In this document: positions 1-64,000 of the stretch, piece after piece
How the letters are laid out: every line of letters begins with the position of its first letter
How positions within the stretch are numbered: position 1 is the stretch's first letter
Assembly (NCBI GenBank): GCA_963749915.1
Contig: CAVVOP010000025.1
Coordinates: forward strand, 1-64,000
From: an uncultured cyanobacterium
Lineage (GTDB): Bacteria; Cyanobacteriota; Cyanobacteriia; Cyanobacteriales; Cyanobacteriaceae
Direction: 5' to 3'
DNA: 64,000 nt
Notes under the pieces: model-generated
What the model was told of the DNA's origin: nothing
Databases searched by the model: none
Seen by the model: the letters and a program-made list of their open reading frames with translations, nothing else
Made by a program: the position numbers and the translations under genes

Positions 1-246
1 CTTTCCGATTAAATGTTCTGTGGCTTTGTCTTTAAAAAACTGTGGAAATAGATAAAGAGGTCGAGAAATAAATCCTAATCCGTTCAGAATAATTGCTTTG
101 ACTATTTGACCTGCTGTCACGATTTTCCTCTCGTCAATACCGAGGGCATCATTAATAATTTCTTCAATGCCAATTTCATCTATAACTCCAGCAATTAATC
201 CTAAATGATTAATGGTTTGAACTTGTATATCTTCTGAAAATATCAT
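1..246 (-). mobile_element. IS1634-family transposase, 5' part (runs off window start)
   Basis: Minus strand from ATG 246 reads MIFSEDIQVQTINHLGLIAGVIDEIGIEEIINDALG...GQIVKAIILNGLGF; probable terminus GCGGAATGTGGG at 421-432, whose reverse complement recurs near 19408 and (one mismatch) 19267. Confidence 0.85.
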
Positions 247-564
247 TTCCAAAATTAAATTAAAAACTGAATTTAATTATCCCTTAAACGTTGCTCATTT
301 TTCTACTAATTTATCTGAGTTCTCTTTATAAGCTAGAGAACTAATCACCGAGTATTTCTTGTCGTAGTCAATCACTGTTCAACCTCTAACCTCGTAATCT
401 GAATTTATACAGTTTGACGTGCGGAATGTGGGTTGGAATGACTTAATCAGCTATCCCACAGTTATTTGATGCACGACCGATGCACGACCTTCTATCCCTA
501 GAATTAATTGCCAAGTTCATACTGAAAATTTAAAATATAAATATAATTAAATGGCTTTTAACTG

Positions 565-1440
565 ATGTATCAACAAAGAAATCCTCCTTTGCCCCCTAGG
601 GAACTATTGCCCACCATGTATGATTTACCCAGTGAAACAGTGGAGGATCCCGGTTTGCCCGACGAATTTCATTTAATTCAACCAGAATTATTACGTCTTA
701 CTTTTTCTCCCCCCGATTATCCTGAAAATCGTATTTTTGTAGCCAGTGATCTCAATTTATACTATGATCTTTATCATCCCCAATGGTATAAAAGACCGGA
801 TTGGTTTGGAGTCTTAGGGGTTTCTCGGTTATATGAAGAACGAGAACTAAGATTAAGTTATGTAACATGGCAAGAAAGAATTAGTCCTTATGTAGCGATC
901 GAGCTGATTTCTCCTGGTACAGAACAGGAAGATTTGGGACAAACAGTTTGGGAACTGAATCAACCACCAACCAAATGGATAGTTTATGAACAGATTTTAA
1001 GAATACCCTATTATTTTGTCTTTAATCGTTACACCAATGAATTGAAAGCTTTTGGCTTAATGATGAATCGTTATCAACCCCTCAAGTCTGAACAAATGGG
1101 GTTCTGGTTATCAGAAGCAAAAATTGGCTTGGGATTATGGCAGGGAAGTTATCGAGGAGTGGAACGTCTTTGGTTACGTTGGTATGATGAAGAAGGAAAC
1201 TGGATCGCGACTCCTACTGAACAGGAAAAGCAACGGGCTGAACAGGAAAAGCAACGGGCTGAACAAGAAAAGCAACGGGCTGAACAAGAAAAGCAACGGG
1301 CTGAACAAGAAAAGCAACGGGCTGAACGAGAGCAAAAAAGAGCAGAACTGGCCGAATTAGAAGTAATAAAATTAAGGGAGTTAATGCAAAAAGCAGGTCT
1401 AGAAGTTCCTGAAACCGATCTTAGCAACCCCGATTTATGA
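565..1440 (+). CDS. Uma2 (DUF820) family PD-(D/E)XK protein with C-terminal (EQEKQRA)n coiled coil
   Basis: LPTMYDLPSE...PDWF...ELISPGT motifs; five 21-bp tandem repeats near 1219-1323. Confidence 0.9.
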   Translation: MYQQRNPPLPPRELLPTMYDLPSETVEDPGLPDEFHLIQPELLRLTFSPPDYPENRIFVASDLNLYYDLYHPQWYKRPDWFGVLGVSRLYEERELRLSYVTWQERISPYVAIELISPGTEQEDLGQTVWELNQPPTKWIVYEQILRIPYYFVFNRYTNELKAFGLMMNRYQPLKSEQMGFWLSEAKIGLGLWQGSYRGVERLWLRWYDEEGNWIATPTEQEKQRAEQEKQRAEQEKQRAEQEKQRAEQEKQRAEREQKRAELAELEVIKLRELMQKAGLEVPETDLSNPDL

Positions 1441-1603
1441 GAAAATTCCCCATGAGGAGGCAATAGATTAGATTCGATAACATCAGGTTAAAAATCTCAA
1501 AGTGATGAAAACATTAAAACGCCGATTTCGCTTATCAGATCGGTTTCCTCCTCAATCAATAATTCGTGATGGGGAGTTTAGCTGACCTTACCTAACCGAA
1601 AAT

Positions 1604-1957
1604 ATGAAATATTTTCCCACTGCCAAACTTGATCAAGCCATCAGCGATCGCCGCTTAAAATTAGAGCAAGAACGTCAAAAATTGTTAGCCAAAACCTTAG
1701 ATTGGTTGAATCGGTTTGCGATCAATTATGGTATTAACAAAGCCTATATTTTTGGTTCAGTGATTCGTCGGGAAAAATTTCATCAAGCCTCAGATATTGA
1801 TCTGGCGGTTGAACAGATTAATAATCAGGATTATTGTACTGTAATTAGCCTACTTGCTAACTATTTAGAAAGAGAAGTTGATATCATTAAGCTAGATAGC
1901 TGCCACTTTGCTGATCGAATTCGAGAAAAGGCCATAATATGGACAAAAACACCCTAA
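1604..1957 (+). CDS. Minimal nucleotidyltransferase (MNT) antitoxin
   Basis: YIFGSV...SDIDLAV motif. Confidence 0.85.
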   Translation: MKYFPTAKLDQAISDRRLKLEQERQKLLAKTLDWLNRFAINYGINKAYIFGSVIRREKFHQASDIDLAVEQINNQDYCTVISLLANYLEREVDIIKLDSCHFADRIREKAIIWTKTP

Positions 1958-2171
1958 TTATCTTTCAAACTGATTTGAACGCTCAGTTACATCTGATGAA
2001 ACCTTTATGATTTTAAACGCTTTACGAGGATTTAGACATTTTTTTCGTCATGCTTATGGGACAGCAATTGAATATGATCTGTTGAAAATTAACCTAGATA
2101 AAGCACTCTCTTTATTTCCTTTACTAGACAGAGATATTAGTCATTTTCTGCAACAGCTTACCCCAAATTAA
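1939..2171 (+). pseudogene. HEPN (HepT-like) toxin remnant with internal deletion
   Basis: Start MDKNTLIIFQTDL overlaps the MNT stop; after a frame break it reads SDETFMILNALRGFRHFFRHAYG (RxxxxH motif) ...QQLTPN*; middle of the gene is missing. Confidence 0.75.
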
Positions 2172-2372
2172 AGAAAGTGGTTTTCCCATTGATTCTTACC
2201 TTCTGTAACGAATGTCATCGCTTTCTTCCCCTTGGCGATCTTGTGCTTCAAATTTACGATCAATTTGCGCTAAGATTTCCTCAAAGCGACAATCACTTTC
2301 CTCCTCGATAATTAAGAGCCAAGTTCAGATTGAGAAATTAAAATATAAATACCATTAAATAGTTTTTAACTG

Positions 2373-3164
2373 ATGTATCAACAAAGAAATCCTCCTTTGC
2401 CCCCTAGGGAACTATTACCCACCATGTATGATTTACCTAGTGAAACAGTGGAGGATCCCGGTTTGCCCGACGAATTTCATTTAATTCAACCAGAATTATT
2501 ACGTCTTACTTTTTCTCCCCCCGATTATCCCGAAAATCTTATTTTTGTGGCTAGTGACCTCAATTTATACTATGATCCTTATCATCCCCAATGGTATAAA
2601 AGACCGGATTGGTTTGGAGTATTAGGGGTTTCTCGGTTATATGAAGAACGAGAACTAAGATTAAGTTATGTAACATGGCAAGAAAGAATTAGTCCTTATG
2701 TAGCGATCGAGCTGATTTCTCCTGGTACAGAACAGGAAGATTTGGGACAAACAGTTTGGGAACTGAATCAACCACCAACCAAATGGATAGTTTATGAACA
2801 GATTTTAAGAATACCTTATTATTTTGTCTTTAATCGTTACACCAATGAATTGAAAGCTTTTGGCTTAATGATGAATCGTTATCAACCCCTCAAGTCTGAA
2901 CAAATGGGGTTCTGGTTATCAGAAGCGAAAATTGGCTTGGGATTATGGCAAGGAAGTTATCAAGGAGTGGAACGTCTTTGGTTACGTTGGTATGATGGGC
3001 AAGGAAACTGGATCGCTACTCCCACTGAACAAGAAAAACAGCGTGCTGAACAGGAAAAACAGCGTGCTGAACAAGAAAAACAACGGGCAGATCAAGTGGA
3101 AAGAGAAAATCAGAGATTAAGGGAATTATTAAAACAAGCAGGTATAGACATTCCCCAGGAGTAA
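2373..3164 (+). CDS. Uma2 family protein, near-identical paralog of 565..1440 with fewer EQEKQRA repeats
   Basis: Near-identical protein and similar upstream ~70 bp; three repeats and a different tail. Confidence 0.9.
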   Translation: MYQQRNPPLPPRELLPTMYDLPSETVEDPGLPDEFHLIQPELLRLTFSPPDYPENLIFVASDLNLYYDPYHPQWYKRPDWFGVLGVSRLYEERELRLSYVTWQERISPYVAIELISPGTEQEDLGQTVWELNQPPTKWIVYEQILRIPYYFVFNRYTNELKAFGLMMNRYQPLKSEQMGFWLSEAKIGLGLWQGSYQGVERLWLRWYDGQGNWIATPTEQEKQRAEQEKQRAEQEKQRADQVERENQRLRELLKQAGIDIPQE

Positions 3165-3423
3165 ATTAGCAAATTAATTTTTATTGGCTATCACTGTTTA
3201 AGTAACCTCAGTTTTGGTTAAGATTCTTTCGTGAGGATAGGAGACAGGAGCCAGAATTCGGGATTCAGCAGCTTTATATTTAAAGTTAGCTTAAACACTT
3301 GCGGTATAAGCAAGCTATAAGCCGTAAAAAGTTAAGTTCTCAATCGTTTACAGTATCGTGGTATTATCTGCTAGAATCAGTTTGCTTATTTTGTCTTGAT
3401 AAATTAAGAGAAAAATTTATTTT

Positions 3424-4291
3424 ATGCGTTTACCTGATTTCATTCATTATCATAGGGGCTATGCGTTGTGGAACAACAACTCTCAGTCAAATACTTGGAG
3501 AAATGCCTGATATATATATGTCAGAAGTAAAAGAGGTTCATTTTTTTGATGATAGGAATGGTGCTTATCAGCAAGGAATTGACCATTATGCGTCCTACTT
3601 TCAAAAAGCAAAGGAAAATCAGCTATGTGGGGAATGTACTCCTGAATACTTAGCTTTACCTGAATGTTGTCAGAGGATTTCCGAAGTCATACCTGAAGTT
3701 AAGCTTATTGTAATTTTGAGAGATCCTATTATTCGAGCCTATTCCCACTATCGATATACTGTAATGTATTCAGCAAAGGAATCTCTTTCGTTTGAAGAGG
3801 CATTGGATAGAGAAAAATCTCGGCTAGAATCAGGAAACTATTGGGATTTGGTTCGTTATTCCTACCGTAAACGGGGAGAATATATTGATCAATTGATGAT
3901 GTACGAAAGCTTATTTTCTAAAGATCAAATTCTGGTTCTTTTTTTAGAAGAACTTACAGCAAATCCTGATTCTGTTATTTTAAAAATACGCTCTCATTTA
4001 GGACTCGATAACCTCTCTAATTTTAAATTTTCCAATGTAAAGAAAAACGAAATTCAAAAATTTCCGAAGTCTTTAAAATTGCATCAAACGGCAAAATATC
4101 TGAGCTCAATTTCAGGAAATTCCCTAGCTAATAAGGCTTTAAGAAGATTAGGGAAAGAAATTTCAAAGTTAAACTTAGGAAATACAGTTCCCCTGTTGGA
4201 CAGTGGAGTAAAAAACAAATTAAGGAAATATTATTCTCCTTATAACGACCGTTTATCGGAATGGTTAGGTTATTCGGTTCCTTGGAAATAA
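3424..4291 (+). pseudogene. Sulfotransferase with a 4-bp frameshift near the start
   Basis: ATG 3424 MRLPDFI, extra CATT at 3445-3448, then IIGAMRCGTTTL (PAPS-binding loop), KEVHFFD and LRDPIIRAYS. Confidence 0.7.
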
Positions 4292-4364
4292 GTTGGTTAA
4301 GTTGTCAACAACTAACGACAAGTTTCCTCTAATATTAAATTTATATTCGTTTATTCGCTCGAGA

Positions 4365-4607
4365 ATGAACGAACTTTTAAAAGCAATTGCTGGAGTTGAG
4401 TTAATTGTGAACACAATACTTCAACAGACTAGGGATGTAGCATATAGTTTGCTCAAAAAGTTGCCTTATAGGAAGAGTATTGAAAAAGAATATTCCCCTA
4501 GACCGATGTTACCAGAAACCAGACAAATGCTCATAGAAAAATTTGCTGAACCAAATCGTAAACTAGCGGATTTTTTAGATCGAGATTTATCTCATTGGTC
4601 TGAGTAA
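4365..4607 (+). pseudogene. C-terminal fragment of a second sulfotransferase
   Basis: Tail MLPETRQMLIEKFAEPNRKLADFLDRDLSHW is typical of the family; no N-terminal part. Confidence 0.5.
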
Positions 4608-4652
4608 AAATAACTTATTAATACACACGATTTACAAAAAAAATCAATTGAA

Positions 4653-5753
4653 ATGAAAATTACATTTATTCTGCCTAATTGGGTTGGTAATTTATCTGGT
4701 GGCATGCAATCAAATATAACTTTAGCCTACCATCTTAAGAAAAGAGGTCATCAAGTGTGCCTTTTTTGTTGTCAAAAGAGTTCTCCCACTCTAAAAAAAC
4801 AAATCAAATCTTTATTGAAAGGCAAAGGTTTGATTTCTAAAAGATCAGATTTTTCCTATCTCGATGGCGTGGAAATCGAAGGAAAAATAGTTAATAATCA
4901 ATCACCGTTGACAGATGAGATGTACCAGATGCCGATGTAGTAGTAGCCACATGGTGGGCAACGGCGGAATGGGTGTCAAGTTTATCTCCTCAGAAAGGAG
5001 CAAAAGCATATATTATTCAGGCACTACGAAATTCACGATTATTTGCCGAAAGAAAGGGTTAAAGCAACTGGACTTCTACCTTTCCATAAAATTACTATTT
5101 CTCAATGGTTGTGGATGCTTAGCAAAATCAATACGGAGACGACAACGTTTCTCTCGTTCTTAATAGTGTCGAGACAGAACAATTTAATGCACCTGTCAGT
5201 GAAAAACAAAAAATACCTACCGTAGGTGTTATGTACTCAAACATTTATTGGAAAGGCTGTGATTTTAGTTTTAAAGCCTTTGACCTTAGCAACAGAACAA
5301 ATACCAAATTTACGTTTGCTGGCTTTCGGAAAAAAAGATCCGACTGAAGATTTACCGTTACCTGAAAATACAACTTATATAAAACAACCTCCCCAAAATG
5401 AAATTAAAAATATTTATGCTCAGTGTGATGGTTGGCTTTTTGGTAGCACACTTGAAGGCTTTGGACTCCCTATATTAGAGGCGATGGCTTGTCGCACACC
5501 CGTTATTGGAACTCCTGCTGGTGCCGCTCCTGAATTATTGTCACAAGGTGGAGGTATTCTAGTTAAACCTGAAGATCCAGAGGATATGGCAAAAGCAATT
5601 ATCAAAATTTGTCAAATGTCCAATGAAGAATGGCGATCGATGTCTGATAAGGCTTACAGTACGGCTACTGGCTATACCTGGGATGATGCAGCTAAATTAT
5701 TTGAACAGGCCTTATATAAGGCGATCGAAAGAACAGAAAAGGGCGAACTGTAA
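4653..5753 (+). pseudogene. Glycosyltransferase family 4, multiply frameshifted
   Basis: Pieces in different frames: MKITFILP..., DVPDADVVVATWWATAEW, HKITISQWL, EGFGLPILEAMACRTPVI. Confidence 0.85.
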
Positions 5754-5827
5754 TAGATGAAAAAATAAATCTTGTCTGAATAATACTAGGTTTCATATCA
5801 TAATATATCTGCTCGGGCCCAACGAAA

Positions 5828-5966
5828 TACTGCTCGCAAGCGTGCCGAAAAGGTTGCCGTGAGGGTAATTTAGAATTTAGAATTTAGAATTTAGAATTTA
5901 GAATTTATTACCTTCTGCCTCCTGCCTTACCACCGCCGACAATTATATTTCCTTAGCCGAACAGTA
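5828..5966. repeat. MITE-like element containing (TTAGAAT)n heptamers; related half copy near 10519-10573
   Basis: Ends TACTGCTCG... and ...CCTTAGCCGAACAGTA; second copy ATACTGCTCGGTTAAGG...AATTTAGAATTTAG. Confidence 0.5.
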
Positions 5967-6116
5967 ATGTTTATCAGTCCAATGTTAATTTTTTATAACA
6001 TATCTACCTAAATAACAAAGGATTCCGTATCATTATATACAGAAGTTATTTATTCTTAGAGCAGTAGCAAGGGGATAGTTTCTTCCACAATCGTATTATA
6101 TTTATGGAGAAAAGCT

Positions 6117-6356
6117 ATGGTAGTTCAATTAGCACCCATGCCTACATTGGAATGGGAAAATTCCACCTCCACGAATTGGAATCCTGTTTGTCATATTACT
6201 TATAATCGTGACTCATGGGTAAAACTCAATCAGTCTCCTAGTGATTATAGTCAAGAAGAAGCGTTATTGTTGTGTGAAAAATCCGCCGGTATTTGGGTCA
6301 GTTGGGTACCAGGTTATGGTGAAATTGTTTTAGACAAAAGCGAATTTTATTGTTAA
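6117..6356 (+). CDS. Small cyanobacterial hypothetical protein
   Basis: GGAG before the ATG; plausible C-terminal motif EEALLLCE...WVSWVPGYGE. Confidence 0.7.
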   Translation: MVVQLAPMPTLEWENSTSTNWNPVCHITYNRDSWVKLNQSPSDYSQEEALLLCEKSAGIWVSWVPGYGEIVLDKSEFYC

Positions 6357-6405
6357 TTTTTGATTCCTAGGATAAGGTGTTTTTCTCAACATTCGTTATT
6401 CTGAA

Positions 6406-6497
6406 CAGGACTTACGCAGAATAGCCCTGAAATCCTTGATTTTTCCTTAAAAAGCGATCGCTGAAAAACCAAATCTCGTTTAAATGTGCGAGTCCTG
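6406..6497. mobile_element. MITE with CAGGACTTACGCA-type ends
   Basis: CAGGACTTACGCA at 6406 and TGCGAGTCCTG ending 6497; flanks CTGAA/CTGGA; related end near 62841. Confidence 0.55.
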
Positions 6498-6544
6498 CTG
6501 GAATTGATCTAAAATGGGGGTGAAACTAACCAGAATTAGAGATT

Positions 6545-7000
6545 GTGTGGCGTAACTGGCAATTTATCATCGAAGTCTTGAAAATCATCTTTCGACATCC
6601 TGTATTAGGAGTGACCCTTGTACCGATTTTACCTGATGGGAAAATTGTTCTGGTTTGCCGCCGGGATACTCAAGAATGGAGTTTGCCCGGAGGCATGGTT
6701 GACTGGGGGGAAGACATCCCCAACACTGTTTGTAGAGAACTGAAGGAAGAAACAGGATTAGATTTACTCAAAATTGGTCGTTTAGTGGGGGTTTACTCAT
6801 CACCCGATAGAGATCCTCGTCTTCACTCTATCTCAATACTCATAGAAGTAGAAGTAGGAGGAGAAATGGTTGTTAAAGATACTTGGGAAATTTTAGAGGC
6901 GAAAGCATTTTCAAGGGATAATCTTCCCTTTGGCAATTTAGCCCATGATCATGATCAACAAATAAAAGATTATTTAGAGGGTAAAACAACTATTGCTTAA
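6545..7000 (+). CDS. NUDIX hydrolase
   Basis: Nudix box GGMVDWGEDIPNTVCRELKEETG. Confidence 0.9.
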   Translation: MWRNWQFIIEVLKIIFRHPVLGVTLVPILPDGKIVLVCRRDTQEWSLPGGMVDWGEDIPNTVCRELKEETGLDLLKIGRLVGVYSSPDRDPRLHSISILIEVEVGGEMVVKDTWEILEAKAFSRDNLPFGNLAHDHDQQIKDYLEGKTTIA

Positions 7001-7026
7001 AATAAATTTTCAGAACTGCCAACGAT

Positions 7027-7135
7027 CTAGTGGTGTGACAATGTTGTTTTGAGGGACTGGTTAAGATAATTTTGGATTTTAGATTTTGGATTTTAGATTT
7101 TTTTATCCCTCAATTCAAACTTGACAGACTCCTAG
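7027..7135. repeat. MITE-like inverted-repeat element with internal ATTTTRG heptamers
   Basis: CTAGTGGTGTGACAA...GAGGGA versus TCCCTC...TTGACAGACTCCTAG (imperfect inverted repeats). Confidence 0.5.
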
Positions 7136-7238
7136 AAATCTTGTGTGCAAAATTTCTATAACCTAGAATCCCGAACTCGAATTATTATAACTTTTTGTAA
7201 ACCGACATCAAATTCCCTTGAAAATAAGCTAATATATT

Positions 7239-7252
7239 AATACTTATGTACC
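7239..7252 (+). promoter_or_regulatory. Putative cyanobacterial LexA box upstream of recA
   Basis: AATAC-TTA-TGTACC, one mismatch to RGTAC-N3-DGTWCB. Confidence 0.5.
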
Positions 7253-7319
7253 AAAAAAGTTGTTGCATAGATACTTATTGAACTGTTATTATTTACAAAG
7301 TTAAAATTAAGATTAGCTT

Positions 7320-8390
7320 ATGGCTACCTATACAATCGCTCAAAATCCTGACAAGGAAAAAGCCCTAAATCTCGTCCTAACTCAAATCGAACGCAATTTT
7401 GGTAAAGGCTCAATTATGCGTCTGGGAGACGCCACAAAAATGAAGGTAGAAACCATATCTAGTGGTGCTTTAACCTTAGATCTTGCCCTCGGGGGCGGAC
7501 TTCCTAAAGGTCGTATTATTGAAATTTATGGACCTGAAAGCTCAGGTAAAACAACCTTAGCCCTCCATGCCATCGCCGAAGTGCAAAAAGCAGGAGGAGT
7601 AGCCGCTTTTGTTGACGCTGAACATGCTTTAGATCCTCATTATTCTGCTGCTTTGGGAGTTGATATTGGTAATTTATTAGTAGCCCAACCTGATAACGGA
7701 GAATCAGCACTTGAAATCGTTGATCAATTAGTGCGTAGTTCCGCCGTTGATATAGTTGTCATTGACTCTGTCGCGGCTTTAGTACCCCGTGCAGAAATTG
7801 AGGGGGAAATGGGGGATCTACAAGTAGGATTACAAGCCCGTTTGATGAGTAAGGCTCTGCGTAAAATTGCTGGAAATATTGGTAAATCAGGGGCAACGGT
7901 GGTTTTTCTCAACCAATTACGTCAAAAAATCGGTATTAGTTACGGTAGTCCAGAAGTAACTACTGGAGGTACGGCATTAAAATTTTATGCCTCTGTGCGT
8001 CTTGATATTCGTCGTATTCAAACCCTTAAAAAAGGTAGTGAAGGGGAATACGGTATTAGGGCAAAGGTGAAAGTTGCTAAAAATAAGGTAGCACCGCCTT
8101 TCCGTATCGCTGAATTTGATATTATTTTCGGTTCGGGTATTTCTAGCATCGGTTGTTTGTTGGATTTAGCAGAAAAAACCAATACTGTTACCCGTAAGGG
8201 TGCATGGTATAGCTACGATGGAGAAAATATTGCCCAAGGTAGAGATAACGCCGTTAAATATCTGGAAGAAAAACCCGAAATTGCTGCTGTCATTGAACAA
8301 AAAGTTAAAGTAGAATTGGAAATTAATAACGTCAGTTTTGCCACGTCCACCGATGACACTGAAAACGATGATTTTGAAGTAGAAGAATAA
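7320..8390 (+). CDS. recA: Recombinase RecA
   Basis: GPESSGKTT Walker [15 protein letters not shown]. Confidence 0.99.
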
Positions 8391-8576
8391 ACAATAATTG
8401 ATAATCGATCATGAAAAGTTAACATCTTTATTAAAGTTTTAACTAACCAGAAATAATTTGTGATCTTAATTCTAACTTCTCAATTTTCTTTAAAATAGTT
8501 CTATGTTTTTGTTCAGAAGATAAGGTTAAAATGGCTTCACGATTGAGTATTGTCAATAATAGCTTTATATTTATTT

Positions 8577-8921
8577 ATGGGTAATTATCATTTATTAATC
8601 CACAAAGCCATTCAAGCCTGTACTGATAAAAATGCTTCTATTTTTGCCCTTTTATTTACCGAGGATGCTGAGATTATTTTTAGTAAAAATTCTCGACTTT
8701 CTAAAAAAGATATTGAAGAGGTAACTAACAAATATTTTTCTACTTTAAAATACGTTAACATTGAGATTTACTGTATACTTATACATGAAAATAAAGCCTT
8801 TATTGAATGGTCGTGGTCAGATTATAATTTAGCCACAAATACCGAAAATCACCGTGATAATGTTATTGTCTTAGACTTTAAAGATAATTTAATTTATCGT
8901 TGGCGAGAGTATAAAAGTTAA
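8577..8921 (+). CDS. SnoaL/NTF2-like protein
   Basis: FALLFTEDA...IYRWREY pattern; ATG 8577 preferred over TTG 8550. Confidence 0.7.
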   Translation: MGNYHLLIHKAIQACTDKNASIFALLFTEDAEIIFSKNSRLSKKDIEEVTNKYFSTLKYVNIEIYCILIHENKAFIEWSWSDYNLATNTENHRDNVIVLDFKDNLIYRWREYKS

Positions 8922-8938
8922 AATTAATCCTCTTTTAT

Positions 8939-9080
8939 TTAATCAATGTTTTCATATAAATCTGATACTTGACAAGTAAAATTAATACTTTTCAAGGTTA
9001 AAATTTCTCCTTGAGAAAAAGAGGTCAATTGCCATGAATTATTATCTTGTTTTTCAAATAAATCAACCCGTTTTTTAAGC
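8939..9080 (-). pseudogene. Uma2 family C-terminal remnant
   Basis: Minus strand ...RVDLFEKQDNNSWQLTSFSQGEILTLKSINFTCQVSDLYENID*. Confidence 0.5.
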
Positions 9081-9132
9081 TCTCAATTCTTACCTTCATA
9101 TCCGCAATATAAACCCTACAGCACCAGTAAAA

Positions 9133-9275
9133 ATGTACGAGAAAAAAGACAAGTGGAGAGATATTTTTGAAAGTAAAATAGCGGCGGATGAAGCATTCTG
9201 GAAAACCTTAGAATGGATGGAGTCAGCCCCTAAATATTTCCCGTGCATGTTGTCAAACCATAAGAAGATGGATAG
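9133..9275 (+). mobile_element. ISL3-family transposase remnant
   Basis: MYEKKDKWRDIFESK...WMESAPKYFP / CQTIRRW resembles cyanobacterial ISL3 C-termini. Confidence 0.45.
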
Positions 9276-9354
9276 ATAAAATATAAATTGAATTAAGATT
9301 AAAGGTTAATTACGAATATTTTATTGTTACCCTACTATCATACTATTTTATTTA

Positions 9355-10398
9355 ATGTTGTTATCTAATGGTCATTTGATTATCAAGACCTTAACCCCTA
9401 TTCTAATTATTGTTTTAGCTATTTTAATCGGTATCTTATTAGAAAATCGTCTTAAAAAACTGAGAAAACAATTAGACGATAATGAGTTATTGAGAAAATA
9501 CTCCTTTATTTTAAGATGTTTTGAAGGTGTTATTTGGATTTGGTCAATGGTAGGGGCGATCGCCTTAATCTTACCAAGTATTAATTTACCTGTACCTTTA
9601 AATATTTTAATCCAAAAAATACTGCTAGTTATTGCCTTAGGAATGGCGACAATTTTAGCATCTCGTTTAGCCGTTAATGCCATTCAAGTTTATAGTAAAA
9701 AATCTAATACCACCGTTTCTTTAACCTCATTATTTGAGTATTTAACTAAAGTTATAATTTTTACTGTTGGATTTTTGATTATTATCCAATCTATTGGTAT
9801 TCAAATTACGGCATTAATTACGGCTTTTGGGGTAGGTAGTTTATCTGTTGGTTTAGCTTTTCAAAATACTTTAAGTAACTTAATTTCTGGGGTAAATATT
9901 ATTATTTCTGGCAAAATTCGTCCTGGAGATTATATTCAATTCAAAAGTGGAGAAGAAGGATATGTCACAGATGTCGAATTAAAATATACTCTTATTAAAG
10001 ATATTTATCACAGTATAATTGTTATTCCTAATCGACAAATTATCGATGCCAGTTTTAAGAATTATACCCTAGAAAATACCGGGATGTTGTTGCCCATAAA
10101 AATAGGGGTTAGTTATGAAAGTGATTTAGAAAAAGTAGAACAAATAACATTACAAGTAGCTAAAAATATTTTACAAACAATCGACGGTGGATGTCAACAA
10201 TATGATCCTTTTTTAAGATATGATAATTTTGATTATTACGCTATTAATTTAACAGTTTATTTAAAAATAAATGAATATTTAGATAGATTGTTGATTACCC
10301 ATGAATTTATTAAAGAAATCCATAAAACCTATAAACAAGAAAATATTATTCTAGCGTTTCCTTTAGTTAATCCTTATCTAGGAATCGGGGAAACGTAA
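9355..10398 (+). CDS. Small-conductance mechanosensitive channel (MscS family)
   Basis: GLAFQNTLSNLISG...IRPGDYI, IVIPN, GVSYESDL. Confidence 0.92.
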   Translation: MLLSNGHLIIKTLTPILIIVLAILIGILLENRLKKLRKQLDDNELLRKYSFILRCFEGVIWIWSMVGAIALILPSINLPVPLNILIQKILLVIALGMATILASRLAVNAIQVYSKKSNTTVSLTSLFEYLTKVIIFTVGFLIIIQSIGIQITALITAFGVGSLSVGLAFQNTLSNLISGVNIIISGKIRPGDYIQFKSGEEGYVTDVELKYTLIKDIYHSIIVIPNRQIIDASFKNYTLENTGMLLPIKIGVSYESDLEKVEQITLQVAKNILQTIDGGCQQYDPFLRYDNFDYYAINLTVYLKINEYLDRLLITHEFIKEIHKTYKQENIILAFPLVNPYLGIGET

Positions 10399-10649
10399 AT
10401 AACCTCAGTTTTGGATTGAAAAACATGCAGATAGTAAGCTGATTAATAATCCATTGCAAGCAGTTCATGCGAAGCATGGTGCCAAGGCCGATCTCGAAGA
10501 GCTCGGGTGCACGAAGCAATACTGCTCGGTTAAGGCTAAAATTTATGTTGTGAGGCAAATTTAGAATTTAGAAACAACAATCATAACATTTTTCTTTTAC
10601 ATAATTACGGTTAAATTGGCTATAGTAGCGAAGTTTATGATTAAAAATT

Positions 10650-11660
10650 ATGACAAAGTATTGGTTCTTAAATGAAAACGTTATATATGTCCTGAAACGC
10701 TTATTACAAGGGCTTTTAACCCTATTATTAGCATCTATGTTAAGTTTTGCTATTATTCAATTAGCACCCGGCGATTATCTCGATAATTTGCGACAAAATC
10801 CCACTATTTCCGAGGAAACCATTGAGGAGTTAAAAATTCGTTTTGGTTTAGATAAATCCGCTTTACAGCAATATGGGTTATGGTTTAAACAAGTTATCAC
10901 CAGATTTGACTTTGGCGAAAGTTTCGTTTATTCTCGCTCTGTATCTAGTCTCATTTTAGAAAGAATCCCCGCAACACTACTATTGGCATTTTCCTCTATC
11001 ATTATCACATGGACCATCGCCTTACCGTTAGGAATTGTCAGTGCGGTAAAACAAAATACCGTAACCGATAGAATTTTAAGGGTAATCAGTTATTTTGGGC
11101 AGGGATTCCCCAGTTTCATCACAGCCTTACTATTACTCATCCTAGCTCAAAACTTAGCCCCGATTTTTCCCGTTGGTGGCATGACTAGCATTAATCATGA
11201 AGAGTTGCCTTTCACGGGGAAAATAATGGATATCGGTTGGCATATGATTTTACCTACTATTGCTTTGAGTATAACCAGTTTTGCCGGATTACAAAGACTC
11301 ACCAGAGGGCAACTTTTGGACGTGCTAAGACAAGATTATATTCAAACAGCAAGAGCGAAGGGATTACCTGAAAATCGAGTTTTATATGTTCATGCTTTGC
11401 GTAATGCAATTAATCCTTTAATCACTCTTTTAGGCTTTGAATTTGCTAGTTTATTAAGTGGCTCATTTATCGCTGAATATTTCTTTAACTGGCCTGGTTT
11501 AGGACGACTAATATTACAGGCAGTACAAGCCCAAGATTTATATTTAGTAATGGCTAGTTTAATGATGGGGGCAACCATGTTGATTATCGGTAACTTAGTC
11601 GCCGATTTATTATTAAAAGTAGTTGATCCTCGTATAAAACTAGAAAATATCGACAGTTAA
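10650..11660 (+). CDS. Peptide/nickel ABC transporter permease (DppB/OppB-like)
   Basis: DYIQTARAKGLPENRVLYVHALRNA EAA motif; FNWPGLG. Confidence 0.92.
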   Translation: MTKYWFLNENVIYVLKRLLQGLLTLLLASMLSFAIIQLAPGDYLDNLRQNPTISEETIEELKIRFGLDKSALQQYGLWFKQVITRFDFGESFVYSRSVSSLILERIPATLLLAFSSIIITWTIALPLGIVSAVKQNTVTDRILRVISYFGQGFPSFITALLLLILAQNLAPIFPVGGMTSINHEELPFTGKIMDIGWHMILPTIALSITSFAGLQRLTRGQLLDVLRQDYIQTARAKGLPENRVLYVHALRNAINPLITLLGFEFASLLSGSFIAEYFFNWPGLGRLILQAVQAQDLYLVMASLMMGATMLIIGNLVADLLLKVVDPRIKLENIDS

Positions 11661-11826
11661 TTGTAACTGATTATTGTAGTTTGCTTTTGAACTGCCGTAA
11701 CCCAAACCAAATACGTTTGCCCTTTTGCTAGCCTGGATTATTCACAGCCCATTAATTCGTTACCTCCACTGTTTTGTAGGGACTACCTGAAATTTATGTT
11801 TTCATTGAGCCGACGTTATTGGGGAG

Positions 11827-13962
11827 TTATTTAACGATCGCACCAAAATCAGCTAAGATACGGCTGTTATTGCGCAATAACCCCAATAAATTAAGGCGAT
11901 TAGTTTTGATTTCTTCATTTTCCGCCATAACTAAAACGCTATTTTCGCCATCAAAAAAGTTGCTAACTTTAGGGTTAATTTCCAATAGAGCATCCGTTAA
12001 TAATTGATAGTTACTTTCAGTTTTGACTTTTTTAGTAATGGGGGTTAATTTTTCCAAGGCCTGATAAAATTCCCTCTCAGAAATAGACTCAAATAAATCA
12101 GGATTAATGACATTTTTGGGCTCTAATTCCTGAGTATTTAAACTACCTTTCGCTCCTAATTTTGTAGAACGATTTACCGTTTCATAAATTTGACTAAGGA
12201 TACCATTATTACGAATGTGCTGTAAAAATAAAGCCCGATCTCTTACGTCTAATAAATTATTCAAAGCCCTTTGTATATATTCTGTGTCGTTATCCCCTAA
12301 TACTGCATTTACTAAGTCATAATCTATATTTAATTCGTCTTGTAAAAGGGTATTAATTCTTTGGACAAAAAACTCTTTAAGGATATTAAAGGGGGATTCT
12401 TTTTCAGGATGTGTGGTGACAAATTCTTCACAGGCTTGATTTAATAATTGATGCAAATTCAGGTTAAGGTTACCATGCCATGTAATATTAATAATACCAT
12501 TTGCCGCCCTTCTTAAAGCAAAAGGATCACTTGAACCACTAGGCATCATTCCTAAACCAATTATACTCACAATGGTGTCAAGGCGATCGCTAATACCAAC
12601 AACTTGTCCATTAAGGGTTTGAGGTAAAATATCCCCAGCATTTCTCGGTAAATAATGCTCAAAAATTCCTTTGGCAACCGTAGGGGATTCACCACTAACG
12701 AGGGCGTATTTTGCTCCCATGATACCCTGCAATTCGGGAAACTCATATACCATTTGGGTGACTAAATCCGCCTTACACAGGGAAGCTGTACTATCTATTT
12801 CCGTGCGTTGTTCGTCATTTAATTTCAATTGTTCAGCAATTTGTTGACTAATGGCGATAATACGGTTAACTTTATCGTGCATTGATCCTAGATCTTTCTG
12901 AAAAGTTACATTTTCTAACTGGGGTAAATAAGTCTCTAAATGTTCATCACAATCTGCTTGATAGAAAAATTGTGCGTCGGCTAACCGTGCCCGAATTACT
13001 TTAGCGTTTCCTGTGCTGATAATATCAGATTTTTGAGGATCTCCGTTAGAAATAGTAATAAAATAAGGCATTAAATCCCCTTTGTCATCTCTTATGGGAA
13101 AATAACGCTGATGTTTAATCATCACAGTGGCGATGACTTCTGAAGGTAACCGTAAAAATTCTGGTTCAAACTTACCTAAAACAGCGGTGGGATATTCTAC
13201 TAAATTGCTCACTTCTGCCAATAAATCGGGATAAATTTCTGCTTTTCCTCCTACCGTATCCGCTAAAACTTTTATTTTCCCTTGAATCCTTTGACTACGG
13301 TGTTTTACATCTACCAACACTGATGCTTTTTCCAAGGACGCAACATAACTATTCGCCGATGAGATTTTTACCGTGTCAGGGTGCAAAACACGATGACCCG
13401 ATGTAAGGCGACCGCTTTTTAAAATAGTTGAACCGCTTACCAACTCAAAGGGTAAAATATCCTCCCCCCACAAAGCAACAATACTACGAATAGGGCGAGG
13501 AAACCGTAAATCACCATCCCCCCAACGCATAAACCTCCTGCCTTCTAACCCCGTAATCCACTGAGGGATCAACTTTTGCAAGATAGCCGTCGTTTGTTGA
13601 CCAACAGTTTTTTTATTAATAAAAATAAATTTCCCTTTATCAGTAGTTTTTATCTGAAAATCAGCGACGGAAACCCCTTGTTTACGGGCGAAACCTTCCG
13701 CCGCTGGAGTAGGCTTACCATTCCTAAAGGCCGTGGAAATGGCAGGTCCTTTAATTTCTTCTTCTCTATCGGGTTGTTTCTCCTCTAAACCCTCAATCAA
13801 CACCCCTAAACGTCTGGGAGTACCATAAATGTTGATTTTACCAGGTTTTAAAAATTCATCGCTCAAATTTTGTTTAATTTTGTTTTGCCATTGATTAATA
13901 GCACTATTAATAAAATCTGCTGGTAGTTCTTCAGTTCCAATTTCTAAAAGGAAGTTAGGCAT
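11827..13962 (-). CDS. glyS: Glycine--tRNA ligase beta subunit
   Basis: [27 protein letters not shown]. Confidence 0.98.
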
Positions 13963-14167
13963 ATTCTACTTAATTTATTTGAAAACATGATAGAAGAAAA
14001 TGAAAGAATTATCAAGATATTAATAAGTTCAATTAATAAATTAAAAGAAAAATAATCTAGTTAGATTTTAACTCATTACTCATTACTCGTTACTCATTAC
14101 TTCAAAACCAGGTGTATAATTCCTACCCAAAATTTCGTTCACCCGTTGCTTAACTCCCGCAAGAAGT

Positions 14168-14458
14168 CTAATTGATAGGAGAAATTAAGACAAAAGGTTG
14201 CACAATAATAGTATTAAATTGGTGAGTTGGATGTTCATTCCATAAACTTAATTGTTGAGAAGAAGGTTTATGAATCAACTGTTCATTAATCCAATTTTGC
14301 ACTAAATTTGTTTTATCTTCGGCGATGGCGTAACCAACTTCAATTAAATCTAAATTTTGATCGACAACAATCAACGCATCCCTCTGGGCGTGAGGAATTA
14401 AATCCTTCCAATTCGTTGGGGCTATCTGTTTTTGCAACTCTGTTTTTAAATCTGACAT
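14168..14458 (-). CDS. DUF2288 family protein
   Basis: W.DLIPHAQRDALIVV...IVQPFVLI. Confidence 0.8.
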   Translation of the reverse strand: MSDLKTELQKQIAPTNWKDLIPHAQRDALIVVDQNLDLIEVGYAIAEDKTNLVQNWINEQLIHKPSSQQLSLWNEHPTHQFNTIIVQPFVLISPIN

Positions 14459-14573
14459 TAACGAATTTCGATCTTATTTTACTCTCATATATTGTATCGG
14501 AAAGAAAACTCAAAAATCAAAAATAAATTTATTAATTACTAATTGTTAATGGTCTATTGTTAATTATTGTTAA

Positions 14574-14909
14574 CTATTTCCAGCCATTATCAGCTTGAGA
14601 AAGAACATAAGTAGCTACATCTTCAATTTTTTCTGCCGTCAGATTCTTAGCAAAAGAGGGCATTCCCGCTTTGCCATTAAGAATTTGAGATTTAATTTTG
14701 CCTAAATCATACATTTCGTATTTTTCTAAGTCGACTTTTTGTAAGGTTTTCGCAGGATTTACTACGTTTCTGCCGCCCATGTGACAAGATGCACAGTTAG
14801 CAGTGAAAATCGCCGCACCTTTTTGTGCGTCTCCGGCTAATACAGGGGTGCTAAAACTGAAGGTTGCAACGGTAATTAATAACAATACTAAACTAATAAT
14901 TTTTTTCAT
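14574..14909 (-). CDS. petJ: Cytochrome c6
   Basis: Signal peptide, CASCH heme motif, GKAGMPSF. Confidence 0.93.
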   Translation of the reverse strand: MKKIISLVLLLITVATFSFSTPVLAGDAQKGAAIFTANCASCHMGGRNVVNPAKTLQKVDLEKYEMYDLGKIKSQILNGKAGMPSFAKNLTAEKIEDVATYVLSQADNGWK

Positions 14910-15133
14910 TTTTTAGGTTTTGAATAGTGTTCAACGACTCTCTATATTTGATCTTCCTCAATTTGTTTTTTATTGTCAAATGACAGCCTGTAAAAGTTAG
15001 TTACATTTCTTCATATTTAAATGATAATTTCCTCTGCAAAGAAGTTGGAAATTAAAATTCCCCACCTCAATCTGTCAATCAGGAAAAAATTGGGTTACAT
15101 TGATAAATAAGTAAGTTGACAGGAGAAAAAATT

Positions 15134-15382
15134 ATGTGTATTTGTGTTAACTGTCTGTATGTCGATCGCTGTAACACCTATTTTGCAGTAGAAACCCAAC
15201 ATCAACAACTTCATCTAACCGATAACCCTGATTTTGAACCACAACAACCTTCTATCAATGTCAATATTCGTACTGATGATGACTATATCGAAATGGAATG
15301 GGATGTAGTGGGTTGTGACAGTTTCACTGAAGAAAGAGGAAAATGGGCAAAATTGCGACCGGGGGAAGCGATTCCGACTTAA
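15134..15382 (+). CDS. ycf34: Ycf34 family protein
   Basis: MCICVNC..VDRC..Y..VE.QH; AGGAG at 15121. Confidence 0.88.
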   Translation: MCICVNCLYVDRCNTYFAVETQHQQLHLTDNPDFEPQQPSINVNIRTDDDYIEMEWDVVGCDSFTEERGKWAKLRPGEAIPT

Positions 15383-15450
15383 TCAGGTTCCAGAGAAAGT
15401 AAATTCTAGTAAATTCTTCGGATGCACTATCGCATTCGCCCTTAAAAATA

Positions 15451-16491
15451 ATGTTGTCAGAAAATCTTGGTGAGAATCTCGATTTATCCATCGTCATTCC
15501 TGTTTATAATGGGGGCGATAATTTTCGTTTTTGTTTAGAAAGTATCAAACGATTTGCACCCTCACAAGTAGAAGTAATTATCGTAGCGGATGGCGATACT
15601 GATGGTTCAAGAGATTTAGCTTCTGAGTTCGACTATCAACTTTTGACAAATCCTATCAGCAAAGGTCCTGCAACCGCTAGAAATATGGGTGCCAGAATTG
15701 CTAAAGGTGATTTGATTTGTTTTCTGGATGCCGATATCACCATTAATCAACAAACTATTATCCGAATACTCAATTTTTTTGCTCACCATCAGGACATAGC
15801 CGCTATTATGGGCTCTTATGATGACTCTCCTTTTGCTAACAATTTTCTCTCTCAATATAAGAATCTTTTTCACCATTATAACCATCAACAAGGCAAAGAA
15901 AATGCTTGTACTTTTTGGGGAGCTTGTGGGGTTATTCGTCGGGAAATATTCCTGCAAATAGGTGGTTTTAATGAAAGTTATCGTTTACCTTCTGTAGAAG
16001 ATATAGAATTAGGTTATCGACTTATCAAAGCTGGTTATAAAATTCGTTTATGTAAGGAGATTCAAGTAAAACATCTAAAAAAATGGACTGTTATTTCCTT
16101 ACTAAAAGCTGACATTTTTTATCGGGCTATTCCTTGGACTGTTTTAATATTAAAATATCAGCAAGTAGTGAATGATTTAAACCTAAATTGGTATAGCAGA
16201 ACGAGCATTATTTTAGTTTATAGCTTATTGTTATATTTCTTTTTGTTGTTTTGGAAAACCGAATTTATTGTTTTGATCTTCTTTAACATTATTGCCCTTT
16301 TAATTTTGAATTTTCCCATTTATAGATTCTTTTTCCAAAAAAGGGGTTTATTATTTTCTTTAATGGTAATTCCTTGGCACTGGTTATATTATTTTTATGG
16401 TGGATTAGGGTTTGTTATTGGTTTGATCAGAAATCGTATTTTTGCTCGTGGTAAGGTCAGGGATGTGCAGACAAATAATGTAACAGTTTGA
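15451..16491 (+). CDS. Glycosyltransferase family 2 with C-terminal TM segments
   Basis: SIVIPVYN, FLDAD, GGFNE, EDIELGYRL. Confidence 0.9.
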   Translation: MLSENLGENLDLSIVIPVYNGGDNFRFCLESIKRFAPSQVEVIIVADGDTDGSRDLASEFDYQLLTNPISKGPATARNMGARIAKGDLICFLDADITINQQTIIRILNFFAHHQDIAAIMGSYDDSPFANNFLSQYKNLFHHYNHQQGKENACTFWGACGVIRREIFLQIGGFNESYRLPSVEDIELGYRLIKAGYKIRLCKEIQVKHLKKWTVISLLKADIFYRAIPWTVLILKYQQVVNDLNLNWYSRTSIILVYSLLLYFFLLFWKTEFIVLIFFNIIALLILNFPIYRFFFQKRGLLFSLMVIPWHWLYYFYGGLGFVIGLIRNRIFARGKVRDVQTNNVTV

Positions 16492-16630
16492 AAGATTTTC
16501 TTCCTTAAGAAAGACGGGTGGTTAGGGGAGATCAACAACCGGACATATTATTAAATTGCAGGTCTTTTAGTTGAACCTCTAAACTATTCCGCAACTTATT
16601 CTTGTTGTCAATAATTAACCTTGGTAATTA

Positions 16631-18379
16631 ATGCTTTATTTTATTTTTGTCTGGACCATACTAATATTTATTTGTTTAACTATTGGTACGGCTATTCTTA
16701 ATCTTGTCCAAGCAAATCATTTAACCAGAAAAGGTGATCGTTTTATCCTCTCCATTTGGTTAGGAATAATTAGTTTAACACTGCTATTTCTGACCGTATC
16801 TTTCATCTTACCTCTTTCAAGTTTAGTTGGGTTATCAGCTAGTTTAATTTTGATCATAATTTCTTTTTTCTTTCGTAAAAATCGTCAAGAAATTAAATCA
16901 TTATTAACAAGTTTAAACTTAAAAAATATATCCCTTTATCTTTTTATTGCTATTATCATTTCTGCTTTTGCTAGCCAAAAAGTTATTTGGTTTGACACCG
17001 GAGTGTACCATTGGGGATCAATCAAATGGTTATCTGAATTTGGTACAGTTTTCGGGGTTGGTTTAATTAATTCTAAATTTGGCTTTAATGCCGGTTGGTT
17101 TGCTTTTTCTGCACCCTTACATTTTTCTCTGCTAAAGTCTCATATTGGGGCTATTGGCAATGGATTTCTCCTTTTTCTAGTAGTAACTCATTTCCTTATC
17201 GCTCTCAAACATTTATTGAGTCGACAATTACTAATATCTGACGGATTTGTTCTAACATATTTTGGTACTATTCTTCCCTTTTACATCGTAACTTCTTTTG
17301 ATAATTCACGAATTTTAATCTCCTTTGCTCCTGATATTCCTGTTAATTTTTTAATCGGGGTTATTGCTTGGACAATTCTTCTAATATCTAACACTCAGAT
17401 TCCATCAAACAAATATGAGGGTAATCATTGTTTTTCCAGTCAATTAATTCCTCTTTTTTTATCATTGGGAACGATCTCCATGAAGTTATCTGCTTTACCT
17501 TTATTCCCCATAACCTTTCTTTTTTCTTTATCGATAAAATCCAATCAATCTAGAAAAATTAAGAGATTTATTATAAGCAGTTTTCTATCTATCTTATTAT
17601 TAATGCCCATGTTTATGTACGGAATTAAAACTACTGGATGTCCGTTATATCCTTCCTCTTTGATGTGTATAAATCTTCCTTGGTCTATCGATAAAGCCGT
17701 TGTCAAGGAGGAAAAAAACATAATTACCGGTATAGGAACAACCCCCACAAAATCTTCTGAAAATTATTTTCTGCTCCTGGTAAACAGTAGATTTCAGTGG
17801 TTAAAATCATCAATTAAGTTACAATTCCTGTTCTTATTAATTATTCCTTCTGTTATATTTTCATTAATTCTTATTAAGAATAAAAACCATATTTTGTTAT
17901 TTAAAGGCTATTCTTGGTTATTAGGTTTAGGTTTTTTGGGAATAAGTTTTATTATGATTCAAAGTCCTATATTCCGATTTGGCCTAGGATACTTTTGCCT
18001 CATTCCGAGCCTATTTATAGCTATATTTTTAATTCAAAAACTAGCAAACATAAATTATCTAAATAACTTAAGCTCTCAAACAAATAAACTTTTTTTCCTA
18101 AGTATTATAATTTTTATTTCAGTCATTTTGATATTTGACGACTCCATTGAAAAGCGGTTATTGTTGCCTTTGGGACTACCAGAAATAGAAGTTATTAAAG
18201 CACAGATTAATGATATTAAATATGTCTATCCAGATAACTCAGAAGATAAATCAGAGATAGCATGTTGGGATCAGAAATTACCTTGTTCTCCATTACCTAT
18301 TCAAGAAAATATTAGATTAAAAAATCCAGAAAAAGGCATTGGTGGTGGTTTTTTAAATGAAAAAATTAAAACGGAATAA
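16631..18379 (+). CDS. Polytopic membrane protein, possibly glycosylation-related
   Basis: Many hydrophobic helices, WFDTGVYHW and TTGCPLYP motifs; follows the GT2 gene. Confidence 0.7.
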   Translation: MLYFIFVWTILIFICLTIGTAILNLVQANHLTRKGDRFILSIWLGIISLTLLFLTVSFILPLSSLVGLSASLILIIISFFFRKNRQEIKSLLTSLNLKNISLYLFIAIIISAFASQKVIWFDTGVYHWGSIKWLSEFGTVFGVGLINSKFGFNAGWFAFSAPLHFSLLKSHIGAIGNGFLLFLVVTHFLIALKHLLSRQLLISDGFVLTYFGTILPFYIVTSFDNSRILISFAPDIPVNFLIGVIAWTILLISNTQIPSNKYEGNHCFSSQLIPLFLSLGTISMKLSALPLFPITFLFSLSIKSNQSRKIKRFIISSFLSILLLMPMFMYGIKTTGCPLYPSSLMCINLPWSIDKAVVKEEKNIITGIGTTPTKSSENYFLLLVNSRFQWLKSSIKLQFLFLLIIPSVIFSLILIKNKNHILLFKGYSWLLGLGFLGISFIMIQSPIFRFGLGYFCLIPSLFIAIFLIQKLANINYLNNLSSQTNKLFFLSIIIFISVILIFDDSIEKRLLLPLGLPEIEVIKAQINDIKYVYPDNSEDKSEIACWDQKLPCSPLPIQENIRLKNPEKGIGGGFLNEKIKTE

Positions 18380-18543
18380 AATATCTAATAGACATCTCCA
18401 ACCGACATTCAGCAGATTAATGTGGAAAAAAAATAATTTTAAAACTCCAAGATAACAAAGGTTTCGACGATTTGGTCTAGCTCCCCAGGTAGGCGAAGTG
18501 ATAAAGTATTCTGAGATTTTAGCAACTTTTTCTCTCAAGGCAA

Positions 18544-19263
18544 TGAATCAACCTCTGGACATTGATGTACAGGACATCGATCATCTTGGAATAATCGCCG
18601 GCATCATCAATGAGATCGGGATTGTCGAAATCACTAATCGCCTGTTGGGAACACATCCTCTGGAAGAAGTCAGTGCTGGCCACGTGGTCAAAGCCTTAAT
18701 TCTCAGTCAGAGACTGACTCAGGTGAGATGAGCCCTCTAGAGCAATCCAATGGACAGAAGGCAGAAGCAGAGGACTCAGCAGAGCCCGTACCGATAGAGA
18801 TTACCCACGGCTATTCGAGAGACCATCATCCTGACTTAAAACAGTATACCCTGGCACTGATCACCAGTGGCGATGGTGATGTCCCATTATACTTACGAGT
18901 GGGGAATGGCAACGATGCTGACCAAGCCGTGTTTACCGAAGTGATTGCACAATTTCAGCAACAGTGGAAAGCTGCAGAGCCTGAGGTCTATGTGGCTGAT
19001 GCCGCTCTCTACAATGAAGAGAACTTGGTAGCGTTAGGACAGACTCCTTGGATTAGTCGTGTGCCTGCCACCATTGCTGAGGCTCAACAGTTAATGCAAA
19101 CCCTACCCCAGGAAATGTTCGCCAGCCAGTTCCGGGAACAGCTACTCTATGGCTGAAGTGTGCAGCACCTACGCAGGAGTCCGCCAGCGCTGGCTTGTGG
19201 TCCAAAGCGAATCGCGCCAACAAGCAGACCTCAAGCAATTGAACCAGCGCATTGCTAATGCTA
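18544..19263 (+). mobile_element. IS1634-family transposase remnant (internal deletion, frameshift, truncated)
   Basis: DIDVQDIDHLGIIAGIINEIG; ITHGYSRDHHPDLKQ; YVADAALY; cut at CCTACATTCCGCA near 19267; higher GC than flanks. Confidence 0.85.
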
Positions 19264-19404
19264 AAACCTACATTCCGCAGGTTTCTCAACAGAGGAAATA
19301 ATATTTTTGACAGGCCGAACCGAGGAAGCGCAAAATCAACCTTTGTAAATCGCTCAACTTGATTGACCCCTAGTTCCTGAAGTGCTTTGACTTTCTTCGT
19401 TTTA

Positions 19405-20612
19405 GCCCACATTCCGCACTTCACTTTGTAAGATGATAAAAGTATTAAAACCAAGCAACTTATTTTGGACAAAATATAAGTAATAATACTCAATATCTTC
19501 TTTATTCGCGTTTTGTACTCGCGAACTTTGCTCAAATTAAAATCTCATTGTCAATAACTTCACCTTTAATGAGAATAAATAAACAGAGCAAATCTATCAG
19601 TTTTCTCTTCTTTATTTATGGTATTATAATTGAGAATGTTTAGACTCTTAAATCCCATAAGTTATCCAGATAAAATATAATAATTATGACAAGAAATCGG
19701 GAAAAAACTTAAAATTAGTTTTCGTTCATTTGTTAGATTTACTATCTGTTTTATTCCTTGATTTATTACTAAATGAATCCCCTGAAAACATTGAAATATC
19801 CATCTTAACGTTGGACGTTCCGTTAGTTTTCCCAGCTGATTTTTTATCCCCGTTTTTCTCTCCTCTAATAAGCGACGCACTTCTCTTTGCCCCAAAGAAT
19901 ATACTAACAGACATAACCCCATCAACATTGCCATTGTTTCGATTCTTTTTGGGGTTTTTAAAAACACACTATCTGCAAAAAATAATGGCTCTTTCAGAAA
20001 ACTAAAACCTCTTTCTGCGGCTTGTTGCTCTTTATACTTAATTAAAATTTCATCAGAATTAAATTTACTTTTATCCAATCTATTTGTAGCTAACACAAAT
20101 CTTCCTGCTCTTTTTTTTGATTCGTTTATTTTCGTTAAATCTGATTTCAAAATAGCCGTAACTTGATAAGTTTTTCCCGATTTTTCTTCTTTCTTTTTCG
20201 ATTTTTTCTTGTGATTATTTAACTCACTTTCTGTCATTTTTAGCTCGGTTATGTGATGATATTTTAAAGTCTTATTTAGTCTCACAACTGTTTCATAAGC
20301 TCCCTCTGATGGCCTAAATTCTTCCTTCATCAATTTCTTTAATATTTCTTCGGTTTTTTCTTTTTCTTTCTCTATTTTTTCCCTTAGTTTTTCTAGCTCT
20401 GATACTTTTCTTTTTTCACTTTCTACTATTAACCATCTTTGCTCAATTTCTGCATAATTATTCCTTACTTCACACCATGAATATCCTTCTAAACTACTTG
20501 GAGTCAAATCAGATTCTGATAGTTCTGAAACTAAATTTTTTGCCTCTTTTATTGATAGTGGCACTCTCGATAACCATTCTATTCCACTCATTTTCGCTAG
20601 CTGAATTTTCTC
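19405..20612 (-). mobile_element. IS1634-family element, 3' part with right end
   Basis: WLSRVPLSIKEAK...YKEQQAAERGFSFLKEP...PTLRWIFQCFQGIH (stop at 19662); end CCCACATTCCGCA near 19406; the track ORF's N-terminus is read-through from the next IS. Confidence 0.85.
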
Positions 20613-21176
20613 TTTGTTCACTATTTGGTCGCAAATGGCATAGTTGTTATGAGGCAATCCAAGATTCTCGCCCCAATAGCAATAAACTGATGAAAAGATA
20701 TGTTCAAGAAATACCTCAACTCGAATATATCTTATTGGGTATCGACAATACTCATTGGGAATTGAAAGATGCTCCCACCATGAAAGATAGAGGCTATCAA
20801 TACAAGAGTTCATCAATGAATTCATCAATCAAGGGACTCGGATATAGTACCATTGCATGGTTACCACAGTTAGAGGCAAAGGGAAGTTGGACATTACCCC
20901 TCAGACACGAAAGAATTACCTCATTTGAAACCGCAATCTCTAAAGCAACTTGGCAACTCAAACAAGTATCAAGATATTTACCCCAGAAGCTCAACAAATT
21001 ACTGGTCTTAGATTGTGAATATGGCAATGGTGTCTTTGTGAAACAAACCGCAGACATCAAAGTGAGTAAATTAATCAGAATTAGATCTAATTGTTGTTTA
21101 TATACAGAGCCAGGAAACTACTCAGGAAGAGGAAGACCAAGGAAACATGGACATAAATTCAAACTCAATGATCTTT

Positions 21177-21731
21177 CTAACTTTTCACGGCATCTTTTTC
21201 GGTTGACAGGTGTTAGGTGTTAGGGGTTGGGTGTTAGGATTAGGGATTGAGGATAAGCTTTAATAGTTGAACAGTCAAAAAAAACACTTAGAAACTGATG
21301 GGAATACAATCCTATAGAGACTTAAAGGTTTGGCAAACAGGCATGGATTTAGCAGAAGAATGCTACTTAGTTACTCGCAATTTCCCCAAAGAAGAACTTT
21401 ACGGGTTAATTTCTCAGATTCGTCGAGCATCAGCCTCTATTCCCGCCAATGTCGCTGAGGGGCATGGTCGAAAAACCCGAAAAGAATATATACAGTTTTT
21501 ATACATAGCACAAGGCTCTCTTAAAGAATTAGAAACTCATCTTTTATTGTCGAAAAGGGTAAAGTTAGGAGAGGGGAAAGTCATTGATTCTCTTTTAAAT
21601 AGATGTGAATCCCTCGGAAGATTATTATCAGCATTGATTCGTGCCCTCGAAAACAAAAACTGAATTTTCCCTATCACCCAACCCCTAACACCCAAACCCT
21701 TTCTCAGGGAAAAGATACCGTGAAAAGTCAG
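21177..21731. mobile_element. Non-autonomous TIR element with cargo gene
   Basis: Ends CTAACTTTTCACGG / CCGTGAAAAGTCAG; 10-bp target duplication AATGATCTTT at 21167-21176 and 21732-21741. Confidence 0.9.
21298..21663 (+). CDS. Four helix bundle protein (23S rRNA IVS protein family)
   Basis: SYRDLKVWQ...FPKEELYGLISQIRRASASIPANVAEG...FLYIAQGSLKELETHL. Confidence 0.93.
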   Translation: MGIQSYRDLKVWQTGMDLAEECYLVTRNFPKEELYGLISQIRRASASIPANVAEGHGRKTRKEYIQFLYIAQGSLKELETHLLLSKRVKLGEGKVIDSLLNRCESLGRLLSALIRALENKN

Positions 21732-22591
21732 AATGATCTTTCCACTCATTTCACCGCAGATGAAATAGCAGAAGTAAATGATGAGTCCTTAGGGTTAATC
21801 AAAATCAGTAAATGGAGTAACTTGCACTTTCGTAATGCTTATGAGCAAAAACTGAGTTTGATTAAAATAGAAAGATTGTCGGAAAAGAAAACAGGGGAAA
21901 AACATCGTCCACTATGGTTGATTTGGGTAGGAAAACAATTTTTAGAGTTAGAAAAAATCTGGTCGCAATATGCTCGAAGATTTGGAGTAGACCATTGGTA
22001 TCGATTTGCCAAACAGAGATTACATTGGAATTTACCGAAGTTGGGAACAACCGCTCAATGTCAAAGATGGAGTGATTTGATAGTGAATATGACATGGCAG
22101 TTATGGTTGGGAAAAGACTTAGTAGAAGAAAATCATCTACCTTGGCAAAAACCACAGGAGAATTTAACACCTCAAAGAGTAGCACAGTCAATGTTTTCAC
22201 TTTTAATCGAGATTGGCTCACCCACCAAAGTAGCTAAAACCAGAGGAAAATCAGTTGGATGCAAGAAAGGTAAAAAAAGAATGAAAAGAAAGAGATATCC
22301 ACTGGTGAAAAAGCGACAATCAAAAAGTAAAAAATCAGCAAAAAAGGCAGCTTAAGATCATAATTTAGGAAAATTATGTTTGATTTCAGTTAATTTTATT
22401 TAGCTGAGTTATTGCTATGTCAAATTTTATTTAGTCTAAAGTACAGTTGAAAATCTCACTATTCTTAATATTTTGATAAAATCTACATAATCAAATTATC
22501 CGAAATTTGCAACTTTTAACCCTTGACAAAATTTAGAAAATATGTGTAACATCCTCTCGGCACGCTATTTTTTAATAAAAGGAGAATTTTT

Positions 22592-23029
22592 CTAAAATTT
22601 CAAGGATTTAATTAACACCCCAATAAAACTAAGTAAGCCAATGATAAGTAAAGCCACTGCTACAATTTCCGCACTCTCAGAGTTTTCGTAAGTATAGCGA
22701 TCGCTTTCAATTTGTTTAAGAATTTTACGATGTTCTTTCAATCCTAACACCATGCCAAACATTCCTGTACCGATAAAACAAAGTCCGACAATGACAGAAA
22801 ATCTGATCGGGTTTAAATGACCAGCAGTATCAATTTTCTCTATCGCCGTAGTAATGGTAGGAATACCGAAGCCAAAACCGATTAAAGATAAAGAAGTCCG
22901 TATCCAAGCCATCAAAGTACGATCGGCGGCGGCACGACTACGATATTTTGCTAATTCTGTACGATCAGATGCTAAGTCATTATTAGAAAGTTGTTTAGGG
23001 GTTTCTGAGTCTTGGGGAGGTTGATTCAT
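22592..23029 (-). CDS. DUF202/YidH family membrane protein
   Basis: AADRTLMAWIRTSLSLIGFG. Confidence 0.85.
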   Translation of the reverse strand: MNQPPQDSETPKQLSNNDLASDRTELAKYRSRAAADRTLMAWIRTSLSLIGFGFGIPTITTAIEKIDTAGHLNPIRFSVIVGLCFIGTGMFGMVLGLKEHRKILKQIESDRYTYENSESAEIVAVALLIIGLLSFIGVLIKSLKF

Positions 23030-23061
23030 AATTACTTAGACTAGACAAAATTAATTGTGAT

Positions 23062-23560
23062 CTAATGTACTTGTTTCATGGCAGGAGGATTCCAAATCCC
23101 ATTAAGAGCTGATGATTTAGGTGCATATAAACGCATTGTTACCCCCAGTACACCCTCAGCAGGAGAAGGCAACCAATTAGATTCTTTATCCTCTTCGGGG
23201 GAATCCTTTTGAATGTAGATATCAAGTGAACCATCTAAGTTATATTTTAGAGCATCTCTATCCCCAATCGCAAAACGATCGAGCTTATTCGCTACTTGAA
23301 AACCCTCAGCATCATACATTGTAATGGACCAAAAAGCCTCCACGGGAGGAAGTTCATTTTTATCAAAATGTAAAACATATTTATTTTGACCTTCCATCGG
23401 CTGACCGTTGGCATCAAAAACATTCAGGGGATAAATGGCATCTTCGGGTTGATTTGCCCCTAATCCCACCATAGCCACGATTGCCCGTTTTAGATAGTAA
23501 TTGCCATAAACTCCCATAGTATCGGTGTTCATTTGCCAACCATTTTCTTTCCCATCGGTT
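23062..23560 (-). pseudogene. DUF1254/DUF1214 protein, C-terminal fragment
   Basis: NGWQMNTDTMGVYGNYYLKRA...PPVEAFWSITMYD...NWLP; N-terminal domain absent and the fragment abuts the argH stop. Confidence 0.65.
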
Positions 23561-23563
23561 GGG

Positions 23564-24952
23564 TTAAAGCATAGTCATTTTGTCTTTCAAATTAGAGATC
23601 GCCTGTTTTATTTGTTTAAAACCTGTTCCACCGTAGCTATTCCGGGCAGATACTACTTGTTTAGGTGCGATCGCCTCATATATGTCTGCCTCAAAAGCTG
23701 GGTGTAATTGTTGCCATTGTTCAAGGGTTAAATCCTTAAGTAATTTTCCGGCGGCTAAACTGGTTTTAACGACCTTGCCGACCAAATTATAGGCTTCTCG
23801 GAAAGGCACACCTTTGGAAGCTAAATAATCCGCCACATCAGTGGCGTTAGAAAAATCTTCGTTAACGGCTTCTTCTAAGCGACTGGTGCGAAATTCTAAG
23901 CCTTCCGACAGTAAAATCGTCATAGCAGATAAACAACCTTTCACGGTGTTAACGGCATCAAAAATGGCCTCTTTGTCTTCCTGTAAGTCTTTATTATAGG
24001 CAAGGGGTAAACCTTTCATGATGGTTAACAAGCCTTGTAAATGTCCGAAAACTCGCCCTGTTTTGCCTCTAACTAATTCAGGTATATCGGGATTTTTCTT
24101 TTGAGGCATAATACTTGATCCTGTAGAGCAACTGTCTTTAAGGGTAATAAAGCTAAATTCCTGAGATGCCCACAAAATCATTTCTTCACTGATACGGCTG
24201 AGGTGTACCATGATTAAGCTAGAAGCACATAAAAATTCAATGGCAAAATCTCGATCGCTCACTCCATCTAAGCTATTCTCATATACAGAGGCGAATCCCA
24301 ACTCTTTGGCACTAAAATGACGATCAATAGGAAATGTAGTACCGGCTAAAGCACCACAACCAAGGGGAGATATATTCGTGCGATCGTAAATTTGTCCTAG
24401 TCTTTCCCAGTCACGTTGTGCCATATGACAATAGGCCATGAGATGATGGGCTAAACTGAGGGGTTGTGCCCGTTGTAGGTGAGTATAACCCGGAATTAAG
24501 GTTTCGATGTGATTTTCGGCCTGATTTAATAGAGCTTGTTGCCAATCTCTTAATAATCCTTGGATTTGCTGAATTTGATCCCGTAAATATAAGCGAACAT
24601 CCGTACCAACTTGATCATTCCGAGAACGGGCGGTGTGCAACTTTTTACCCACGTCGCCCACAATTTCTGTCAAACGTCTTTCTACGGCAAAATGTACGTC
24701 TTCTTGATCAATGCCGGGATTAAAGTTCCCGTCTCGGTATTCTTGACGAATTTGGGCTAAACCCTTGATGAGAGTTTGGGCTTCTTCGGAGGTAATAATA
24801 CCAGTATGACCGAGCATTTTAGCGTGTGCTGTTGATCCAGTGATGTCATATTCTATTAATTCGATGTCAAAGCCGATACTAGCGTTAAATACCGCAATGA
24901 CGGGATGTAATGAGGTTTCAAAGCGATCACTCCAAGTCTGTTTTTTAGTCAC
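23564..24952 (-). CDS. argH: Argininosuccinate lyase
   Basis: [22 protein letters not shown]. Confidence 0.98.
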
Positions 24953-25094
24953 GGTTAATAATTATAGTTATCATAATTGGCTGTAGCACTAAAGAAATTG
25001 ATTACTTTAATGTTTTCTATTTAGTTTCTTTGTATTTGCGCGATATATCAATTTAACACGATAACGTCCTTAATTCTAACAATGATTAAAAAAC

Positions 25095-25277
25095 TTAAAA
25101 TCTGGTGAAATTGGCAAAGATATAGCCGAAAAAGACGCCAATTAATAAAGCCCAAATTTGCCCTGATTCCACGAAATTTTCCCAGGCATCAGACATTTGA
25201 CCAATAACATCAGGATCTTCAACTATTTGGGCAAATGAAAAGCAATGACTGATAACATCATGAATAAATAAATCCAT
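25095..25277 (-). CDS. Small membrane protein
   Basis: AWENFVESGQIWALLIGVFFGY; AGAGG upstream. Confidence 0.65.
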   Translation of the reverse strand: MDLFIHDVISHCFSFAQIVEDPDVIGQMSDAWENFVESGQIWALLIGVFFGYIFANFTRF

Positions 25278-25569
25278 ACAAATATAGCCTCTAAATTATT
25301 TTGTTAATCATAGATTATACTCAGATTTTGCACCGACACCACAAATCTCTAGGGAGAATCTGCACTAGGTGATCGGGTGGAGGTATAATATTATTTTGCC
25401 CTTTCTTGACAGAAGATTTAACGGTATAAAGTCAAGAAAATTTACGGTATCGAAAATCATTAATTGCTATTGCTAATTTCTGATTGTTCATTGCTGGTTA
25501 TGTTAGATTTAAAAAGAGCATTTTTGCCTTCACTCTCATTTGTCAAATTTTGCCGTTGAATTAAATATA

Positions 25570-26775
25570 ATGACTAAATTAGTGACTAAAATTATTGCCT
25601 CCACTTGCTTTTTAAGTATAGGTATCATCCTTGGTATTTGGGGTAGTCGAACATTGATGACTTCTCAGTCTCCTCTGAAGTCTTCTCCTGATTCTGAGAC
25701 ATCTTTGCTTCCTATGGCTACTCCCATTGCTTCTCGTGACAAAAATAATGCTACCTCTACAGAAAAAAATATTAATTTTATTACTCAAGCGGCAGAAAAA
25801 GTTGGGGCAGCAGTGGTGAGAATTGACGCCACCCGTGAAGTGAGTTTAAACATTGCACCTAATTTTGATCATCCTCTATTTCGTCATTTTTTTAGGGAAC
25901 AAATCCCCCGAGAACACATGGAAAAAGGTACAGGTTCCGGTTTTATTATTAAGGGAGACGGGTTAATTCTGACCAATGCTCATGTGGTTGAAGGGGCGAA
26001 AGTGGTATCTGTGTTTCTTAGAGATGGTCAAAACTATGAGGGGAAGGTTTTAGGAGTTGATCCGATGACGGATGTCGCTATTGTCAAAATTACGGCTCAA
26101 AATTTACCAACAGTTACTTTGGGCAATGCTGAGCAATTAATACCAGGAGAATGGGCGATCGCCATTGGCAATCCATTGGGGCTAGATAATACCGTTACCG
26201 TTGGAATTATAAGTGCTTTAGGGAGATCGAGTACAGAAGTAGGGGTACCAGATAAACGAGTAAAATTCATTCAGACTGATGCGGCTATTAATCCCGGAAA
26301 TTCTGGAGGCCCTCTTTTAAACGCGGGGGGAGAAGTAATTGGCATAAATACCGCCATTCGTGCCGATGCCCAAGGATTAGGTTTTGCCATCCCCATTCAA
26401 ACAGCTTCTCGTATCGCTAATCAACTTTTCACTAACGGCAAAGCATCTCATCCCTATCTCGGCATTCAAATGATTACCCTTAATCAAGATACCCTCAAAA
26501 ATGGTCAGATACCACAACATTTAGGCTTTAATATCGATACAGAAAAAGGAGTGCTGGTAGTACAAGTAATGGTCAATTCCCCCGCTGAAAAAGCCGGTTT
26601 TTTGCCAGGAGATGTGATTCTCAAAGTAGGTAATCAAATGGTATTTACAGCCTTAGATGTTCAAGAGCAAGTTGACTTAAGTATTGTCGGTGAAATTTTG
26701 CTAGTAGAAATCGAGCGTCACGGAAAATCTCAGATTATGGAGGTGCTTCCTCAAGATTTCCCTGGTGATTCTTAG
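25570..26775 (+). CDS. HhoA/HhoB/HtrA family serine protease with PDZ domain
   Basis: TNAHVV, IQTDAAINPGNSGGPL. Confidence 0.93.
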   Translation: MTKLVTKIIASTCFLSIGIILGIWGSRTLMTSQSPLKSSPDSETSLLPMATPIASRDKNNATSTEKNINFITQAAEKVGAAVVRIDATREVSLNIAPNFDHPLFRHFFREQIPREHMEKGTGSGFIIKGDGLILTNAHVVEGAKVVSVFLRDGQNYEGKVLGVDPMTDVAIVKITAQNLPTVTLGNAEQLIPGEWAIAIGNPLGLDNTVTVGIISALGRSSTEVGVPDKRVKFIQTDAAINPGNSGGPLLNAGGEVIGINTAIRADAQGLGFAIPIQTASRIANQLFTNGKASHPYLGIQMITLNQDTLKNGQIPQHLGFNIDTEKGVLVVQVMVNSPAEKAGFLPGDVILKVGNQMVFTALDVQEQVDLSIVGEILLVEIERHGKSQIMEVLPQDFPGDS

Positions 26776-26986
26776 AGGAAAACATTAAGAAAATAGATAA
26801 ACAACTGAGAAATTATGGTCAAAAACTACTTTTATTAGCTACATTAGAGTCATAGATTTGTTATTTTTTCCTAGGGGATGTTTTTGGTATTAATCATCAC
26901 AAAATTCTTACATTTAAAGTGATTTAGTTAACACCATAATAATAACAAATTGAAAATGTGTGCCAAAAAGAGGAGTGACTTATCAA

Positions 26987-28078
26987 ATGAATCAATTAAG
27001 CGGTAAAATCGATTATCATAATGACCTGATCAAAGCTGAAATTGACGATGAATTAAATCAAGTAATTGCGCAATTTTCTGCCGCCGAAGATATTAACACT
27101 AAAAAATCAAGAGGAAGTAAACCAAAATTAGACGATTCTGTGGCTGCCTTTTTTAAAGAAATGGCACGTTACCCGCTATTGAGTGCGGAGGAAGAAGTTG
27201 GCTTAGCTTATGCTGTCAGATTTTTGAGCGATTGTGAGGAAAAACAACAAGAATTGCATCGTCAATTAGAAAGGACTCCCAGTAAAATAGAACTAGCCCG
27301 AGTTATGGGTTTAGAGAATGAGCGTCAGTTAGATAATCGTTTATATAAAGGAAAGGCCGCTAAACGAAAAATGATCCGTTCCAATTTGCGCTTGGTGGTT
27401 TCCATTGCAAAACGCTATCTTAATCGTGGTGTACCGTTTTTAGATTTAATTCAAGAAGGCGCTATCGGCTTAAATCGTGCCGCCGAAAAATTTGATCCGA
27501 ATAAAGGTTATAAATTCTCTACTTATGCTTATTGGTGGATTCGACAAGCTATTACTCGCACCATCGCTAACGATTCCCGCACTATTCGTCTTCCCATTCA
27601 TATTGTGGAAAAACTCAATAAATTGAAAAAAGCACAACGAGTTTTAAAACAAAACCTACAACGTCATCCCACAGAAACGGAATTGGCAGAGGAGATGGGA
27701 ATCAATAGTCAAGCATTACATCAATTGTTACAGTTAAAAAGACAATCTTTGTCTCTTAATCACAGAGTTGGGAAGGGTGAAGATACAGAGTTAATAGAGT
27801 TACTCGAAGACACTAACTTACTTTTGCCCGAAGAAAAAATGAGTGAAAGCATGATGCACCAAGAAATTGTCTCAGTTTTAAGTGATGTCTTGAGTGAAAG
27901 AGAAAAAGAAGTAATTGTTTTGCGCTATGGCTTAGCCAGTACTAAAGCTCATACTCTGGAAGAAGTGGGCAAAATTTTTGAATTATCCAGAGAAAGAGTC
28001 AGACAAATTCAAACTAAAGCTATGCGAAAGCTCAGAAGACCACAAGTAGCAAGACGCTTAAAAGGTTGGCTTAGTTAA
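26987..28078 (+). CDS. sigE: Group 2 RNA polymerase sigma factor, SigE-type
   Basis: AFFKEMARYPLL and RRPQVARRLKGWL match recalled SigE signatures; AGGAG before ATG 26987. Confidence 0.82.
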   Translation: MNQLSGKIDYHNDLIKAEIDDELNQVIAQFSAAEDINTKKSRGSKPKLDDSVAAFFKEMARYPLLSAEEEVGLAYAVRFLSDCEEKQQELHRQLERTPSKIELARVMGLENERQLDNRLYKGKAAKRKMIRSNLRLVVSIAKRYLNRGVPFLDLIQEGAIGLNRAAEKFDPNKGYKFSTYAYWWIRQAITRTIANDSRTIRLPIHIVEKLNKLKKAQRVLKQNLQRHPTETELAEEMGINSQALHQLLQLKRQSLSLNHRVGKGEDTELIELLEDTNLLLPEEKMSESMMHQEIVSVLSDVLSEREKEVIVLRYGLASTKAHTLEEVGKIFELSRERVRQIQTKAMRKLRRPQVARRLKGWLS

Positions 28079-28143
28079 GACAACAATTGACAATTAACAG
28101 TTAACAATTCATTGTGCTTATTTAGTTATGACAAAAATTTGAT

Positions 28144-28725
28144 TCAAGTAGTTACTTTTCTCAATTTCCAAATTAAGCTAGAGAAAAAATTGGTTAACCC
28201 GTGTGCGATAATGGGTACTAATAAATTACCAGTAAGATAAGCACTATAGCCTAAAATAAACCCGATAACCATAGCCCACACTACATAATGCCAATTTTGC
28301 ACATCACTTAAGTGTAAAACACCAAAGAGAATGCTAGATACAATAATGGCGAATAAATCATAACCAAAGGCGGGGATCATCACTCCTCGAAATAATAATT
28401 CTTCACTTAATCCGGGTAAAACTCCTACCCAAATCAAATCAGGAATAACTAAAGGAGTGATAATTAAATCTAAATATTGTTCGGCACTGCGACGATAATC
28501 TGGCCAAACTTGAGTTAGAATTATACTGGCAATAATGATCCCAGCGGCCATGAGACAGCCTAACAAAATTGCCTCGAGGGTAAAATTGAGGGGGATAAGA
28601 TTAATAGAGCCTAATTTACGCCAAACTTGGGTAATAATCAGGAGAATAACCGCGGTTACTCCCATAAACGATAATATTTGAATGCGGGTGAAAGATTCTG
28701 AATTTGGTTGATTACTGTCAGCCAT
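28144..28725 (-). CDS. CPBP family intramembrane metalloprotease
   Basis: EELLFRG, FGVLH, HGLTN motifs. Confidence 0.88.
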   Translation of the reverse strand: MADSNQPNSESFTRIQILSFMGVTAVILLIITQVWRKLGSINLIPLNFTLEAILLGCLMAAGIIIASIILTQVWPDYRRSAEQYLDLIITPLVIPDLIWVGVLPGLSEELLFRGVMIPAFGYDLFAIIVSSILFGVLHLSDVQNWHYVVWAMVIGFILGYSAYLTGNLLVPIIAHGLTNFFSSLIWKLRKVTT

Positions 28726-28835
28726 AAATAATTAAATGATAGGAAAGGGAATAGGGAATAAGCAGACAGATATAATGTAATATAACTGCTGATTGATTAA
28801 GTTAACATTGTGGCACAGCATCTTGCCTGTAATGG

Positions 28836-29894
28836 TTAATTGCCAATTGCTAATTGATTAAGGGGTTTCACTTGGGGATTCAGTGCATCATAGCTAATCC
28901 CCGCACGATGGACGACAATTAACCCCATTGCCTCTAAATATGATTTTACCCTTATTGCTTTAATTCCTAACAATTCGGGTTGTATATCCAACACTGTCTT
29001 GTTTTCTTCTACGACTATAATTTGAGTATTTAAATCACTAAAACTAAACATGGCACTACCTCCGCAGGCATTAGCGGGTATAACTAAAGTATCTATATCT
29101 TCCGCCCAAAGACCATGATAATTTTTGTTAAGAGTAAATTGAGGTGCTTTACTTAAACCAACCAACACGCAAGGCAAAAATGTATATCCCAATTCTTCGG
29201 CAGCCGATCTAGGTGAGATACTAATGTCTAAGGGTAGAGGGGATAAAGCTGGTGCGTGGGCACAGGGTATGCGAAATTCTCTCACTAGGAGATGGGATAT
29301 TACAGCTTCTGCACCGGCTAAGGTATCCACACCAATGCCATGACGGTAATTATGTAAGTTTTGACTATCACTATCATCGGGAAATCTAGCAACTACTGCT
29401 AAGGCGTTAACTTTAGCTGTGGTAATTAATTTTTGTGCCGCCCTTAATAAACTGTCAGCATTGCCTATTGTACCCCAACTAGCACCACTTTCGGTCATTC
29501 TCAATTCTACATTTAAGGGGCGATCGGTGATAATATAATCACTAACACTAATACCCAAAGTAGTTCTTACTGCGTCAGTAGCTTGTATATGTCTATGTCT
29601 TAATTCGGTTTCTATCCCTTGATCTAAGATCAACCCAATTTTGTTTTGTAGGACCGATTCCAAACCCCATTCCCCGGCGGCAAATTTATCTAAACCGTAG
29701 CCCTCCACATAGTCAATATTATTGCACTGCCAATATAAACTCCCCCCATTCATCACGTTAGGATGAGTAATAATGCGATCGCAAATTGCGGCCATCGCTT
29801 TAGCCACAGGTAAAGCATCCCCTGCATAACCACCAATGGATGCACCGATGCCTGTGGGAATAATTAAAACGGCAGAATAGGGTTTTTTTGTCAT
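28836..29894 (-). CDS. DUF3326 family protein
   Basis: IPTGIGASIGGYAGDA, THPNVMNG, PCAHAP. Confidence 0.85.
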   Translation of the reverse strand: MTKKPYSAVLIIPTGIGASIGGYAGDALPVAKAMAAICDRIITHPNVMNGGSLYWQCNNIDYVEGYGLDKFAAGEWGLESVLQNKIGLILDQGIETELRHRHIQATDAVRTTLGISVSDYIITDRPLNVELRMTESGASWGTIGNADSLLRAAQKLITTAKVNALAVVARFPDDSDSQNLHNYRHGIGVDTLAGAEAVISHLLVREFRIPCAHAPALSPLPLDISISPRSAAEELGYTFLPCVLVGLSKAPQFTLNKNYHGLWAEDIDTLVIPANACGGSAMFSFSDLNTQIIVVEENKTVLDIQPELLGIKAIRVKSYLEAMGLIVVHRAGISYDALNPQVKPLNQLAIGN

Positions 29895-29966
29895 CTGAGA
29901 GAATTAGAAATTGACAAGCAAGATGCCTATATCACAAATTAATAATTGTTCATTGTTAATGATCAA

Positions 29967-30137
29967 TTATTTAGTAACAATGGCTTCGACTTTTGCCTTT
30001 TGTTTATCTTCGTCAACAATGGTAATAGCCCAACGTAACGGTTTACCCTCTTGATTTAACATTTCTTCAATGTCTTTTTTCAATTTTAGAGGGTTTTGTT
30101 GTAGGTCAATTTCAGCGGTGATAAATTGAGTTGTCAT
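29967..30137 (-). CDS. Small hypothetical protein (56 aa, not in ORF track)
   Basis: MTTQFITAEIDLQQNPLKLKKDIEEMLNQEGKPLRWAITIVDEDKQKAKVEAIVTK*; co-oriented upstream of the DUF3326 gene. Confidence 0.7.
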   Translation of the reverse strand: MTTQFITAEIDLQQNPLKLKKDIEEMLNQEGKPLRWAITIVDEDKQKAKVEAIVTK

Positions 30138-30462
30138 ATTTTTTGACTGAATGAATTTTAATTTTATTATATGTTATTGGAGATATTCTGAACCCTTAGG
30201 AATGAGGATTTAATTATTTAGTAAAGTAGGGGGCAGTCTAAAAACTGTTTGATTTTCCGAAGGAAAATCAACACCCTAGGCTAAGACCATCAGGAAAGCA
30301 TCTGAGTGGCAGAGATTTAGGTCGTTTGGAGCCTAAGCCTACACCTTCTCTTAGGTATCGGGCAATGGCTTAAAAACTTGAACATCGAGTAAAAGAATAG
30401 CCCAAATCGACAATAACGTTAAACTAAAAAGTAAGTCTTTTGAGCATTAAAAACTTCTGATA

Positions 30463-31020
30463 ATGAAATCACTTTATAAATGGTCGGTAACCGAATATCA
30501 TCAGATGATTGATACTGGTTTATTAGAAGATAAGCCTGTACAATTGCTAGAAGGAGAAATAATCGAAATGAGTCCTGAAGGACCTTTACATACATCTATT
30601 AACTATTCTGTTGCCGAATATCTAAGAGAATTGTTGCGAGGCAGGGCTATAATTCGAGAAGCTCATCCTGTTACACTTGATAACTCTGAACCAGAACCCG
30701 ATATTGCCATAGTTGCTTCTCCCTACACTAATTATCTAACTCGTCATCCTTATCCTCAAGATATTTATTGGTTAATCGAGGTATCCGATCGAACTCTAAA
30801 AAGAGATTTAGAGGAAAAAACAATTACTTATGCCCGTAATAGTATCTGTGAATATTGGGTAATCGATCTACCCCACCAAAAGTTATGGGTGTTTAATCAA
30901 CCCCAGAACTCTCAATATCAGGATTGTGCTGAACTCACTACAGGAATAATTAATCCTCTTGCCTTTCCCGAAATTGATGTAGAAATTAACCAATTATTGA
31001 TCCCACTTTCCGCAGTTTAA
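30463..31020 (+). CDS. Uma2 (DUF820) family protein
   Basis: EPEPDIAIV, LIEVSDRTL, EYWVIDL. Confidence 0.88.
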   Translation: MKSLYKWSVTEYHQMIDTGLLEDKPVQLLEGEIIEMSPEGPLHTSINYSVAEYLRELLRGRAIIREAHPVTLDNSEPEPDIAIVASPYTNYLTRHPYPQDIYWLIEVSDRTLKRDLEEKTITYARNSICEYWVIDLPHQKLWVFNQPQNSQYQDCAELTTGIINPLAFPEIDVEINQLLIPLSAV

Positions 31021-31127
31021 AACAAAAGAAAACAAAATAAGTATATATACCTGAACTTTCCCTGAGCAAATGTACTGAAGCATCATTCAAAGCCTTGCAA
31101 AGCTACAGCCTGTGTCCATGTAAAATT

Positions 31128-31145
31128 GTTACATTTCTTAACATT
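31128..31145 (+). promoter_or_regulatory. Putative HLR1 (RpaB) site next to a -10-like hexamer
   Basis: GTTACATT-TC-TTAACATT followed by TATAGT. Confidence 0.45.
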
Positions 31146-31550
31146 TTATAGTGCCAAATGTGATACGACGATCCTGAGGGCGAACACTTCACGAACTACT
31201 CCACAACCCCTTTACAAATTTGTAGCCAGTAACAGGCAGTTCAAAAATATCTGTAACTGTCTTGGGTTAAGGCTTTTCTCGTTTTTCACTTGGGGAAGTT
31301 CAGTTAAACCAATTTCTCGTCCTAAAGGGGTTGTAAAGATTTCTTAATGATCGAAAAGCAAGTCGTTAGCATAAGTGGTTACTTAAACTTTCTGACTTGC
31401 TCTTACTTAATGCTTTAATGGGAAACAATGCTTCAGCCGAGACCGGATGGGGTAAGCGTTGTGATGATATTTCACCCCCTTATTACCTTACCTACTATTA
31501 ATATTACTAGCAATAACTATCTAACCACTAATCTTTTTTCCCGAAATTAC

Positions 31551-31727
31551 TTAGCGAAAGCGTTTTTTGCGGCGGGCAACGGCTTTGCGTTTTTTCTTTT
31601 CAATGGGGGTTTCAAAGTGACGCAGACGTTTAATATCTGCAAAGATACCTGCTTTCGAAACTTGTCTTTTAAAACGACGTAAAGCTGATTCTATATTCTC
31701 ATTTTGTCCCACAACCACTTGGGTCAT
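31551..31727 (-). CDS. rpsU: 30S ribosomal protein S21 (58 aa, not in ORF track)
   Basis: [64 protein letters not shown] upstream. Confidence 0.95.
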
Positions 31728-31822
31728 GCAATATCCTCCTTACTAAAAGTTTACTATTATTTTTAAACTAACATACCATTGTATCGCATCAATACCAAAA
31801 TGACCGCTCTTTTTTTGAATGA

Positions 31823-33031
31823 TTATTTTTTACCTATAAAATTTACAGGATCTTGATCTCGTCGATGTCTTATGGGTAAAGGTTCAGGCTGAGAATCTCC
31901 CTGCAATTGTGCCGTAAATTCCAAAGCAGTACGCAATCTTTTCCCGGCATAAATCGACATATCACGGGGAATACTTATTCTATCTCGTAAATATCGTAAC
32001 GGGACGGCAGAATTAGGAGGAGGAGTACAAACTTCCCCTGTCATCATGTTAGTTAAGGCACAACGTAACGCTTCATCGAATAATTGATTATCGGCGGGGT
32101 TAACGTTAATAATGTTTTGACGATGTTTGAAAACTCGATATAAAGCTTCCTGACGAGAATTTTCTGGCTCAGGGTAACTAACATCTGGTAATTGAAACCA
32201 ATCCCCTTCATCCACTAATTTTCGATTAATCTTAGCTTGATTTGTGCCGTTTTCATAACATCCTCCCATTTGCGGAGGTAAATCATGGGCATGAGTGTGG
32301 AAGTCACTTTGTGTACCTCGATAAGTCCATCGAGATTCCATGGCATTAAACCAACGAGAAAAATAAGGGTTTTCTTCTCGCAATGAGTAACCTTTATAGT
32401 AGTAAAGACTGGCATTCATGCGTTCTACATAGGGAGTGAAAATAACATCAGCAGTGCTAAAATCATCTAAAAAATAAGGGCTATGGGTCATAGCTAAGGC
32501 CTCTTCTACTTGCTTAACGACTTCGATAAACTGCTTACGGTTATTTTCTTCTTGAGTGCGAAACATTGTCGGATAACAAAGCCAACTACACCACGCCCGA
32601 AATAATAATCTTTCTAATTTTCTCAGAGGAATAACTCTAGGGTGTTGCATCCCGAACCCTAAAACGCCAAAAGCACCTTCCAAAGTCAATAAAATATCGT
32701 CACTTTCGGTGATAACTTTACCATCTAATTCTAAAGCAGGTAACATTCCGGAGGGTACTTTTTGTTTATACCAGGTTTCTTTCTGACCATAACAAAACAT
32801 GGTTACTTTTTTGATACGGTAGGGGATTTGTTTTTCTTCTAACCATAGCCACACTTTTTGACAATAAGGGCACCATGCGTGATGATCTCGATAGAAGGTT
32901 ACTCTGACATTTTCTTCTGATTGATTAAACAACCTTAAGTTTGCTTGTGCATTGGTTAATCCATTAACGGTGTCGATGTGATAATCCGTAAGTTTTTCTA
33001 ATTCTTGCCAAGAAAGGGGAGTAAGTACCAT
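31823..33031 (-). CDS. Glutathione S-transferase family protein
   Basis: [24 protein letters not shown]. Confidence 0.88.
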
Positions 33032-33222
33032 AGAGTAAGGAGAATAAAGGCTTTTAGTTTTTTATATCAATTAAGATTTTTATTTTCATACTTCTTTAGT
33101 GTAACAGTCAAATATTCTTACCGTTAACTATTCCAGTACCCCACCAAAGATTTATGACCTGTAGGATGGAAGATCTGGGTCAATTCTGCTGAGTTAACGC
33201 AACGATGGTGGATTTGGAGTAA

Positions 33223-35658
33223 TTATTTGATGATGTCCAATTTTGTCTTTTCGGGAACGGAAAACCCTCTAGGATTTGATCTCGGTTTTGCTATGCGTAC
33301 CTGAAACACAACTTTATCGACTATTTTATCTTTTTTAATTTCTAACATCCATGAACCCTGTTGTAATTCCCAGAAAAAGGAATTAGAGGAATTGGTGGCC
33401 AATTTTTCTCCATTCAACCACCATTCCACTGACTGATTAATTTCTCCGCCTAATTGAAATTTTAATTTTTGTTTTTGATTATTATCAGCTTCTAGTAAAA
33501 AAATATCGCCATCACGAGGGGATAATATTCTTAAATTTGTGGGCATTAAATTGGAAGGAGGTTGTTTTGCTAACCATTCATTATATTCTGGGGGCAAATT
33601 GAGACGAGATTGGGCGTTTTTTTGATCTGAAATTGATTCGTAAAATGTATCGGGGTGACTTTCATAATCTCTTAAATCTTCTGGATAGAAATATTCTTGT
33701 GCAATAGAAGGACAAGCAGGAGTCGGTTTTAAACCGGAAAGGTTGCAAATGGGCCGTTTTATCATTCCCTCTGGGGACTCAAAAGGTTGAGGAGTTTTTT
33801 GTTCGTGTAAGTGCAGTAAAATGCGATTCCAAAGAGGTGCTGCCCCCATAACACCAGAAATCTGATCCATCGGTTTACCATCAAAATTCCCCACCCAAGT
33901 CGCAACGGTATAATCAGAAGTGAAACCAATTGTCCAAGTATCTCGAAAATTAGAGGATGTACCTGTTTTTACCGCAGCAGGAAAGGGTAAATTGAGAATG
34001 GAATTAACTCCAAAAGCTTTAGCACGAGCATGGCGATCGCTTAAAATATCCGTAATTAACCCCCAAGTCGAAGTACTCGAAGATATCGAAGTATGGGAAG
34101 TTGATAACTTTTGACTGTTGACTGATTGCTGACTCCTGATTACTTTTATCGGGTTGTTTGTACTTCTGAGTTCTGAGTTCTGGGTTCCATTAATTTGTCC
34201 TTGTAGTGCCATAATACGATAAGCACGAGCTAATTCCCAAAGAGAGACTTCCCCACTACCGAGAGCTAAACCCAGTCCATAGTATTCTGGAGATTGGTTA
34301 AGATGCTCAAAACCCAGTTCCTGGAGTCGAGTTAAAAAATTTGCCACCCCGACTTGCTCTAAAACACGCACGGCAGGAACATTGAGAGAATTTGCTAAAG
34401 CTAACCTTACCCTTGCAGGCCCTGAAAAAGTTTCACTATAATCATTAGGACTATATAGTTTTGCCCCCGGAATAGCATAATGAGTCGGTACATCTGCTAA
34501 AACAGTATTAGGACGAATTAGACGTTTCTCTAAGGCTAATTGATAGAGAAAGGGTTTTAAAGTAGATCCGGGCTGTCGTAAGGCTTGTACTCCGTCATTT
34601 TTGCCCCATTGCCCTTGTGCAAAATAATCTAAAGAACCAATATAAGCTAATACTTCCCCTGTGTGATTATCAATTACTAAAGCGGCAGCTTGATGAACAC
34701 TATAAGGTTTAAGGGTACGAATTACTTCCCTAACTTGGGTTTCTACAAATTTTTGTAGGGGAAGATCGATTGTCGTCTGAATTTGGTTAGGATGTCCTGG
34801 TGGTAGTTGACGGGCTACCCAAAAGAGAAAATGAGGTGCGGCAATGATCCCCTGTTGGCGAGGTAGCAGAGGAATTTGTTCCCGATATGCTGTGTCAGCT
34901 TGGGTTGAGGTAATATAGCCCTCTTGGGTCATCCGTTTAAGTACATATTTTTGCCGCTCTTTTAGGGATTGCCAACGGATATAAGGATTCAGTTCCGTAG
35001 GATTATTGGGAATTGCGGCTAAAATACTTGCTTGAGCAAGGTTTAAATCCGTTGCTGAAATGCCAAAATAAATGCGAGAAGCGGCTTCTAGTCCATAAAT
35101 GTTGCTTCCCATCGGCAGACGATTAATATAAGCCTGTAAGATTGCATCTTTATCCATTCCCGCCGTTAATCGCCAAGAAAACCAGATTTCTTTAAATTTT
35201 GCGGGTAAAGTACGGGGGGCCGGTTTTAACATTCGAGCCAACTGCATGGTAATTGTAGAAGCACCACTGATGACTTTTTTCGCTTCGATGGCTTGATGAA
35301 TTGAACGGATAATTGCTTTTAAATCTAATGCTCCATGATGATAAAATCCTGCATCCTCTGTGGCTAAAATGGCTTGAATAAAAATCGGTGAAACTTCATT
35401 AAGAGCAATTACCGAAGTATGCTCTTGATCACGAGTTAATATAGTTCCTAAGGGTAAACCATTGCGATCGCTAAACTCAATAGCTTGTTCATCTTGTTGA
35501 AGATCATTTTCTGTAATAGGAGCAAAATAAGGGAGAGATCGACCCATTAACAATAAAGATATTAAGATAATAAATGGCCTCGTTTTACCAGTAAGTTCTT
35601 GCCAGAGGTATTGGTAAATTTGCTGAGTTGCTATAATTAGTTGGGAAATTTTTATCAT
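33223..35658 (-). CDS. pbpC: Penicillin-binding protein 1C
   Basis: EDAGFYHH, GASTITMQLAR, QPGSTLKPF, KTGTS, C-terminal PBP1C domain. Confidence 0.9.
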   Translation of the reverse strand: MIKISQLIIATQQIYQYLWQELTGKTRPFIILISLLLMGRSLPYFAPITENDLQQDEQAIEFSDRNGLPLGTILTRDQEHTSVIALNEVSPIFIQAILATEDAGFYHHGALDLKAIIRSIHQAIEAKKVISGASTITMQLARMLKPAPRTLPAKFKEIWFSWRLTAGMDKDAILQAYINRLPMGSNIYGLEAASRIYFGISATDLNLAQASILAAIPNNPTELNPYIRWQSLKERQKYVLKRMTQEGYITSTQADTAYREQIPLLPRQQGIIAAPHFLFWVARQLPPGHPNQIQTTIDLPLQKFVETQVREVIRTLKPYSVHQAAALVIDNHTGEVLAYIGSLDYFAQGQWGKNDGVQALRQPGSTLKPFLYQLALEKRLIRPNTVLADVPTHYAIPGAKLYSPNDYSETFSGPARVRLALANSLNVPAVRVLEQVGVANFLTRLQELGFEHLNQSPEYYGLGLALGSGEVSLWELARAYRIMALQGQINGTQNSELRSTNNPIKVIRSQQSVNSQKLSTSHTSISSSTSTWGLITDILSDRHARAKAFGVNSILNLPFPAAVKTGTSSNFRDTWTIGFTSDYTVATWVGNFDGKPMDQISGVMGAAPLWNRILLHLHEQKTPQPFESPEGMIKRPICNLSGLKPTPACPSIAQEYFYPEDLRDYESHPDTFYESISDQKNAQSRLNLPPEYNEWLAKQPPSNLMPTNLRILSPRDGDIFLLEADNNQKQKLKFQLGGEINQSVEWWLNGEKLATNSSNSFFWELQQGSWMLEIKKDKIVDKVVFQVRIAKPRSNPRGFSVPEKTKLDIIK

Positions 35659-35715
35659 TTCAATTGTGGGTCATATTATACTTTAGTGATTCCTCGTTGG
35701 GGCGTAATATTTTTA

Positions 35716-36060
35716 ATGGAATACAGATTGTTTAATCGGATCTTGAAATTTTTAGAAAGCCAACCTAAATTAGATATATTGCTAATTGTCGTTATTGGCA
35801 TTGCCACTGTCGCATCCCTAGATTTTATGACAGGTTTTGAAGTTTCATTGTCTCTATTTTATCTTTTTCCTGTGTCTCTTGCAACTTGGATACTAGGGAA
35901 AAAAGCCGGTGTTTTCGTTTCTTGTTTAAGTGCAATAACTTGGCTATTTGTTAATTATATTTTAAATGAATACACATCTTCCCCATTACTTTACTTGTGG
36001 AATAGTCTAATCCGTTTTGGTTTTTTCTATATTGTTACTTTACTGCTGTCAAGGTGGTGA
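35716..36060 (+). pseudogene. Membrane sensor N-terminal fragment (histidine kinase/GGDEF-type input), truncated
   Basis: LDFMTGFEVSLSLFYLFPV...WNSLIRFGFF, then a stop with no output domain. Confidence 0.5.
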
Positions 36061-36199
36061 TGAATTTTGTATTCTTCTCATAGAAGATGAACTAATGTAC
36101 ACTGTTAAAACTACTGGGAAAAATAATATTAAATATTCCGTTCATTAATCCATTAGAATTTTTTCAGAAGTCAGAAGAGAAATTGAACCTATTATTTAT

Positions 36200-37054
36200 T
36201 TAAGCAAAAACTACCGTCCGATTTCCATAGACTAAAACTCGATGTTGTAAATGTAATCGAACCCCTCTAGCTAAAACAATTTTTTCTAAATCTTTCCCTT
36301 TTCTAATTAAATCTTTTACCGTATCTCGATGACTAATTTTTACGACATCTTGCTCAATAATTGGTCCTGCATCCAAATCCTGGGTTATATAATGTGCCGT
36401 TGCACCGATAATTTTCACCCCTCGACTGTAGGCTTGATGATAAGGTTTTGCCCCTACAAATGCCGGTAAAAAAGAATGATGAATATTGATAACATTAGGA
36501 AATTCTTTGATAAAATCTGAGCTTAAAACCTGCATATATTTCGCCAAAATAACTAAGTCTATATTGGCATTTTTTAGTATTTCTAATTGTTTTAATTCTT
36601 GCTCTTTTTTATTATTTTTATCAATAGGTAAATAATGATATTCTATGCCAAATTGTTCAGCTATCGAGGCTAATTTTTGATGGTTACTGATGATTAAACC
36701 AATTGTTGCTTTTAATTCTTTGGCTTGAATACGCCATAGTAAATCATATAAACAATGATCCTGTTGGCTAACCCAAATGGCAAGTTTCGGAATTGTATCG
36801 GAAAAATGTAGTTGCCAATCGGCATTTAATGGTTGAGCGATCGCACTAAAAGCCGCACCTATTAAATCTCTCGGCAAATTGAAACCTTCTAACTGCCACT
36901 CGATACGAGACAGAAATAAACCCGCTTCTAAATCGGTGTGATGATCCGCATGAATAATGTTACCACCGTTAGAATAAATAAAATTAGCGATTTTTGCCAC
37001 TAAACCTTGTTGATCAGGACAAGATACTAATAAAGTAGCAGTATCTAAATTCAT
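36200..37054 (-). CDS. purU: Formyltetrahydrofolate deformylase
   Basis: CAT at 37052-37054 and TTA at 36200-36202; the reverse complement gives MNLDTATLL...INIHHSFLP...RTVVFA*. The track's + label disagrees with the sequence. Confidence 0.96.
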   Translation of the reverse strand: MNLDTATLLVSCPDQQGLVAKIANFIYSNGGNIIHADHHTDLEAGLFLSRIEWQLEGFNLPRDLIGAAFSAIAQPLNADWQLHFSDTIPKLAIWVSQQDHCLYDLLWRIQAKELKATIGLIISNHQKLASIAEQFGIEYHYLPIDKNNKKEQELKQLEILKNANIDLVILAKYMQVLSSDFIKEFPNVINIHHSFLPAFVGAKPYHQAYSRGVKIIGATAHYITQDLDAGPIIEQDVVKISHRDTVKDLIRKGKDLEKIVLARGVRLHLQHRVLVYGNRTVVFA

Positions 37055-37288
37055 AAATTTTTACTTATCAAGATTAACTTTTCAGACTCATTGTCACTTA
37101 GTTAAAGATAAAAGTAAAGATTATTGATATTATCTCTACTATCCAATAAATTTTACCGACACTACTCCGACATCGGCTTGATATTGGTCGAATTGATAAT
37201 TCTAAATCAGGAAAAGATTGGGGTTTAATTATTCCGTCATATCAAATCCGGTAGATTGACCATAATATAATTGAGAGATTACTCGATC

Positions 37289-40200
37289 TTAACTTTCTAA
37301 AGTTTGTTCAGTAAATACTTTAGCTTGTTCTAAGACTAATTCTGTTGCTAAAGCTTGCATATCTGGAGGATAGCCATATTGACGTAATAAACGTTTTACC
37401 ATTACCTTCATTCTGGCTCTGACACTCTCTTTAAGGTTCCAGTCAATGGAGGCATTTTTCTTGATTCTTTCCACAAGTGCGATCGCTAGGGCTTTCAGTT
37501 CGCCTACTCCCCATTACTTCCACAGCACTTTGATTTTGGGAAAGGGCATCATAAAAAGCGAGTTCGTAGGATTCGAGTCCTAGTTGTTCTCCTCGTTGGT
37601 CAGCTTCTTTTATTTCTTGAGAAATAGCCAGAAGTTCTTCGATTACGTCGCTCACGCTGATAACGTGGTTATGGTAGCGACGCAGGGAATCTTCCAGCAT
37701 TTTAGTCAGTTTACGACTCTGAACAATATTTCTTTGACGACGGTTTTTAATTTCATCATTGAGCAGTTTTTGCAGGAGTTCAACAGCGAGGTTGCGGTGT
37801 TGCATACCCCGCACTTCGGCGATAAATTCATCGGAAATAATCGAGATGTCGGGATCTTTGATTCCTGCTTCATCAAAAATATTGACGACAGTATCAGAGA
37901 CGAGGGCTTGATCTACTACCTGACGAATAGCACTTTCAATTTCACGATTACTCAGTCCCCCATTATTAGGTTCAAGTTTATAGATACTGGCTTGGATGGC
38001 TTGGAAAAAAGAAATTTTTTCTGCTTGAGCGATCGCTTCTGGATGAGGAACTGCTAAGGAATAGGCTTTAGATAGGGCGGTAACTTCCCGTAAAAATCTT
38101 TCTTTTAAATCTGGCTGACAAACAAAATCTGTCGCCCCCATGAGGATATTTAATTTCTCTGCTGTAGTTGCTTCAAAATAATGGTCATAATCGAAGTCTG
38201 CCATCATTTGTTCCACCACTTCGATTTTAGCTAGGAGTAAACCTAAAGCTACATCTTGATCTAGGGTAGGTTGTCCTTTACCGCCACTCTCCGCATAGAA
38301 ACTGAGGGCTTTTTTAAGTTCCGTAGCCAGTCCTAAATAATCCACCACTAAGCCCCCTTGTTTCTCAAAATAGACACGGTTAATACGGGCGATCGCTTGC
38401 ATAAGATTATGGGCTTTGAGAGGTTTATCTATATACATGGTATGGAGGCAGGGAGCATCAAATCCCGTGAGCCACATATCGCAGACAATCACCATTTGTA
38501 GCTCGTCTTCAGGGTCTTTGAGGCGTTGGGCGAGGATTTGACGGTCTTTTTTACTGGTGTGGTGCTGGACGAGGTTTCCTTCATCACAGGCATTAGCAGT
38601 CATCACCACCTTAATTTTCCCTTTGCTCAGGTCGTCATTATGCCAGTCTGGTAAGAGTTTAATCATCTGCTCGTAGAGGTCAGCGGCAATACGACGGCTC
38701 ATCGTTACTATCATTGCTTTACCTCTATTTACTTGTTGTCGTTGCTCAAAATGATTAACGATATCAGAGGCGATCGCTTCGAGTCTTTTGCTTGAACCCA
38801 CCAAAGCTTCTAATTGACTGCCTTTAGCTTTGGCTTTTTGGGTACTGCTGAGTTCTTCAAATTGTAAGTCTTCCTCTAGTTCATCAAGAAGTTGTCGTCC
38901 TAATTCATCCAGTTCCAAACGGACTAAACGGCTTTCATAGTAAATGGGAACAGTAGCTCCATCTTTCACAGCCTGAGCGATGTCATAAACATCAATATAG
39001 TTACCAAAAACTTCTTTGGTGTTTTTATCTGTTTGTTCAATGGGTGTTCCTGTAAATCCCACAAAGGAAGCATTAGGTAAAGCATCACGGATATATCTAG
39101 CAAAGCCGTATTTAGTTTGTTTACCAACTACCTTTCCTGATTCGTCCTTAATATCAACTTGTTTGGCTTTGAATCCATATTGGCTACGGTGGGCTTCATC
39201 GGCTAGGACAATGATATTAGAGCGATCTGTTAGTTGAGGATAAAGGCTTTCTCCCTCAGTGGGGGCGAATTTCTGAATCGTACTAAAGATAACTCCACCA
39301 GAGGCTACTTTTAAGAGTTGTTGTAATCTTTCTCGATTATCCGCTTGTTGGGGTTCTTGGCGGAGGAGTTGACGACAGCCAGCGAAGGTATCAAAGAGTT
39401 GGTCGTCTAAATCATTGCGGTCTGTCAAAACTAGAACTGTAGGATTATCAAGGGCTTGACTCAATACTAATTTACCCGTGAGAAATACCATGGATAAAGA
39501 TTTACCGCTACCTTGAGTATGCCATATCACCCCTCCTTTTCTGTCTCCTTGTTGTTGATTTTTTAAGGGTGTAATGTGATAACTAGATTTGGTTTCTGCT
39601 ACTTTGGGAAGGGATTTTGAGGGCTTGGTTTTATTGCTATAGGAAAGGGGTTGCTTTTGACTAGGAAGGTTAATAATTTTATTTTGATTTAGATTAGTAC
39701 TGCTTGATGCTCTAGTAATACTTTTAAGGGCTTTATTAACAGCGTAATATTGATGATAGGCGGCAATTTTCTTCGTTTTTTGGATAGTGACAATCTCGGT
39801 TTCGGGATCTTGGGTTTTGCTTTCTTCAAAAACAGTAAAGTGGCGGATTAGGTCTAAGAGAGTGCTTTTATTAAGCATTCCTTCGGTGAGGATTTTTAGC
39901 TCGTTGGTGAGTCCGTCTGCTTCGGTATTTCCGTCTTTGGTTTTCCATGCCATGAAGCGGTTATAGTTAGCGGAGATAGAACCTGCACGGGCGGTTAGTC
40001 CATCGGAAATTACCAGCAGGGCATTATAGCTAAACAGGCTGGGGATTTCTCGTTTATAGGTTTGCAGTTGGTTAAAGGCTTTGTAGGTATCGGCTTTTTT
40101 ATCGGCGGCGTTTTTCAGTTCAATTACGACTAAGGGTAAACCGTTAATAAACAAAATAATATCAGGACGGCGGTTATGATTATCTTCAATGACAGTAAAT

Positions 40201-40589
40201 TGATTAACCGCTAGGAATTCGTTATTGTCTGGATTATCCCAATCAATCAGCCAGACTTTTTCTCCTCTAGTTTCCCCATGTTTTTGATATTCAATGGTGA
40301 TGCCTTCAGTTAGATATTGGTGGAATTTTTGATCGTTGGTGATCAGGTCAGGACTGGCAATATTTAATACTTCTCGAATGGCTTGTTGTTGGCAGTCGTA
40401 GGGAATATCAGGGTTAATTTGACTAACGGTATTTTGCAGTCTTTGAAATAGCACCACATCACTGAAACTTTCTCTTTCTTGGTCTTTACCTTCAGGTTGG
40501 ATGTCATAACCGCAGAGATAGCTATAACCTAGTTTGTCGAGGAGTTCGAGGTTAAAGAGTTCGATGTCGTCTTCGGTGGTGTATTTCAT
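37289..40589 (-). pseudogene. hsdR: Type I restriction endonuclease subunit R, frameshifted near the C-terminus
   Basis: RPDIILFINGLPL.VIELK, HTQGSGKS, DEAHRSQYG, MWLTGFD; extra G in ATGGGG near 37509-37512 separates the tail in ORF 37289..37474; ATG 40589 overlaps the upstream stop (ATGA). Confidence 0.9.
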
Positions 40590-40800
40590 AAATCCCAAGG
40601 GTTGATGATGTTAATTTGGCACTCTATAAAATCATTTACATTTCGAGTGGCTAAAGTTGCTTGATGGGTACGACAAATAGAAGCGATTTGAGCGTCAAAT
40701 TGAGAAATAGGTTTTCCCCTTTGTCGGCGTTCAGCAGCGATGAGAGCATAATAATAGGCTTCATTAATTCAGACAGAATATTAGTATCAAGAATTATCAT
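40586..40800 (-). pseudogene. VapC/FitB PIN toxin with internal deletion
   Basis: MIILDTNILSELMK, then another frame AYYYALIAAERRQRGKPISQFDAQIASI...LATRNVNDF...INPWDL*. Confidence 0.85.
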
Positions 40801-40806
40801 GAACCT

Positions 40807-41055
40807 CTAAAAGGTAGGTGGTTTTCTAATGGCTTCTCTCGGTGTTTCGGGGATGTCAAATTCTCCAAGGGGTGCAAAGCGTTGGGCGATCGCCGTTGCT
40901 AAGTCTTGGGTTGAGGTGGTTTGTGATTCAGAAAGTAAAGCAGTAGATAAAATAGCGGTAATTTCTGCTTCAATGGTGCGTCCGTTTTGAGTGGCTCGTT
41001 GTTGCAAACGTTCTTTTAGTTGGGGTTCAAGTTGTTCTAAGATGATGTTGGTCAT
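40807..41055 (-). CDS. FitA-like ribbon-helix-helix antitoxin
   Basis: LKERLQQRATQNGRTIEAEITAIL; directly upstream of the vapC remnant. Confidence 0.8.
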   Translation of the reverse strand: MTNIILEQLEPQLKERLQQRATQNGRTIEAEITAILSTALLSESQTTSTQDLATAIAQRFAPLGEFDIPETPREAIRKPPTF

Positions 41056-41071
41056 AGTCCTAGTAGTTTAG

Positions 41072-41335
41072 TTATTTTTTTTCTATGTTGGTTTTTTGAT
41101 GTTCTACATAAGTCCGCAGAACGTTATTAATAAATGTTTGATAGCCTTTACCTTGACTTTTGAACCAACCTAAAATGTCACTATCTAAGCGAATAGAAAT
41201 AGATTGTTTAGTAATCGGTTCAACCATCTTGGCGTTTTCCCAGAAGTTATCGTCTAATTCGGGAATATCTGAAGTATTAATGGCTTCATCAGGTATATTC
41301 TCTATTTCTTTAAGTCGCTTGAGCGAGATATCCAT
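41072..41335 (-). CDS. BrnA antitoxin
   Basis: SDIPELDDNFWENA...SIRLDSDILGWFKSQGKGYQTFIN; only a BrnT-like tail (ERRIYYGYL) remains upstream. Confidence 0.85.
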   Translation of the reverse strand: MDISLKRLKEIENIPDEAINTSDIPELDDNFWENAKMVEPITKQSISIRLDSDILGWFKSQGKGYQTFINNVLRTYVEHQKTNIEKK

Positions 41336-41388
41336 AGTATATTCTCCTTTCTTATAATAGAGTTATATATCAACAGCTTAATTATGAT

Positions 41389-41670
41389 CATGTAAAAAAA
41401 ACTTTTGATGTTAATTTATTGGAAGATAGTTTATCAGAGTTGTTGTTAGCTATTCAAAATCGGGTAGAGGTTACTTTAACCCGTGATGGTGTGCCGTTAG
41501 CGAAGGTTTTACCTTTTCCATCAAATCAGGAAAATGTTACTACGGATAACAAAGTTTTAAAGCCACGCACTGCTGGAGGTTGGGAAGGGCAAATTTCGAT
41601 TGCGGATGATTTTGATGATGAGTCACCCGAAATTAATGCTATGTTTTACGATAATGTTTGTCATATATAG
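41389..41670 (+). pseudogene. Phd/YefM-like antitoxin with damaged start and no adjacent toxin
   Basis: LSELL...EVTLTRDGVPLAKV...GQISIADDFD; ATG at 41389 is followed immediately by TAA. Confidence 0.6.
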
Positions 41671-41746
41671 TTGTTTGTTCTCATCTTTTTTTCTATTAGC
41701 TTATGATAAAATACTTTATTAATATCTCTTGTTAAAAGTTGAAGTT

Positions 41747-41971
41747 ATGAAGACAATTACTATTCCTGTTGCAGAAGAAATTAAAAGGGCTTTTGAGTCT
41801 GCTAATCCTGAAACTCAGCAACAATTAACTTCTCTTATTAGCTTATTTTTTCAATACAGTTTAGCTGATAAAAGTTTAACTGATGTCATGGCAGAAATTT
41901 CTAAAAATGCTCAGGCAAGGGGATTAACTCCTGAAATTTTAGCTGAGATTTTAGCAGAAGATAATGATTAG
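41747..41971 (+). CDS. Putative antitoxin
   Basis: MAEISKNAQARGLTPEILAEIL motif; overlaps a PIN gene. Confidence 0.7.
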   Translation: MKTITIPVAEEIKRAFESANPETQQQLTSLISLFFQYSLADKSLTDVMAEISKNAQARGLTPEILAEILAEDND

Positions 41972-42364
41972 AGTTGTTATCGATACTAATATCTTTGTTA
42001 GTGCTTTATTGTTTGAAAATTCCCTACCTTTTCAAGTAGTAAAGTTAGCAGAAAGTAAGGGGTTATTTTATTTTCTAAGGCTACTTTAGGGGAGTTAAAA
42101 CAAGTTTTAAATCGGAAAAAGTTTGATAAATATATAACATTACAGGAAAGGGAGGCTTTTTTATTAAAGTTAATGATGGCTGGTGAAAATATTATTATTC
42201 ATCGGAAAATAAGGGCTTGTCGTGATGAAAAGGATAATAAGTTTTTAGAATTAGCTATTAATGGAAAGGCTGATTTTATTATTACTGGAGATAATGATTT
42301 ATTGGTATTGAATCCTTTTGAAAATATAGCCATTATTAAGCCTGATGTTTTTATTAATAGTTAG
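41964..42364 (+). pseudogene. PIN-family putative toxin, frameshifted
   Basis: MIRVVIDTNIFVSAL..., one base missing in the G run near 42059-42062, then CRDEKDNKFLELA...IITGDNDLL. Confidence 0.85.
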
Positions 42365-42446
42365 CAATAATTGTGCCTACTTGTCCACGATAAAAATTAA
42401 TTTCTGGCAAGTCTTCTAATAATGATACTACATCTAAAAGTTTCAT
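42361..42446 (-). pseudogene. DUF4926-like protein, N-terminal fragment
   Basis: MKLLDVVSLLEDLPEINFYRGQVGTIIA*; AAGGAG upstream. Confidence 0.6.
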
Positions 42447-42506
42447 GTTTTTTTTTGGCTCCTTAAAGTAGATAACAGGTGACTAATATCTGTCTGATTA
42501 GTATTC

Positions 42507-42725
42507 TTAATCTTCTTTTTTAGTGTTTTCAAAGGCTTTGATTTTGTCATAAAGACTATCTACGGTTTCATCTTTGAATAATTGGTTTTTAAGGTGAGAA
42601 TAATCACCTTTTCCTAAGTGACAAATTTCCCAAAAACGCATCACTTTTACCACATCTAAATGATCAATTAATACATTAAATGCTTCTTCGATAATTTGTT
42701 GATCTGTATTAAGATTAATTTTCAT
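42507..42725 (-). CDS. Putative antitoxin partner of the PIN protein
   Basis: Overlaps the PIN gene; GKGDY...LFKDETVDSL motif. Confidence 0.7.
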   Translation of the reverse strand: MKINLNTDQQIIEEAFNVLIDHLDVVKVMRFWEICHLGKGDYSHLKNQLFKDETVDSLYDKIKAFENTKKED

Positions 42726-43152
42726 CGTCTAATTCCTGTATAAAATCTATGGGATTAATGGCTCTTATATTAAGCATTTGGCATCGGTTTAGTAATCGTT
42801 TATCACAAGTAATAAAATAATCACTTTTTGAGGCTTCAAAACTAGCAACGTGGAGAGCATCTATAGCCTTTATTCCTCGTGTTTGTAGTTGTTTTGCCCT
42901 TTGTTTGATAGTTTCATTTAAAGGCTGAAATAAGGTTGTTTCTTTAAGGTATTTTTTAATGGCTTGTTGAATAATAGGAAAGGGATTTTGTTGATTTTCA
43001 TATTCTAATACCGATGAGTTAACGGATTCTAGTTGATGGTTTTCGATAAGGGTAAAAATAATAATAGTTGCTTGTGTTTCTAAGTATATCTTGGCTTGGC
43101 TTTGGTCATCATAAGGGCGATTATATACGCTAGTATCTAAATAAATTTTCAT
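42715..43152 (-). CDS. PIN domain protein
   Basis: IYLDTSVYNRPYDD, DALHVA, YFITCDKRL. Confidence 0.85.
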   Translation of the reverse strand: MKIYLDTSVYNRPYDDQSQAKIYLETQATIIIFTLIENHQLESVNSSVLEYENQQNPFPIIQQAIKKYLKETTLFQPLNETIKQRAKQLQTRGIKAIDALHVASFEASKSDYFITCDKRLLNRCQMLNIRAINPIDFIQELDDEN

Positions 43153-43192
43153 GATTTATCACTACTTTGATTATATGAAATATTTTCATCTT

Positions 43193-44463
43193 TCACTCCT
43201 TCACTCTTATCTGTCCGCTCATTAGTTTAGGAAGTAAAGTATCACGGGTTTTTGTTAGGGTTTGGATTTGTTTTTGATTAGCTTTGACTTTTTCAAATAA
43301 AGGAGTACAAACATCTTGATATTGTTTGATCAATTGGACTTCACCTATAGTTAATTGATAGGTTATTATCATATCATTAGGTACTCTTTGTCGTCCTGAT
43401 GTACCTGTCATATTTTTAACTGCGTAATCTCTAAAATTAGGACTTCTTGTTAAACAATATACATAATGAGGACAACAACAAGATTTGGCTCTTAAGACAA
43501 TAAATTCTGTTGAACCAAAAGCGACTTCATCCTTATTTAAAATATTGACAAATGCTGTTTTTCCATTCTCTAAACAAGGAGTAATTCTTGCCATTAATAC
43601 ATCGTTATTTCTAAATTTACTGCCCGATGTAAACTCTCTTGTTATAAAACTTACTATTTCCATACTGGTGGTGGATAATGCTTTCATATCAATATATTTA
43701 ACAAAATCTCCTTTTTTAATTGATTCTTTTGGATTAACTTCTATAACTTCCTCTAACTTTCCAACTCGCCAACTTGCAGGAATTTCGCCTAATTCAGACG
43801 CAACGCATTTCACCACCAGAGGATTTATAAGGTTTACCGTCTTCATTGGGAAACTCAAAATCTATAAACCAATGCTTAAATAAGGTCTGGGCGATCGCTT
43901 CTAAGGTTTCATTCTGCCTTCTCAAATTCTCAATCTTCGCATCTAAACAGGATAACATATCAGAGGCGACTTGCTTTTTGTGTTTTAATATCGGGAATCT
44001 TGATTGTTAAATTGTTAACTGCTTTTTTTGTAATTGTTTTAGTAACAGAACCTTCCGCAAATTGTTTTACATATTTCTCATTGTGTTTCAAATAAAAATA
44101 TATAAATTTTTGATTAGCTTTATTTTTATTAATTCTAACTAAAAATAAATTCATTGCTAAAGAAACTGGCTTATTCAATTGAGGCATTAAGTATACAGAA
44201 CCAGCGTTAGCAATCTTATTCATAATAATGTCATTCGCATACACTTTTGATTTCTCAAGAAAATCATATGCATGTCTATCGATATATTTTAAATTTGAGA
44301 AAAAATCATTCTGTTCTAAGTTTGTTGTTCTTATCATCACGGCATAATTAGGCTCATCTAAAAGCTCAACATTTTTTTTTAGAACTTTGTATGAACCATT
44401 AGCATGATAATCAGTTAAAACTTCAATAATTTCACCTAAGTTTATTTCTTTCCACTCACTCAT
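43193..44463 (-). pseudogene. hsdS: Type I R-M specificity subunit S, frameshifted
   Basis: MSEWKEINLGE TRD1; conserved spacer LDAKIENLRRQNETLEAIAQTLFKHWF in another frame; TRD2 ARITPCLENGK; RDTLLPKLMSG; frame breaks near 43970 and 43800. Confidence 0.88.
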
Positions 44464-44466
44464 ATC

Positions 44467-44815
44467 TCAAACCTCATCCTCTCCAAACTGTGCATTGATT
44501 CTGTTAATAGCTATTTCTAAATCTGGTAAATAATTGTCAATAATCAACCAGACGGTTTCCAAATCTAACTCCTAGATAATCATGGGCTAAAAAATTCCTA
44601 AAATTGCCAATTTTAAACCATTCAATTCAGGTTCAGTATCTTTCCATTCCTGCGGTAACTTCTTAATGGATTCTCCCATTATCTCCAAATTACGCAATAC
44701 AGCATCTTGTACCATTTGATTATTCATAAAATCCGTTTTACCATTGACAAGATAGAGATTGATTCGCTCTCAAACATTCTCTCACATGGATTAAATATAA
44801 TCTGCTATCCTTCAT
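44467..44815 (-). pseudogene. DUF86/HepT HEPN toxin, frameshifted
   Basis: MKDSRLYLIHV..., QDAVLRNLEIMGESIKKL, FRNFLAHDY, DLETVWLII spread over different frames. Confidence 0.85.
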
Positions 44816-45105
44816 AAACTCACCGCTTCAGCCAAAACTCGCTCTCGGATATACCAATGTAAACCCTTCTCCGTCACCACATCCACTTTTCGCCCTAATA
44901 ATTCCTCCAAGTCAATAATTAATCCCGTAGGAAACCAAGAGGAAGTGCGGTTTAAGTCATAATCAATCAAAAAGTCAATATCACTTTCTGGGGTATCCTC
45001 ACCCTTGACTACCGAACCAAAAACACGCACATTAAAAGCCCCATGTTGTTCTGCTAAATCTAAAATTTCTTGGCGTTTTTCTTTTAGTAATTCTTGTAAA
45101 GACAT
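44812..45105 (-). CDS. MNT nucleotidyltransferase antitoxin
   Basis: VRVFGSVVKGEDTPESDIDFLI, LGRKVDVVT. Confidence 0.9.
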   Translation of the reverse strand: MSLQELLKEKRQEILDLAEQHGAFNVRVFGSVVKGEDTPESDIDFLIDYDLNRTSSWFPTGLIIDLEELLGRKVDVVTEKGLHWYIRERVLAEAVSL

Positions 45106-45110
45106 AATTT

Positions 45111-45419
45111 TTATCCCTCAAACCAATTGTAAATTTCTAAGTCCTGAAAGTCGGCAAAATCTTTAACATTATTAGTAACTAATACCAACTCTCGCCCCGG
45201 ACTTTTGTCTCTTAAATCAGCAAAATCATCATCCGTAAAGACAATACCATCTTTTTCAATCCTTTCTCTAAACTTCAATAAACCTTGCCAAAAAAGCTCC
45301 CCATTATCCTGTTGATTAACAACTTCTTTCTTTAATCGTTGCTCAAGGATATTAAATAATGAAACTTGTTCCTCTGGAGATAAATCATCCAAACCTTGGA
45401 TCATTTCTTGTAACTTCAT
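45111..45419 (-). pseudogene. Antitoxin fused by deletion to the C-terminus of a VapC toxin
   Basis: Antitoxin end DFADLRDKSPGRE joined in frame to PIN tail LVLVTNNVKDFADFQDLEIYNW. Confidence 0.7.
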
Positions 45420-45700
45420 TTATACACCTCATCATGACTACCAATATCAATCAATAAAATCACTATTTCTAAAAATTCTCCCTCTTCTGAGAAATCAAAA
45501 ATAATTCTGCAATCATAAGTAACAGAACAAGACTAAAGACCAGCCAAATTACCACTTAGTTTATAGGATTTAAGAGAAGGAGTAAATGGATCATCAGCTA
45601 AAAGCCTAAGCACAGCAAAAATTTTATTTTTTAACCGAGGATTTTTTTTGATAACTTTTTTATAAGAACGCTTAAAACCTTTACTCCAAACAACCTTCAT
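45416..45700 (-). pseudogene. RelE/YafQ-type toxin with nonsense mutation
   Basis: MKVVWSKGFKRSYKK...LAGL*SCSVTYDCRII...DIGSHDEVYK; TAG at 45533-45535 where the paralog at 46626 has W. Confidence 0.88.
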
Positions 45701-45932
45701 CTTCAGCCTCGCTCAAATCAGCAATCAAATCATCCACTGTTCCTACTTTAGCAGTACCAGAAGGGGTCAGCGTAGCTGCACCTTTGGCGATCGCTTCTTT
45801 TAATTCACGAGCATTAGCCAAAATTTCCGCCTCCCTTGTCTTCGCTCGATGTTGACGCAGAATTTCTAACAAATCATCTTGTTCGTCTGGGGACAACTTT
45901 TCAAAAGACTTAATCATTTCTGCGATTGTCAT
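45681..45932 (-). CDS. Putative antitoxin (paralog of 46904..47122)
   Basis: LSPDEQDDLLEILR...REAEILANA...GTAKVGTVDDL. Confidence 0.75.
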   Translation of the reverse strand: MTIAEMIKSFEKLSPDEQDDLLEILRQHRAKTREAEILANARELKEAIAKGAATLTPSGTAKVGTVDDLIADLSEAEDEGCLE

Positions 45933-46014
45933 TACTCCACCTCCCAAGCAAAACTAACATTATCCATCCTCTCGAATACCAAAAAAACGCCATTACCGCA
46001 GATTTCCTCCAAAA

Positions 46015-46248
46015 TCAACCAGAAAAAGCAAAAACATCAACCAGAATTGATCTTTGAGGTGATGGATTATTATTGAGCATTAAACGAATATTCTCTGCTG
46101 TTTCTGCGGTAAAGATTATTTCTCCACAACGAGAGCATACTTGTGCTGGGATATTTTCCACCAAAACTAACTTATCATTCAAATTAAAAGTTTGATTAAC
46201 CAGAGTTTCCTGCCAATCATTAGCATTACAAACATGACAATTATCCAT
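46015..46248 (-). CDS. YgiT-type zinc finger protein
   Basis: CHVC...VENIPAQVCSRCGE. Confidence 0.85.
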   Translation of the reverse strand: MDNCHVCNANDWQETLVNQTFNLNDKLVLVENIPAQVCSRCGEIIFTAETAENIRLMLNNNPSPQRSILVDVFAFSG

Positions 46249-46559
46249 TATGTCCTCCTTTGTTTATAATTAATCCATTCTTCAGACGATGGTTCATATA
46301 AAGTAATAATAGTTAAAAATTCTCCTTCTTTTCTCGATACCTGCAAATGTAAAACCCGATTATTAATTGTTAACCCTAATAGCAAACAACTAGGAGAATA
46401 TTTATCATCTGGGTAATTTTCAATAATAATCGCATTTTTTCCCGTTTCTTTAATCTCCTCTAAACTTATATTTCTCTCTACCAAACGCTGTAAACTATGA
46501 CGGGTAAATTGAATTTTGCCCTTAGTTAGTTGTTGCCTAATTTGCTTAAGGGATTTCAT
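46248..46559 (-). CDS. DUF4258 domain protein (putative toxin)
   Basis: FTRHSLQRLVERNI...IENYPDDKYSPSCLLLG...ITLYEP. Confidence 0.85.
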   Translation of the reverse strand: MKSLKQIRQQLTKGKIQFTRHSLQRLVERNISLEEIKETGKNAIIIENYPDDKYSPSCLLLGLTINNRVLHLQVSRKEGEFLTIITLYEPSSEEWINYKQRRT

Positions 46560-46625
46560 CAAAAATCTCCCAAAGAAAAACCGACTTTCTCTAAATGTAT
46601 TCTAATCCCGTTGCCAATAGACACC

Positions 46626-46907
46626 TTAGTAAACTTCATCATGACTACCAATATCAACTAAAACAATCAAATCTTCCCTCGTCATAGGATCTTGCTTGAA
46701 AGCAAAAACAATTCGATAATTATAAGTAACCGAACAAGACCATAATCCTTTTAGTTGTCCTGTTAGCTTGTGAGACTTCAAAGAAGGTGTAAAAGGATCT
46801 TCTTCTAACAGTTGCAAAGTCTCTAAAATCTTATCTTGTAATTGGGGATTTTTTTTGACTAACCGTTTAAAATTCCTTTTAAAAATCTTCTCGGTTACTA
46901 AAATCAT
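46626..46907 (-). CDS. RelE/YafQ-family mRNA interferase toxin
   Basis: DPFTPSLKSHKLTGQLKGLWSCSV...DIGSHDEVY. Confidence 0.88.
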   Translation of the reverse strand: MILVTEKIFKRNFKRLVKKNPQLQDKILETLQLLEEDPFTPSLKSHKLTGQLKGLWSCSVTYNYRIVFAFKQDPMTREDLIVLVDIGSHDEVY

Positions 46908-47122
46908 TCTTCCTCATCCTCTAACAAATAAGCCTTTAGATCTTCAAAAGTTCCTTTTTTAGCTGTTCCCTTTTCTAAGGCATTAAATGCTTGTTGAGCA
47001 TTAGATGCAATTTCAGTTCGTCGAGCCTCAATGCGACGTTTACGAAGCAACTCAAATAATTCCTCTTGATCTTCTACAGATAAAACCTCGATCGCTTCTA
47101 CTATTTCTTGATAAGTCATCAT
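46904..47122 (-). CDS. Putative antitoxin
   Basis: ATGA overlap with the toxin; LSVEDQEELFELLRKRRIE. Confidence 0.75.
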   Translation of the reverse strand: MMTYQEIVEAIEVLSVEDQEELFELLRKRRIEARRTEIASNAQQAFNALEKGTAKKGTFEDLKAYLLEDEEE

Positions 47123-48095
47123 AAAAATTCCTCCATCGAAAAACCTACTTTCTCTAACTGTATTTTAATCTCTTAATCCAAAGCCAAGCCTTCGCGCATT
47201 TGTTCTGCCAACTCCTGCGTTAAAGCCTCCATCTTCTCCTCAAAAGGTATGCCATCATCCTCTTCATCAGGAATTCCCACATAACGCCCCGGAGTCAAGA
47301 CAAAATTACGCTTTTCAATCTCCGCTAACGTTGCCGACTTACAAAAACCCTTAACATCTCTATAACTCCCCTCGCCTTTTGGGAGAGGGTCTGGGGGTGA
47401 GGGCTTCTTCTTCCACTCATGATAAGTATCAGCAATTTTGGCAATATCTTCATCACTAAAAGCCCGATTACGGCGATTAACCATATAACCCAACTCCGAG
47501 GCATCAATAAATAACACCTCACCCTTACGCGATCGACTCTTATTGCCGTTTTTATAGCGACTGAGGAACCATAAACAAGCAGGAATCCCCGTATTATAAA
47601 AAAGCTGGGTGGGCAACATCACAATACAGTCCACCAAATCAGCCTCTACTAAAGCCTTACGAATATCTCCCTCACCACTGGTATTAGATGATAACGAACC
47701 ATTAGAGAGGACAAACCCAGCCGAACCCGTAGGGGATCTGACTTTTCACGGCATTTCTGAAAACCCGTTCAAATAAGGGTTTCCCTCCCAGGCTGATTCT
47801 CAATAATCTCTGCTTAATGATAATGGACAACGAAAGAGTCTGGCTTGGAGAGGGGGAATTTGGCGATCGCCTGAGAGCAGAAAAAGATCCCGTGAAAAGT
47901 CAGTTCATAAATCCCTTCTCCTGCGATTAACTTCTGGTGCAACTCCTCAAAAGCATCCGAGATGTATTTGAGAAAGATTAAACCCAAGACAATGTGCTTA
48001 TATTCTGCCGCATCAATATTTTTGCGGAGTTTATCTGCTGATTTCCAGAGTTTTTGTTCAAAAGTATCGGTATCTGCTTGTTTTTTCTTTGGCAT
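47119..48095 (-). pseudogene. hsdM: Type I R-M methyltransferase subunit M, disrupted
   Basis: [36 protein letters not shown] at 47738-47903 replaces the centre; [11 protein letters not shown]...[12 protein letters not shown]...LTPGRYVG; premature TAA at 47173, tail EIKIQLEKVGFSMEEFL*. Confidence 0.9.
47738..47903. mobile_element. 166-bp MITE, same terminal-repeat family as 21177-21731
   Basis: CTGACTTTTCACGG...CCGTGAAAAGTCAG, perfect 14-bp inverted repeat; no target duplication. Confidence 0.88.
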
Positions 48096-48388
48096 TTGAG
48101 TACATTATGGACTTTCCAAATTTTATCAGAATAAATCCAGACAACTTTTTTGCTTCCTTACATATCGTTACATCTTGGATAACAAAGTGATGATTTAAAA
48201 GTAAGATAAAATAAGTCAAATTACGCATAGTCAAATTAGGCGTAGTCAAATTAACAGTCTATTCACACCCTATGGTTCTGAACAATTCTTTGAAGCAGGT
48301 GAGCAACAATTAGAACAAGAAATCAAACTGCTCCAAATCCCAAGAACCTCATCAGACCAACTTTTACCTAAAGTTCCAGAAGAGCGTT

Positions 48389-48481
48389 ATATCAAATCCG
48401 GCTGAACAACCTCACTAAAAATAAGATTGAAGCCTTGTATTTACTACATCGCATATATGTACAATTTAGCGGATTTGATAT
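48389..48481. mobile_element. Short MITE with ATATCAAATCCG inverted ends
   Basis: ATATCAAATCCG at 48389-48400 and CGGATTTGATAT at 48470-48481; lone matching end at 37239-37251. Confidence 0.65.
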
Positions 48482-48500
48482 TACTGGACCGATGTTCTAG

Positions 48501-49580
48501 CTACAATTGTTTTGATAAATAATCCGCCGTTGATTCCACCAGTGCGATCGCTTGTTCGTAAGCCATACGAGTAGGTCCAATAATACCAACACTCCCGGCA
48601 GGATATTCTCCTTGATAATAATAGGCAGAAATAAGACTACAAGACTGCATTGATTCTAAAGGATTTTCTGAGCCGATGCGAATTTTTACTTTTTGCCAAG
48701 AATTATCATATTCACTAACATTAAAAACTAAAGATAAAAGCTGATCTTGTTCTTTTTCTAGTAAATTTAATAGTATTTTTACCTGTTCTATATGAGAAAA
48801 TTCGGGTTGTTGTACTAATTTAGAAAAACCTTGAATCAAAATAGGAGTAGCATTAGATAGACGATAGCTTGATTTTATTTGTGTTAATAAATTGTTAATA
48901 AAATTAGCATAAATTTGAAAATCTTCGTTTAATTCACTCCAATCTAAATTACTTATTTCCGTGAGAGATTGACCTTTTAATTTATGGTTTAGAAAATTGG
49001 ATAAAATTTCTAATTCTCGATTGATTATCTCCCTAGAATCATCATCATGGGGAATTTTTAACTGATTACTTTCCAATAAAATCGATTCACTTTGATAATT
49101 GTCAATCACCATCACTAACATGATTTTATCATTAGCTAACCTCAGCAATTGTAAATGATAAAGGATATTACTAGCAATTTGAGGTAAAGTAATTAAAGCA
49201 ATATAGCCACTCAAATCGGCTAAAGTATTGGTGATTTTTTGAAAGAGAATTTCATAACGACTGAGGCTTGTTTTAATGTTAGAATCAACAAATTGATCAA
49301 GGGGAAATTTAATAGAATTGTCAACATTAATTAATTGATCAACATAAACACGATAACCTGAGTCAGAGGGAATTCTTCCTGCTGAAGTGTAAGGCTGATA
49401 TAGAAAACCTGCCTTTTCCAATTTTCCCATAACATTACGAACAGTGGCAGAACTGACACGAAAATTATATTCATCAATCAAAGTTTTCGAGCCAACAGGT
49501 TCAGCCGTAGCGATATAATGTTTTACGGTAGCCTGTAAAATTTTTTGATGGCGTTCATTGAGCGTGATTTGAACAGTCAT
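48501..49580 (-). CDS. hrcA: Heat-inducible transcription repressor
   Basis: YIATAEPVGSK, SSATVRN, TSAGRIPSDSGYRVYVD, GPTRMAY. Confidence 0.95.
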   Translation of the reverse strand: MTVQITLNERHQKILQATVKHYIATAEPVGSKTLIDEYNFRVSSATVRNVMGKLEKAGFLYQPYTSAGRIPSDSGYRVYVDQLINVDNSIKFPLDQFVDSNIKTSLSRYEILFQKITNTLADLSGYIALITLPQIASNILYHLQLLRLANDKIMLVMVIDNYQSESILLESNQLKIPHDDDSREIINRELEILSNFLNHKLKGQSLTEISNLDWSELNEDFQIYANFINNLLTQIKSSYRLSNATPILIQGFSKLVQQPEFSHIEQVKILLNLLEKEQDQLLSLVFNVSEYDNSWQKVKIRIGSENPLESMQSCSLISAYYYQGEYPAGSVGIIGPTRMAYEQAIALVESTADYLSKQL

Positions 49581-49890
49581 CTTCGGGTATATTGGTTTTT
49601 AGTAAAATAGTATTGAATTAAGATTTTTTTTATATTTTGCTAGTATAGCAATGAAAATCCCATTCGTAGTTGATAATGGCTTTAGTTTTGTTGGGGAAAG
49701 AATTTTTCACAGGGGGAAATCTGACAAGGCTAAGTTTTTAATATTTGGGTGAAGATGAGGGGGATAGCCTCCTGTAGCCCTTAGTTTCGGTTGAGTCATG
49801 AAACCCCACATTATATTTGTTAATGTTATTTGTTCGGTTGCACTTTGTTTAACCCAACCTAGCTAGATTATCTTGATACCAAGTCAAAAT

Positions 49891-51441
49891 TTAAGATTTA
49901 ACCGTAGCACCAAAATCGGAGATCAATAAATCTTTTAAAACGGACTTGAGATCGTCACAGGGAATACTTTTTTGCTTTAACTCCCCTAAATGTGCATCTT
50001 TACCGACTTTCCCCCCCATAAATAAATTAACTCCCTCTACTACTTGACCATCTTTTTTGGCTTTGGTACCCATTAAACCTATATCCCCAGCTTGAGCTTG
50101 TCCGCAAGAGTTAGGGCAACCTGTCCAATGAATCCGTACTCTTTCAGGTATATTTAATTCAGCGTCTAATTCTTGGGCTAATTTTAATCCTCTTTCTTTG
50201 GTTTCCACTAAGGCAAAGTTGCAATAACGAGCGCCTGTACAGGAAATGAGAGATCGAGTTAAAGGGGTGGGATTGACAGGATAACGTTGTAAAATAGGCT
50301 CAGCTAAAAAGGCTTCTACTTTTTCATCGGCGACAAAAGGGATGATAAAATTTTGTTCTACCGTTGCCCGAATTTCGCCGTTACCATAAACATCAGCCAA
50401 ACGGGCAATATCGTACATTCCCTGAGCATCCAAACGTCCCACGGGGATATGAATACCGATATAATTGTACCCCTCTTGGATTTGAGGATGGACTCCTAAA
50501 TGATCCCGTTTTTCCATGGTATATTCATCTTTAGGAGCGGAAAAATAGAGAGATTTTCCTAACTTTTTCTCTACCTCTAAACGAAATCGATTCATCCCCC
50601 ATTTATCCACTAACCACATTAAACGAGATTTACCCCGATTTTCCCTTAAACCTTCTTCTAAACCATTCTCACTATAAACTGAGAGAATCGCTGCCGATAA
50701 TTCGATGACTTCATCGTTAGGTTTGACCCAAACATCCATGGGAATAGATTCTGCACAACGTTGTGCTGATAAATAACCACCGATTAAGACATTAAAGCCA
50801 AATTCATCGTCTTTAAAAGCAGGGATAAAAGCAATATCATTGATTTCTGCGTGAATAGAATTATCCCTAGCACCATCAATGGCAATGTTCAACTTACGGG
50901 GTAAATTACTAAATTCGTAACTACCCTGACCTTTATTTGTAATCAAATCTTGTAACTCTTGATTTAACTCCCTGGTGTCAAATAACTCATCGGGGTCAAT
51001 ACCTGCCACTGGAGAGCCTGTTAAGTTACGAACATTATCCATTCCTGATTGAACGGAAGTCATACCCACAGCCTCTAATTTTTCGAAAATTTCGGAGATA
51101 TCCTCAAGATGTACTCCCCTTAATTGGATATTTTGACGGGTGGTAACATCTGCACTACCATCATCCCCATAACGCTCAATGATTTCTGCCAAAGTGCGCA
51201 TTTGCTCACTGGTGAAAATACCATTAGGAATACGCAAGCGCAACATGAATTTACCCGGAGTTACGGGGCGAAAAAAGATACCTAACCACTTTAAACGTAC
51301 GATTAAATCATCTTGGTCCATTGCTTCCCAACCCATGTTGGCAAAAGATTCTAATTCTTGTTTAACATCTAAACCGTGTTTAGCGGCTTTAACTTTTTCA
51401 ATTTTATTTAATTTAATTTTTGTATTGGTAGCAATAGTCAT
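49891..51441 (-). CDS. nirA: Ferredoxin--nitrite reductase
   Basis: SCTGARYCNFA and WTGCPNSCGQ siroheme/4Fe-4S motifs. Confidence 0.95.
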   Translation of the reverse strand: MTIATNTKIKLNKIEKVKAAKHGLDVKQELESFANMGWEAMDQDDLIVRLKWLGIFFRPVTPGKFMLRLRIPNGIFTSEQMRTLAEIIERYGDDGSADVTTRQNIQLRGVHLEDISEIFEKLEAVGMTSVQSGMDNVRNLTGSPVAGIDPDELFDTRELNQELQDLITNKGQGSYEFSNLPRKLNIAIDGARDNSIHAEINDIAFIPAFKDDEFGFNVLIGGYLSAQRCAESIPMDVWVKPNDEVIELSAAILSVYSENGLEEGLRENRGKSRLMWLVDKWGMNRFRLEVEKKLGKSLYFSAPKDEYTMEKRDHLGVHPQIQEGYNYIGIHIPVGRLDAQGMYDIARLADVYGNGEIRATVEQNFIIPFVADEKVEAFLAEPILQRYPVNPTPLTRSLISCTGARYCNFALVETKERGLKLAQELDAELNIPERVRIHWTGCPNSCGQAQAGDIGLMGTKAKKDGQVVEGVNLFMGGKVGKDAHLGELKQKSIPCDDLKSVLKDLLISDFGATVKS

Positions 51442-51621
51442 GCTATAACCTCTTTTAATATATTGATTTTAGCCTCCCTGTCCCCAAATCTAAAGGGAAT
51501 TGGGCGATGATCCCCTTAACCGATGAATCAATGATATGATCTATCTGCAAGGGGAAATTCAAGTCCTCCAGGTTTGGAGGATTTATGAGTCCAATGATTG
51601 AGTGAGTCTTATGGAGAACAG

Positions 51622-51713
51622 ATTATAAATTTAGCTCTCAATATTTTGTAACGTTTAATACTGAATATCTTTATGTGAACTATTATTACATAAGTTTTAT
51701 GTGTTTTTTGCAT
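51622..51713 (-). promoter_or_regulatory. NtcA-type nirA promoter with possible NtcB (LysR) site
   Basis: GTA-ACGTTTAA-TAC at 51648-51661; TATAAT on the minus strand at 51622-51627; AT-N11-AT at 51699-51713. Confidence 0.75.
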
Positions 51714-51935
51714 AAACAGTACAAGGAAAAAGCCTGAAAAATGATAACACATTATCATTTTCGAGTAGTTAAACAGAAAAAACTTTAATTTTACTTAAAA
51801 ATGGTTTATTTTATGGTTAAGTTTATTTAAAATGTATTCTTCAAACCTCAAAAATTTCTCTATTTTTCAAGAACTGTACAAGATCTCAGTAAAATAGATT
51901 GATTATATAAAAATAAAAAGACTAAGGAGATAATT

Positions 51936-53240
51936 TTGGTTAATACAGTATCATTTAAAACCACAAAATCAGAAGAAATTTTTACCGCTGCTCAAAAACT
52001 GATGCCCGGAGGGGTAAATTCCCCCGTGAGAGCTTTTAAATCCGTCGGTGGACAACCTATTATTTTTGATAGAGTAAAAGGGGCTTATATTTGGGACGTA
52101 GATGAAAATAAATATATTGATTATGTAGGCTCATGGGGACCAGCAATTTGTGGCCACGCCCACCCAGAAGTAATTAATGCTTTAAAAGAAGTTTTAGAAA
52201 AAGGTACAAGTTTTGGTGCACCTTGTGTATTAGAAAATATCCTCGCCGAAATGGTAATTGATGCGGTACCCAGTATTGAAATGGTTCGTTTTGTCAATTC
52301 CGGTACAGAGGCTTGTCTTTCGGTTTTACGATTGATGCGTGCTTATACGGGTAAAAATAAAATTATTAAGTTTGAGGGATGTTATCATGGTCATGGTGAT
52401 ATGTTCCTAGTACAAGCGGGATCTGGGGTGGCTACTTTAGGTTTACCCGATTCTCCTGGTGTGCCCAAATCCGTCACTGCTGATACTTTAAACGCTCCCT
52501 ACAACGATTTAGAAGCGGTTAAAAAACTGTTTGCCGAACATAAAGGCGAAATTGCAGGGGTTATTCTTGAGGCGGTAGTAGGTAATTCTGGGTTTATTCC
52601 CCCCGATGGCGGCTTTTTAGAAGGTTTAAGAGTAATTACCCAGGAAAATGATGCTTTGTTAGTTTTTGATGAAGTAATGACAGGTTTCCGTATTTCCTAT
52701 GGTGGTGCACAGGCAAAATTCGGCGTTACTCCTGATTTAACTACGTTGGGGAAAATCATTGGCGGTGGTCTACCTGTGGGTGCTTATGGTGGTAAAAAAG
52801 AGATTATGGAGTTAGTTGCACCATCAGGTCCTATGTACCAAGCGGGAACATTGTCGGGGAATCCTTTAGCCATGACAGCAGGAATTAAAACCCTAGAATT
52901 ATTACAAAAACCTGGTACTTATGAATATTTAGAAAAAATCACCCATGAGTTAATTACAGGATTATTAGATGTCGCCAGAAAAGCAGGTCATGAAGTAACA
53001 GGCAGTAACATTAGTGCTATGTTTGGAATGTTTTTCACTGGTAACCCAGTCCATAACTATAGTGATGCAAAAAAATCTGATGGGGCTAAGTTTGGACGTT
53101 TTCATCGAGGAATGTTAGAAAGAGGGGTTTATTTCGCACCTTCTCAATTTGAAGCTGGTTTTACTTCCATCGCTCATACAGAAGATGATATTAAACAAAC
53201 CTTAGCGGCGGCGGAAGAAGTACTTAACAATTTAAGTTAG
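51936..53240 (+). CDS. hemL: Glutamate-1-semialdehyde 2,1-aminomutase
   Basis: [33 protein letters not shown]. Confidence 0.97.
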
Positions 53241-53532
53241 AGTCATAATTTCTCTAGGGATGGGGCTTATAATGAGTGTGTATAAGCGCTCTTACTCACT
53301 TTTGGTGAGCAATCAAAGAGGCAGAAGGTTTTTACCGAATTAAAGCACTTAAGAAAAAGCTTAACTTAATGGAGGTTTTACTCAGAGGGCTAGCTATTTT
53401 AGCAAAGTAAATAAGAACTAATTCGGAGATAATTTGAGATATTTTGAGCTAAATATGGTCATAACTTCTTCTCACTTCTTGCTTATCCCTCCTCCTGCCC
53501 CACAGTATCAATAGATCGAAACAAAATTCATT

Positions 53533-54462
53533 ATGACTAACATTACTATTCTTGGTTCGGGTGTATGGGGTAACGCACTAGGTTACTTATTAAAACATGC
53601 CCAACATTCTTATCAAATTTGGGGACGAAATTCTTTACATTCGTTAGAATCGTTGACAGTAGAGGCGGATATTATCATCTCGGCGGTGTCCATGAAGGGT
53701 GTTAGGGAAATTATTACTCGGTTGCAGGGGATTAAGTTTAAAGAAGATGCCATTATTGTGACGGCTACTAAAGGCTTGGATTTAGAAACTACCAACACTC
53801 CATCTCAAATTTGGCAAGAGGCTTTTCCTGATCACTCTATTGTCGTGTTATCTGGTCCTAATTTATCAAAAGAGATTAAAATGGGTTTACCGGCGGCGAC
53901 GGTGGTTTCTAGTGGTAATATTGCGGCGGCGGAGTTTGTACAAAATATTTTTGCTTCGGATACTTTCCGAGTATACGTTAATAATGATCCCCTCGGTACG
54001 GAATTAGGCGGCACGTTAAAAAATGTTATGGCGATCGCATCGGGGGTATGTGATGGGTTAAAATTAGGCACAAATGCAAAGGCTGCGTTATTAACAAGGG
54101 CATTACCTGAGATGATTAGAGTAGGAACCCATTTAGGTGCGTCGAAGGAAACTTTTTTCGGTTTGTCAGGATTGGGGGACTTATTGGCAACTTGTGATAG
54201 TTTATTGTCTCGGAATTATCAAGTAGGAATGGGATTAGCACAAGGAAAATCTTTAGAAGAAATTTTAGATAATTTAGAAGGCACAGCCGAAGGAATTAAT
54301 ACCACTAATGTGTTAATAAAATTAGCTCATCAACAAAAAATTTCTGTACCCATTGCTTATCAAGTTTATTTGTTATTAAAAGGTAAAATTAGTCCCCAAG
54401 AAGCCGTTAAAAATTTGATGGCAAGGGAGTTAAAAGATGAATTTTGTTATATTCAGTTTTAA
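53533..54462 (+). CDS. gpsA: NAD(P)H-dependent glycerol-3-phosphate dehydrogenase
   Basis: GSGVWG, LSGPNL, GLSGLGDLLATC..LSRNY. Confidence 0.93.
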   Translation: MTNITILGSGVWGNALGYLLKHAQHSYQIWGRNSLHSLESLTVEADIIISAVSMKGVREIITRLQGIKFKEDAIIVTATKGLDLETTNTPSQIWQEAFPDHSIVVLSGPNLSKEIKMGLPAATVVSSGNIAAAEFVQNIFASDTFRVYVNNDPLGTELGGTLKNVMAIASGVCDGLKLGTNAKAALLTRALPEMIRVGTHLGASKETFFGLSGLGDLLATCDSLLSRNYQVGMGLAQGKSLEEILDNLEGTAEGINTTNVLIKLAHQQKISVPIAYQVYLLLKGKISPQEAVKNLMARELKDEFCYIQF

Positions 54463-54514
54463 ACAAATAATTATTGATAGGGCATCAGGGAAGTGTGGAA
54501 TTACTATAATTAAC

Positions 54515-55624
54515 TTAATCAAAAACCACTAAATTATCTCGATGAATAACAGTTTCTGCTCCATAATAACCTAAAATATGGGGAATATCTGCAGACTTTT
54601 TTCCTTTAATTTTTGTTAATTCATCATAACTATAATTAACAATTCCTTTGGCGATTTCTTGCCCTTGAAAATCAATTAACTCTACTGCCTCTGATGCGTT
54701 GAATTCCCCCTCAATTTTAGTTATTCCTGCGGCCAATAAAGATTTTCCCCTCAGGCATAAAGCCTTAACAGCGCCATCATCTAAATATATCTTCCCCATG
54801 GCTACTAAACCGTTAGCAATCCATCTTTTGCGGGCGTTTTCTGTTTTCGGCTGTGCCTCAAATTTTGTGCCGATGGCTTCTCCCGCCAAAATTTTATAGA
54901 TATTATCGGGATTTTTGCCGTTAGTTATAATCGTTGTCACCCCCGCACTGGAGGCAATTTTGGCAGCCCTTAATTTGGTGATCATACCACCTGTACCCCA
55001 AACACTGCCACTATTGGTAACATCTACTTGCAAATTGGCAAATTCTTCATTGTTAACTAAATCTATGGGTATCGCAGAAGGTACAACACGAGGATCAGCC
55101 GAATAAAGTTTATCCACATCAGTTAACAAAAATAACCAATCCGCTTCCATTAAACTTGCCACTAAAGCTGATAAAGTATCGTTGTCGCCGAATTTTAATT
55201 CTTCCGTTGCCACTGTATCGTTTTCATTGACGATGGGAATTATACCCAGTTCTAACAAAGCCGTGAAAGTATTACTAGCATTGACATAACAACTCCTTTC
55301 CATTAAATCCCGTCTCGTCAACAAAATTTGAGCAATGGGTTGCCCCAAATTATTAAATAGGTCATCATATACTCGAATCAGTCTTCCTTGGCCTACGGCG
55401 GCTATAGCTTGTTTAAGATTGATATTTCGGGGTCGTTCTGTCAAGTTTAATCTAGCACAACCAACCCCCACCGCACCGGAAGAGACTAAAATTACTTGAT
55501 AACCTTGTTGACGTAAATTACTTAAGGTTTCCACTAGGGAGGCAATGGTGGAAAGTGCTAAATTCCCTGTTTCTGAACGAGTTAAGCTAGATGTCCCAAT
55601 TTTAACAACGATGGTTTCTGTCAT
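54515..55624 (-). CDS. proB: Glutamate 5-kinase
   Basis: [26 protein letters not shown] domain. Confidence 0.96.
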
Positions 55625-55774
55625 AAATCAATAAAATTCAGGGAATAGGAAATAGGAAAAAAATTGGCGTGAATTGTTAAAATTTATTACCCAATTTGAC
55701 CAGGAAGGGGGATAATTGTTGACAAACTTACATAAACTTTAGTTTAACTTAATTTTTATTTAAAGCACAATTGA

Positions 55775-56905
55775 ATGCACATCGCTTGGCTAGGAAAAAA
55801 ATCTCCTTTTTGCGGAAATGTAACATACAGCAGAGAAATTACTAACGCTCTGTTAGATAGAGGTTATAAGGTTAGTTTTCTTCATTTTAGCCAAGAGAAT
55901 GATGAATCTGGGCAAGAAAACTATGTTGCCGAAGTTAATCTTCCTTTTCTCTATAAATCTCAAATTTACACTATCCCTTCTCCCAAATCCACTAAAATAC
56001 TACTGCGATCCCTGCAAAAGCTACAACCCGATATAGTCCATGCTTCTTTAACCTTATCCCCCCTCGATTTTCGACTTCCAGAAATTTGTCAACAATTAAA
56101 AATACCCCTTATTGCCACTTTTCATCCCCCTTTTGACAGTCTTTGGCGTAATATCAAATCCAGTACTCAATACTTAACCTATCAACTATATGCTCCTTTT
56201 TTAGCAAAATATAATCAAACTATCGTCTTTTCTGAACTACAAAAGGATTTATTAATCAAATTGGGTGTCCCCGCCGAAAAATTAGCGATTATCCCCAATG
56301 GTGTCGATACGAATAAATACTCCCCCGGTGATTCTTACTTTAAACAGAAATATCCGAAGGATCAAATATATGTTTATCAAGGGCGAGTAGCGGTAGAAAA
56401 AAATGTTGAATCCTTACTAAAAGCATGGAGACACACAGAAATGGGTCAGAGTGCGAAACTGTTAATTATTGGTGATGGTCATTTAACCCCTACCCTTAAA
56501 CCCCTATATAATCAAGAAGATGGTATTATTTGGTTAGGTGCCATCGTCGATGATCAAAAAAGGATCGATATTTTAAGAAGTGCTGATGTTTTTATTTTAC
56601 CCTCTTTAGTAGAGGGATTATCATTATCATTATTAGAGGCAATGGCTTGTGGTTTAGCCTGTGTTGCTACGGATGCTGGTGCTGATGGCGAAGTTTTAGC
56701 CCATGCCGGAATTATCCTTAGTACTCAAGAGGTTACGACCCAACTAAAAACAGTATTACCTCTTTTGGCGCATCACCCAGAAATAACGGCATTACTAGGT
56801 AAAAAAGCACGAAATAGAGTCCTGGAAAAATATACTTTAAGGGATAATGTGACGAGATTAGAGCAACTTTACATTGAATTATGTAGCCAAAAAGTATATT
56901 TTTAA
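55775..56905 (+). CDS. Glycosyltransferase family 4, probably digalactosyldiacylglycerol synthase (DgdA-like)
   Basis: EGLSLSLLEAMACG GT4 motif; N-terminus MHIAWLGKKSPFCGNVTY recalled as DgdA/Ycf82-like, not verified. Confidence 0.75.
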   Translation: MHIAWLGKKSPFCGNVTYSREITNALLDRGYKVSFLHFSQENDESGQENYVAEVNLPFLYKSQIYTIPSPKSTKILLRSLQKLQPDIVHASLTLSPLDFRLPEICQQLKIPLIATFHPPFDSLWRNIKSSTQYLTYQLYAPFLAKYNQTIVFSELQKDLLIKLGVPAEKLAIIPNGVDTNKYSPGDSYFKQKYPKDQIYVYQGRVAVEKNVESLLKAWRHTEMGQSAKLLIIGDGHLTPTLKPLYNQEDGIIWLGAIVDDQKRIDILRSADVFILPSLVEGLSLSLLEAMACGLACVATDAGADGEVLAHAGIILSTQEVTTQLKTVLPLLAHHPEITALLGKKARNRVLEKYTLRDNVTRLEQLYIELCSQKVYF

Positions 56906-57223
56906 AATGTAGATAATGGTCGTTAATTGCTAATTGGTAAAATTATTAATAAACTTTTAACTAGGTTTTTCGTTTTTATTTCTATTTGTAGCCAATCTAA
57001 TTCTCCCTTATCATCCAGCAAATTTTTATCGGTTGTTACTGGTTCAATTTGATCTTTTTCATAACTGTCAAAACATATTTGAAAACAAAGTTCCCAGATA
57101 CTATATTTGCTTAAATAATTATCTTTTTTTAAACACAGGATATAACCCGGAAAAGGTTCGGTAATTTCTTCATAACTCACATCCCATTCTAGTAATTCTG
57201 ATTCTTGGCGAATATTATCTATC
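56754..57223. repeat. 470-bp direct repeat, copy 1 (copy 2 at 59440..59909)
   Basis: Matches copy 2 except one C/T difference noticed (GTCCTGG versus GTCTTGG); holds the GT4 3' end and the 3' part of the convergent gene. Confidence 0.95.
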
Positions 57224-58762
57224 GTAACCGTTCACACCCCCCCATTTGTCGAAGCCCTCTTTTTTCATAAATGGGAGTTTTGTTCGCGAGATAAAATCGC
57301 GAACTTTACCCAGAATGATGATCTGTGTGATCACCCCCTCAGATTTTTAAGTTCTCTTTCATTGGCAGAGAACTTTGTCCAATTACTCTACTGATCAACC
57401 AGTGGGTATTGGTGGAGGAGAAAGACCTTTTCTTGCCCTCGCAATTACTTCACAGATATATGACCATGGATTTACACTTCTCAAACGGCAAGTTTCAATC
57501 ACACTCAACAAGCAACTGTAAGCCAAACTCCCTTCGTTGGTTCTAGTGCCATAACTGATTCTTCGTCCAATTACTGCATGACGTAAAGCTCTTTCGGCTT
57601 CATTGTTGGTTGGTGGTAATTCTGGATTATTAACAAATGCAATCACCGCATCCCAATCATTGAGAATTTCTTTGGCCAAGGCTTTGAGCTTGTCATGAGG
57701 TTTTTGGGAACCTAAAAAACAACTTGCTTCTAGCACCATCAAATTATTTGAAATCGTTTTTGATGATTTATCCTCTCCCTTGGCATACGATAACTTAAAT
57801 AACCATCTGTGACTAACCATCCCACAAAGGCTTCTGTCACTAAATGTAATAATTCTTCTTTCCGGCGAGAACCAATGTGATACACTGCTGTCTTCCCTGA
57901 AATAGCTACCCATAACCATTGAAGAGCTCCTTGAACTTCCCAATGAGTCTCATCTAGATGTAAAACTTCTACCTTTTGTATTTCTTCAATTAATTTTTCT
58001 ACCACTGGACTACAGGCTATTCCTGCTTCGCGAATACATCTGTCGATGGTTCCCACACTCAATTCTGTCTCCGTCCATTCCCACAAAAATTCTTTAATTT
58101 TGACTCTACTCATTCGGTAACGTACACTTAAACTAGCAATGAAAGTTGCCAACATCGGACCTACCAACACATATTCTTTTAATTTTAAGTCCATTGAGCG
58201 ACCATCAATGGTTGAGATATAACCGACCCCCGGACTTGCTTTGGTCTTATGTCCACATTCACAAGTTAACTCATAATAATGGTGTAGCTGACAAACAACT
58301 TTTAATCCCGATTTTAGAGCTTTTAATTCCAGAATATGATACCCCATATACGGTTTATCATTTTCAATTGTTAACGAATGATTACAACTAGAACAATAGT
58401 CGGGATAATGGGGGATAATTTCTTCTGTAACCAGTGGTTTGGTTCGCCAAAATCCTTGTGCCCCTGGTTGTTTTCCCGGTCTTCTTTTTTTTAGAGAATC
58501 GTTAATCGGTTTTTTTCCCAGATCGGCTGAAGTTTGATTTTCGAGTTGCCCTGCTTCTTCTCCTTCTGAATCTTCTGGTTGATTATTTAATTCTGAGGGT
58601 ACATCCACTTCTTCTTTCTTCTTTTTTTCGTCTGATAGGGATTATCAGTAGAAGGTGGACGAGAACTATTACTTGAGGAAAGTTCTAATTTTTCGCACTG
58701 TTCTATGGCTAGTTGATGTAAATTGGTAGCAACTTCTACTAACCTCTGTTTTTCCAGAGATT
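57224..58762 (-). mobile_element. IS66-family element remnant
   Basis: End GTAACCGTTCAC at 57224; NSSRPPSTD, LHLDETHW, LVTDGY, PTNNEAERALR; internal deletion near 57790; 5' end replaced. Confidence 0.88.
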
Positions 58763-59441
58763 AATCTTAAACCGAACCTTTTTCTTCTATTTCGATAACG
58801 TTCTGACAAGATTTTAAATATTTTTAGCTTTCTATTTACGTGTTCTATTACAATTCTCTGTTTATTTATTTCTCTATTCTTGGCTTTTTCTTCAGCCGTT
58901 AGTTTTTTATTTTTTGTCTTCTTTTTGGGGATATCAGTTAATTTATGTATTTTCTGTATTCCTTGATAACCTTTATCTACTAAACATTTTATTTTTTGAC
59001 TTAATGGCAATTTACTTTTCTTAAATATTTTAAAATCGTGTTCTTTTCCTAGTCCATTTACATAACAAATTATTTCCAAACTTGTTTGATTTACAACTAA
59101 TTGTGATTTTAAAGTATGTTGTTTCTTTTTGCCACTATAGTATCTTTTTTGACCTTTTACCGGTCTCTCTATTGGACTTTCTGTTACATCAATCAGAATG
59201 ACTTTAATCCCACTTTCAAGTTTCATTTTTATGAACAATTCGACAAACAGTTGATTCGGAAATATTCCAATCTTCAGATATATGAAAATAAGTTCTATAC
59301 TCTCTTAAACTTTTTTGGTGGTAATTTTTCTATTTTTTTAAATTTCATAAGCAAATCTTATACTTTTCTAGTAAGCGATCGCTTACATTAACAAATTTTG
59401 ACACTTAATTTTAACTGATATTCAATTTTGCAAGAGGTCTA
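58763..59441 (-). mobile_element. IS5-family element remnant
   Basis: IDVTESPIERP...YSGKKKQHTLK...DKGYQGI...RIVIEHVNRKLKIFKILSERYRNRRKRFGLR; end TAGACCTCTTGCA on the minus strand at ~59429-59441. Confidence 0.88.
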
Positions 59442-59909
59442 TTACCTCTTTTGGCGCATCACCCAGAAATAACGGCATTACTAGGTAAAAAAGCACGAAA
59501 TAGAGTCTTGGAAAAATATACTTTAAGGGATAATGTGACGAGATTAGAGCAACTTTACATTGAATTATGTAGCCAAAAAGTATATTTTTAAAATGTAGAT
59601 AATGGTCGTTAATTGCTAATTGGTAAAATTATTAATAAACTTTTAACTAGGTTTTTCGTTTTTATTTCTATTTGTAGCCAATCTAATTCTCCCTTATCAT
59701 CCAGCAAATTTTTATCGGTTGTTACTGGTTCAATTTGATCTTTTTCATAACTGTCAAAACATATTTGAAAACAAAGTTCCCAGATACTATATTTGCTTAA
59801 ATAATTATCTTTTTTTAAACACAGGATATAACCCGGAAAAGGTTCGGTAATTTCTTCATAACTCACATCCCATTCTAGTAATTCTGATTCTTGGCGAATA
59901 TTATCTATC
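59440..59909. repeat. 470-bp direct repeat, copy 2
   Basis: Matches 56754..57223. Confidence 0.95.
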
Positions 59910-59983
59910 AGTCTTATATAAATTGGTTGTAACAATAATTGAGTTTTTTCATATTCTAATATGTTTTTAAATTTTGGTCGCAT
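59609..59983 (-). CDS. Cyanobacterial hypothetical protein (intact copy)
   Basis: LLLQPIYIRLIDNIR...WELCFQICF; 5'-truncated duplicate at 56923..57223. Confidence 0.8.
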   Translation of the reverse strand: MRPKFKNILEYEKTQLLLQPIYIRLIDNIRQESELLEWDVSYEEITEPFPGYILCLKKDNYLSKYSIWELCFQICFDSYEKDQIEPVTTDKNLLDDKGELDWLQIEIKTKNLVKSLLIILPISN

Positions 59984-60005
59984 TATCTTTTATTAAAATA
60001 TTATT

Positions 60006-60305
60006 TCAAGTCAGTTTTGGACGCACAATTTTATAAATAAGTTTAGTGATAACTATAATTTTTTGAATATTTTTGATTTTTGTTTTCAAATTAACATAAT
60101 CACTTCTAAATTTTTTAATTTCTAAACCAGTAAGTAAAATTACTAAAGGTATTTCTTTTAAAATTAAAAGTAAATTATCATTCAATTCTAATAATGTCTC
60201 ATTAAAATTCAATAAATAATTTCTCAATTGTGTCAATTTCCAGATTAAGTAAAAATTAATAACTACAATTACTAAATTTAAAAACACAATAATTTTAACT
60301 GACAT
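60006..60305 (-). CDS. Hypothetical membrane-anchored protein
   Basis: Co-oriented ORF between two genes with a hydrophobic N-terminus. Confidence 0.55.
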   Translation of the reverse strand: MSVKIIVFLNLVIVVINFYLIWKLTQLRNYLLNFNETLLELNDNLLLILKEIPLVILLTGLEIKKFRSDYVNLKTKIKNIQKIIVITKLIYKIVRPKLT

Positions 60306-60340
60306 TAGACTTTTAAATTTACAGTTACAAAAAAAATATT

Positions 60341-60595
60341 TTACTTGTATTTGAGTTTAAAAAACAATATTGTCCCAGCTAAAATTAAAGTGATTAAATT
60401 ACTAATAATAATAGGTGTATCTTTTTGCAAAATTCCATAAATTAACCACAGGAAAACACCTATACAAAAACTTAAAAACATCGCTAGGGAAATATCTTTT
60501 GCCGATTTAGATCGCCATGTTTTAATTACCTGTGGGAAAAAAGAGATAGTAGTTAAAGTACCAGCCATCAAACCAATAATTGTTACAGAAGTCAT
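60341..60595 (-). CDS. SemiSWEET family transporter
   Basis: AGTLTTISFFPQVIKTWRSKSAKDIS PQ-loop. Confidence 0.9.
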   Translation of the reverse strand: MTSVTIIGLMAGTLTTISFFPQVIKTWRSKSAKDISLAMFLSFCIGVFLWLIYGILQKDTPIIISNLITLILAGTILFFKLKYK

Positions 60596-60672
60596 AATTT
60601 AGCAGTTCGGAGTGTAAGGACAAGTAATAAATATTCGTTATTGTTTTTCTCAATTATTCATGGTCAATTGTC

Positions 60673-60698
60673 AAAAAACCTCCTAAAAAAATAGGAGG
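60673..60698 (-). terminator. Rho-independent terminator of tkt
   Basis: CCTCCTA/TAGGAGG stem followed by U6 on the minus strand. Confidence 0.7.
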
Positions 60699-60734
60699 CT
60701 AACAAAATTTTATTGATTATTTATGACCGTGAAA

Positions 60735-62741
60735 TTAGCCTAAAATGGCTTTAGCTTTAGCCACAACGTTATCAACGGTAAAACCAAATTTTTCCATGAC
60801 AACACCACCGGGGGAGGAAGCACCAAAAGTGTCAACACCGATACTTACGCCTTCATCGCCAACATATTTCGCCCAACCCATGGTGACACCAGCTTCAACG
60901 GAAACACGTTTTTTCACCGCCTTAGGTAATACAGATTCTTTATATTCTTCACTTTGTTTTTCAAATAACTCTAAACAAGGCATAGAAACAACACGGACTT
61001 TTTTGCCTTCAGCCCGTAATTTGACGGCAGCATCTTCACATAAACCAACTTCGCTACCTGTACCTATTAAGATAATATCAGGAGTTTCTTTGCCACCAGA
61101 TAATACATAACCACCTTTGGCAACGGCATCAATGGAGGAACCTGCTAGGTTTGGTAAGTTTTGACGGGTTAAGGCCATAACAGAAGAGTGTTTCTTGGTG
61201 TTGATCGCTACTTTATAAGCCCCAGAGGTTTCATTCCCGTCAGCAGGACGGAATACCATCAAATCGGGGATTAATCGTAAGGAAGCGACGTGTTCAACGG
61301 GTTGGTGAGTAGGACCATCTTCACCTAAGGCGATGGAATCATGAGTCATTACCCAAATTACATGTGCTTCAGAAAGGGCTGAAAGACGGATGGAATTTCT
61401 CATGTAATCAGTGAACACTAGGAAAGTCGCACCGTAAGGAATTAAGCCCGTATTATGGAGAGAAATACCGTTGCAAATTGCCCCCATGGCGTGTTCTCTG
61501 ACCCCAAAATGGACGTTACGATTTTCGTACGCACCTTTTTGAAAATCGCCAGAAACGCTGATTTGAGTCAAGTTAGAGTGGGTTAAATCCGCAGATCCAC
61601 CAATTAACTGAGGTAATACTTTGGCGATGGCATTTAAGCAAATTTCAGAATGTTTACGACTAGCAAGAGCCTTATCTTCAGGGGTGTAGGAAGGTAGACA
61701 ATCTGCCCAATTTTTGGGTAATTTACCAGAAGTGATAGTTTCAAATTCAGCTCCTTCGGTAGGATACTTAGTTTTATAAGTAGCGAAGGTTTGATTCCAT
61801 TCTGCTTCTAAACTGGCACCTTTTTCTATGGCTTTACGGAAATGAGTGTAAGCGTCTTCAGGTACAACAAAAGGATCGTAGTTCCAGCCCAAATTTTCAC
61901 GGGTGGCTTTAACTTCATCACCGCCTAAGGCCGCACCATGTACTCCTGCTGTATTAGCTTTTTTCGGGGAACCATAACCGATGGTGGTGGTAACTTTGAT
62001 CATGGTAGGTTTATCAGTAACGGATTTAGCTGTAGCAATGGCTTTGGCGATTTCATCTAAATCAGTGTTCCCATTTTTTACGTGAAGAACGTGCCAACCA
62101 TAAGCCTCGAAACGCTTAGAAACATCCTCGGTGAAAGCTATGTCCGTAGAACCATCAATGGAAATGTGGTTATCATCATATAAAGCGATGAGTTTACCTA
62201 AACCCCAATGTCCTGCCAAAGAAGCCGCTTCACCAGAAATTCCTTCCATATTACAACCATCCCCGAGAATAACATAGGTGTAATGATCGATTAAAGTACA
62301 ATCGGGCTTGTTATATTTAGCCGCTAAATGAGCTTCTGCTAAAGCTAAACCAACACCATTAGCGATACCTTGTCCCAAGGGGCCAGTGGTTACTTCTATC
62401 CCGGCAGTAATATGATTTTCAGGGTGTCCAGGAGTCTTAGAACCCCATTGACGGAATTGTTTAATATCATCAATACTTACACTCTCGTAACCATACAAGT
62501 GTAATAACGAATATAGGAGCATAGAACCATGACCGGCAGAAAGTACAAAGCGATCGCGGTTAATCCATTGGGGATTTTTGGGGTTAAACTTCATAAATTG
62601 ATCCCAAAGCACAAAAGCCATAGGTGCGGCACCCATAGGTAGGCCAGGGTGTCCAGACTTTGCTTTTTCTACCCCATCAATAGAGAGGAAACGAATTGTA
62701 TTAACGCAGAGTTCTTGAATAGACTGGGTTGCAACCACCAT
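60735..62741 (-). CDS. tkt: Transketolase
   Basis: [33 protein letters not shown]. Confidence 0.98.
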
Positions 62742-63004
62742 AATTAATTTTAAATTTAACTAGATATACATATTTAATTGAGTTAGCCTATATCTTCTCA
62801 TTGTTTAGGAGACATGGCAAGGGGCTATTTTTAACCTGAACATGACCTACGCACAATAGCTCTAAAACTTTTAATTTCTCGGCCATCAACTTTAGAGTTT
62901 CTTCTACAAGTAACTGTAGTTTAGACTAAATAGAAAAAAAGAGTTAAGATATTTAGTACAACAGAACTAAAATTAGGATTAAATTAGGATATAGGTAAAT
63001 TGCT

Positions 63005-64000
63005 GTGAAAATTGTCTGTTCTCAAATAGATCTCAAGAATAATTTATCATTAGTTAGTCGTGCTGTGCCAACTCGCCCCACTCATCCCATTTTGGCTAAT
63101 GTTTTATTGGTAGCTGATCAGGGCAAAAACCGAGTTACTTTGACGGGGTTTGATTTAAGTTTAGGAATACGCACCAGTTTTTCTGCGGAAGTGGAAGAAG
63201 GGGGTATGATTACTTTACCCTCAAAATTTTTGAATGATATAATCACTCGTTTACCAGAAGGGGAAGTAAGTTTATCCTACGATGAGGAAGAATTGGAAGA
63301 TAATCCTTTAGTGGATATCGATTCCTTATCGGGCAAATTTCAATTAAGGGGAGTTAAAGGGGATGAATTCCCCGAATTGCCCACCATCGAGAAAGAAGAA
63401 GCCTTTTTATTGCCTGTCACTGCTTTAGTAGAGGGGTTGAAAGGCTCATTATTTTCTGCTAGTAGCGATGAAACTAAGCAAGTTTTAACGGGAGTACATC
63501 TCACCCGCGACTTGGATAGTTTGGAATTTGCCGCTACAGACGGCCATCGATTGGCAGTAGTGAAAACCACCGAAGAAAAAGAGGAACAAGATGCTGAAAA
63601 TACTCCCATCAGTGAAGAACAAAATTTTACCATCACTATCCCCGCACGAGCTTTGAGAGAGTTGGAAAAAATCTTATCTTTAGCTAAAGAAAATGAATCT
63701 GTGGCATTGTATGTTGATCAAGGTCAAGTCGTATTTGAACTAGGAGATCAACATTTAACTAGCCGTAAATTAGAAGGTGCTTACCCTAATTATAATCAGT
63801 TAATACCGAAAAATTTTGAACGGACGATGACTGTTGAACGGAAACGAGTTATCGAAAGTTTAGAAAGAGTGTCTGTTTTTGCGGATCAAAAAAATAATTT
63901 AGTTAAATTTAAATTAGATCCTGACAATAATCAAGTCACTTTATCTGTTTCTGCCAAAGAATTAGGTAATGCGGCATGGGCAATTCCCGCGGAAATTACG
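63005..64000 (+). CDS. dnaN: DNA polymerase III beta clamp (runs off window end; not in ORF track)
   Basis: GTG 63005 MKIVCSQIDLKNNLSLVSRAVPTRPTHPILANVLL...ATDGHRL...SRKLEGAYPNY. Confidence 0.95.
   Translation, partial: MKIVCSQIDLKNNLSLVSRAVPTRPTHPILANVLLVADQGKNRVTLTGFDLSLGIRTSFSAEVEEGGMITLPSKFLNDIITRLPEGEVSLSYDEEELEDNPLVDIDSLSGKFQLRGVKGDEFPELPTIEKEEAFLLPVTALVEGLKGSLFSASSDETKQVLTGVHLTRDLDSLEFAATDGHRLAVVKTTEEKEEQDAENTPISEEQNFTITIPARALRELEKILSLAKENESVALYVDQGQVVFELGDQHLTSRKLEGAYPNYNQLIPKNFERTMTVERKRVIESLERVSVFADQKNNLVKFKLDPDNNQVTLSVSAKELGNAAWAIPAEIT

Follow-up and report, generated by a model that had tools for sequence, protein, structure and literature searches.

The locus analysed here raises the question of how a small gene, of a family first met in ribosomal RNA intervening sequences (IVSs), comes to lie within a short element that has no transposase, what moves that element, and whether the gene has any part in the movement. 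The family, PF05635, is widespread, and we know of no settled function for it. In the window, a 64,000-nucleotide stretch of DNA from an uncultured cyanobacterium (source genome G000; C-numbers denote its contigs), the cassette occupies positions 21177 through 21731 (555 bp; Table 1). Its 14-bp terminal repeats differ by one mismatch, the whole inverted repeat spans 72 nt at 81% identity, and the 18-bp cores of the two inner heptamer arrays are exact reverse complements. The only long open reading frame (ORF) is the 121-residue cargo gene; no transposase is encoded. A terminal repeat combined with a target duplication occurred in 0 of 60 random intervals used as a chance control. The initial annotation had described the ends, the 10-bp duplication, the heptamer cores and the single gene without a transposase, and all were recovered, positions included. 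We consider it probable that the cassette is a transposase-less mobile insertion cassette (MIC), present in 12 copies, whose ends are likely moved in trans by an IS4 element on contig C20, and whose gene and arms are likely a captured passenger, dispensable for transposition.

Table 1. Features of the cassette, its host gene and a gene-less relative in the window
Feature	Position	Strand	Remarks
Interrupted host, NF041680-family transposase	20593..22355	+	Interrupted by the cassette; 5' end truncated by an IS1634 fragment; distinct from the helper
Left target duplication copy	21167..21176	+	Perfect 10 bp, AATGATCTTT; empty form in run X6
Left terminal inverted repeat	21177..21198	+	14-bp core; 20/22 bases identical to the right end; 18 of the first 19 identical to the IS4 left end (G000:C20:161811)
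Left heptamer array, G-rich arm	21209..21255	+	Perfect core 21216-21233
Cargo gene, 121 aa, four-helix-bundle/23S rRNA IVS protein	21298..21663	+	PF05635, TIGR02436
Right heptamer array, C-rich arm, mirror of the left	21664..21700	+	Perfect core 21675-21692
Right terminal inverted repeat	21710..21731	-	14/14 core bases identical to the left end of the C20 IS4 element
Right target duplication copy	21732..21741	+	Perfect 10 bp, AATGATCTTT
Gene-less 166-bp MITE	47738..47903	.	14-bp ends of the cassette; no target duplication left

When the cassette and one target copy are excised in silico, the frame of the host transposase is open to its stop at 22355, and a contig from run X6, a separate sediment study, joins position 21166 straight to 21732 and thus represents the empty site; both bear out the earlier claim that excision restores the host frame. 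The host gene is broken twice: the cassette interrupts it, and an IS1634 fragment truncates it on the 5' side at about 20593. The region from 18498 to 22355 is a nest of mobile elements in which IS1634 fragments accompany the 5'-truncated NF041680 transposase and the cassette within it. The host transposase was rejected as the mover of the cassette: its flanks lack the cassette ends, and the other cassette copies sit elsewhere. Target duplications are about 10 bp long for members of the IS4 family but about 5 for IS701-type families (PMC2266710), so the length of the cassette duplication fits IS4 and not the host.

The BLASTN count proposed in the initial annotation returned 12 full-length copies in G000, all cargo-bearing. 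Ten are identical, one has a single base change (G57S), and one is 558 bp long with indels and a broken frame. Distinct perfect duplications flank eight of the 12, 10 bp long in six and 9 bp in two, and their sequences reveal no clear consensus for the target. The other four, two of which lie within repeated host elements, have none, as might follow from adjacent deletions or rearrangements; in the C19 copy, which comprises host and cassette, the right flank is as in the window and ∼226 bp are missing on the left, a loss that fits an adjacent deletion. Four insertion sites were found in both states, with and without the element: the window site, which is vacant in the X6 contig; that of the C34 copy, with an empty 99% identical paralogue on C31; the L092 site, where a cassette identical in sequence, flanked by a new 10-bp duplication, occupies a position that is empty in G000; and the flank of the element on a contig of run X1 (which may be the source sample), which occurs four times in G000 without the element. 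Because it has its own target duplications and sites in both states, the cassette has really transposed; it has inserted repeatedly at unrelated sites and is a real, recently active, IS4-derived element. A single cargo-bearing copy with a cargo-free MITE at the same site, the situation that the annotation had named as contrary to its reading, was not encountered: there are 12 copies, and the empty site contains no MITE. Beyond G000, the left-end pattern occurred in 0 of 400 other genomes of the phylum, an exact cassette 36-mer had 0 matches in JGI metagenomes, and 60 relatives contained no full-length copy.

Pairing of all end-like sites in G000 yielded a single long element, C20:161811-163312 (L342:1236-2737; 1,502 bp), whose left end is identical to the cassette ends at 18 of 19 and 14 of 14 bases. 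The search for an autonomous IS with the cassette ends, suggested with the initial annotation, thus returned this IS4 element. Its DDE transposase matches NF033590 at 335 bits (cut-off 160) and has a complete YREK motif (Y-2-R-3-E-6-K), and its N-terminal piece matches NF049926, "IS4_FS_Nterm," at 100.7 bits. The frame breaks near codon 55 at a five-T site. The same break is kept in 13 of 13 copies of the C20 clade (5 genomes, 68 to 76% DNA identity), which argues that the transposase is recoded rather than decayed and speaks against a dead pseudogene or an assembly slip; the break is probably a programmed −1 recoding site, at which the full-length transposase would be made. The name of the NF049926 model suggests that NCBIfam curators are aware of the break; a literature search on the five-T break in this clade found nothing. 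A related element in G437 has two copies in frame, and a related IS copy, L357, has a 10-bp duplication; the C20 element itself is single-copy and has no target duplication, which weighs against it as helper. An intact 475-residue IS4 on C19, the other IS4 over the cut-off, was rejected as helper because its ends differ. Also against it, in the L092 bin the ends of the resident IS4 copies differ at 2 to 3 bases, though the cassette copy there is identical. Members of the IS50 subgroup of the IS4 family have 5'-CW ends and 8- to 9-bp duplications (PMC2266710); the ends here begin with CT, and the duplications are mostly 10 bp. Judged by its ends, the C20 IS4 is the likely mover of the cassette in trans. 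Movement would proceed by cutting and pasting of the IS4 ends, copy number rising through donor repair or replication.

The same ends also enclose elements without any gene. The 166-bp MITE of the window has a twin at G000:C21:57850 with its 10-bp duplication present. Stretches with the cassette end numbered 102 in GTDB genomes, of which 80 were retrieved; 38 rows among the 80 are gene-less MITEs of 165 to 168 bp, 20 of them with 8- to 11-bp duplications. This MITE family abounds both in G437 and in several marine cyanobacterial assemblies. Cassettes with a broken gene were found as well. In G015 (L323 through L337), 10 of 18 family matches lie inside a complete cassette, and only one of the 10 has a whole ORF; eight of the 10 share one nested insertion, at different sites, and eight have a perfect duplication, from which it follows that the broken cassette kept transposing. 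These G015 copies form a second cassette family, with 7-bp AT-rich duplications, which was amplified mostly after a nested MITE broke the gene. The cargo is also broken in the L119, L115 and C9 cassettes. Gene-less MITEs and ORF-broken cassettes together establish that the cargo gene is not needed in cis for transposition; intact genes may supply the cargo protein to such elements in trans.

The intact 121-residue IVS-type gene reported between the heptamer repeats is a full member of its family, with 131.9 bits for PF05635 (cut-off 33.8) and 126 bits for TIGR02436 (cut-off 24). Its closest solved homologue is the pentameric XCC0516 (PDB 2GSC; five chains, E 6e-21). Other PF05635 genes in G000 are likewise bordered by mirror heptamer arrays, of different sequences. 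We surveyed such arms at 89 related loci, 83 of which had enough flank, with 502 ORFs as controls. Period-7 arrays stand on both sides at 50 of the 83 family loci vs 6 control ORFs, an exact inverted match of ≥10 bases at 57 vs 36, and the two features occur together at 37 vs 0. Two naked relatives, L234 (89% identical over the matched part) and L222 (83%), have the arms but no IS ends and lie between ordinary genes, so the arms were rejected as parts of the transposon ends. On this comparison of sequences, the heptamer arms are a trait of the PF05635 gene family and not of the transposon; the inner repeat of the initial annotation is present, but it belongs to the gene. Since the arms go with the gene and naked close relatives exist, the simplest origin of the cassette would be acquisition of IS ends by a naked unit, in which two such ends came to lie on either side of a small intergenic gene unit that was already palindromic.

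A sibling cassette, L223, shares the end family, is flanked by a 9-bp duplication and carries an unbroken ORF (85% identity). In the tree, the naked L234 is nested between both cassettes (support 90/84), with p-AU = 0.196 in the single-clade test, a value compatible with one capture as well as with several. Comparison of the two intact cassette-borne genes gives a dN/dS of 0.22 (Fisher p = 3e-6), which points to purifying selection on the cargo for part of its history, whether within a cassette or outside one, and the ORF is open in 11 of the 12 cassette copies. A degenerate remnant of the cargo gene, 81% identical and without recognisable ends, lies at G000:C21:307346-307687.

Association of IS ends with this gene family is recurrent. 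Four end families enclose different PF05635 members: that of the present cassette, with 9- to 10-bp duplications; CTGACGTTACGCA, with 7- to 8-bp duplications, in G015 and on C27 of G000, the same ends also flanking an IS701-like transposase fragment; GGCTCTTC, with an 8-bp duplication, in G003 and G006; and CAATACTGC, with a 10-bp duplication, on C9 of G000. As far as the ends can be read, PF05635 genes have thus been captured by at least four different IS-end families. A de novo repeat scan of G000 gave 50 candidates, of which three combine IS-like ends with a non-transposase gene, and all three genes are of the PF05635 family; the other single-copy hits were treated as chance. The two further G000 cassettes, L029 (C9:68747-69327) and L002 (C27:123849-124373), differ in their ends and in their four-helix-bundle genes, of which the one on C9 is frameshifted. 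Of 33 family loci, a strict detector scored 2 as enclosed, or 5 when the short-ended family was added, and of 65 wider loci it scored 1; the 33 omit the copies of the present cassette and most broken G015 copies, and five loci were dropped for short flanks. With 5 of 33 sampled loci enclosed, cassettes are one route by which PF05635 genes spread, a minority route and not the main one. The earlier proposal that these genes travel on MITEs mobilised in trans therefore holds in that the element is non-autonomous, has transposed and is one route of spread, but it accounts for a minority of loci; and gene-carrying elements that lack a transposase already form a known class, the mobile insertion cassette.

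The RNA fold predicted for the cassette is a long stem formed by its termini, which leaves the ORF in the loop (z −3.86; matched by 0 of 100 shuffled sequences) and agrees with the IVS-like stem anticipated in the initial annotation; the sibling L223 is predicted to fold likewise (z −2.87). A consensus scan of the + strand within the cassette found no promoter, and no terminator was found. If the gene is expressed, read-through from host promoters would yield a transcript closed by the long stem. In a screen of 20 loci that covered all 12 copies, no Rfam match reached the gathering score, and none of the copies lies in rRNA; one snoRNA match below that score was set aside as chance. IVS-like processing of a cassette transcript is accordingly a model prediction.

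These observations bear on whether the cargo aids the element instead of merely travelling with it, a reading that we regard as rather unlikely. An Avd-like pentamer might bind the heptamer stem, as RNA or DNA, and assist pairing of the ends, or RNase III might trim the stem from transcripts and so ease the cost of insertion; if so, capture of PF05635 genes by several IS families would be explained. Passive capture, conversely, hardly explains why all three of the recognised gene-carrying non-autonomous elements in G000 hold this family, and the purifying selection between the L223 and window genes also speaks against a passenger. The different members within four end families, the open ORF in most copies, the long stem predicted for both cassettes, and the homology of PF05635-type proteins to DGR Avd described in PMC10053308 are all consistent with a helping role. 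Against it stands the transposition of gene-less MITEs and ORF-broken cassettes, although supply in trans from intact genes may apply. Insertions also occur in either orientation to the interrupted gene (the same in the window and at L092, opposite at C26, C10 and C34), and IVS excision by RNase III is described as proceeding without subsequent ligation (PMC4990558), so that an mRNA could not be mended. Sense and antisense arm duplexes were equally stable (45/83, p = 0.21), so that strand asymmetry, tested as a sign of selection on the RNA, was not observed, and the cargo protein scores 22.3 bits on the bAvd profile, below the cut-off of 40. A broader version, to which we give only a small chance, would make the heptamer-armed four-helix-bundle unit an accessory module, captured by unrelated IS families for its help, with an Avd-like pentamer recognising the arms and promoting end pairing or RNA processing; rRNA IVSs would then be stranded copies, and the gene-less heptamer hairpins of cyanobacteria deletion products. 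Were this true, the cassette would lend itself directly to an assay, since it has 12 copies and a candidate helper.

A different history, concerning the origin of the cassette and not its present spread, is that the gene-plus-arms unit was mobile by another route and entered existing MITEs, the transposase only amplifying the product later. The same end family encloses an unrelated family member (L119, 39% identity) and gene-less arms (L090); the end found upstream of the gene in the present cassette is downstream of it in L115; and naked units sit between unrelated genes. This history is nonetheless quite improbable, in that G000 holds no gene-less element with both 33-bp cassette ends (a solo end at C19:20272 is all that was found), the cassette lacks the interior sequence of the 166-bp MITE, the empty window site contains no MITE, and naked units have no target duplication under the detector used. 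Collapse of a repeat during assembly could also have created the copies artificially, as the four without duplications, two of them in repeated host elements, might suggest; this is scarcely credible, given that eight copies have perfect duplications of their own, four sites exist filled and empty, and another assembly holds a copy at a new site.

We thus retain capture of a passenger gene by IS4-type ends and compare the element with known systems. MICs consist of IS-related inverted repeats round a passenger gene without a transposase, as in MIC231 of the IS231 subgroup of the IS4 family (PMC6199540), and the class is also named in PMC3129680. The cassette has two IS-related ends, a passenger gene, no transposase, IS4-type duplications of about 10 bp, and a cognate IS in the same genome; every MIC feature open to testing by sequence is present, and on these grounds it is a mobile insertion cassette on IS4-family ends. 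It differs in size (555 bp, whereas 700 bp to 3 kb is quoted for MICs in PMC6199540); in its ends, which come from a Tn5-like NF033590 element and not from IS231; and in its cargo, a PF05635 gene with its own palindromic arms, in 12 near-identical copies, for which mobilisation in trans is suggested by the shared ends. Like the cyanobacterial MITEs Nezha and MaeMITE, it is small and multi-copy, has a hairpin and terminal repeats shared with an IS, and knocks out genes; unlike them, as described in PMC3184786 and PMC10969869, it holds a complete, conserved gene of a named family instead of no ORF or an orphan ORF. With ORF-bearing 23S rRNA IVSs (Coxiella S23p, Leptospira; PMC4990558) it has in common the protein family, a long predicted stem that holds the ORF in its loop, a similar size and frequent ORF decay, but its copies lie outside rRNA and have IS ends and target duplications, so the likeness is one of layout only. 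DGR Avd (PMC10053308) has a related four-helix-bundle fold, and the closest solved relative, XCC0516, has five chains; the cargo, however, is under the bAvd cut-off, and the element contains neither a reverse transcriptase nor a template repeat.

The MIC class and the IS4 mechanism are thus already known, and what is unusual is the recurrent PF05635 cargo. Our search of main texts found no literature linking the family to MICs or MITEs (the MITE table of PMC3542288, with elements up to 541 bp, may include some), and the passages surveyed in PMC10969869, PMC3542288 and PMC3184786 do not mention this cargo. Horizontal spread of IVSs has been proposed on account of their patchy distribution (PMC4990558), no vehicle being given; the copies, filled and empty sites and candidate helper described here provide a concrete vehicle for horizontal spread of PF05635 genes. 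This is tempered by a mechanism of ordinary IS4 biology, a cargo that looks dispensable, and the location of most family genes outside cassettes.

Insertions of the cassette have fallen in other IS elements, in spacers, in an AAA ATPase gene and in an anti-phage gene, and thereby knock out genes. In the last case (L394:615-3699, on C10), the copy splits a phospholipase-D/SNF2 gene (NF042964), likely a defence knock-out. Another region, L396 (G434:C132), is collinear with G000 C8:428-442 kb over ∼14 kb at 98 to 99% identity, yet argH is 74% identical; this may reflect either recent sharing of an island or a misbinned contig, and we do not claim horizontal transfer. One copy, L007 (C21:70463), is inserted within the heptamer array of another repeat. 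The duplications at L090, L119 and C9 are also pyrimidine-rich repeat sequence, which may be a hint as to how IS ends come to flank the arms.
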